From the sequence record SRR31156797_3024: DNA of 39,416 nt. The stretch is one strand, 5' to 3'. A program made the position numbers and the translations under genes. Positions 1 through 39,416 of this stretch are shown in pieces. The first letter of the stretch is position 1; every line of letters begins with the position of its first letter. The notes beneath the pieces were generated by a model. That model was not told where the DNA came from and did no database searches. It saw only the letters and a program-made list of their open reading frames with translations.

Positions 1-191
1 AACATCAAAAAAACGACCAAGAGCAAGACAAATAACTTGCCTAAAATTTTGATCTAAAATCAGTTTCATAGACGAAATAAGAATTAAAAAAACTAGAAAC
101 CAGTTGCGCCCAACACAGTTATTAAGATTTTTTCGGTGTGACACAGTCATGCTGAGTATTTGATTTTTCATTCTTTTTGAGGATTTTTGTT

Positions 192-1481
192 GTGACACGC
201 ATTATTGTCGTTGGCGGTGGTGCTGGTGGTCTTGAGCTTGCAACTAAGCTTGGACGTACACTAGGCCGTAAGAACCGTGCAGATATTACATTAGTCGATC
301 GCAAGTCTAGCCACCTTTGGAAACCACTATTACATGAAGTGGCAACGGGTTCACTTGATGAAGGGGTTGATGCCCTTAGCTACCGTGCCCACGCTAAAAA
401 CCACAGTTTTGATTTTCAACTGGGTAGTCTAGAGTCTATCGACCGTGAAAATAGGAAAATTGTTCTTAGTGAGCTTAAGGACGACCACGGTGAACTGTTA
501 ATGCCTAAGCGTGAAATTGAATACGATATGCTGGTGATGGCGATTGGTTCAACTTCAAATGACTTTAACACTCCTGGCGTTCGCGAAAACTGTATTTTCT
601 TAGATAGCCCTGAGCAAGCTCATCGTTTCCGTACTGAAATGAACAATGAGTTCCTTAAGCTTCACGCGAAAAACGGTCAAGGTACCGTGGATATCGCTAT
701 CGTTGGAGCGGGTGCAACAGGGGTAGAGCTTTCTGCTGAGCTGCACAATGCTGTTAAAGAGCTGCGCACATACGGGTTTGGTGATTTAGATTCAAGTAAG
801 TTGAACGTAAACCTAGTTGAAGCGGGTGAGCGTATTCTTCCTGCATTGCCTCCGCGAATTTCATCAGCAGCGCACAGTGAATTAACAAAGCTAGGCGTAA
901 ATGTTCGTACCGCAACGATGGTGACACAAGCTGATAAAGATGGCTTAACCACCAAAGACGGTGAAAAAATTAACGCGCAAATCATGGTTTGGGCTGCGGG
1001 TATCAAAGCGCCAGATTTCATCAAAGATATTGCAGGTCTAGAAACTAACCGCATTAATCAGTTGGTTGTGACAGAAACCCTTCAAACCACACGTGACGAG
1101 AACATTTTTGTTATTGGTGATTTGGCGCAATGTACGCAAGCGGATGGTTCGTTTGTGCCACCACGTGCTCAAGCTGCACATCAAATGTCGTCTCAAGCAT
1201 TCAAGAACATCGTTGCTAAAATGAATGGTCGTGAGCTGAAGCCATACGTTTATAAAGATCATGGTTCTTTGGTATCACTAAGCCGTTTCTCTACTGTGGG
1301 TAGCCTGATGGGTAACTTAACCAAGGGCTCAATGATGGTTGAAGGTCGCATTGCACGCGTGGTGTACATTTCTCTGTACCGAATGCACCAAATGGCATTA
1401 CACGGTGTACTGAAAACAGGCTTGATGATGTTAGTGGGTAGAATTAACCGAGTTCTGCGTCCGAACTTGAAATTGCACTAA
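192..1481 (+). CDS. ndh: Type II NADH:quinone oxidoreductase (NDH-2)
   Basis: Two Rossmann motifs ([22 protein letters not shown]) and the C-terminal [10 protein letters not shown]. Start moved to GTG at 192, after GAGG at 179-182 (ORF track starts at 177). Confidence 0.95.
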
Positions 1482-1506
1482 TAATTATTGAGTGACATAC
1501 TTTGAG

Positions 1507-1534
1507 AAAATCCCACCATTTGGTGGGATTTTTT
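1507..1534. terminator. Bidirectional intrinsic terminator between ndh and the GNAT gene
   Basis: AAAATCCCACC-ATTT-GGTGGGATTTTTT: inverted repeat with A/T tails between convergent genes. Confidence 0.85.
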
Positions 1535-1559
1535 ATATAGATTAAGTGCTTTCTTTTCG

Positions 1560-2099
1560 CTACTCAGGGATCAGCGAAAAAACGATGCCATCTTTTGGTT
1601 TGTCATTAAAGATGAATCGATTACGAGCAATACTCTCTTTTAATGCCCCACAGGCCAAAGCGAGCTTCTGACTCGCAATGTTATCGAGGTCACAAACAAT
1701 TTCTAAGCGAGTGAGTTTTAGCTGGCTAAAACAAAACTCGATTAACGCTTCTAATGCCTCTTTACCATAGCCTTTCCCCTGATAGGCGTCAGCGATCCAG
1801 TAACCTAAGCTGGCCATGTTAAATACGTGATAAAACTCATTGATAGCAACCATACCAATCAGCTGCTGTGAGTCTTTGTCAAACACGCCAAAACCATAGG
1901 AATCTGCTTTAACCCAGTTTAAGCGGTTAGCGAGAATGAATTGTTCTGCGTCGTTGATTGAAAAGTCACTATGGCACCAATCTATCCATTGGTGAAGTGA
2001 GGGCGATTGCTGCACACACTGTGAGAATAAAGGGGCTTCTTCTGTTTGCAGTAAACGTAGTTGAAGTCGCGGAGTAATGATTTGGAAGTCTGGGAGCAT
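1560..2099 (-). CDS. RimJ/RimL-family GNAT N-acetyltransferase
   Basis: ITPRLQLR N-terminus, LGYWIADAYQGKGYG acetyl-CoA motif, NIASQKLALACG. Confidence 0.9.
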   Translation of the reverse strand: MLPDFQIITPRLQLRLLQTEEAPLFSQCVQQSPSLHQWIDWCHSDFSINDAEQFILANRLNWVKADSYGFGVFDKDSQQLIGMVAINEFYHVFNMASLGYWIADAYQGKGYGKEALEALIEFCFSQLKLTRLEIVCDLDNIASQKLALACGALKESIARNRFIFNDKPKDGIVFSLIPE

Positions 2100-2121
2100 A
2101 CTTACTTTACCGTCTATACAT

Positions 2122-2144
2122 AAAAAGCGCCCAACGGGCGCTTT
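2122..2144 (-). terminator. Intrinsic terminator downstream of csiV
   Basis: AAAGCGCCC-AAC-GGGCGCTTT hairpin followed by a T-run on the minus strand. Confidence 0.75.
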
Positions 2145-2152
2145 AATAGCAA

Positions 2153-2932
2153 TTACTGTGCTTCGACTCTACGCACTTGAATCACCATTCCCATTAGAGG
2201 GTGATCAAGGTAATGGGTTTCACTACTGCGCATTCTGCGTTTTTGATCCATGCGGTAGCTTTTTAGGAACTTTTCTTCTCTTGTTGTGGGTGAGATTGGA
2301 GCAAGATTACCTGCTTGAACCGTTCCTTCGACAGCCATGTTTTCTTCTGTTGATGTAAACTCAATCGGCTCATCTTGAATCACAACGTCTCGGACACTTG
2401 GCTGCTTCAGGTCCATCATCACTTCAGTATAAAGATAGTGTTGCACGTAGACTTGCAGTGTACCGTCTAACTCGTAAAGTGGTTTAGCAATGGTTTGCTC
2501 TGTTACGCCGTCAATCGATGTTTGATGAAGGTTATCACCTATCATATTGCCATCAGGGTTAAACTCATGAGAATAGTCTTTACCAGCCTGAATATGGAAG
2601 GTTGGAGCCGCCCCTTTACCTTGGTCACCTTGTCGCCAAGCGGTATGAAGCAGTACGTCAAACCCCGCGTGCTTTTTCAGCTCTTGAACTTGGTCATTGA
2701 GCTTGTAATCGGAGTAAGCCAGCATTTTTACGCCTTTGCTTTGACGGTAGCTCGCATCAGCAAAACTGCCTGCACGATCCACACTGATTTCTGGTGACGA
2801 ATCAGGCCAAGATTCACTGATTTTTTCGGCATCAACAGCACGCTTGAAAATGATCACTTCAATATCAAATTGTCTTTCAGCCAAACTCGGCATAGATACA
2901 AGCAAAAGCAGTAATGGGATAAGGTTTTTCAT
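2153..2932 (-). CDS. csiV: Periplasmic peptidoglycan-binding protein CsiV (PBP1a/LpoA partner)
   Basis: Signal peptide, FDIEVIIF, LLHTAWRQ and the C-terminal RRMRSSETHYLDHP motif; lies directly downstream of mfd, as in Vibrio. Confidence 0.85.
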   Translation of the reverse strand: MKNLIPLLLLLVSMPSLAERQFDIEVIIFKRAVDAEKISESWPDSSPEISVDRAGSFADASYRQSKGVKMLAYSDYKLNDQVQELKKHAGFDVLLHTAWRQGDQGKGAAPTFHIQAGKDYSHEFNPDGNMIGDNLHQTSIDGVTEQTIAKPLYELDGTLQVYVQHYLYTEVMMDLKQPSVRDVVIQDEPIEFTSTEENMAVEGTVQAGNLAPISPTTREEKFLKSYRMDQKRRMRSSETHYLDHPLMGMVIQVRRVEAQ

Positions 2933-3063
2933 TATGACTCCGTCATTTAGTGCATCGCACCTTACATCTTTTAAGCGTCCTCAGACAAAGAATGAAGTGG
3001 TCATAGTGTTTAGTAGACCTTAGGTCTTGAATAAGCCACTTCACTACTTTGGAGAATCAATAT

Positions 3064-6000
3064 TTACGCTGTTGGTAGTAGATTTTGCTGGAATTCTCCC
3101 AACATGTCTGCAACAAATTGAATTCTTTCTCTTCTATCGACTAATGGTACCGCAAACTTAAATTTAGTCGGCCCATCCATTGCAAATTTTTTCGGTTGAG
3201 ACTGTAACAGTTTAACCAAAAACATAGGGTTAATGTCAGCATTAGGATAGAACTCGATATAGCCGCCTTTTTCATGCGCTTCAATTTTTCGCACTTTAAG
3301 CGCTGCTGCATTTAACTTGAGTTCGGCTACCGATAGCAAGTTTAAAGCTGCATCAGGCAGTTTACCGAAGCGGTCAATGAGTTCTACTTTCAGTTCTGCC
3401 AACTCACTATCGTCGGTGACACTCGCGATCTGTTTATACATAGACAAGCGGGTATTAATGTCTGGAATATAATCATCAGGCAGCAGTGCGGGTAAACGCA
3501 TTTCCACTTCCGTTTGTTCACGAAGTAGTTCGTCAAGAGAAGGTTCTTTACCGGATTTCAGAGCTTCAACGGCCTGTTCAAGCATTTCCATGTAAAGAGT
3601 AAAGCCCACAGACTGGATCTGACCACTCTGTTCGTCACCCAGTAACTCACCTGCGCCACGAATTTCTAAATCGTGAGTCGCTAGCGTAAAGCCGGCCCCG
3701 AGATCTTCGAGAGAAGCAATGGCTTCCAAACGTTTGACTGCGTCCTTGGTTATTGCTTTTGGCGGTGGAGTCAGCAAATAAGCGTATGCTTGGTGGTGAG
3801 AGCGACCCACACGTCCACGTAACTGGTGTAACTGAGCTAAGCCTAGCGAATCCGCGCGATTCATGATAATGGTGTTGGCGGTTGGAACATCGATACCGGT
3901 TTCGATGATCGTGGTACACACCAGCAAGTTAAAGCGTTGGTGATAGAAGTCATTCATCACACGTTCTAGTTCACGCTCACGCATTTGCCCATGGGCTGTG
4001 GTAATTCGCGCTTCTGGTATCAGCTTTTCTAAATCGGCGGCTACCTTTTCAATGGTTTCTACCTGATTATGCAGGAAGTAAACCTGACCACCACGCATGA
4101 TTTCACGCAGTACGGCTTCACGAATCACGCTATCTTCACTTTGACGGACAAAGGTTTTAATCGCCAAACGACGCGCCGGTGGTGTAGCAATAATCGACAA
4201 GTCTCTCATGCCACTCATGGCCATGTTGAGCGTTCGAGGGATAGGCGTTGCCGTCAGAGTTAAAATGTCTACGTCTGCCCGCATCGCTTTCACTTTCTCT
4301 TTTTGACGCACACCGAAGCGGTGTTCTTCATCCACAATCAGCAAGCCTAAGTCAGCGAACTTAATATCGTTAGAAAGCAACTTGTGAGTGCCGACTAAGA
4401 TATCGACTTTACCGTCAGCGACATCTTGAAGTATTTGCTTTTGCTCTTTGGCAGATTTAAAGCGAGACAACACTTCAACACGAATCGGCAGGTTAGCAAA
4501 ACGGTCACGGAAGTTTTCAAAGTGTTGCTGGGCGAGTAGAGTGGTTGGAACCAATACCGCTACCTGTTTACTGTTGTCGGTACAAACAAATGCTGCGCGC
4601 ATCGCCACTTCTGTTTTACCAAAACCGACATCACCACACACTAGACGATCCATCGCTTTGGCTTGGCACATGTCCGACATCACGGCGTTGATCGCCATTG
4701 CCTGGTCATCGGTCTCTTCAAATGGGAAACCCGCTTTGAATGTCGCGTATTGGTCTCTGTCTAGCGCAAACTTATACCCAGGTTTCAACTCACGTTTTGC
4801 GTAAACATCCAGTAATTCTGCTGCAACGTCTCGTACTTTCTCTGCGGCTTTGCGGCGTGCTTTGGTCCAGGCTTCGCTGCCTAATTTATGCAGTGGCGCA
4901 CTTTCTTCAGCGCCGCCTGAATAACGGCTAATCAAGTTCAGTGAAGAAACAGGCACATACAGCTTCGCTTCGTTGAGATACTCCAAAGTGACATATTCAG
5001 TTGTCAGTCCGCCTGCTTCAAGCGTTTGCAAGCCAACGTAACGACCGATACCGTGGTCGATATGCACTACAGGTTGACCCGGCTTAAGTTCTGCAAGGTT
5101 ACGAATAACCGCATCACTGTTGGTTGTTTTTCGGTCTTTTTTACGGCGTTGGACAACTCGGTCGCCCAACAAATCGCTTTCGCAAATCAGCGCAAGTTTA
5201 TCGGTGCCAAAAATGAAGCCACGTTCTGCGGAGCCTAAAATCAGTGAAAATTTACTGCTATCTTTTACTGCTTCTGAAAACGACGATTGGTTTTCTGGGC
5301 GCAGTTTGATTGGCTGTAAAAGCTCAAGTAACGCTTCGCGACGACCTTCTGACTCTACCGAAAAGATTATCTGGCCTTTAAACTGCTCACTGAACTGACG
5401 CAAGGCCGCCATCGGTTCTTTGTTCTGATGTTGTACAGCAAGCGTAGGTAATGGGCTAATGTCTGGGTTTGTGCGGCCGGCTTTTTCAGCAATCGCTTCC
5501 ACGCTTAAAAGCGTCTGAGGTAGAGTTTTAAACTGAGCAAACAGTTCGTCCTTTTTCAACCACAATTCTTCTGGTGGAAGCAATGGACGCAGTGGATCTA
5601 CTTTTCTTTGATCGTAGCGATAGTCCACGTCGGTCAGGAAGTGATCAACCGAAGATTCAATGTCACCGACACTAATTAACTGGCTGGCATCCGGCAGATA
5701 ATCAAATAGGGTTTCAGTGTGATCGAAGAACAGCGGTTGCCAATATTCGATACCGGCTGGCCACGTCCCTTTAGACACTTGCATGTAGACTGATTCTGGC
5801 TCTCTACGTGCATCAAATCTTTGACGCCAACGGATACGAAAATCTTCTATGGCGCTTTCCGTGGTCGGAAATTCGTGTGCAGGAAGCAGACAAATTTCGT
5901 GAATCTCTTCTATTGAACGCTGATTTTCTGGGTCAAATGTTCGAATTGTATCGATTTCATCATCGAAAAAATCAATACGGTATGGGTCAGAGCTGCCCAT

Positions 6001-6525
6001 AGGGAACAGATCTAAAATAGAGCCGCGACTGGCATACTCACCGGGGCCGAATACCTGATCGACGTGGCGATAGCCCGAGTTTTCAAGTTGGATTCGCAGC
6101 TTTTCTAACGAAAATCGATCGCCACGTTTCACCATCAACGTATGTTGTAGTAAAAAATCGCGCGGTGTTTGTCTTTGCAACAGCGTACTGACGGGAACAA
6201 TCGTAATGCCGGATGTTAGCTTGGGAAGCTGATATAAGCGTGAAATGCGATCCGATATTATTTCCTGATGCGGCGAAAAATTATCGTAGGGAAGGGTTTC
6301 CCAGTCAGGAAACAGGGCGACGTCAGTGTGGCTGAACTGCTCAATTTCATGTAATAGCTTAAGGGCTGTTTGAGGATCGCGTACCGCGAGTAATGTATGA
6401 CCCGAGTAGTTATTGGCGATTTCTGCTATGGCTAACGCAAGGCTAGAGCCTTGAAGATTGCCAATGTATTTTTTATCTCCTGCACCGTTGGCAGAAGTCA
6501 AAGAAAGTAGTGTGTTTTTAGTCAT
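3064..6525 (-). CDS. mfd: Transcription-repair coupling factor Mfd
   Basis: 1153 aa; UvrB-like N-terminus, RID (VHIDHGIGRY), GDVGFGKT Walker A, DEEH box, QLRGRVGR. Confidence 0.98.
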   Translation of the reverse strand: MTKNTLLSLTSANGAGDKKYIGNLQGSSLALAIAEIANNYSGHTLLAVRDPQTALKLLHEIEQFSHTDVALFPDWETLPYDNFSPHQEIISDRISRLYQLPKLTSGITIVPVSTLLQRQTPRDFLLQHTLMVKRGDRFSLEKLRIQLENSGYRHVDQVFGPGEYASRGSILDLFPMGSSDPYRIDFFDDEIDTIRTFDPENQRSIEEIHEICLLPAHEFPTTESAIEDFRIRWRQRFDARREPESVYMQVSKGTWPAGIEYWQPLFFDHTETLFDYLPDASQLISVGDIESSVDHFLTDVDYRYDQRKVDPLRPLLPPEELWLKKDELFAQFKTLPQTLLSVEAIAEKAGRTNPDISPLPTLAVQHQNKEPMAALRQFSEQFKGQIIFSVESEGRREALLELLQPIKLRPENQSSFSEAVKDSSKFSLILGSAERGFIFGTDKLALICESDLLGDRVVQRRKKDRKTTNSDAVIRNLAELKPGQPVVHIDHGIGRYVGLQTLEAGGLTTEYVTLEYLNEAKLYVPVSSLNLISRYSGGAEESAPLHKLGSEAWTKARRKAAEKVRDVAAELLDVYAKRELKPGYKFALDRDQYATFKAGFPFEETDDQAMAINAVMSDMCQAKAMDRLVCGDVGFGKTEVAMRAAFVCTDNSKQVAVLVPTTLLAQQHFENFRDRFANLPIRVEVLSRFKSAKEQKQILQDVADGKVDILVGTHKLLSNDIKFADLGLLIVDEEHRFGVRQKEKVKAMRADVDILTLTATPIPRTLNMAMSGMRDLSIIATPPARRLAIKTFVRQSEDSVIREAVLREIMRGGQVYFLHNQVETIEKVAADLEKLIPEARITTAHGQMRERELERVMNDFYHQRFNLLVCTTIIETGIDVPTANTIIMNRADSLGLAQLHQLRGRVGRSHHQAYAYLLTPPPKAITKDAVKRLEAIASLEDLGAGFTLATHDLEIRGAGELLGDEQSGQIQSVGFTLYMEMLEQAVEALKSGKEPSLDELLREQTEVEMRLPALLPDDYIPDINTRLSMYKQIASVTDDSELAELKVELIDRFGKLPDAALNLLSVAELKLNAAALKVRKIEAHEKGGYIEFYPNADINPMFLVKLLQSQPKKFAMDGPTKFKFAVPLVDRRERIQFVADMLGEFQQNLLPTA

Positions 6526-6533
6526 GGAAACGC

Positions 6534-7103
6534 TTATGGTTTTTCTCGGTTTAAAGAGCGCTGACGAAGTATTTTTTGCTGCTGATGAAGCGCGGCTTTA
6601 ATGAGCAAATCCTGATCGGTGTCTCTTAGTAAGTCATATTTAACGGTGATGATATTATCATCGTTATGCTGTTCGATGCTATCAACGGTGGCATAACAAT
6701 AGATTGCAGCGGCTGGGTGTTCTAAAAATAGCTTTATTCTCAGTTTTGTGCCGATAGCTAGCGTTTGCTCAGAAAGATACGACAGTTGGCTGGCACCAAA
6801 AGATTTGGTGGTTGTGCGAAATTGCGGATCATCTTGCTGGGATAGCATAAAGGTTAGCAACAAGTTTAGCTTTGAGTTCTGGGTATCAAGCAGTTGAATA
6901 ACGTGTTTGAAGTCGTTGTTTTTTAGTTCTGATTTTGCTGCATCACTGAGTTGATCAAGGTGGCTGAACTCACTGGCGACAATAAAAGGAGCCGGTATCT
7001 CATTGACGAAGTTCTCGTACGATGGGAACTGACAGTCAGACGCTAATGGCTCAACGTTTATCGTTAGCTTGTGGTGTACCGTAAAATATTCTTGATCAGT
7101 CAT
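6534..7103 (-). CDS. plzB: PilZ-like domain protein (PlzB-like, degenerate c-di-GMP motifs)
   Basis: Located between lolC and mfd like the Vibrio plzB; C-terminal beta-rich segment (LRIKLFLEHPAAAIYCYATV) followed by a helix (DQDLLIKAALHQQQ). The symbol rests on recalled synteny. Confidence 0.65.
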   Translation of the reverse strand: MTDQEYFTVHHKLTINVEPLASDCQFPSYENFVNEIPAPFIVASEFSHLDQLSDAAKSELKNNDFKHVIQLLDTQNSKLNLLLTFMLSQQDDPQFRTTTKSFGASQLSYLSEQTLAIGTKLRIKLFLEHPAAAIYCYATVDSIEQHNDDNIITVKYDLLRDTDQDLLIKAALHQQQKILRQRSLNREKP

Positions 7104-7331
7104 ATAAAATTCCTTTTGTCTTAATAGTGATTATCGCCATACCAGCGAGGTAATCAAGGTATGTCATTGTCTTAAGGAAATATAAATTGAGAATTAGGTT
7201 GGGTTATTGGTTAATCTTTGTGCGTAGCCCTGCAAAACATCGGAAGTCTTGCATAGTTTTGGCAAAGAAAAGCTACAACCTTGGCGGGAATCTCGTTACA
7301 GTAAGCTCATCTTATTTGATTGGTTTTTATT

Positions 7332-8540
7332 ATGTTTCATCCGATTTCGACCTTTATCGGTTTGCGTTATTTAAGAGGACGCTCCGGTGATAGGTTCAGT
7401 CGTTTCGTTTCTTATATGTCGACCGCGGGAATTACTATCGGTGTGATGTCGTTAGTGACAGTACTGTCGGTGATGAATGGCTTTGAAGCGCAGCTAAAGA
7501 GCCGAATTTTAGGCGTACTGCCTCAAGCGGTTATTTCACAGGTAAAAGACAAAACCGAGTTTACCGCTTCGGTTCCTGAGTTTATTACTCAGTTATCAAC
7601 CCAGCGCAAACCAGAGCCGATAGTTCGAAGCGAAGCAGTCGTTCAAAGTGCTTCTCAACTCGCTGCTGGTTTAATGGTGGGTATCGAACCCAATCAGAAT
7701 GATCCGATCATGAACTATTTAATCGCAGGGCGTTTTTCTTCCTTAAAAGAGGGAGAGTACCGTGTTTTTTTAGGACATACGTTAGCACGTAATTTAAACG
7801 TATCTGTCGATGATAAAGTTCGACTGATGGTGACCAGTGCCAGTCAGTTTACTCCATTAGGCCGAATCCCAAGCCAAAGAAATTTTACGGTCGCTGGAAT
7901 TTTTAATACCGGGTCGGATGTTGATGGCCAGTTGATGGTGACTCACATTTCTGACGCCGGTAAGTTGTTGAGATTTAATAAAGAGACAATTTCAGGATGG
8001 CGACTATTTTTTGATGACCCGTTTGTGGTGGGCGAACTATCAAATAACCCGCTGCCTGATGGTTGGTATTGGAGTGATTGGCGCGAGCAGCGTGGAGAGC
8101 TTTTCCAAGCGGTTGGCATGGAAAAGAACATGATGGGCTTAATGCTTGGGCTGATCGTTGGCGTTGCCGCTTTTAATATCATCTCTGCACTGATCATGGT
8201 GGTAATGGAAAAACAATCTGAAGTGGCGATATTAAAAACCCAAGGCATGACAGATAGACAAGTTCTGAGTATTTTTATGGTTCAAGGTGCGAGCAGTGGT
8301 GTCATTGGTGCTCTGGTTGGCGGAACTCTGGGTGTGATTCTCGCGGCTAATTTGAATACCTTACTCGATGCGCTAGGCGTGGCACTTTTCTCCTTAGGTG
8401 GTGAACTTCCTATTGTGATTAATACCACTCAGATTATTGTCGTGGTGGTATTGGCGATTTGCTTAAGCCTGTTGGCGACTCTTTTCCCGTCTTATCGGGC
8501 ATCTTCTGTTAAACCAGCCGAGGCTTTACGTTATGAATAA
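7332..8540 (+). CDS. lolC: Lipoprotein-releasing ABC transporter permease LolC
   Basis: [35 protein letters not shown] at 7332 preferred over TTG at 7320. Confidence 0.95.
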
Positions 8541-9219
8541 CCTTTTACGTTGTGATCAAGTTTGTAAAACATACCAAGAAGGTGAGTTGCAAACTCAGGT
8601 ATTAAAAGGTGTGAGCTTTGATATCGAAAAAGGTGAGCTGGTTTCTATTATTGGCTCTTCCGGTTCGGGGAAAAGTACCCTTTTGCATATTTTAGGGGCT
8701 TTGGATGAAGCGTCTTCGGGGAACGTAGAGTTCTTAGGTCAGGATTTAACACGCTTGCATTCCAATAAGCAGGCTAAAATTCGTAACCAACATCTGGGTT
8801 TTGTTTACCAGTTTCACCACTTGCTGGCCGATTTTTCAGCGTTAGAAAATGTGGCAATGCCATTGTTGATTGGTGGTACAAAAGTTGCGGATGCGAAAGC
8901 GACAGCAGCGGCTTTGTTAGACAGAGTGGGTCTTACCCATCGTTTAGATCATCGTCCGTCTGAGTTATCCGGTGGTGAGCGTCAGCGTGTAGCGATCGCC
9001 AGAGCATTGGTTAACAAGCCCGATTTAGTATTGGCGGATGAACCAACCGGTAACTTAGACCATAAAACGGCATTATCAATTTATGACTTGATGCGAGAGC
9101 TTAATCAAGAGTCGGGTACCGCGTTTTTGGTTGTCACGCACGATGGTGAATTGGCTGCAAAAATGGATCGCCAGATGCATATGCAAGATGGGTTGTTGCT
9201 TGATGTCGAGGGGGTGTAA
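8533..9219 (+). CDS. lolD: Lipoprotein-releasing ABC transporter ATP-binding protein LolD
   Basis: GSSGSGKS Walker [11 protein letters not shown] LolD motif, LSGGERQR; overlaps the lolC stop. Confidence 0.97.
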
Positions 9220-10464
9220 GTGTTTTCTTCACTCTCTTTGTTTATCGGCGGACGATTTAGCCGAGCGAAGCAACGTAATAAAATGGTGTCATTTATCTCA
9301 CTCTCCTCAACGATTGGCATTGCGGTTGGTGTAGCCGTGATCATTATTGGCTTGTCGGCCATGAATGGCTTTGAGCGTGAACTGCAAAACCGTGTGCTTT
9401 CAGTGATACCTCATGCTGAATTTGAAGGCGTTCGCGGACCAGTGCGAGATTGGCAAGGGATCGTCCACAAAGCCACGCAACATTCTCAGGTCGTCGCAGC
9501 CGCGCCTTACGTAAAAATGACGGCGTTAGCTGAAAAAGGTTCTGAGTTGAAAGCGATCGAAGTGCGTGGGGTTGATCCGCAGATGGAAAGAGCGGTGTCT
9601 AGTCTCGCTCAGTATGTCACTAATGAAGCATGGCAAGGTTTTGTTGCGGGCCAGCAGCAAGTGATTTTAGGTAAAGGTGTGGCTGATAAGCTAGATGCTG
9701 AAGTTGGTGATTTTATTACTTTGATGATTCCTAGTGCTAACAACAGCTCGAAAGTGCAGGCTCCCAAGCGAGTCAGAGTTAAAATTGCTGGGCTGTTGGC
9801 ACTGAATGGTCAAATCGATCACAGTTTGGCTTTGTTACCGATTGAGGATGCTCAGCAATATGCCAAGCTTGGTAAAGGTGTCTCAGGCGTATCAATCAAA
9901 GTTAAGCAAGTGCTTAACGCTACTCAGGTGGTTCGTGAAGTCGGCAATACTTTAAACGAATATGTTTACTTGCGCAGTTGGCAGCAAAAATATGGTTTTT
10001 TGTACCGAGATATCCAAATGGTTCGAACCATCATGTATTTAGTGATGGTGCTGGTGATTGGCGTAGCAAGCTTTAACATTGTTTCGACGTTAATGATGGC
10101 TGTTAAAGACAGAGCCGCTGAGATTGCGATTTTACGAACCATGGGGGCGTCAGACGGTTTAGTGAAACGCATCTTTGTCTGGCAAGGGGTCTTCTCAGGA
10201 GTGCTAGGTGGTGTGGTTGGTAGCATCATGGGTGTGTTGGTTGCTTTAAATTTAACGACTATGGTGAAAGGTCTGGAGTCTTTAATTGATCACCAATTTC
10301 TTTCTGGGGATATCTACTTTGTCGATTTTCTGCCATCGCAAGTGGTCATAGGCGATGTTGCGCTAGTGTCAGGCACGGCGATAGCGCTAAGCTTGTTAGC
10401 TACTTGGTATCCCGCATCACGGGCGAGTAAGCTAAACCCAGCGACAGTATTGAGTAGCAAATAA
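9220..10464 (+). CDS. lolE: Lipoprotein-releasing ABC transporter permease LolE
   Basis: LSAMNGFERE, ASFNIVSTL, YFVDFLPS; GTG start abuts the lolD TAA. Confidence 0.95.
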   Translation: MFSSLSLFIGGRFSRAKQRNKMVSFISLSSTIGIAVGVAVIIIGLSAMNGFERELQNRVLSVIPHAEFEGVRGPVRDWQGIVHKATQHSQVVAAAPYVKMTALAEKGSELKAIEVRGVDPQMERAVSSLAQYVTNEAWQGFVAGQQQVILGKGVADKLDAEVGDFITLMIPSANNSSKVQAPKRVRVKIAGLLALNGQIDHSLALLPIEDAQQYAKLGKGVSGVSIKVKQVLNATQVVREVGNTLNEYVYLRSWQQKYGFLYRDIQMVRTIMYLVMVLVIGVASFNIVSTLMMAVKDRAAEIAILRTMGASDGLVKRIFVWQGVFSGVLGGVVGSIMGVLVALNLTTMVKGLESLIDHQFLSGDIYFVDFLPSQVVIGDVALVSGTAIALSLLATWYPASRASKLNPATVLSSK

Positions 10465-10479
10465 ACTTCCGTTAAAAAC

Positions 10480-10504
10480 AAAAAAGGACCGTAAGGTCCT
10501 TTTT
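10480..10504. terminator. Bidirectional intrinsic terminator (lolE / DUF2062)
   Basis: AAAAAAGGACC-GTAA-GGTCCTTTTT; GNRA loop with A/T tails. Confidence 0.85.
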
Positions 10505-10585
10505 CACATTTGAAGTACATGGTTTTCAATCGGTTATTTCGAGTTAGTCTCAAACTTCACCAAGTCTTAAACCCAGTCACATCAT

Positions 10586-11104
10586 TCAGGTTATTTTTCC
10601 TAAACGGCGTTTTTGCCAGCTTCGAACTACAGAGTATCGCCACAGACTGCGAATACCAAAATAACCAATAACAGAAGCCACAATTGAGCAGACTAAGCAG
10701 CCGAGTAAAAATGCCGGCGCAATGGAGCCCATTTGATTCATGAGAAATTCCCATGATAGTTCAAAGTGGAAATGTTGTGGCGGGACGTTAAGTATCCAAG
10801 CACCGATTTTGTAAGCCATGTAGAAAAGAAACGGCATAGTAATAGGGTTGCTTACCCATACAAGCGCAACAGATAACGGTAAGTTTACGCCACACATAAT
10901 TGCTAGCCCAGCTGACATTATCATTTGGCTAGGCAGTGGAACAAAAGCCATAAACAAACCGACTGCAAATGCACCTGCAGCCGAGCGGCGATTTAGACAC
11001 CATAAATTCGGGTTGTATAAGACATTGCCAAATATTTTTAATGCTTTTTGACGTTTTATAACGTCAGGTTTTGGCATAAATCGTCTAATGAATTTTCTTG
11101 GCAT
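10586..11104 (-). CDS. DUF2062-family membrane protein
   Basis: LWCLNRRSAAGAFAVGLFMAFVP and WVSNPIT motifs; divergent from comEC. Confidence 0.85.
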   Translation of the reverse strand: MPRKFIRRFMPKPDVIKRQKALKIFGNVLYNPNLWCLNRRSAAGAFAVGLFMAFVPLPSQMIMSAGLAIMCGVNLPLSVALVWVSNPITMPFLFYMAYKIGAWILNVPPQHFHFELSWEFLMNQMGSIAPAFLLGCLVCSIVASVIGYFGIRSLWRYSVVRSWQKRRLGKIT

Positions 11105-11112
11105 AGGGAACC

Positions 11113-13359
11113 ATGACTCTCTTTTCGAAAAATTGGACGCTTGCTTCGTTCTCGCTCACTGTTTTGTCATCGCCCTACTGGCCTTGGATGCCACCCTTGG
11201 GTTTTGCGCTATTTTGCCCTTTAGTGCTGGTTTTGAGCAGAAGGTCTGCTTTTATCAGATTTGGGGGCGGGATCGTGCTTGCTATGTTAGTGATAATAAC
11301 ACATAGCAATGCAGTTAAAACTCAATCCAGCAGCATTTTTCTAGCAGGGTCGGATATTATCATAAAAGGGGAAGTTGACAGCTTTTTTAAGCAAAATAGT
11401 TATGCTTATGAAGGTTCTGTTGTTGTGCATCAAGTTAATGGTCGGCAGACCGGTGCCATTTCCTCACCACGTATACAGTTGTACGCCCCAATACCCTTGT
11501 TTCCAGGGGATGAAGTTGAGTTTTCTGTTCGAGTAAAACCAATCACGGGGCGGCTCAATGAAGTCGGCTCTGATTTAGAAGCATTTGCCATGAGTCAGGG
11601 GATTGTGGCCCGAGCGACAGTAAAAACAGCGAGTGCTTTTACTGTTGTTTCGAAGCAAAACTGGCGTGAACAGGTTTACCAAACAGTGCTAACTGATACA
11701 TTCGCTTCGCCAGTGCAAGGGGTGATTCTAGCGTTAGTGCTGGGTGAGCGTTCTGAGGTAACCGCTGAACAGTGGCAAAAGTTTCGAGATAGTGGCTTAA
11801 TTCATTTAATTGCCATTTCAGGACTTCATATCGGCATTGCTTTTGGTTTTGGTTTCCTTTTCGGTTCTCTCCTTAGTCGACTGAGTAGCAGACTACTTTG
11901 GTTGCCCATTGTGTTGGGAGCTATGTGTGCATTCTGCTATGCCTGGTTAGCGGGTTTCTCGTTACCAACGCAACGGGCTTTGATCATGTGTTTGCTCAAT
12001 GCTGTCATCATTTTTACCAGAGCGAATCTATCGCTTACGCAACGAATACTCATCACGTTAGCGGCCGTACTGACGTTTGATCCATTCTCATCACTTGCTA
12101 ACGGCTTTTGGCTATCTTTCATCGCAGTGTGCTTGGTTCTTTATCTTGTTCAAGTGACACAAACAATGACAAAGTGGCAACGCATTGTTTGCTCCCAGTC
12201 TATGCTGGTGTTGTTAATGGCTCCGGTTAGTATCTACTTTTTCGGTGGTGTAAGTTGGACTTCTGTGTTGTTCAACCTAATTTTTATTCCTTGGTTCTCT
12301 TTTGTCGTTGTGCCTTTGCTGTTTATTGGAATATGGTCGTCGTTGGCCGCTTTCCCTTTTTCAGTCTCTATCTGGCAACTCGCCAGTTTTAGCTTCCAAC
12401 CGTTAACTTGGGCTTTAGAACAGGTGACATCTGGGTGGCTTCCCGTTTCAGAGCGTTGGCAGTGGCTAATATTCAGTTTGGCGGTGGTTTGGTTGTTGAG
12501 AAGTGTTCTAAGTGGGTATTCGCTAACGTTTAGCTTGCTGCTCTGTATTGGCTGGATAACTTCGGATGAGCGGAAGCCGCAAGATTATTGGCAGTTAGAT
12601 GTGCTCGATGTTGGACATGGACTGTCGGTTTTAATTGAAAAAAATGGCCAATTTTTGTTGTACGACACCGGAAGCGGTTGGCGAAATGGGAGTTACGTAA
12701 GTTCAGTCGTTACGCCGCTTATTGTCAAACGTGGCGCACCTTCTTTGCATACCGTTATTTATAGTCACTTGGATGGCGATCACGCCGGGGGGCGGCACGA
12801 TGTTATGTCTCAACTTAACCCGAGCTATGTTTACGCCAGTCAGCCACTGGAAAACAGCTTGGCCTGTGTTAGAGGTCATCAATGGTATTGGCAAGGTTTA
12901 CAATTCACGGTGGTTTGGCCGCCTAAACTGGTTGAACGTGCTTATAACTTGCACTCGTGTGTGATTCGCATCGAAGATAAACAATACGGACATAGCGTGC
13001 TGCTTTCCGGCGATGTGACCGCGGCTGGTGAGTGGTTACTCGCACGAGATGATGTAAATATCAAGAGTGACATCATGCTTGTTCCTCACCACGGCAGTAA
13101 AACCTCTTCAACCCGTCGCTTTATAGAAACTATCAACCCCGAAGTTGCCATCGCCTCTTTAGCCAAAGGCAATCGCTGGAATTTGCCAAACCCTGAAGTG
13201 GTGGCTAGATATCAAAATCTAGGCGTCAAATGGTTAGATACCGGAGAAGCTGGACAAGTCTCGGTAAAATTTAGGGCAGAAAACCGGCACTTATCGACTT
13301 TAAGGCACCACGAGCGACAGCCATGGTATAGGCAGATGCTACGTAAAGGAGTAGAATAA
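11113..13359 (+). CDS. comEC: DNA-uptake competence channel ComEC/Rec2
   Basis: HLIAISGLH competence motif, many TM segments, metallo-beta-lactamase domain (LDVGHG, YDTG, HLDGDHAGG, GD, PHHGS). Confidence 0.95.
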   Translation: MTLFSKNWTLASFSLTVLSSPYWPWMPPLGFALFCPLVLVLSRRSAFIRFGGGIVLAMLVIITHSNAVKTQSSSIFLAGSDIIIKGEVDSFFKQNSYAYEGSVVVHQVNGRQTGAISSPRIQLYAPIPLFPGDEVEFSVRVKPITGRLNEVGSDLEAFAMSQGIVARATVKTASAFTVVSKQNWREQVYQTVLTDTFASPVQGVILALVLGERSEVTAEQWQKFRDSGLIHLIAISGLHIGIAFGFGFLFGSLLSRLSSRLLWLPIVLGAMCAFCYAWLAGFSLPTQRALIMCLLNAVIIFTRANLSLTQRILITLAAVLTFDPFSSLANGFWLSFIAVCLVLYLVQVTQTMTKWQRIVCSQSMLVLLMAPVSIYFFGGVSWTSVLFNLIFIPWFSFVVVPLLFIGIWSSLAAFPFSVSIWQLASFSFQPLTWALEQVTSGWLPVSERWQWLIFSLAVVWLLRSVLSGYSLTFSLLLCIGWITSDERKPQDYWQLDVLDVGHGLSVLIEKNGQFLLYDTGSGWRNGSYVSSVVTPLIVKRGAPSLHTVIYSHLDGDHAGGRHDVMSQLNPSYVYASQPLENSLACVRGHQWYWQGLQFTVVWPPKLVERAYNLHSCVIRIEDKQYGHSVLLSGDVTAAGEWLLARDDVNIKSDIMLVPHHGSKTSSTRRFIETINPEVAIASLAKGNRWNLPNPEVVARYQNLGVKWLDTGEAGQVSVKFRAENRHLSTLRHHERQPWYRQMLRKGVE

Positions 13360-13391
13360 CCGCAATATTGTAATAAGAAAAAAGCATATTT

Positions 13392-15140
13392 ATGTCATCA
13401 AATACTGACGAAACAACGTGGCAAACCTTTAAACGTTTATGGACTTATATCCGTCTTTATAAAGCTGGTCTGGTTGTGGCGGTGATTGCACTGATTGTCA
13501 ATGCAGTTTCAGATACCTATATGATTTCTTTGCTAAAACCACTTCTCGATGAAGGTTTCGGTAACGCTGAATCTGATTTCTTAGTTATTTTGCCGTTCAT
13601 TATTCTTGGAGTGATGTTTATCCGAGGCTTAAGTGGCTTCGTCTCTTCCTATTGCCTTAGTTGGGTCTCGGGTAATGTCGTGATGTTAATGCGCCGCGCT
13701 ATTTTCCATCAGTTTATGCACATGCCGGTTAGCTTTTTTGATAAAGAGCCAACGGGCAGTCTACTTTCCCGAATTACTTACGATTCAGAACAAGTGTCAG
13801 GAGCCACCAGCCGTGCGTTGGTGAGTATTGTACGTGAAGGTGCGAGCATTATTGGTTTGCTCGTACTGATGTTCTGGAATAGCTGGCAGTTGTCATTGGT
13901 TTTAATTGTGGTGGCACCGGTTGTAGCCGTGGGCATTGGTGTCGTTTCTAAGCGTTTCCGTAAGATATCTAAGAACATGCAAACCACTATGGGAGATGTG
14001 ACGTCTTCGGCTGAGCAAATGCTAAAAGGCCACAAAGTGGTTTTGAGCTACGGTGGTCAAGAAGTAGAGCGTGAGCGTTTTGATGATGTTAGTAACCGTA
14101 TGCGCCAACAAACCATGAAGCTGGTTGCTGCTCAGTCTATTGCTAACCCAGTGATTCAAATGATTGCTTCGTTAGCACTTGTTACCGTACTTTTCCTTGC
14201 CAGTAATGACAGTATTCGTGAAACCTTAACTCCGGGTACATTTACCGTCGTTTTCTCAGCTATGTTTGGTTTAATGCGTCCATTAAAAGCACTGACTAAC
14301 GTAACATCTGAGTTCCAAAGGGGTATGGCTGCGAGTTCAACACTGTTTAACTTGATGGATCTGGACACCGAACGTGACACCGGAACTTTCGAAACGGATA
14401 ACGTTCGCGGTGATATCGCAGTGAAAGATGTGACGTTTACTTATGCAGGGAAAGAAAAACCAGCGCTAGCGAACGTCTCTTTTGATATACCACAAGGTAA
14501 AACGGTAGCGTTAGTAGGGCGTTCAGGTTCAGGTAAATCGACGATCGCGAATCTATTTACTCGTTTTTACGATGTTGATTCAGGAGCGATTTGCTTAGAT
14601 GGACATGATGTTCGTGATTTCAAATTGACTAACTTGCGTCAACACTTCGCTTTGGTTTCGCAAAACGTGCATTTGTTCAATGACACCATCGCTAACAATA
14701 TCGCTTATGCCGCTGAGGGTGACTACACCCGTGAGCAAATTGAAGAAGCGGCTCGTCTAGCGCATGCGATGGAGTTCATTAATGCAATGGACGACGGTTT
14801 AGATACGGTTATCGGTGAGAATGGTACCAGTTTGTCTGGCGGTCAGCGTCAGCGTATAGCTATTGCCCGTGCATTACTTCGTGATGCTCCAGTGCTGATT
14901 CTTGATGAGGCAACTTCCGCACTTGATACTGAGTCAGAACGCGCGATTCAAGCAGCATTGGATGAACTGCAAAAGAATAAAACCGTACTGGTGATTGCAC
15001 ACCGTTTATCAACCATTGAGCAAGCTGATCAAATTTTGGTGGTTGATGAAGGCGAAATCATCGAACGTGGTCAACACGCTGAGCTGATTGCTCAGGATGG
15101 CGCGTATGCACAGCTACATCGTATTCAGTTCGGTGAGTAA
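13392..15140 (+). CDS. msbA: Lipid A-core flippase MsbA
   Basis: 582 aa ABC half-transporter; [25 protein letters not shown]; upstream of lpxK. Confidence 0.97.
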
Positions 15141-15143
15141 GCT

Positions 15144-16151
15144 GTGATTGAAAAAATCTGGTTTCAGAATCACCCTATTCGGTTTTTGTTATGGCCACTG
15201 CTGTGGCCACTAAGTTTGATTTTCAAATCGATCAGCCGTTCTCGCAGGCAAGCTTTTCAATCTGGAAAAAAAGCCAGCTACAAAGCACCGGTTCCAGTGA
15301 TTGTTGTCGGTAATATCACTGCTGGTGGTAATGGAAAAACACCAGTGGTGATCTGGCTGGTGGAAACACTGCAACAGCTAGGTTTTAAACCAGGTGTTGT
15401 CTCAAGAGGTTATGGCGCGAAAGCTCCGAACTATCCATTATTGGTTGAGGCCGATACGTCGACGTCCCATTGTGGCGATGAGCCAAAGCTTATTTATCAA
15501 AGAACTAAAGCCCCAGTGGCGGTTGACCCTGTTCGTTCAGAAGCTGTCAAAGCGTTATTGAAGCACAAGGTTGATATTGTTATCACGGATGACGGTTTAC
15601 AGCATTATGCGTTAGAGCGTGATGTCGAGTTTGCGGTGGTTGATGGTGTCAGGCGCTTCGGCAACGAGCAAATGATACCGCTTGGCCCATTACGTGAGCC
15701 TATCTCTCGCTTAAAAGAAGTGGATTTTACTATTACTAATGGCGGACAGGCACAGGCTGGAGAGGTGGCAATGTCACTTAAGCCGGATCTTGCGGTTAAT
15801 ATGTTGACAGGAGAGAAAGTGGATGTCGCAACGCTGAGTAACGTTGTGGCGTGGGCTGGCATCGGTCATCCACCTAGATTTTTTAATACCTTACGTGAGC
15901 TAGGAGCAGAACCTATCGTGACGCATGGCTTTGCAGACCATCAAGATTTTGATGCTTCACAGCTATTTGAGTTAGCTGCACGTGGGGATCATGTCATAAT
16001 GACTGAAAAAGACGCGGTAAAATGTGCTGGATTTGCTAAAGAGAATTGGTGGTTCTTACCGGTCTCTGCAAGTATCTCTCATCAAGATGAACAGCATATT
16101 GTGGAAACAATTAAAGAGGTAATGGAACAGTATGGATCACCGTCTGCTTGA
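15144..16151 (+). CDS. lpxK: Tetraacyldisaccharide 4'-kinase
   Basis: [39 protein letters not shown]. Confidence 0.97.
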
Positions 16152-16311
16152 AATCGTTGCTTGTCCACTTTGTAAAGGCAAGTTGGCGTACGACAAAGAT
16201 AAACAAGAGCTTATTTGTAAGTTTGATCGACTTGCTTATCCTATTAAAGAGGGCATTCCTGTTCTGCTTGAGCCAGAAGCTCGAACTATGTCTATGGAAG
16301 AGGGACGCTAA
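16132..16311 (+). CDS. ycaR: Trm112-family (UPF0434) protein YcaR, 59 aa; not in ORF track
   Basis: Translated by hand: [59 protein letters not shown]. Overlaps the lpxK end, and its TAA overlaps the kdsB ATG (TAATG). Confidence 0.93.
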
Positions 16312-17063
16312 TGTCTTTTACGGTTGTAATACCCGCGCGTTATCAATCTACTCGTTTACCTGGTAAGCCTTTGGCTGATATTGGTGGCAAGCCTATGATT
16401 CAGTGGGTTTATGAGCAATCATTGCTGGCAGGCGCAGAGCGCGTAATTATCGCGACTGATGACAGCCGAGTAGAGCAAGTGGTTAAAGGTTTTGGTGGTA
16501 CCGTCTGTATGACCTCACCAGATCACCAGTCGGGTACAGAACGTTTGGCAGAAGTGGTGTCTTTAATGGGTATTGAAGAAGACCACATTATTGTTAACGT
16601 GCAGGGTGACGAGCCTCTTGTTCCGCCTGCGATTATTCGTCAGGTGGCGGATAATCTCGCCATGAGTCAGGCTCCGATGGCAACATTGGCGGTCGAGATT
16701 AAAGATCAGGAAGAGGTGTTTAACCCGAACGCAGTTAAAGTGGTGACCGATAGTGAAGGTTATGCGCTCTATTTTAGCCGTGCGACCATCCCATGGGATC
16801 GTGACAACTTTGCTGCGGACGATAAAGCCATTGTGCAACCGCTAATGCGCCATATCGGTATTTATGCCTATCGAGCAGGTTTTATCAATACTTATATTAA
16901 TTGGCAGCCAAGCCAATTGGAAAAAATTGAGTGTTTAGAGCAGCTTCGCGTACTGTGGTACGGTGAGAAAATTCATGTTGCTGTTGCTGTAGAAGCGCCG
17001 CCTGCGGGAGTTGATACCCCGGAAGATTTAGAAACGGTAAGACGTATTATCGCCAATCGATAA
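16311..17063 (+). CDS. kdsB: 3-deoxy-manno-octulosonate cytidylyltransferase
   Basis: [42 protein letters not shown]. Confidence 0.97.
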
Positions 17064-17090
17064 ACAACGTTGTTAGCCAATCGAAATAAG

Positions 17091-17117
17091 AAAGCCCCAA
17101 ATAAAATTTGGGGCTTT
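17091..17117. terminator. Intrinsic terminator between convergent kdsB and ycgB
   Basis: AAAGCCCCAAAT-AAA-ATTTGGGGCTTT inverted repeat. Confidence 0.8.
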
Positions 17118-17172
17118 GTCTTAAGATTCAACAAAAAAGTGTTAGGTTAAATGTTGTGTGCCCTAAGAAGCG

Positions 17173-18717
17173 TCACCTTTCGTGGTCGTTCTTACTCGGG
17201 CAGGTTGCGAGGATCTCTCTTCTTCCAGTGTCTTTTACCTCCTCTAATTTGACTTCAAAACCCCATAGGCGATGCATGTGTTTTAGTACCTCCTCGTAGC
17301 TTGGGTCTAAAGGAATTCGATCGTGTGGGACATACTGCAATGTAATTGAGCGGTCACCACGGACGTCGACGCTGAACACTTGGATGTTCGGCTCCAAGTT
17401 GCTTAAGTTGTACTGGGCTGCAAGCTTTTCTCTGATTTTTCTATAACCGGTGTCATCGTGAATGGCTGACACTTCGATGAAATTTTTCCTATCATCATCA
17501 GTAATCGAAAATAGTTTAAAGTCACGAATGACCTTGGGTGATAAATACTGACTGATGAAGCTTTCATCTTTAAAGTTATGCATCGCAAAATGCACGGCAT
17601 CTAACCAGTTAGTTCCTGCTAACTCTGGGAACCATTCGTAGTCCTCATCGGTTGGGTTTTCACACATGCGCTTAATGTCAGTGAACATCGCAAAACCTAA
17701 CGCATAGGGGTTGATACCACTAAAGTAAGGGCTGTTATACGCTGGTTGCGCCACGACACTGGTATGGCTGTGCAAAAATTCAAGAATGAATTTATCGGTC
17801 ACTAAACCTTCGTCATACAGATGATTAAGAATGGTGTAGTGCCAGAATGTCGCCCAACCTTCGTTCATTACTTGGGTTTGTTTTTGCGGGTAGAAGTATT
17901 GACTAACTTTACGAACAATACGCACGATTTCTCGTTGCCAAGGCTCGAGTAACGGCGCGTGTTTTTCTATGAAATAAAGTATGTTTTCTTGTGGCTCGCT
18001 GGGAAAGCGACGAGCAGCATCATCTTCAGTGGCTTTTTGCGGTACGGTACGCCATAAAGCATTCACTTGAGACTGTAGGTACGCTTCTCTCTCTTCCTGG
18101 CGTGCTTTTTCTTCGGCTATCGATATTTTCTCCGGACGTTTGTAACGGTCAACGCCGTAGTTCATTAACGCATGGCAAGAATCGAGTAAGCGCTCGACAT
18201 CATCGACCCCATACTTTTCTTCACATTCGGCAATGTAGTTTTTGGCGAATAGCAGGTAATCAATGATTGAGCTGGCGTCTGTCCAGGTTTGGAACAGATA
18301 GTTGCCTTTGAAGAATGAGTTGTGACCATAACTGGCATGAGCCATGACTAATGCCTGCATGGTCACAGTGTTTTCTTCCATCAAATAAGCGATACACGGG
18401 TCAGAGTTAATGACGATTTCATAGGCTAACCCCATTTGTCCGTGTTTGTAATTCTGTTCAGTGTGGATGAACTTCTTACCAAAAGACCAATGGCTATAAT
18501 TAATGGGCATACCAATACTGGAGTAGGCATCCATCATTTGTTCTGAGGTAATCACCTCAATTTGATTTTCGTATGTGTCTAGGCGATAGAACTCGGCCAC
18601 ACGCTTAATCTCTGTGTGGTACTGCTCCAGAAGATCAAATGTCCAGTCTGGACCATCAGGTAACGCTTTTGACTTCGTAGTGCGTTTTTTTGTTGGTGCT
18701 TTAGATTTTGTCGTCAT
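17173..18717 (-). CDS. ycgB: SpoVR-family protein
   Basis: HWSFGK, LAYEIVIN, HASYGHNSFFK, TQVMNEGWATFWH, NPYALG. ATG at 18717 follows a GGAG RBS. Confidence 0.93.
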   Translation of the reverse strand: MTTKSKAPTKKRTTKSKALPDGPDWTFDLLEQYHTEIKRVAEFYRLDTYENQIEVITSEQMMDAYSSIGMPINYSHWSFGKKFIHTEQNYKHGQMGLAYEIVINSDPCIAYLMEENTVTMQALVMAHASYGHNSFFKGNYLFQTWTDASSIIDYLLFAKNYIAECEEKYGVDDVERLLDSCHALMNYGVDRYKRPEKISIAEEKARQEEREAYLQSQVNALWRTVPQKATEDDAARRFPSEPQENILYFIEKHAPLLEPWQREIVRIVRKVSQYFYPQKQTQVMNEGWATFWHYTILNHLYDEGLVTDKFILEFLHSHTSVVAQPAYNSPYFSGINPYALGFAMFTDIKRMCENPTDEDYEWFPELAGTNWLDAVHFAMHNFKDESFISQYLSPKVIRDFKLFSITDDDRKNFIEVSAIHDDTGYRKIREKLAAQYNLSNLEPNIQVFSVDVRGDRSITLQYVPHDRIPLDPSYEEVLKHMHRLWGFEVKLEEVKDTGRREILATCPSKNDHER

Positions 18718-18729
18718 GCGCACTTCTCC

Positions 18730-20001
18730 CTATGCAGTTTCCTTTTGAAATAGCTCCCTAAACACAGGGAAGATATCTTCAACACTACGAATGTTCTTCA
18801 TAGCAAAGTTGGCAAAACCGGGTTGAAGCTTTTCATACTCATGCCACAAGGTTTGATGCGAACGACGCGTGATCTCTATGTAGGCATAGTATTGGCAAGC
18901 AGGTAACAGTTTTTCAGTGAGGAGTTCTTTACAGCGCGGAGAATCGTCTGCCCAGTTATCACCATCTGATGCCTGAGCACCATAAATGTTCCACTCTCCT
19001 AACGGATAGCGTTCTTTGACGATTTCATCCATGAGCTTTAAGGCACTCGAAACAATCGTACCACCCGTTTCTTGAGAGTAGAAAAACTCTTGCTCATCGA
19101 CTTCTTTCGCTTGTGTATGGTGGCGTATGAAGACGACTTCGACGTTCTGGTAAGTACGATTTAGGAACAGATACAGCAGAACATAAAAGCGTTTGGCGAT
19201 GTCTTTGGTGGCTTGGTCCATGGAGCCTGATACATCCATCAGACAAAACATTACAGCCTGACTCGACGGGATAGGGCGCTTTTCGTAATTTTTAAAGCGT
19301 AAATCGAAAGTATCGATGAACGGAACACTCTCAATTTTTGCTCTCAGTTCTTCTATCTCCTGTTTGATACGTTTTTCTTCCAGCAGTTGTGCTGGCTCGG
19401 CGGCTTTAATTCGTTCTAGCTCACCTTCGAGCTCTTTCATTAAACGACGCTTGTTGGCTGTCATCGCTGTCCGACGAGCAAGAGACTGTTGTAACGAACG
19501 AACGATGGCGATGTTGGATGCAGACCCCGCGGTTTGATAACCCGCGCGATGCGTTTTCCATTCCGTGATTTTGTTTATCTGATTTTTTTCGAGGTTGGGT
19601 AGCTCTAAATCTTCAAACAGAATATCCAAATACTCATCTTTCGAGATTTGGAATACAAATTCATCTTCACCTTCACCATCTGGGCTAGCGTCACCTTCAC
19701 CAGCTCCGCCACCTTGACCACCGCCTTTAGGGCGCTCTATTTTGTCGCCGCGGATAAATTGATCGTTACCCGGGTGGACGCGCTCCCGCATGCCCCCTTT
19801 ACCCTGATGGAAAATTGGCTCTTTGATATCTTTATTTGGAATCGAAACATCTTCACCCGTCTCGGTATTGGTAATTGAGCGACGGTTAACAGCGTCGGCG
19901 ACGGATTCTTTGATTTGCTCTTTGTAACGGCGTAGGAAGCGCTGCCTGTTTACAGCACTTTTATTCTTACCGTTTAATCGTCTATCGATAAATTGCGGCA
20001 T
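18730..20001 (-). CDS. yeaH: YeaH/YhbH (DUF444) protein with VWA/MIDAS motif
   Basis: [19 protein letters not shown]-terminus, Gly-rich linker, MDVSGSM (DxSxS), GGT and SDGDN. Confidence 0.93.
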
Positions 20002-20144
20002 GAGTCCCCCTGTTTACATCACGCTATATCCTTTTAGCTAAATGCTTGGACAGTGCCAGCTCTCAATCGCACTTTGCTGAGCAGCGATTGAGAAGCTGTG
20101 TGCCTTTGCCTAAAACACTATTAAGGCATAGTTCGTTGGGTTCA

Positions 20145-22079
20145 TTAAGAGGATTTGCGAACGCGCAAATACCACTCAGACAATAGTCTCACTTGTTTCT
20201 CTGTATAACCTTTCTCCATCATGCGAGCGACAAAGTTGTCGTGTTTCTTCTGATCTTCAGAAGAGGTTTTCGCATTGAAGGAAATGACAGGAAGCAACTC
20301 TTCAGTATTCGAGAACATTTTTTTCTCGATGACCGTACGCAATTTTTCGTAGCTGGTCCAAGCTGGATTACTACCGTTATTGTTTGCACGTGCGCGCAAT
20401 ACAAAGTTAACGATTTCATTTCGGAAATCTTTCGGATTACTAATACCAGCGGTTTTTTCGATTTTCTCCAATTCTCCATTGAGTGAAGCACGGTCAAACA
20501 GCTGACCGGTTTCTGGGTCACGGTACTCCTGATCTTGAATCCAGAAGTCCGCATAAGTGACGTAACGGTCGAAGATATTCTGGCCGTATTCAGAGTAAGA
20601 TTCTAAGTAAGCTGTTTGAATTTCTTTACCGATGAACTCTACGTAGCGCGGTACTAAGTACCCTTTGACAAATTCAAGGTAGCGATCAGCGGTTTCTTGT
20701 GGGAACTGCTCTCGTTCTACCTGCTGTTCAATTACATAGAACAGGTGTACTGGGTTTGCAGAGACTTCCACCTGATCAAAGTTGAATACACGTGACAGAA
20801 TTTTGAACGCGAAACGGGTAGAAAGTCCGGACATACCCTCGTCGACCCCAGCATAATCACGGTACTCTTGATAGCTTTTGGCTTTTGGATCCGTGTCTTT
20901 CAATGTCTCGCCATCATAGACGCGCATTTTAGAGAACAGAGAGGAGTTTTCCGGTATTTTTAAGCGCGACAGTACACTAAATTGAGCGAGCAGTTCTAAC
21001 GTACTTGGTGCACAAGGCGCTTGTGATAGTTCACTGTGCTCCAGCAGTTTCTCGTAGATTCTGACTTCCTCAGAAACACGTAAACAGTAAGGCACTTTAA
21101 CAATGTAAACACGGTCTAAGAACGCTTCGTTGTTTTTGTTGTTGCGGAAAGTTTGCCACTCGGACTCGTTAGAGTGAGCAAGTATCATTCCGTCAAAAGG
21201 TAATGCCGACAGGCCTTCAGTACCGTTATAGTTGCCTTCTTGAGTTGCAGTCAGTAGAGGATGCAGCACTTTAATCGGTGCTTTAAACATCTCAACGAAC
21301 TCCATCAAACCCTGGTTAGCACGACATAATGCGCCAGAATAGCTGTAGGCGTCTGGGTCATCCTGTGAAAAGTGTTCTAATTGGCGAATATCAACTTTAC
21401 CTACTAGCGACGAAATGTCCTGGTTGTTTTCATCACCGGGTTCGGTTTTAGCCACCGCCACTTGATCAAGAATCGATGGGCGAACTTTTACCACTTTAAA
21501 TTTGGTGATGTCACCGCCAAACTCATGCAGGCGTTTTGCCGCCCATGGAGACATAATCGATTTAACGTAACGTTTTTCTATGCCGTATTCTTGTTTGAGT
21601 AGATCGCCGTCTTCATTGACATCAAACAGGCAGAATGGATGGTCGTTCACTGGGCTACGTTGCCCATTGGCGGATAGCACATAGATGGGCATTTGTTGCA
21701 TTAGTGCTTTTAATTTTTCCGCCAGTGATGATTTACCACCACCCACAGGGCCAAGTAAATATAAAATCTGTTTGCGCTCTTCAAGACCTTGAGCTGCATG
21801 CTTTAGATAGGAAACGATTTGTTCAATCGAATCTTCCATTCCATAGAAGTCTTTGAACGTTTCGTAGCGCGAGATAACTCGGTTAGAAAAAATCCGACTT
21901 AAGCGTGGATCTTTGGATGTATCAATAAGTTCAGGTTCACCAATCGCGAGCAACAGACGCTCAGCGGCATTGGCGTATGCGCTTTTGTCGTCTTTACAAA
22001 GGTTTAAAAACTCTTGAATAGTTAGCTCTTCATCCTTGGCTGCTTCATAGCGTGCCTGAAAGTGGTCAAAAATACTCAT
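20145..22079 (-). CDS. yeaG: PrkA-family AAA+ ATPase / serine protein kinase YeaG
   Basis: 644 aa; LLGPVGGGKS Walker A, EPGDENNQD, EFVEMFK, AHSNESE. Confidence 0.96.
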   Translation of the reverse strand: MSIFDHFQARYEAAKDEELTIQEFLNLCKDDKSAYANAAERLLLAIGEPELIDTSKDPRLSRIFSNRVISRYETFKDFYGMEDSIEQIVSYLKHAAQGLEERKQILYLLGPVGGGKSSLAEKLKALMQQMPIYVLSANGQRSPVNDHPFCLFDVNEDGDLLKQEYGIEKRYVKSIMSPWAAKRLHEFGGDITKFKVVKVRPSILDQVAVAKTEPGDENNQDISSLVGKVDIRQLEHFSQDDPDAYSYSGALCRANQGLMEFVEMFKAPIKVLHPLLTATQEGNYNGTEGLSALPFDGMILAHSNESEWQTFRNNKNNEAFLDRVYIVKVPYCLRVSEEVRIYEKLLEHSELSQAPCAPSTLELLAQFSVLSRLKIPENSSLFSKMRVYDGETLKDTDPKAKSYQEYRDYAGVDEGMSGLSTRFAFKILSRVFNFDQVEVSANPVHLFYVIEQQVEREQFPQETADRYLEFVKGYLVPRYVEFIGKEIQTAYLESYSEYGQNIFDRYVTYADFWIQDQEYRDPETGQLFDRASLNGELEKIEKTAGISNPKDFRNEIVNFVLRARANNNGSNPAWTSYEKLRTVIEKKMFSNTEELLPVISFNAKTSSEDQKKHDNFVARMMEKGYTEKQVRLLSEWYLRVRKSS

Positions 22080-22144
22080 AGTGATTCCCCTCTAATAATG
22101 TCGCGAAGACATACAACCGCTTTACAACACAAATCCCTAACTCT

Positions 22145-22154
22145 TTAAGCCTAG
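22145..22154 (-). promoter_or_regulatory. Candidate RpoS-type -10 element of the yeaG-yeaH-ycgB operon
   Basis: The minus strand reads CTAGGCTTAA (C at -13, TAnnCT, TAA), about 65 nt upstream of the yeaG ATG. yeaG is RpoS-dependent in E. coli. Confidence 0.4.
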
Positions 22155-22395
22155 TTTGATATTTACGATTTTGCTTAGAGATTATGTATTTATTTCAATT
22201 TAGTGATAAAAAATTAAATTTGTCATTTTGACGTTTGCAGCCTTATTGAACTGTGCTTGTGGGTATCAAGTAGGAGATTAGATAACAAAAGAAGATTTTT
22301 TAAACAGAATAACTGGTTAACGTATTGTTAAACATGTTTTTGCTCCGTATCATGAGCGTAACGGATTGAAATTGCATAAGGAAATGATAATAACA

Positions 22396-23148
22396 ATGAA
22401 ACAATTCTATTTCTCCGCGTCAGCTGCTGCGTTGGTTCTGTTCTCATCTTCAACGTTTGCTGAAATGAATCAGTGGTCTCTTGGCGTGGCTGCTGCTTAT
22501 TCGCCAGCCGTGTACAAAGAGACACCTTCAAGCCGTGTTGTGATTCCTTTGATTGGTTATGAAGGAGAGCACCTGTTTTTGAGAGGCTTTACCGCTGGCT
22601 ATCGACTCTTTCCGAGGCGTTCCCCGCAAAATGTGACTTTCCGTTTGATGTACGACCCACGGACGCTAGATCCGGGTGATTCAGATAATGCGCAAATACG
22701 TTTGCTGGATAAACGTTCGTCCACAATTTTAGCTGGCGTGAGCTATCAACTGCGTACTCCAATCGGCTTATGGGAGACCTCTGCAGGTACGGATATTGGC
22801 GATACCCATAATGGTCTGTATGCGGAAACGGCTCTGCGCTTTCCGTTACGATTTGGTTCTTGGGGTGTCACACCAGGTATTGGTTACTCATACAATTCAA
22901 AGAGGTTAAATAACCACTTGTACGGTGTATCGAGTGAGGAAGCTGCTCGTAGTGGGTTGCCTGAGTTCGAAGCGGATTGGGATGGTCAGTATTTTATCGG
23001 TGCTTCAGCGTATTGGAGTGTGATGGATACGGTGCGGATTAACGGTAATGTCCGTTACACCAATCTTGAAGGTGATATTGAATCCAGCCCGATCATAGAG
23101 AGTGGCATCAGTACCACTGTTTCTCTCGGGATAGCCTATCTTTTCTAA
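22396..23148 (+). CDS. MipA/OmpV-family outer-membrane protein
   Basis: Signal peptide ending STFA, PLIGYEG, NNHLYGVS..EA..SGL, ESSPII and a C-terminal aromatic (AYLF); divergent from yeaG like E. coli mipA. Start uncertain (22384 or 22396). Confidence 0.85.
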   Translation: MKQFYFSASAAALVLFSSSTFAEMNQWSLGVAAAYSPAVYKETPSSRVVIPLIGYEGEHLFLRGFTAGYRLFPRRSPQNVTFRLMYDPRTLDPGDSDNAQIRLLDKRSSTILAGVSYQLRTPIGLWETSAGTDIGDTHNGLYAETALRFPLRFGSWGVTPGIGYSYNSKRLNNHLYGVSSEEAARSGLPEFEADWDGQYFIGASAYWSVMDTVRINGNVRYTNLEGDIESSPIIESGISTTVSLGIAYLF

Positions 23149-23162
23149 CCCTAAAAATGATA

Positions 23163-23188
23163 AAGGCGGGAATGTGTTATCCCGCCTT
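23163..23188. terminator. Hairpin/terminator between convergent mipA-like gene and yfbU
   Basis: AAGGCGGGA-ATGTGTTA-TCCCGCCTT. Confidence 0.7.
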
Positions 23189-23209
23189 GATTCTAACTCG
23201 ATAAATGAA

Positions 23210-23710
23210 CTAAGCGTTGAAGATTTGGCGCAGTTCATTGGCAGATAAGTGGTATTGGCGAGGGCAATGACGCCACGTTGCTAGCATACGACGGTATTTT
23301 TCAGCCATTGGCATTTGGCTATTAAAGTGGTGGTCACCTTTATCAAACTGAGGATACAAACCTTCAGAATCAACCAGAAAGCGTACGTAGTTAACCAATT
23401 GCCCTTCTGTTGCGATGTCATAGCCCAAGAAGTTTAAACGTCTAATGTCGACGTCTTTTTGAGCGTCTGCATTAAGCATTTTGTGTGATTCTTGCATTGC
23501 ATGGTACATCTCCATGATGTCAATGACTTCACGACACTGGTCTTCGCTTAAACAGCCAAATTCTTTATTTAATTCACACATTTGTAGCTCGTAACCACGT
23601 TCTACGATTTTTTGCAGACGCTTATATTTCGCTGAGTTCTCAGGGTCAAGCTGAGACATTAGAATGTATTGATTTGAAAGAATAAGACGTTGAGCGTTTG
23701 TCATTTCCAT
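23210..23710 (-). CDS. yfbU: YfbU (UPF0304) family protein
   Basis: [16 protein letters not shown]-terminus and [16 protein letters not shown] at 23710 follows GAGG. Confidence 0.9.
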
Positions 23711-23833
23711 AAGTGGCCTCACTAAAACTAGTTATATTTTTGCTGAGTTAAGGTTAACAGTAATGCGCGACTGTGAAACATGATCTCAACACTGTTTTAA
23801 TACAGATAGTACATAAAACATGCACTAGAGTGA

Positions 23834-24499
23834 CTATTTTTTGTGATGGTGATTATAAATATAATCCCTGTCGGAGAAGACTCGCAGCCATTCCGGCTTA
23901 AACACCGACAGAATTGCTAGCGACATTCCGTTCAATAGGCCTTCTGGAAATGCCAGCAAAGGAACAAATATCAGGTAGTTATCAAGAATGGTTTTCCAGT
24001 CATGCTGCCCTAGATTCAGTTGATAGCCAGCGTTGATCAGTAGATGAAGGCTTCCAGTTACCCCGCCGTTAAAGAATCCAGCGATAAAGATGAATACAAA
24101 AATATTTCGAGGAAGATAGTGGTAACTGATTGAAAACACAACATATGAAATAACAATGGGTAACAGGCAAGACAACAGCAGGTATTCCGGCAGACCAAAC
24201 AGCGAGATTTTACCCACGATCACCAGAGCCAATGAGACGGGAATGGTGAGGATAAATGAACAACGCCAACCAAACATCATGGTTAAAGTGGTCAATGCGA
24301 GGAAGTGGATCGTCAGTCCTTCCTTGACGCTCGCTTGCGCTGACCAAAGTAACAACAAAGCGAACAGAACACTGTAGGTTAAGTGTTGAAAAGATTTCTC
24401 GCTTTTGAACTTTGGCCAAAAGGCGGTTTTTACGTCTCTAAAAGCCACGATGGTAAAAATCATGACTATCATTAAAGAAGCCAGTTCCTGTAGCTGCAC
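23834..24499 (-). CDS. Orphan energy-coupling-factor (CbiM-like) permease / membrane protein
   Basis: About 6-7 TM segments; GLTIHFL, PRNIFVFIFIAGF, FPEGLLNG..L..FKPEW motifs. GTG start with AAGGA RBS. Confidence 0.7.
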   Translation of the reverse strand: MQLQELASLMIVMIFTIVAFRDVKTAFWPKFKSEKSFQHLTYSVLFALLLLWSAQASVKEGLTIHFLALTTLTMMFGWRCSFILTIPVSLALVIVGKISLFGLPEYLLLSCLLPIVISYVVFSISYHYLPRNIFVFIFIAGFFNGGVTGSLHLLINAGYQLNLGQHDWKTILDNYLIFVPLLAFPEGLLNGMSLAILSVFKPEWLRVFSDRDYIYNHHHKK

Positions 24500-24528
24500 G
24501 ACATGTCCTTGTTACGTTTATTGAATAT

Positions 24529-24561
24529 AAAAAAGCCAGCTGATATCAGCTGGCATTTTTT
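24529..24561 (-). terminator. Intrinsic terminator of pflA
   Basis: Perfect 20-bp palindrome GCCAGCTGATATCAGCTGGC (24535-24554) flanked by A- and T-runs. Confidence 0.8.
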
Positions 24562-24583
24562 AACATTTGAGGCGAAGAGTGAA

Positions 24584-25324
24584 TTAGTATTTTACGTTTG
24601 AGTGATATTGCTCAAGAACCGATACAATTCTATCCATGGTTTCTTTGCTTGGTGGTTGTACACCTTCTAAAGGATACTCTTCACCCATTGCTTCCCACTT
24701 GTGTGCACCTAACTTATGGTACGGCAACAGCTCGATTTTCTCGATGTTATCCATATCCTTGATGAATTGTCCCAATTGATGTGCCGACTCATCGTCGTCG
24801 GTATAGCCGGGAACAATCACATAACGTAACCACGTTGTTTGGCCAATTTTGTGTAGGTAGCGAGCAAAATCAAGCGTGCGTTTATTAGACACACCCACCA
24901 AATCTTGGTGAATCAGATCGTTGATCTGTTTGATATCAAGCATCACTAAATCTGAGACTTCGAGCACTTCATCAATGACCGGAGTAAACTTGCGAATGTA
25001 GCCATTGGTGTCTAGGCAAGTATGGATACCTTCGTCTTTTGCCGCGCGGAAAAAGTCTCTGACAAACTCTGGTTGAAGCATGGCTTCGCCGCCTGAACAC
25101 GTCACACCACCACCAGAAGCGTTCATAAAGTGGCGATAGGACTTAGCTTCGTTGATGATCTCTTCGACCGTGACAACTTTACCTTCATGGGTATCCCAAG
25201 TATCGCGATTGTGGCAGTACTTACAACGGAATAAGCAACCTTGAAGAAATACGATAAAGCGAATCCCAGGGCCATCAACCGTTCCACAAGATTCGAATGA
25301 GTGAATTCGACCAGAAGTAGACAT
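24584..25324 (-). CDS. pflA: Pyruvate formate-lyase activating enzyme (radical SAM)
   Basis: [19 protein letters not shown] (CxxxCxxC), [12 protein letters not shown]. Confidence 0.97.
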
Positions 25325-25548
25325 GTGTTGCTCTCAATTGTGTAATTTAGATGTCATTTTATTACAAATAGTAAGGATTAAATAGGATTTCCTTATTTTA
25401 TTCAGGCTTAGAATAATTCGTTTAAAAAAACATCGAACTCTGTGATGATGAGTGATATAACAAAAAATATTATTAATAAAAGTGTAAACATAACACTTGG
25501 GTTTTTCTTGATGTCAATAGTCACAGGGTAGTGACGAGGAAGATAAAC

Positions 25549-27429
25549 ATGGATGTACTAAAACTATCTCAAAAACAAAAAATCACACTATTTATTGTCG
25601 TTCTTTGTATTGGCTTTATTAGCCTTGGGCTTTATACCGCAACGAGTTTGTCCGGTATGGGGACCCAATATAAACAAAGTTCGACGATCACTTCGGGTGC
25701 ATTAGCTATGCACTCTACTCAAGCCGATTTATTGTCACTGGCCTCAGAAAAAGAGAGTCTAACCGCTGACCAAGTGGCTCAAGCAACCGCAACCCTAGAG
25801 GATTTGATTCAGAATGTTCAAGCGGATGTTTCGTTTCTTGAGCAAATAAATTTTGCTGCTGAAGCAGAACAACTACAGCAAGTCACAACCCAGTTTGCCC
25901 AATCATTGAAGCCTTGGATGACCTTAAACTCTGAGCTGGGTTTTAATGTTGAGGAAGGCAAGCTGGGAGAGTTGAAGACTCTCGCTACAACGATTGAAAA
26001 GAAAATCGAAGAGACGGGGATGGTGACCCTCAATTCAGATTTTCAAGCGATGATTAAAGCTCAGCAAAACTACCTGCTGCAACCTAGCGAACAGAATTTA
26101 AAATTGTTTAACCGGGCAATGTTCGGCTTTATAAACATGTCAAAAACTTATGCGATGCTTGATCTTTATGAAAAAGAGGTTGAGCAGTTTAAAGCGACTT
26201 TCTTACGTGTCAGTGAGCTTTCTCAGCAAGTAAAAGAGCAAGAACAATTACTTACTGCAAGTGAAATACAAGCGAAGAATTTGATTCAACAACTGTCGCT
26301 GCAAATAGAGCAGATGAGTGAAGACTATCAGTTAGCAGCAGAGCAGTCTGGTGTGCAGACTCAGTGGTCGGTTTTAGTGGCTTGTGCGGTACTGGCGATA
26401 ATCACCATTTCAATCTTTGTTATGTTAAGCATTTCTCTTACTCGTTCTTTAACTCAGACCAAAACCGTGATGGAACGCTTATCTCAAGGGGATTTGTCAC
26501 AACGTATGGTCATTTCAAATAATCCGAATGATGAGTTTAACCAGCTTGCGCTAGCGATTAATCAAAGTTGTGAACGTTTGGGGGAATTGGTGAAGGGCGT
26601 ACAGCAGAGTAGTGAAGCCCTTTCTGGTGACGCAGCTCAGCTTAACAACGGAATTGATGATTTAGTGAATGGCCAGTCGGATGTGTTAGGTCAGACTCAG
26701 TTACTTGCGTCAGCGACGGAAGAGGTGAGTGTTACAACCCATGAAGTTTCGAATTCATTAACTTTTGTCGCTGATGTGAGTAAGTCTTCGACGGAAGCGG
26801 CAGAGAATGGCGCAAAAATCATTGCTTCAGCGATTGGGTCTTTGGAAGAAGTGGGTGGCATTCTTAGTTCCGCTGCTGGAAACATCCAGCAACTAGAACA
26901 AGCGTCGAGTAAGATCGATTCTGTCATGGATATCATTAACAGTATCGCGGAACAAACCAATTTACTTGCTCTAAACGCCGCAATTGAAGCGGCTCGCGCG
27001 GGTGAGCAGGGCAGAGGTTTCGCCGTGGTTGCTGATGAAGTTCGTAGCTTAGCAGTACGTACTGTAAGCGCGGTTACTGAGATTTCGGGTACGATCGAAA
27101 CGATGAAAAAAGAGAGCTCTGAAGTGATTGGCAAATTCAGCCAGTCGGAACAGACGATGCTCGTTGGGCAAGAGCGTGGTCATGAAGCGATGCAGGCTCT
27201 GTCACAGATTACAGAGAAAGCGGGTGAAGCGGCACACCAAACAGAAGTGATTGTTGATTCAATCAAAGAGCTTGCGACGACGAGTCAATCAATGGCAGAC
27301 AACATGGCGCAAATATCCGTTGCGATGAAAGAGCTTGAAGGGAACAACGAGCATTTACGTTCGATCAGTCACGTAGTTGACCAGCGCTCTTCTGAACTCA
27401 ACACCGATTGTCAGAAATTTAAACTTTAA
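25549..27429 (+). CDS. Methyl-accepting chemotaxis protein
   Basis: Two TM segments, helical periplasmic domain, HAMP (GDLSQR..DEFNQLA), [37 protein letters not shown] at 25549 follows GAGGA. Confidence 0.95.
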
Positions 27430-27450
27430 TCGTTAAGTTTGACTGAGATA

Positions 27451-27480
27451 TAAGCCCTGCAAGTCAATCTGCAGGGCTTA
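27451..27480. terminator. Bidirectional terminator (MCP / lpxR)
   Basis: TAAGCCCTGCA-AGTCAATC-TGCAGGGCTTA. Confidence 0.8.
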
Positions 27481-27487
27481 TTGGTAA

Positions 27488-28474
27488 TTAAAAGAAGGCG
27501 TAAAAAGAGACGCCTCCCGTACCGTGGATCGTCGTTGAGTTTTGTTTGTATTCTGATGTCGTCGCGGTGGAGGTAAATGTAAATCCAAAATGACGGCTAT
27601 ACCATGCGGCCCCGACTACAGCGGTGGCTTGCCAAGGCTCAAGAGTCACAGCGTAATAACTGGCTGGATACTCTAGATCATCCAGAGGTCGCTCTCCCTC
27701 AATCGTAATATCATTGAAGCGATATCGTCCCTCTACCCCTCCAAATACAAACCAACCGTAGCCTGAATCACCGATCATTCCTGCTTTAAATGGGTTTTCG
27801 ACAGAAATCTGCGCACTACCAAAGTTACCAGCGAGATCTTGTCCCCAACGAACCATAAACCCTGTCGCTGCATCGCTGCGGTAGTTACCTATATTGACTT
27901 CAGAAATATTGGAAATCTCAAAATCCGTGCTCAGGGTGAAACGACGGCGTACCAGATTAAAGTGAGATAAATAACCGACACTACCCACTACCTTGTCTTC
28001 AATCTGATAGGCCCAGCCATTAGGGTCATCAGACTTGGTTATGGAATGGACGATTTGTTGTGCTTCTTCTGACATCGCGTTTTCGCCCGTAGTGCCTATG
28101 GTTAAGTTGAAGCGTTGGGCTTGTTGAGGGTGTAGGCTGATGTAGTTGAACTCACTGTGCAGATAGCCCGCATAAGGTCTTTCATTAGGTTGTGGGGTAT
28201 CTAAGGTTATATCAGAGGGTGTCCACATTTTGTGTCCAATACTGACTTCCCATTTATCTAGGCTAGTCGCCCCCCATGCTGAAAGGCTCAGTGGTCGAGT
28301 CAACCAATTCGGTCTAATTGCACCAGAGGTATAAGAAAGAAAAATACCGCTTGTGTAGTCCTGATCAACACCATAAATCCCGTCGTTATCGACATTTAAT
28401 GCAAGGGTAGGATGTTGAGAGCCGAACGCGGGTAAACTTAGCAGCAGTAAAGGTAAAGTTCGGAGTAAATTCAT
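27488..28474 (-). CDS. lpxR: Lipid A 3'-O-deacylase LpxR-family outer-membrane protein
   Basis: Signal peptide, DND..DQDYTSG, GHKMWTP, ERPYAGYL, GWAYQI and a terminal Phe. ATG at 28474 preferred. Confidence 0.85.
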   Translation of the reverse strand: MNLLRTLPLLLLSLPAFGSQHPTLALNVDNDGIYGVDQDYTSGIFLSYTSGAIRPNWLTRPLSLSAWGATSLDKWEVSIGHKMWTPSDITLDTPQPNERPYAGYLHSEFNYISLHPQQAQRFNLTIGTTGENAMSEEAQQIVHSITKSDDPNGWAYQIEDKVVGSVGYLSHFNLVRRRFTLSTDFEISNISEVNIGNYRSDAATGFMVRWGQDLAGNFGSAQISVENPFKAGMIGDSGYGWFVFGGVEGRYRFNDITIEGERPLDDLEYPASYYAVTLEPWQATAVVGAAWYSRHFGFTFTSTATTSEYKQNSTTIHGTGGVSFYAFF

Positions 28475-28610
28475 AATGATACAACTAAAGGACAACAGAG
28501 CGCTGATGTTACAGTATTCGCACTAATATGACGAGTTGCCACGTTGTAAGGTGAGAGGTATAGGACAAATGCATTCGCAGCTAATTATCTGAATGGTAAA
28601 ACTAAATAAC

Positions 28611-28636
28611 AAAAGCCCCCGCATTAGCGAGGGCTT
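28611..28636 (-). terminator. Intrinsic terminator of pflB
   Basis: The minus strand reads AAGCCCTCGC-TAAT-GCGGGGGCTTTTGTT. Confidence 0.8.
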
Positions 28637-28661
28637 GGTAGCTCATAATTTAAGCAAAGTC

Positions 28662-30941
28662 TTACAGTGACTCTGTGAATGTACGAGCGATAACGTCAGC
28701 TTGCTGTTCTGTAGTCAGAGAGTTGAAACGTACAGCGTATCCAGATACACGGATAGTTAGCTGAGGATATTTCTCTGGGTGTTTAACTGCGTCTTCTAGA
28801 GTTTCGCGGTTAAGAACGTTAACGTTTAGGTGTTGACCACCCTCTAGTTTGCCAGCTTCGTGGTGGAAGTAACCATCCATTAGACCCGCAAGGTTAGCAC
28901 GTTGGCTAGTTTCTTCTTTACCTAGTGCGTTTGGCACGATAGAGAATGTGTAAGAGATACCATCTTGAGCATCAGCAAACGGTAGTTTCGCTACTGAAGT
29001 CAATGATGCTACTGCACCTTTCTCATCACGGCCGTGCATTGGGTTTGCACCTGGAGCAAATGGAGTACCTGCGCGGCGACCATCTGGAGTGTTACCAGTT
29101 TTCTTACCGTACACAACGTTTGAAGTGATAGTAAGGATAGACTGAGTAGGAACAGCGTCACGGTAAGTCTTAAGCTCACGGATCTTGTTCATAAATACAG
29201 TCACTAGTTCACAAGCGATGTCATCAACACGTGGGTCGTTGTTACCGAATTTAGGGTAGTCGCCTTCGATTTCAAAGTCGATTGCTAGACCATCTTCGTC
29301 ACGAATAGGTTTAACTTTAGCGAACTTGATTGCTGATAGTGAGTCAGCTGCAACAGATAGACCAGCGATACCACAAGCCATAGTACGTTTAACGTCACGG
29401 TCGTGTAAAGCCATTAGAGATGCTTCGTAGCTGTACTTGTCGTGCATGAAGTGGATGCTGTTTAGTGCAGTCACGTACTGCTTAGCAAGCCAATCCATGA
29501 AGTGGTCCATTTTTTCCCACAACTCGTTGTAATCTAGGTATTCACCTTCGATCTTGTCCATCTTAGGACCAACCTGAATCTTCAGCTTCTCATCGATACC
29601 GCCGTTGATTGTGTAAAGCATAGTTTTAGCAAGGTTAGCGCGAGCACCGAAGAACTGCATTTGCTTACCAACAACCATTGGAGATACACAACAAGCGATA
29701 GCATAGTCGTCAGAGTTCATGTCTGGACGCATTAGATCGTCGTTTTCGTACTGGATAGAAGAAGTATCGATAGATACTTTTGCACAGAAACGTTTGAAAC
29801 CATCTGGAAGTGCTTCAGACCAAAGAACAGTGATGTTTGGCTCTGGAGAAGGACCCATAGTGTATAGGCTGTTTAGGAAACGGAAGTTAGAACGCGTTAC
29901 TAGCGTACGACCGTCAAGACCCATACCACCCATAGATTCTGTTGCCCAGATTGGGTCGCCAGAGAATAGCTCATCGTACTCAGGAGTACGTAGGAAACGA
30001 ACCATACGTAGTTTCATTACGAAGTGGTCGATCATTTCTTGAGCTTGAGCTTCAGTTAGCTTGCCTGCAGCGATATCACGCTCGATGTACACGTCTAGGA
30101 ACGTAGAAGTACGGCCTAGAGACATTGCAGCACCGTTTTGAGACTTAACAGCAGCTAGGTAGCCGAAGTAAGTCCATTGGACAGCTTCTTGTGCAGTTTG
30201 AGCTGGACCAGAAATATCGAAACCGTATTTCGCAGCCATTTGTTTGATTTGACCAAGAGCACGGTGTTGCTCAGCAATTTCTTCACGAAGTTGCATAGTC
30301 ATGTGAAGGTCTTCACCGTTCTCAAAACGCTCTTGTAGAGACGTGAATTGAGCCAGTTTGTCCTTCATTAGGAAGTCGATACCGTAAAGTGCAACACGAC
30401 GGTAGTCACCGATGATACGACCACGGCCGTACGCATCTGGAAGACCAGTTAGTACACCAGACTTACGACATGCAAGGATGTCAGGAGTGTAGATATCGAA
30501 AACACCAGCGTTGTGCGTTTTACGGTATTCTGTGTAGATTTTTTTAACTTGTGGGTCTAATTCGCGGTCGTAAGCTTTGCAAGAACCTTCAACCATACGG
30601 ATACCACCGTTAGGGATGATTGCACGCTTAAGAGGCGCATCAGTTTGAAGACCAACAATAGTTTCAAGATCTTTTTCGATGTAGCCTGCATCGTGAGCAG
30701 TGATGGTAGAGATAACAGAAGTATCAAAATCTACAGGAGCGTGAGTAGAGTTCTCCTGTTTAATGCCTTCCATTACTTTAGCCCAAAGCGTGTTAGTCGC
30801 TTCAGTTCCTTCAGAAACTAGGAAAGATTCGTCACCCTCGTACGGAGTGTAGTTCTTTTGAATGAAATCACGAACGTTTACTTCGTTTTGCCACTCACCT
30901 GCAGCAAAACCTTCCCAAGCTTTAGCAAATTGCTCTGCCAT
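28662..30941 (-). CDS. pflB: Pyruvate formate-lyase (formate C-acetyltransferase)
   Basis: IACCVS catalytic Cys pair and TIRVSGYAV glycyl-radical motif; 759 aa; AAGGTAGGT RBS. Confidence 0.98.
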
Positions 30942-31121
30942 GACATACCTACCTTTTTAGTAGAAAAAACACGTACTGATTCGCCGTTGAGCCAGCTATC
31001 TCTTATCTCTAAGAGAGCAGTACACTCTAGATTAATAACAATATGTATAGTGCATAATCCCAGATTATTACTATAGATATTGTTACTTGTTCTTACAGCC
31101 CAATGTCGATTTGATGAAATT

Positions 31122-31163
31122 ACCTTACACTAAAAAAAATTTATAAAACTTAAACTAAATCAA
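31122..31163 (-). promoter_or_regulatory. Candidate FNR class II promoter of pflB
   Basis: Minus-strand TTGATTTAGTTTAA (31163-31150; 8/10 match to TTGAT-N4-ATCAA) and -10 TAAGGT (31127-31122). The spacing puts the box centre at -41.5. Confidence 0.6.
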
Positions 31164-31204
31164 TAAAAGTTGAAAAAATGAAAATAAATGAGTCAATAAC
31201 AAAT

Positions 31205-31227
31205 GGGGTAGCGACATGCGCTACCCC
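31205..31227 (-). terminator. Intrinsic terminator downstream of the DUF3360 gene
   Basis: GGGGTAGCG-ACATG-CGCTACCCC; the minus-strand tail is ATTTGTTATT (imperfect U-tract). Confidence 0.75.
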
Positions 31228-31247
31228 TTGCAATTACTGGCGTAAGC

Positions 31248-32795
31248 TTATAACCAAGCTTTCAAACCATATTGTGCTTCTAGCATACCAACCGCTAGCA
31301 TAGCAACTAGACAGATAATAAACACGGTTACAGGGATAATTATTTTATCCATGAATGATAGACGAGCTGCACGCTCTTTGTCACCAATCAGACCGTTGTT
31401 GTCTAAGAACATGGTTAGTGCCCAAGCTAGAACAGGGTTTGCTACGATTGAAGCGAAGATACAAATACCCGCTGCTTGTGAATCTTTAGTATCGCGAACC
31501 ATCTGCATACCCGCTTCAAGTAGAGGTAAAGATACACCTACTAGTAGAGCAACACGCATTACTGGTGGCCATACCGCAACGTCCATTGGGAAACCAAGAA
31601 TCGCCACAATGATACATAGAGAGCCAAGAAGAATTGCACCCGCCGGAATAGGACGTTTAGCAATCGCTGCAGGGATCATGTAAGTACCCCAAGATGAAGT
31701 AATGTTACCACCACCGACAGCTGTACCCACCATTTGACGGAAAGAACACATGGTCATTGTGTCATCAACGTCCATCAGTACTTTCTCAGTTTTTCTCGGG
31801 TAGTTCATTTCTTGGAAAATACGGTGACCTAGGAAGTCAGGTGACCACATCGCTACTGCAAGAATCGCGAATGGTAAAGATGCAATAAAGTGCTCTACGG
31901 TAGGTAGGCCTAGCATCCAACCTTGTTCAGTGCTACCCCACCAGTATACTGGGTTTAGGTTTGGTAGACCTGTTTTCGTTTCAAATACGATGTCGAAGCC
32001 TGCACCAAATAGCAGCGCAACCGCAAGACCTGTAAATGCACAAACCGGAATCGCTAACCAGCGCATATTGATTTTTGCAAGGAATGCGTAAATACCAACC
32101 GTGATACCCAGAACGACGAAACCAACATAGCCCATGCTACCAGCAGCAACATCAGCAGATTCAAGACCGACTGCCCATGATTGAATGGAGTTGATTTGGC
32201 TGATAGTACCGGTTAGACCCAAGAAGATAAGTAAACCACCGGCAGTACCTTCAGAAGTGAGGTTGACGAGTTTCGAACCGCCTTTAAAAAAGGAGAGTAG
32301 AAGGCCAAAAATACCGATAAGAATAGCGAGAGCTAATGGGTGAGCACCTGCAAGAGCGATAGTACCGATCAATGGAATCATCGGACCGTGGTTACCCGCA
32401 AGGTTTGCTTTCGGGTTAAATACCCCGGAGGCTAAAATACAGAATAGTAGTGCAGGAATTAACATTTCTACACGTGCTACTTCAATTGCAAATTCTTTTG
32501 TTAGATGAACGTGATCCCAAGCTTGAGTTAAGCCTTCCGCCCAAGACATCATAACTGCTGAGTACATCGCGATAATGCCGATAGTACCAGCTAGAGCAGG
32601 AACAAAATCTTCAAGTTCGAATCGGAAATCGCGACCTGGCAAGTTCAAACCAAAGCGGCGTGGTTTCATGATTTGTAGTTCATGATCTAAGTAATCTGAA
32701 CGGCTGTCGAACTCAGATGCTGGACGATGAAGCTCACTGTAGCTCTTAGTCTCGATATCTGAATCAGAATGCGCTTTATTCACTGCTTCTGACAT
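31248..32795 (-). CDS. DUF3360-family polytopic inner-membrane protein (putative transporter)
   Basis: 515 aa from ATG at 32795 (GAGGA RBS); more than 10 hydrophobic segments. SYSELHRPASEF..R..YL.HEL.IM.P N-terminus recalled as DUF3360; directly upstream of pflB. Confidence 0.8.
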   Translation of the reverse strand: MSEAVNKAHSDSDIETKSYSELHRPASEFDSRSDYLDHELQIMKPRRFGLNLPGRDFRFELEDFVPALAGTIGIIAMYSAVMMSWAEGLTQAWDHVHLTKEFAIEVARVEMLIPALLFCILASGVFNPKANLAGNHGPMIPLIGTIALAGAHPLALAILIGIFGLLLSFFKGGSKLVNLTSEGTAGGLLIFLGLTGTISQINSIQSWAVGLESADVAAGSMGYVGFVVLGITVGIYAFLAKINMRWLAIPVCAFTGLAVALLFGAGFDIVFETKTGLPNLNPVYWWGSTEQGWMLGLPTVEHFIASLPFAILAVAMWSPDFLGHRIFQEMNYPRKTEKVLMDVDDTMTMCSFRQMVGTAVGGGNITSSWGTYMIPAAIAKRPIPAGAILLGSLCIIVAILGFPMDVAVWPPVMRVALLVGVSLPLLEAGMQMVRDTKDSQAAGICIFASIVANPVLAWALTMFLDNNGLIGDKERAARLSFMDKIIIPVTVFIICLVAMLAVGMLEAQYGLKAWL

Positions 32796-32960
32796 AGATT
32801 CCTCATTTATATAAAGTTTATTAATTCTGAAATGAATTCTGCTTAATGTCCGCAAAAGCGAAAGTTTCGGCTGAATATGTAACACGTTTCTCTTGTGCTT
32901 TATAGCATCATAGCCAACGAAATAATAATGGGCATTAGAATCGCCTTATATTTAGTGGCG

Positions 32961-33002
32961 AGTTTAACGTGCTAACCTTTTGTTGTGATTGATCTTGATC
33001 AC
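32961..33002 (-). promoter_or_regulatory. Candidate FNR class II promoter of the DUF3360 gene
   Basis: TTGATCTTGATCAC at 32989-33002 (9/10 match to the FNR consensus) and minus-strand -10 TAAACT (32966-32961); box centre at -41.5. Confidence 0.7.
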
Positions 33003-33264
33003 TTTAGTTATGGAAATGAAATAAAACTACATCCGTGTAATGAAATCAGACACATAGCGTATTTAATTCTGAAATTTTTTTTCAGTGCGTGATGTTTATG
33101 ACGAGTTTATATACGAGTCTAGTTTAGTATTTGACCATGCATAAAGTGATAAAAGAAAAGATGGCTTTAAGTCTTGTTTTTATGATTTTGTTAAATCGAT
33201 TGCCGATAAAAGGGTTGGCTAGGAATGTCTTTATATGCGTACTTTGAAGAAGAAATAGCCAAAT

Positions 33265-33303
33265 TATGAATTTATACTCACATAATATAATTATTTATTT
33301 CAA
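33265..33303 (+). promoter_or_regulatory. Tandem ARG boxes (ArgR operator)
   Basis: TATGAATTTATACTCACA (33265-33282), a 3-bp spacer, then a weaker TATAATTATTTATTTCAA (33286-33303); consensus WNTGAATAWWWATTCANW. Confidence 0.6.
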
Positions 33304-33323
33304 TTTTGCAGGTTAATAATTTG

Positions 33324-33352
33324 TTGCATGTTGCGCGCGTGAGTGCTAATTT
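33324..33352 (+). promoter_or_regulatory. Candidate sigma70 promoter of the amino-acid ABC operon
   Basis: TTGCAT-N17-TAATTT with an extended -10 TG. Confidence 0.45.
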
Positions 33353-33411
33353 GTATCGGAAATTGAGCTGGAATGCTCTGCAGTATCATAAAATACAGGG
33401 AGTTAAAGCGC

Positions 33412-34182
33412 ATGAATGAAGTACCAGCGCTCGATATAAAAGAACTGCACAAAACATTTGGTCAGAATGAAGTACTGAAAGGCATCTCACTTCAAGCCCA
33501 TAAGGGTGACGTGATCTCGATTATCGGTTCTTCAGGTTCTGGCAAAAGTACCTTTCTTAGATGCATCAATTTATTAGAGACCCCAACAGAGGGCGAAATT
33601 TGGGTTAATGGTGAATTAATTCAGATGAAGAAAAACCGTCAAGGTATCGCTCTTCCTGCGAATGAGAAACAAGTTCAGCGTATACGTTCGCGCTTAGCCA
33701 TGGTTTTTCAGGGATTTAATCTCTGGTCACATATGACAGTGTTAGAAAATGTCATCGAAGCACCCGTGCATGTCCTGGGCATTCCTAAGGCAGAAGCAAT
33801 CCAAAAAGCAGAAGCACTACTCCAGAAAGTGGGGCTCTATGAGCGAAAAGATTACTATCCAGGCCATTTGTCTGGCGGTCAGCAACAACGTGCCGCAATC
33901 GCTCGGGCTCTTGCAGTAGACCCAGAGGTCTTGTTATTTGATGAACCAACATCAGCACTCGATCCAGAGCTTGTTGGTGAAGTGTTAGGGGTTATGCGCT
34001 CACTCGCTGAAGAAGGCCGAACCATGCTGGTGGTGACACACGAAATGGCATTTGCGCGCGATGTTTCAAATCATGTCATGTTCTTACATCAAGGATTAGT
34101 TGAAGAGCAGGGCGATCCTAAGAAACTGTTTAGTAACCCAGATTCTGACCGACTTAAGCAGTTTATCTCTTCAATTTACTAA
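33412..34182 (+). CDS. Polar amino-acid ABC transporter ATP-binding protein (HisP/AotP type)
   Basis: [52 protein letters not shown] at 33412 follows AGGGAG. Confidence 0.92.
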   Translation: MNEVPALDIKELHKTFGQNEVLKGISLQAHKGDVISIIGSSGSGKSTFLRCINLLETPTEGEIWVNGELIQMKKNRQGIALPANEKQVQRIRSRLAMVFQGFNLWSHMTVLENVIEAPVHVLGIPKAEAIQKAEALLQKVGLYERKDYYPGHLSGGQQQRAAIARALAVDPEVLLFDEPTSALDPELVGEVLGVMRSLAEEGRTMLVVTHEMAFARDVSNHVMFLHQGLVEEQGDPKKLFSNPDSDRLKQFISSIY

Positions 34183-34274
34183 ATTCTCTCGGTTTGCCGT
34201 GGCATTTTGCTATGGGCGAACTGAGGTAATAAAAGCTATAAAAAATAGAACACAACAATCACAGGAGTATGGAA

Positions 34275-35051
34275 ATGAAAAAGTGGTTATTAGTTGCAGC
34301 GATGGCTGCTACAGCTGCAACCGGTGTTGCCCAAGCGAAAGAGTGGAAAACCGTTCGTTTTGGTATTGAAGGTGCTTACCCTCCATTTAGTTGGACAGAA
34401 GCTGACGGCTCTCTGAAAGGTTTTGACGTTGATATGGCTAATGCTCTTTGTCAAGAGATGGCTGTGCAGTGCAAAATTGTACCTCAAGATTGGGACGGTA
34501 TTATCCCTTCACTTTTAGCTCGTAAGTACGATGCGATCATCGCAGCGATGTCTATTACCGAAGAGCGTAAGAAAAAAATCGACTTCACGCATAAGTATGC
34601 ACTTATCCCAAACAAGTTTATTGCTAAAAAAGGCGCAGGTTTAGAGTTCTCTAAAGATGGTCTTAAAGGCGTTAAAATTGGTGTTCAGCGCGCTACCACG
34701 CACGATAAATACCTAACAGACAACTATGGCGATTCTGTAGAAATCGTTCGTTATGGCTCATTCGATGAAGCATACCTGGATTTAGCTAATGGCCGAATTG
34801 TGGCTGTGTTAGGTGATGCGTCAGCACTTGAAGATGGCGTTTTAAACAAAGCCGGTGGTGAAGCCTACGAGTTCGTTGGTCCGTCGCTGACTGACCCTAA
34901 GTGGTTTGGTGAAGGCTTCGGTATTGCAACTCGTAAACAAGATAAAGACCTAACGGAAAAACTCAACGGTGCTATCGATGCACTGCGTGAAAAAGGTGTT
35001 TATCAGGAAATCGCATCGAAATACTTCAAATACGACGTATACGGTGATTAA
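34275..35051 (+). CDS. Periplasmic basic amino-acid binding protein (ArgT/HisJ/AotJ type)
   Basis: Signal peptide (AQA), EGAYPPF, GFDVD, WDGIIPSL, MSITEERKK. ATG at 34275 is 7 nt after AGGAG. Confidence 0.92.
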   Translation: MKKWLLVAAMAATAATGVAQAKEWKTVRFGIEGAYPPFSWTEADGSLKGFDVDMANALCQEMAVQCKIVPQDWDGIIPSLLARKYDAIIAAMSITEERKKKIDFTHKYALIPNKFIAKKGAGLEFSKDGLKGVKIGVQRATTHDKYLTDNYGDSVEIVRYGSFDEAYLDLANGRIVAVLGDASALEDGVLNKAGGEAYEFVGPSLTDPKWFGEGFGIATRKQDKDLTEKLNGAIDALREKGVYQEIASKYFKYDVYGD

Positions 35052-35171
35052 TAAAAGCCTTTTATGTCTGACTAGAAGGGCATAAATAAAAAGGGCATCT
35101 TGGCTGTTGGCGCGTTCCTAGTTCGTTGCAGTACCCAACAGCTAAGTTATTCTAAAGACTAGGAAGTTTTT

Positions 35172-35903
35172 ATGCTTGATCTACAGGGATATGAAGCCTC
35201 GATTGCGAAAGGGGCAATACTTACAATTGAAGTCGCCGTACTTTCATTAATTCTAGCGGTCGTGCTCGGCATGTTGGGAGCTATCGCCAAAATCTCACCA
35301 TACCGTTGGGCGCGAGTCATTGCTACCGTGTACACAACGATCATTCGTGGCATTCCAGACTTAGTTCTGATGATGTTGATTTTCTTTGGTGGTCAAATTT
35401 TATTGAATAACAGCCTTTACTCCATCAATGAAACACTGAATGGTTGGTTCAGTACGGGCGATGAATGGGTTCAATATTTGCCGGATTACATCGACGTGAG
35501 TCCATTCGTTGCGGGGATACTCACCATCGGCTTTATCTTCGGCGCATACATGGCTGAAACTTTTCGTGGTGCCATTATGGCGGTAGACAAAGGTGAACTC
35601 GAAGCCGCAAAAGCTTACGGTATGAACGCAGTATTGTCGTTTCGCCGGATTCTATTACCACAAATGATTCGTCACGCTTTGCCTGGTTTTGGTAACAACT
35701 GGCTGGTGTTGCTTAAGACAACCGCACTTGTCTCGATTATCGGGCTGGAAGATATGGTTCGAGTTAGTTCATTAGCCGCGGGCTCAACTAAGATGCCATT
35801 TACTTTTTATATGACGGTATCACTTGTTTTCCTTCTGTTTACGAGCATCTCGACTGGTTTACTGAAGTTGGTTGAACGCAAATTTAGCATTCATACGAGG
35901 TAA
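35172..35903 (+). CDS. Amino-acid ABC transporter permease (HisQ/AotQ type)
   Basis: IRGIPDLV, AYMAETFRG, EAA motif (GELEAAKAYGM). Confidence 0.92.
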   Translation: MLDLQGYEASIAKGAILTIEVAVLSLILAVVLGMLGAIAKISPYRWARVIATVYTTIIRGIPDLVLMMLIFFGGQILLNNSLYSINETLNGWFSTGDEWVQYLPDYIDVSPFVAGILTIGFIFGAYMAETFRGAIMAVDKGELEAAKAYGMNAVLSFRRILLPQMIRHALPGFGNNWLVLLKTTALVSIIGLEDMVRVSSLAAGSTKMPFTFYMTVSLVFLLFTSISTGLLKLVERKFSIHTR

Positions 35904-35905
35904 AT

Positions 35906-36583
35906 ATGGATTTTTCGTTGATTATTGAAAGCCTTCCTATTTACTTTGAAGGCTTGTGGACGACGGTTTGGCTGGTTGGATTATCATTAATTATTGGTAT
36001 CTGTATTGCCATTCCTCTCGCCGTTGCACGTAACAGTAGAAACTATGTGCTTAGCTTACCATCGTGGGGATATATTTATTTTTTCCGTGGTACACCTTTG
36101 CTTGTTCAGCTTTATCTGATTTATTACGGTATGGACCAATTCTTCCCAGTGAAAGATACCCCGTGGGAAAACGCCTGGTTCTGTGCGCTGGTTGCTTTTG
36201 TATTAAACACATCTGCATATACCGCAGAAATCGTGCGCGGCGCGATCAATGGCTTGCCGAAAGGGGAAGTTGAAGCAGCGAAAGCGTACGGTATGAGTGT
36301 GTCTAAAACTTATCGTCGCATCATTTTACCGAGTGCTTTACGCAGAGCGTTACCGGCTTACAGTAATGAAGTGATATTTATGCTTCATGGTAGTGCGGTT
36401 GCAGGTATCGTGACCATTATGGACTTAACAGGGGCAGCACGCTTGGTGAATTCTCGTTATTACGCGCCATTTGAGTCATTCCTGACTGCAGGGCTGTTCT
36501 ATATGAGTTTAACCTTCATCATCCTTTGGTGTTTTAAAGGCGCGGAGAAGCGGTTTTTACGGTATTTACGCCCACTGAGTTAA
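35906..36583 (+). CDS. Amino-acid ABC transporter permease (HisM/AotM type)
   Basis: FRGTPLLVQL, AYTAEIVRG, EAA motif, LRRALPAYSNE. Confidence 0.92.
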   Translation: MDFSLIIESLPIYFEGLWTTVWLVGLSLIIGICIAIPLAVARNSRNYVLSLPSWGYIYFFRGTPLLVQLYLIYYGMDQFFPVKDTPWENAWFCALVAFVLNTSAYTAEIVRGAINGLPKGEVEAAKAYGMSVSKTYRRIILPSALRRALPAYSNEVIFMLHGSAVAGIVTIMDLTGAARLVNSRYYAPFESFLTAGLFYMSLTFIILWCFKGAEKRFLRYLRPLS

Positions 36584-36592
36584 ACGAACTCC

Positions 36593-36623
36593 AAAAAAAC
36601 AGCCCCCAAATGGGGCTGTTTTT
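36593..36623. terminator. Bidirectional terminator (ABC operon / xthA)
   Basis: AAAAAAACAGCCCC-CAAAT-GGGGCTGTTTTT. Confidence 0.85.
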
Positions 36624-36636
36624 GATTAACTGAACA

Positions 36637-37443
36637 TTATTTGAATACTGACCAGATAGGGGCATGATCAGAGGGTTTTTCAATCCCTCTTAGTTCATAG
36701 TCAATACCCGCTTCAGTACATTTTTGAGCTAAAGACGGTGTTGCTAAAATAACGTCGATGCGGAGGCCACGGTTATCGTCGAAGCCACGAGAACGATAGT
36801 CAAACCACGAAAACTGATCGGTAACGGTTGGGTATAGGTTACGAAACGTGTCTTCAAAACCCCAGTCAGTCAGGGTTTTTAGCCACTCTCTTTCTTCTGG
36901 CTGGAATGAACATTTGCCTGTTTTTAGCCAACGTTTGCGGTTTACATCACCAATACCAATATCTGAATCGATTGGACTTATGTTGATATCGCCCATTACG
37001 ATCACTTGTTCATCATTATTGTGATAGTCATTTAGATAAGTCATCAAATCTTTATAGAACTGGCGCTTGTATGGGTATTTTGTCTCGTGACTAATATTAT
37101 CACCCTGAGGGAAGTAGCCATTTAGCACCGTGACTTTTTCACCATTGTCATCGAGTAGCGTCACCATGATCATACGTTTTTGGTGTTCATCATTATCCGT
37201 TGGGAAACCTCGGCGAACTTCGATAGGTTCTTTTTTACACAGCATCGCAACACCATAGTGCGCTTTTTGGCCATGGAAGTAGACGTGGTAGCCCATCGCT
37301 TCGACATCTTCAATTGGGAAGGCTTCATCATGAACTTTGATCTCTTGAAGACCAATAACATCAGGTTGATGTTTGTCTATAAGTGCCTGCAATTGGTGAA
37401 GTCTGGCACGCAAGCCATTGATATTAAAGCTGATGACTTTCAT
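36637..37443 (-). CDS. xthA: Exodeoxyribonuclease III
   Basis: [41 protein letters not shown]. Confidence 0.97.
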
Positions 37444-37739
37444 TAATAGTCCTTGATTATCATTGTTGTTAGATTGCTGCTCAGAAAAGAGGTCAATTTA
37501 GTCAGCAAAGGCGAACGCTTTGATACTATCATTTAGCATGATAAGAACAAAACCCTGTAACTAATGGCGATTATTGTGTCAGAACTAAGTGTTTTTTATG
37601 TCATAAAATTGTTGATAAATCGCTAGATTATGGTCTAATTTTGGGCTAACTCATCGGTTTGAATGAGTTTTCCAGCTTCGTTAGTTAATATTCAAATGGT
37701 TAACTTTCTTGGAGTAAAACGCAAGCATAAGGATGTTGT

Positions 37740-39416
37740 ATGCGCACACTATCAGTTCAGTGGAAAATTACGCTGCTAGCGGGATTTTGCCTTCTTATTA
37801 CTTCTCTCTCTCTAATTGGTTTTTCTGTTTATAACGCAGTGAGCAATCAGCAAATCATTAAACATCAAAGTGCTGAATCGGTAATCAGTAAGTCGCAACA
37901 ATTGTTGCGGACTCGAGCTCAGCTTAATGCGACCGAAATTTCAGAATATCTGAGTGAAGCAACTTATCGCGCAGAGATGCTTGCTTCCAATGCACTGTTT
38001 CTAAAGAAAAACTCAGAAGACAACTTTGGTGAAAGTGAAACGCTTCGTACTGCGCTCAATGAAATGACGCATAAGTCTGTGTTGGATTTCCCAACCATTC
38101 AAGGGGCATATCTGGTTTTCACTGCTGATGCGTTGGATTCTGAAGACAGTAATTATGTGAATGCAGAATATGTCGGGTCGAATGATGCGGGGCGTTTTGC
38201 CCCATACTGGAGAACCACAGAGGCAGGGCAAGATGCGGTTAATCAAGTTCTTCTAGAGAAAGCGTTATCAGCCCCGGAAAACAAAGAACGCTTTGGTTGC
38301 CCTATTCAACAGGGAACGCAGTGCATCACAACCCCGAGAATGATTGTTCAAGGCAGTGAGCAGTTCCTCGCGGCTTCTATTTCCGTTCCTATTATTGTTG
38401 ATGATGAATCGATCGGTTTTTATGGCATTGATTTAAAGCTGGACCCTCTGGTTGCGATAGCGCAAGAGTCTGACCGCAGCTTGTTTAATGGCGAAGGTAA
38501 GATCTTCATGGTTAGTATGGATGGAACCTTAATCGCCAGCGATGATCAGTCTCTAAATATCGGTCAACCGTTTTCAGGTTCAACTTTGTCCCAACAGCAA
38601 GTCAGTGAGCTGCTATCAGAAAAGTCGGTTCAATCACAATGGAGTGATGATGGCCAATGGATGACGGTGTTTGCACCTATTTCCGTTGCTAACCAAACCT
38701 GGGGTGTCATTTTTGAAATGCCTCGTAGCAGCGTATTAAAAGATGCAGACCAACTGGATATGGTGATCACGGCGCAAGTTGAGAGCGGCGTAAAAATGGA
38801 GCTGATTGCAGGTGCACTGTTTGCAGTGATTGGTTTAACGATTATCGCCTTCACGGCTTCGCGTATTGTTAAGCCTATTCGGGATGTTGTGACTCGTCTT
38901 GAAGATATTGCACAGGGAGAAGGGGACTTAACTCAGCGCTTAAATGTTACGTCTAAAGATGAGATCGGCCAGCTCGCTCACGGATTTAACCTTTTCTTAG
39001 ATAAGTTACAAACGACAATCAAACAAGTGATAGAAACCACCCACTCTGTTGCCCAGACTACAGAGAAAGCTAAGGTCACCGCTGCAGAAACGCGTCAAAG
39101 TAGTGAAGCGCAATTTAAAGAAGTTGACTTAGTCGCCACTGCATCAGAAGAGATGACTCAAACTGCAAGTCTGGTGGTGCATAATGCTGAAAATGCTGTT
39201 CAAGCCGCAGAACAAGCCAATGCTTCCGCTCAGGTTGGTCGTACCGTGATTAAGACTTCGGAAAGTGAAATGTTAAACCTGGTCGAAACTATGAGCCACG
39301 CGGTGCCAATGGTCGAAGAGCTGGCTCGTAACAATGTTAACATCACTGCTATCTTAGAAGTGATTGAAGGCATCTCTGAGCAAACCAACTTGTTAGCATT
39401 GAATGCAGCGATTGAG
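37740..39416 (+). CDS. Methyl-accepting chemotaxis protein with Cache-type sensor domain (truncated by the window end; not in ORF track)
   Basis: ATG at 37740 after AAGGA gives MRTLSVQWKITLLAGFCLL; GRFAPYW, second TM, HAMP (GEGDLTQRL..DEIGQLA). The frame ends at ..[13 protein letters not shown]. Confidence 0.93.
   Translation, partial: MRTLSVQWKITLLAGFCLLITSLSLIGFSVYNAVSNQQIIKHQSAESVISKSQQLLRTRAQLNATEISEYLSEATYRAEMLASNALFLKKNSEDNFGESETLRTALNEMTHKSVLDFPTIQGAYLVFTADALDSEDSNYVNAEYVGSNDAGRFAPYWRTTEAGQDAVNQVLLEKALSAPENKERFGCPIQQGTQCITTPRMIVQGSEQFLAASISVPIIVDDESIGFYGIDLKLDPLVAIAQESDRSLFNGEGKIFMVSMDGTLIASDDQSLNIGQPFSGSTLSQQQVSELLSEKSVQSQWSDDGQWMTVFAPISVANQTWGVIFEMPRSSVLKDADQLDMVITAQVESGVKMELIAGALFAVIGLTIIAFTASRIVKPIRDVVTRLEDIAQGEGDLTQRLNVTSKDEIGQLAHGFNLFLDKLQTTIKQVIETTHSVAQTTEKAKVTAAETRQSSEAQFKEVDLVATASEEMTQTASLVVHNAENAVQAAEQANASAQVGRTVIKTSESEMLNLVETMSHAVPMVEELARNNVNITAILEVIEGISEQTNLLALNAAIE

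Follow-up and report, generated by a model that had tools for sequence, protein, structure and literature searches.

Organization of the pfl locus

The window analysed here is a 39,416-nt stretch of DNA (sequence record SRR31156797_3024) whose minus strand carries pflB, encoding pyruvate formate-lyase (PFL; 28662..30941; TIGR01255, 1,324 bits against a cut-off of 994), preceded by a gene for a DUF3360 membrane protein. The DUF3360 open reading frame spans 31248–32885 (minus strand) and its likely start is the ATG at 32795, which follows a GAGGAA motif, giving a gene at 31248..32795 for a 515-aa protein predicted from its PF11840 match and AF2 model to be an elevator-type carrier with 14 transmembrane (TM) segments. 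Residues 11–515 match Pfam PF11840 (E = 9.1e-291; 965.3 bits, cut-off 26.2) over profile positions 2–503 of 503. An NCBIfam scan assigned the protein no name, and the literature searched contained no paper naming the family and no described function, in line with the original prediction, which knew of no assigned function.

As originally described, pflB comes next downstream in the same orientation, after a gap of 306 bp. This gap contains a terminator-like hairpin (31205..31227, minus strand; 9-bp stem, seven G–C pairs, T-rich tail) located 21 nt past the DUF3360 stop codon, so the two genes probably belong to separate transcription units. The hairpin was absent from the original prediction. 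A second terminator-like hairpin follows pflB (28613..28636, minus strand). The PFL activase gene, pflA (24584..25324, minus strand; NF008356, 475 bits against a cut-off of 375), lies beyond two genes assigned by Pfam, lpxR (27488–28495, minus strand) and an MCP gene (25531–27429, plus strand).

In Escherichia coli, the gene upstream of pflB is focA, and the focA–pflB unit is under FNR-type control. The absence of an FNT-family gene from the window, also noted originally, was borne out by tblastn with Vibrio FocA (best E = 0.39) and by Pfam scans of the window's open reading frames, in which PF01226 had no match.

The DUF3360 gene has its own FNR-like box, GTGATCAAGATCAA (32989..33002, minus strand), which lies 207 bp before the ATG and agrees with the consensus at nine of ten positions, as the original prediction of a near-consensus site held. 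An equally good box arose in 92 of 2,000 shuffles of the 400-bp stretch upstream of the gene. The box is conserved: it is invariant in all 12 aligned Vibrio species and, when one mismatch at most is allowed, occurs at 96 of 100 orthologue loci and 6 of 60 paralogue loci. Downstream of it lies a candidate −10 hexamer, TAAACT (32961..32966, minus strand), of which all positions of TAnACT except the third are invariant in the 12 Vibrio species. If transcription starts about 7 nt past this hexamer, the box centre would lie near −41.5, and the nine-of-ten box and TAnACT at fitting spacing would, judged from sequence, resemble a class II FNR promoter (TTGAT-N4-ATCAA near −41.5). Further upstream is a conserved element, TGTAG-N-TTTCA (33016..33031, minus strand), whose TGTAG and TTTCA columns are invariant. 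A weaker FNR-like element with two mismatches, TTGATTTAGTTTAA, precedes pflB (31150..31163, minus strand), and an identical 14-mer is found in 64 of 74 Vibrio intergenic regions.

Linkage to pflB across genomes

A gene-neighbourhood survey extended the DUF3360–pfl linkage well beyond close relatives. Among 80 Vibrio DUF3360 loci, pflB lies directly downstream in 76, that is, in every testable locus (76/76), the other four contigs ending less than 410 bp past the DUF3360 gene. Outside Vibrio, 19 of the 20 orthologue loci sampled have pflB no more than 6 kb away, in three arrangements: adjacent and co-oriented (seven), separated by an ACT-domain gene with or without focA (seven), or divergent (five). 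The remaining orthologue (L135) lacks pflB at this distance, yet its genome encodes PflB. The flanks outside the pair vary by lineage (an art ABC operon, flavodoxin/XerD or an exonuclease III-like gene), and a co-oriented flavodoxin gene occurs within two genes upstream in six of the 20 loci. Linkage to pflB is absent from all 58 paralogues with less than 60% identity.

In the tree, the pflB-linked proteins group in a single clade (20 rows, 19 linked; SH-aLRT 100), whose members share about 80% identity across several genera. PflB is present in 78 of 79 orthologue-bearing genomes as against 10 of 26 paralogue-only genomes, and 186 of 264 sampled PflB-positive genomes have no DUF3360 orthologue. 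Conserved proximity to pflB–pflA across lineages, together with this co-occurrence, makes the DUF3360 orthologue a member of the pfl cluster. Because all pflB-linked loci fall within a single GTDB order, part of the linkage reflects common ancestry. Orthologues were defined by cut-offs of 72% identity for fetched loci and about 910 Pfam bits for the genome tally; both were chosen after the data had been seen, and the tree agrees with the identity grouping. Locus genes were taken as longest open reading frames, and the Pfam scans covered a single representative per neighbour cluster.

Predicted fold and transport motifs

The AF2 model (pLDDT 84.5, pTM 0.84) predicts a 14-TM elevator fold of the UraA/SLC26 type, in which TM3 and TM10 each cross as a short strand followed by a half-helix. 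The whole chain matches solved carriers strongly: the top Foldseek matches were 7tak, UraA, SLC26 and AE1 (probability 1.00), and VIA-align gave Z-scores of 21.7 for 7tak (rmsd 4.8, 390 aligned), 21.5 for UraA (5xls), 19.6 for prestin (7sun) and 19.2 for SLC26Dg. Structure prediction thus recovers the UraA/SLC23–SLC26 elevator fold that had been proposed from two sequence motifs, and these motifs prove to be the TM3 and TM10 crossings of the model. The first, ANLAGNHGPMIPL (aa 130–142; codons 32370..32408, minus strand), contains a DSSP strand at 133–134 and a helix at 137–148; its N135 is specific to the pflB-linked clade, paralogues having T in a class comparison. The second, AVGGGNITSSWGTY (aa 359–372; codons 31680..31721, minus strand), has a strand at 367–368 and a helix at 370–378, and in the alignments its W369 is conserved throughout the DUF3360 family. 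On the N-terminal side, a conserved cytoplasmic domain of roughly 60 aa is modelled with a pLDDT of 78–90; at the other end, the chain stops at residue 515, 13 residues past TM14. The pflB-linked clade has insertions of its own, in loops that would be periplasmic under the inferred 14-TM topology.

A profile search of the PDB at E up to 10 returned a single match, the purine/H+ symporter PurT of Colwellia psychrerythraea (7TAK, NAT/NCS2-type; E = 1.5e-8, 37 bits), which is also the best structural match. The two proteins share 14 TM segments, the TM3/TM10 crossing and an aspartate in TM8: in the hmmsearch profile alignment to 7tak, D320 of the DUF3360 protein (in MWSPDFLGH; codon 31836..31838, minus strand), nearly invariant in one of our alignments (A1) and invariant in another (A3), pairs with PurT Asp276, an H+-coupling and substrate-binding residue according to PMC10438392. 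The DUF3360 protein therefore has the acidic TM8 residue of NAT/NCS2 carriers. PurT differs, however, in the residues around TM3/TM10, in lacking the extra conserved N-terminal domain and in overall sequence (identity about 17%), and DUF3360 genes keep company with fermentation and carboxylate genes rather than with purine salvage.

The wider NAT (SLC23) group of UraA, UapA and SVCT has the same gate-and-core elevator fold (Z of 18.6 for 5i6c and about 17 for SVCT1, besides that of UraA) but no match at the sequence level; PF00860 (Xan_ur_permease) matched neither the window protein nor six distant homologues at E up to 5. The SLC26/SulP carriers (prestin, SLC26Dg, SLC26A3/A6/A9 and AtSULTR4;1) likewise share the fold (Z of 17–19.6) and transport small anions, with the binding site at the ends of the TM3 and TM10 helices. 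In contrast to them, the DUF3360 protein has no STAS domain, Pfam giving no match to STAS or PF00916.

Relation to FocA

FocA resembles the DUF3360 protein in gene position upstream of pflB, in its link to PFL and in FNR-type control, but is unrelated in fold and family; neither PF01226 nor TIGR04060 matches the DUF3360 protein. The original prediction implied that DUF3360 substitutes for focA, and this was not supported. Three Vibrio genomes carry three FNT genes each; those of the 99%-identical relative include a FocA (384.7 bits against the TIGR04060 cut-off of 290.1), and this genome encodes both FocA and a FocA–CBS fusion away from the DUF3360 gene. True FocA genes located elsewhere score 385–405 bits. 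Moreover, five of 21 pflB-linked loci of the order sample (L126, L128, L129, L139 and L151) contain focA together with DUF3360. We therefore rejected DUF3360 as a replacement for focA.

Paralogues, distant relatives and published data

Paralogue loci are associated with carboxylate genes. Six adjoin SatP (NF038013, 275 bits against a cut-off of 50), two follow an ActP/MctC-like SSF symporter, and 12 are divergent from a gene for an 858-aa sCache_2–PAS–DUF294 protein whose Cache part resembles the MctS sensor. SatP (AceTr), ActP/MctC (SSF) and BtsT/CstA would share with DUF3360 the proposed class of substrate; their folds and families differ, and they have no sequence relation to it. More distant metagenomic homologues are 30–38% identical and carry other TM3/TM10 motifs (PPGTLAPLIP and GGAQTAAxWRSF); around them, in 30 analysed loci, we found DUF4914 (19), purE (14), MpsC (13) and purK (7), mostly co-oriented.

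In Vibrio cholerae, the DUF3360 orthologue is taken to be vc1865, from gene order only. The gene after it, VC1866, is named PFL in PMC2714520, and the VC1866 primer given there matches the gene downstream of DUF3360 with three mismatches. Table 1 of PMC6451090 lists vc1865 as repressed 9.6-fold by the small RNA VqmR, placing it among the most strongly repressed mRNAs in that source, and a CRP ChIP peak in VC1864<>VC1865 is reported in PMC6050953.

Proposed function and alternatives

We consider the chances about even that the DUF3360 orthologue is an FNR-induced, ion-coupled carrier of C1–C3 carboxylates at the PFL node, with pyruvate or formate the most likely substrates. Such a protein would be a secondary carrier in the inner membrane, built as a 7+7 inverted-repeat elevator. 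In its mobile core domain, the N-termini of the TM3 and TM10 half-helices may flank the bound substrate, and D320 may couple transport to H+ or Na+. The class-II-like FNR promoter would drive its transcription when oxygen is absent, and a small carboxylate would then cross the membrane where PFL acts. Pyruvate uptake feeding PFL is our first guess, with formate close behind, followed by acetate or lactate. Several observations weigh against this reading: the closest solved relative carries purines, the gene-neighbourhood evidence is guilt by association, one orthologue (L135) lies away from pflB, the 186 PflB-positive genomes above manage with no orthologue, the neighbours of the distant relatives point to bicarbonate or purine rather than to a fermentation acid, and in V. 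campbellii BtsU is reported as the only pyruvate transporter (PMC10653868). Three Vibrio genomes each contain one CstA-family gene, which we would guess to be BtsU.

A narrower proposal, and the leading idea of the original prediction, is a formate-specific carrier doing the job of FocA at the pfl locus by ion coupling rather than as a channel. The invariable focA position of DUF3360 in testable Vibrio loci, the lack of an FNT gene in the window and an FNR box like that of the E. coli focA–pflB unit all favour it, as does a fold (including a match to 8opq) that carries small oxyanions; SLC26A6, for example, exchanges chloride for formate. Even the purK genes beside distant relatives fit, their product using bicarbonate, which is shaped like formate. 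However, with FocA and FocA–CBS encoded elsewhere in the 99%-identical relative, a formate role for DUF3360 would be redundant; focA also shares the locus in the five cases above, and the paralogue contexts point to C2–C3 acids. We regard strict formate specificity as possible but unlikely.

The neighbours of the distant relatives could instead indicate transport of bicarbonate or another inorganic anion for anaerobic carboxylations, as in BicA (another SLC26/SulP anion carrier), SLC4 or SLC26, the pfl linkage then being only indirect. MpsC takes its name from a system reported to transport inorganic carbon, SLC26 and AE1 are among the structural neighbours, and in a comparison of language-model features MOT1 sulfate/molybdate carriers make up the nearest named clusters. 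We think this improbable, given that those relatives are so divergent in identity and in TM3/TM10 motifs, that CO2 is neither product nor substrate of PFL, that paralogues lie beside carboxylate transporters and sensors, and that a purE–purK context fits a purine substrate equally well.

Purine-related neighbours, PurT as the only sequence-detectable solved relative, the conserved TM8 aspartate and the confinement of pflB-linked loci to one order would also suit a NAT-like carrier of a nucleobase or other non-carboxylate, beside pflB merely through inherited synteny. Yet proximity to pflB was kept through three rearrangements while flanking genes changed, the FNR box is specific to the pflB-linked clade, the phyletic pattern is tight (78/79 genomes) and PF00860 is not matched, all of which makes this reading hard to credit.

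That the protein transports nothing and acts as a membrane sensor (transceptor) or an anchor docking PflB, as the N-terminus of E. coli FocA reportedly does, is very improbable: its conserved, confidently modelled N-terminal domain and extreme sequence conservation could suit such a role, but the paralogues conserve the domain just as well, PflB is missing from 16 of 26 paralogue-only genomes, the clade-specific insertions lie on the presumed periplasmic side, and the core transport motifs and TM8 aspartate are intact, so that the PflB partnership raised in the original prediction is not supported.

Returning to the carboxylate carrier, a wider and more doubtful synthesis would make DUF3360 the first representative of a new family of elevator carriers that use ion coupling to move the smallest carboxylates. 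In Vibrionaceae and neighbouring marine Gammaproteobacteria, the FNR-controlled orthologue might set the flux of pyruvate or formate at the PFL node, and in V. cholerae the quorum-sensing small RNA VqmR might shut it off; paralogues might handle acetate-type acids together with SatP, ActP and Cache sensors, and the distant branch might feed bicarbonate to PurK. The substrates would then form a graded C1–C3 oxyanion series, with specificity arising from a few residues in TM3 (N/T 135) and TM10 (T/A 366).

The routes by which fermenting cells move pyruvate, formate and acetate across the membrane are partly understood in E. coli and hardly at all in Vibrio, and DUF3360 is tied to PFL by position, co-occurrence and a predicted oxygen-responsive promoter. 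A carboxylate carrier here would extend the known monocarboxylate transporters by a further family and fold, explain Vibrio pfl loci that have no focA and link quorum sensing to the control of fermentation flux. It would also provide a function for a DUF that is encoded by 105 of the 401 genomes sampled from the order.

Gene, product and family

The DUF3360 protein encoded in the window is a well-founded candidate for a carboxylate carrier controlled by the oxygen-sensor regulator FNR, with a substrate that we infer from its genomic contexts; if it is a carrier, it belongs to an undescribed family within a known fold. Its ORF (31248–32885, minus strand) has a likely start at ATG 32795, behind GAGGAA, giving a 515-amino-acid product. 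Pfam PF11840 (DUF3360) covers this product from end to end (E = 9.1e-291), and an NCBIfam model search gave it no name. ORF and HMM matches confirmed that the gene is co-oriented with, and directly upstream of, pflB (28662–30941, minus strand; TIGR01255 score 1324 bits, cut-off 994), which lies 306 bp downstream. Pfam scans of the window ORFs and a FocA search found no gene of the FNT family, to which FocA belongs, in the window. The observation behind the original prediction is borne out, as is what its interpretation says about structure and genomic setting (fold, TM3 and TM10, pfl linkage, FNR box). The closest relatives among the matches listed are a Vibrio metagenome-assembled genome (99% identity) and V. 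mytili and V. xiamenensis (97%), which places the window in Vibrio.

Between pflB and pflA (24584–25324, minus strand), lpxR (lipid A 3′-O-deacylase family, minus strand) and a methyl-accepting chemotaxis gene (plus strand) are inserted at 25531–28495; other Vibrio loci have lpxR alone there, and in non-Vibrio loci pflA directly follows pflB. Just downstream of pflA is a gene for a 221-amino-acid CbiM-like membrane protein (23834–24499, minus strand; weak Pfam match), and a similar gene of 212–214 amino acids (cluster c24) follows pflA in four fetched loci (L127, L132, L134 and L137). An arginine-type ABC transporter operon (art, by Pfam) lies upstream of the DUF3360 gene and is divergent from it. 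The triad of PrkA kinase, DUF444 (YeaH-like) and SpoVR-like genes (17173–22079, minus strand) is ordinary and unrelated to the DUF3360 finding.

The family is small and tight, with 148 matches at E ≤ 0.001, few of them full length, among 1.84 billion cluster representatives. The best 120 matches among 5.8 billion clusters are 79–95% identical and come, where the source names an organism, from Vibrio, Aliivibrio, Photobacterium, Enterovibrio, Thaumasiovibrio, Psychromonas, Moritella, Agarivorans, Echinimonas, Neiella, Alginatibacterium, Ferrimonas and Reinekea. In genome samples, PF11840 turned up in 4 of 400 from the class (evenly sampled) and 105 of 401 from the order, and many genomes carry two or three copies in separate score bands. 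One orthologue (L121; G485:C1:173679-175175) has an in-frame TAG and a longest ORF of 433 amino acids; a sequencing error may explain this, or the copy may be a pseudogene. DUF3360 had been described as lacking an assigned function; consistent with this, no paper naming DUF3360 or PF11840 was found in the searchable library, which mostly excludes subscription journals, and none was found there on VC1867.

Predicted fold and candidate coupling residue

For an AlphaFold2 model built on an alignment of 28 family members (pLDDT 84.5, pTM 0.84), the first-ranked Foldseek match was PurT, the purine/H+ symporter of Colwellia (7tak; E = 1e-7, TM 0.58/0.65), followed by UraA, SLC26 proteins and AE1, with 107 chains at E ≤ 0.001. 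VIA-align gave Z scores of 21.7 to 7tak (rmsd 4.8, 390 aligned), 21.5 to UraA 5xls (4.0, 375), 19.6 to prestin, 19.2 to SLC26Dg, 18.6 to UapA and 16–17 to AE1 and SVCT1. PurT was also the sole solved match, at E up to 10, to the profile of the 28-member alignment (E = 1.5e-8), and language-model features placed the MOT1, Xan_ur_permease and BenE carriers as the nearest named clusters. A transporter fold of elevator-type architecture is thus well supported by the predicted model. At E up to 5 the protein matches none of the Pfam models for the known same-fold families, and it lacks a STAS domain; DUF3360 is a separate family within the UraA/SLC26-type fold.

The two Gly/Pro-broken segments that had been likened to substrate-site regions fall in the model at the TM3 and TM10 crossings: residues 130–142 form a two-residue strand (133–134) leading to a half-helix (137–148), and residues 359–372 form a strand (367–368) leading to a half-helix (370–378). 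In this fold the TM3/TM10 crossing of strands and half-helices is the substrate-binding site (PMC10438392). A nearly invariant residue of TM8, D320 (MWSPDFLGH), falls opposite Asp276 of PurT in the profile alignment, and Asp276 has been shown to bind substrate and couple H+ (PMC10438392); D320 may accordingly be a candidate for ion coupling in the DUF3360 protein.

Linkage to pflB

In the genome scan, for which 80 of 525 loci were listed, all Vibrio-like, pflB lies directly downstream and co-oriented at a gap of 263–360 bp in 76; in the remaining four the contig stops less than 410 bp past the DUF3360 gene. From the order sample, the 20 lowest-scoring of 79 high-band matches, all 20 at least 72% identical, were fetched for maximum diversity. 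A further 60 loci came from the lower bands, including 3 out of the class sample. The hosts of the 20, by best match to named proteins, include Alginatibacterium, Neiella, Aliivibrio and Agarivorans-like and Psychromonas-like bacteria. Here pflB is within 6 kb in 19 of 20 loci: adjacent and co-oriented in seven, co-oriented with an ACT-domain gene between in seven (four of which also have focA in between) and divergent in five. The sole exception, L135, has PflB elsewhere in its genome. Flanking genes vary by lineage (art operon; flavodoxin, XerD and DsbC; exonuclease III-like) and the DUF3360–pflB pair is kept together. A flavodoxin gene stands within two genes upstream in six high-band loci; flavodoxin donates electrons to the PFL activase in E. 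coli.

None of the 58 paralogues below 60% identity has pflB nearby. Two intermediates share 68% identity: L151 is pflB-linked and L152 is not. In a quick maximum-likelihood tree, which omitted L121 with its in-frame stop, 19 pflB-linked proteins and unlinked L135 form one clade (SH-aLRT 100, 20 rows), as they do with L151 and L152 included (SH-aLRT 96, 22 rows). Of the 79 genomes that carry a high-band copy, 78 also encode PflB, the exception being a 2.2-Mb assembly, as do 10 of 26 paralogue-only genomes; conversely, 186 of 264 PflB-positive genomes have no orthologue. The linkage therefore extends beyond close relatives, as the original prediction required, and all of it lies within one order.

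In nine non-Vibrio loci (L125–L139; for example, L133:5411-5917, plus strand) a gene for a two-ACT-domain protein of 164–178 amino acids immediately follows DUF3360, and in seven of these it stands between DUF3360 and focA or pflB. The protein may bind a small molecule and regulate the locus.

Promoter and regulation

The near-consensus FNR box reported upstream of the gene is present: GTGATCAAGATCAA (33002–32989, minus strand) agrees with TTGAT-N4-ATCAA at 9 of 10 positions. Within 400 bp upstream, boxes with at most one mismatch occur at 79 of 80 Vibrio orthologue loci and at 17 of the 20 from elsewhere, 96 of 100 in all, against 6 of 60 paralogue loci and 92 of 2000 shuffles. Across 12 aligned Vibrio species the box sits inside an island of invariant bases, and a conserved TAnACT starts 22 bases past it, with 35 bases from the box centre to the hexamer end; taking TAnACT as the −10 element would put the box centre at about −41.5, the geometry of a class II FNR promoter. 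A sigma-70 consensus scan had no match at this candidate promoter, and its match count was not above that of shuffles. Upstream of the box is another conserved element, TGTAG...TTTCA (33031–33016, minus strand). The art–DUF3360 spacer also conserves a palindrome, TGAAA-N5-TTTCA (about 33070–33090, minus strand; alignment A4 columns 48–65), which we take to resemble an ARG box; the operon it serves is probably the divergent one for arginine transport.

Downstream of the DUF3360 stop there is a terminator-like hairpin (31227–31205, minus strand), and pflB is preceded by a weaker FNR-like element of its own, TTGATTTAGTTTAA (31163–31150, minus strand), which is conserved and unchanged at 64 of 74 Vibrio loci. 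From these two elements, DUF3360 and pflB look like neighbouring FNR-controlled units and not one obligatory operon. Contigs at least 90% alike, assembled from metatranscriptome libraries (three runs of one seawater study and a fourth, wastewater run, RNA status guessed), cover parts of both genes; DNA carry-over is possible and they were given no weight. One of them, an 888-nt contig of X3, covers 30940–31827, across the hairpin. Contigs of this kind show neither transcription, expression level nor a single transcript.

By gene order, vc1865 is the V. cholerae orthologue: VC1866 is named as PFL in PMC2714520, and the primer published for VC1866 matches the gene downstream of DUF3360 with three mismatches. 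Pulse expression of the quorum-sensing sRNA VqmR represses vc1865 9.6-fold (PMC6451090, Table 1), a CRP ChIP peak is reported in the VC1864<>VC1865 spacer (PMC6050953), and vc1865 appears in a riboflavin/iron transcriptome table (PMC5816637). The best upstream CRP match in the window has no fewer than three mismatches, so the V. cholerae peak is not transferable to it. The start codon and leader ATATGAGGAATCTATG are invariant in the 12 aligned species; the invariance of these 16 bases around the ribosome-binding site and start (32793–32808, minus strand) exceeds coding and Shine–Dalgarno needs, and they may be the pairing site of VqmR. Rfam had no match across 28000–33600 at E up to 0.1.

Relation to FocA and PflB

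A census of three Vibrio genomes, including that of the 99%-identical relative (G001), found three FNT genes in each. In G001 one of the three is a stand-alone FocA, which scores 384.7 bits to TIGR04060 (cut-off 290.1) and shares 55% identity with a FocA that is pflB-adjacent in another genus; the second is a FocA–CBS fusion, and the third adjoins nitrite reductase. Within the order sample, focA stands at the same pfl locus as DUF3360 in 5 of 21 pflB-linked loci. The proposed focA position is thus real and replacement of FocA is not: with FocA elsewhere in the genome and focA at some of the DUF3360-bearing pfl loci, the protein adds to FocA and does not substitute for it. The suggestion that it partners PflB found no specific support; the N-terminal domain also occurs outside the pflB-linked clade, and binding is not claimed.

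The FocA–CBS fusion (L201:4380-5831, minus strand, in G001:C3; also L084 and L085) has 483–492 amino acids, scores 371 bits to TIGR04060, carries a C-terminal CBS domain and is encoded beside a gene for a LysR regulator; formate channelling gated by a ligand may be its role.

Candidate cargo

Paralogue contexts bear on the substrate. The acetate channel SatP (NF038013, 275 bits) is beside six paralogue loci. All 12 members of one paralogue clade have a divergent gene for an 858-amino-acid sCache_2-PAS-DUF294 protein. The Cache part of this protein resembles MctS, a monocarboxylate sensor, in a partial match (81 bits) that falls far short of the model's cut-off. At two further paralogue loci an SSF symporter gene precedes DUF3360; the symporter is closest to MctC or ActP, below both cut-offs. 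These mutually independent contexts, together with PFL, suggest small monocarboxylates as cargo. Positions 135 and 366, within the binding motifs, are N and T in the pflB-linked clade and T and A in paralogues linked to SatP or the Cache protein; in all other paralogues 135 is T and 366 is either S or T. Speculatively, the more polar N135 and T366 would be a better fit for pyruvate or formate than for acetate. Our ranking would place pyruvate and formate about level, then acetate or lactate, then bicarbonate. BtsU is, at a guess, a CstA-family gene. The sensor-like proteins (850–864 amino acids, in L140–L150 and L199; for example, L145:3009-5585, minus strand) combine sCache_2 and PAS with two DUF294 nucleotidyltransferase domains.

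The bicarbonate and nucleobase alternatives have their main basis in distant homologues, 30–38% identical to the window protein, which are known from metagenomes alone, are missing the N-terminal domain and differ from the Vibrio protein in their TM3 and TM10 motifs. Their loci (L207–L239; for example, L218:1-7308, L221 and L229) hold a different, strongly conserved and co-oriented gene cluster; near the homologues in the 30 loci analysed, of 35 found, are DUF4914 (about 625 amino acids; no paper found in the searchable literature) in 19, purE in 14, MpsC in 13 and purK in 7. Against the monocarboxylate reading, this setting suggests that the distant proteins may carry a purine or bicarbonate, which PurK uses, and the cluster could be an inorganic-carbon or purine module. 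One-off neighbours, counted as no support, are a 2-oxoacid:ferredoxin oxidoreductase beside L206 and a 2-hydroxyacid dehydrogenase with ETF near L213 and L216. We take the setting of the distant homologues as a sign that the whole DUF3360 family handles very small oxyanions.
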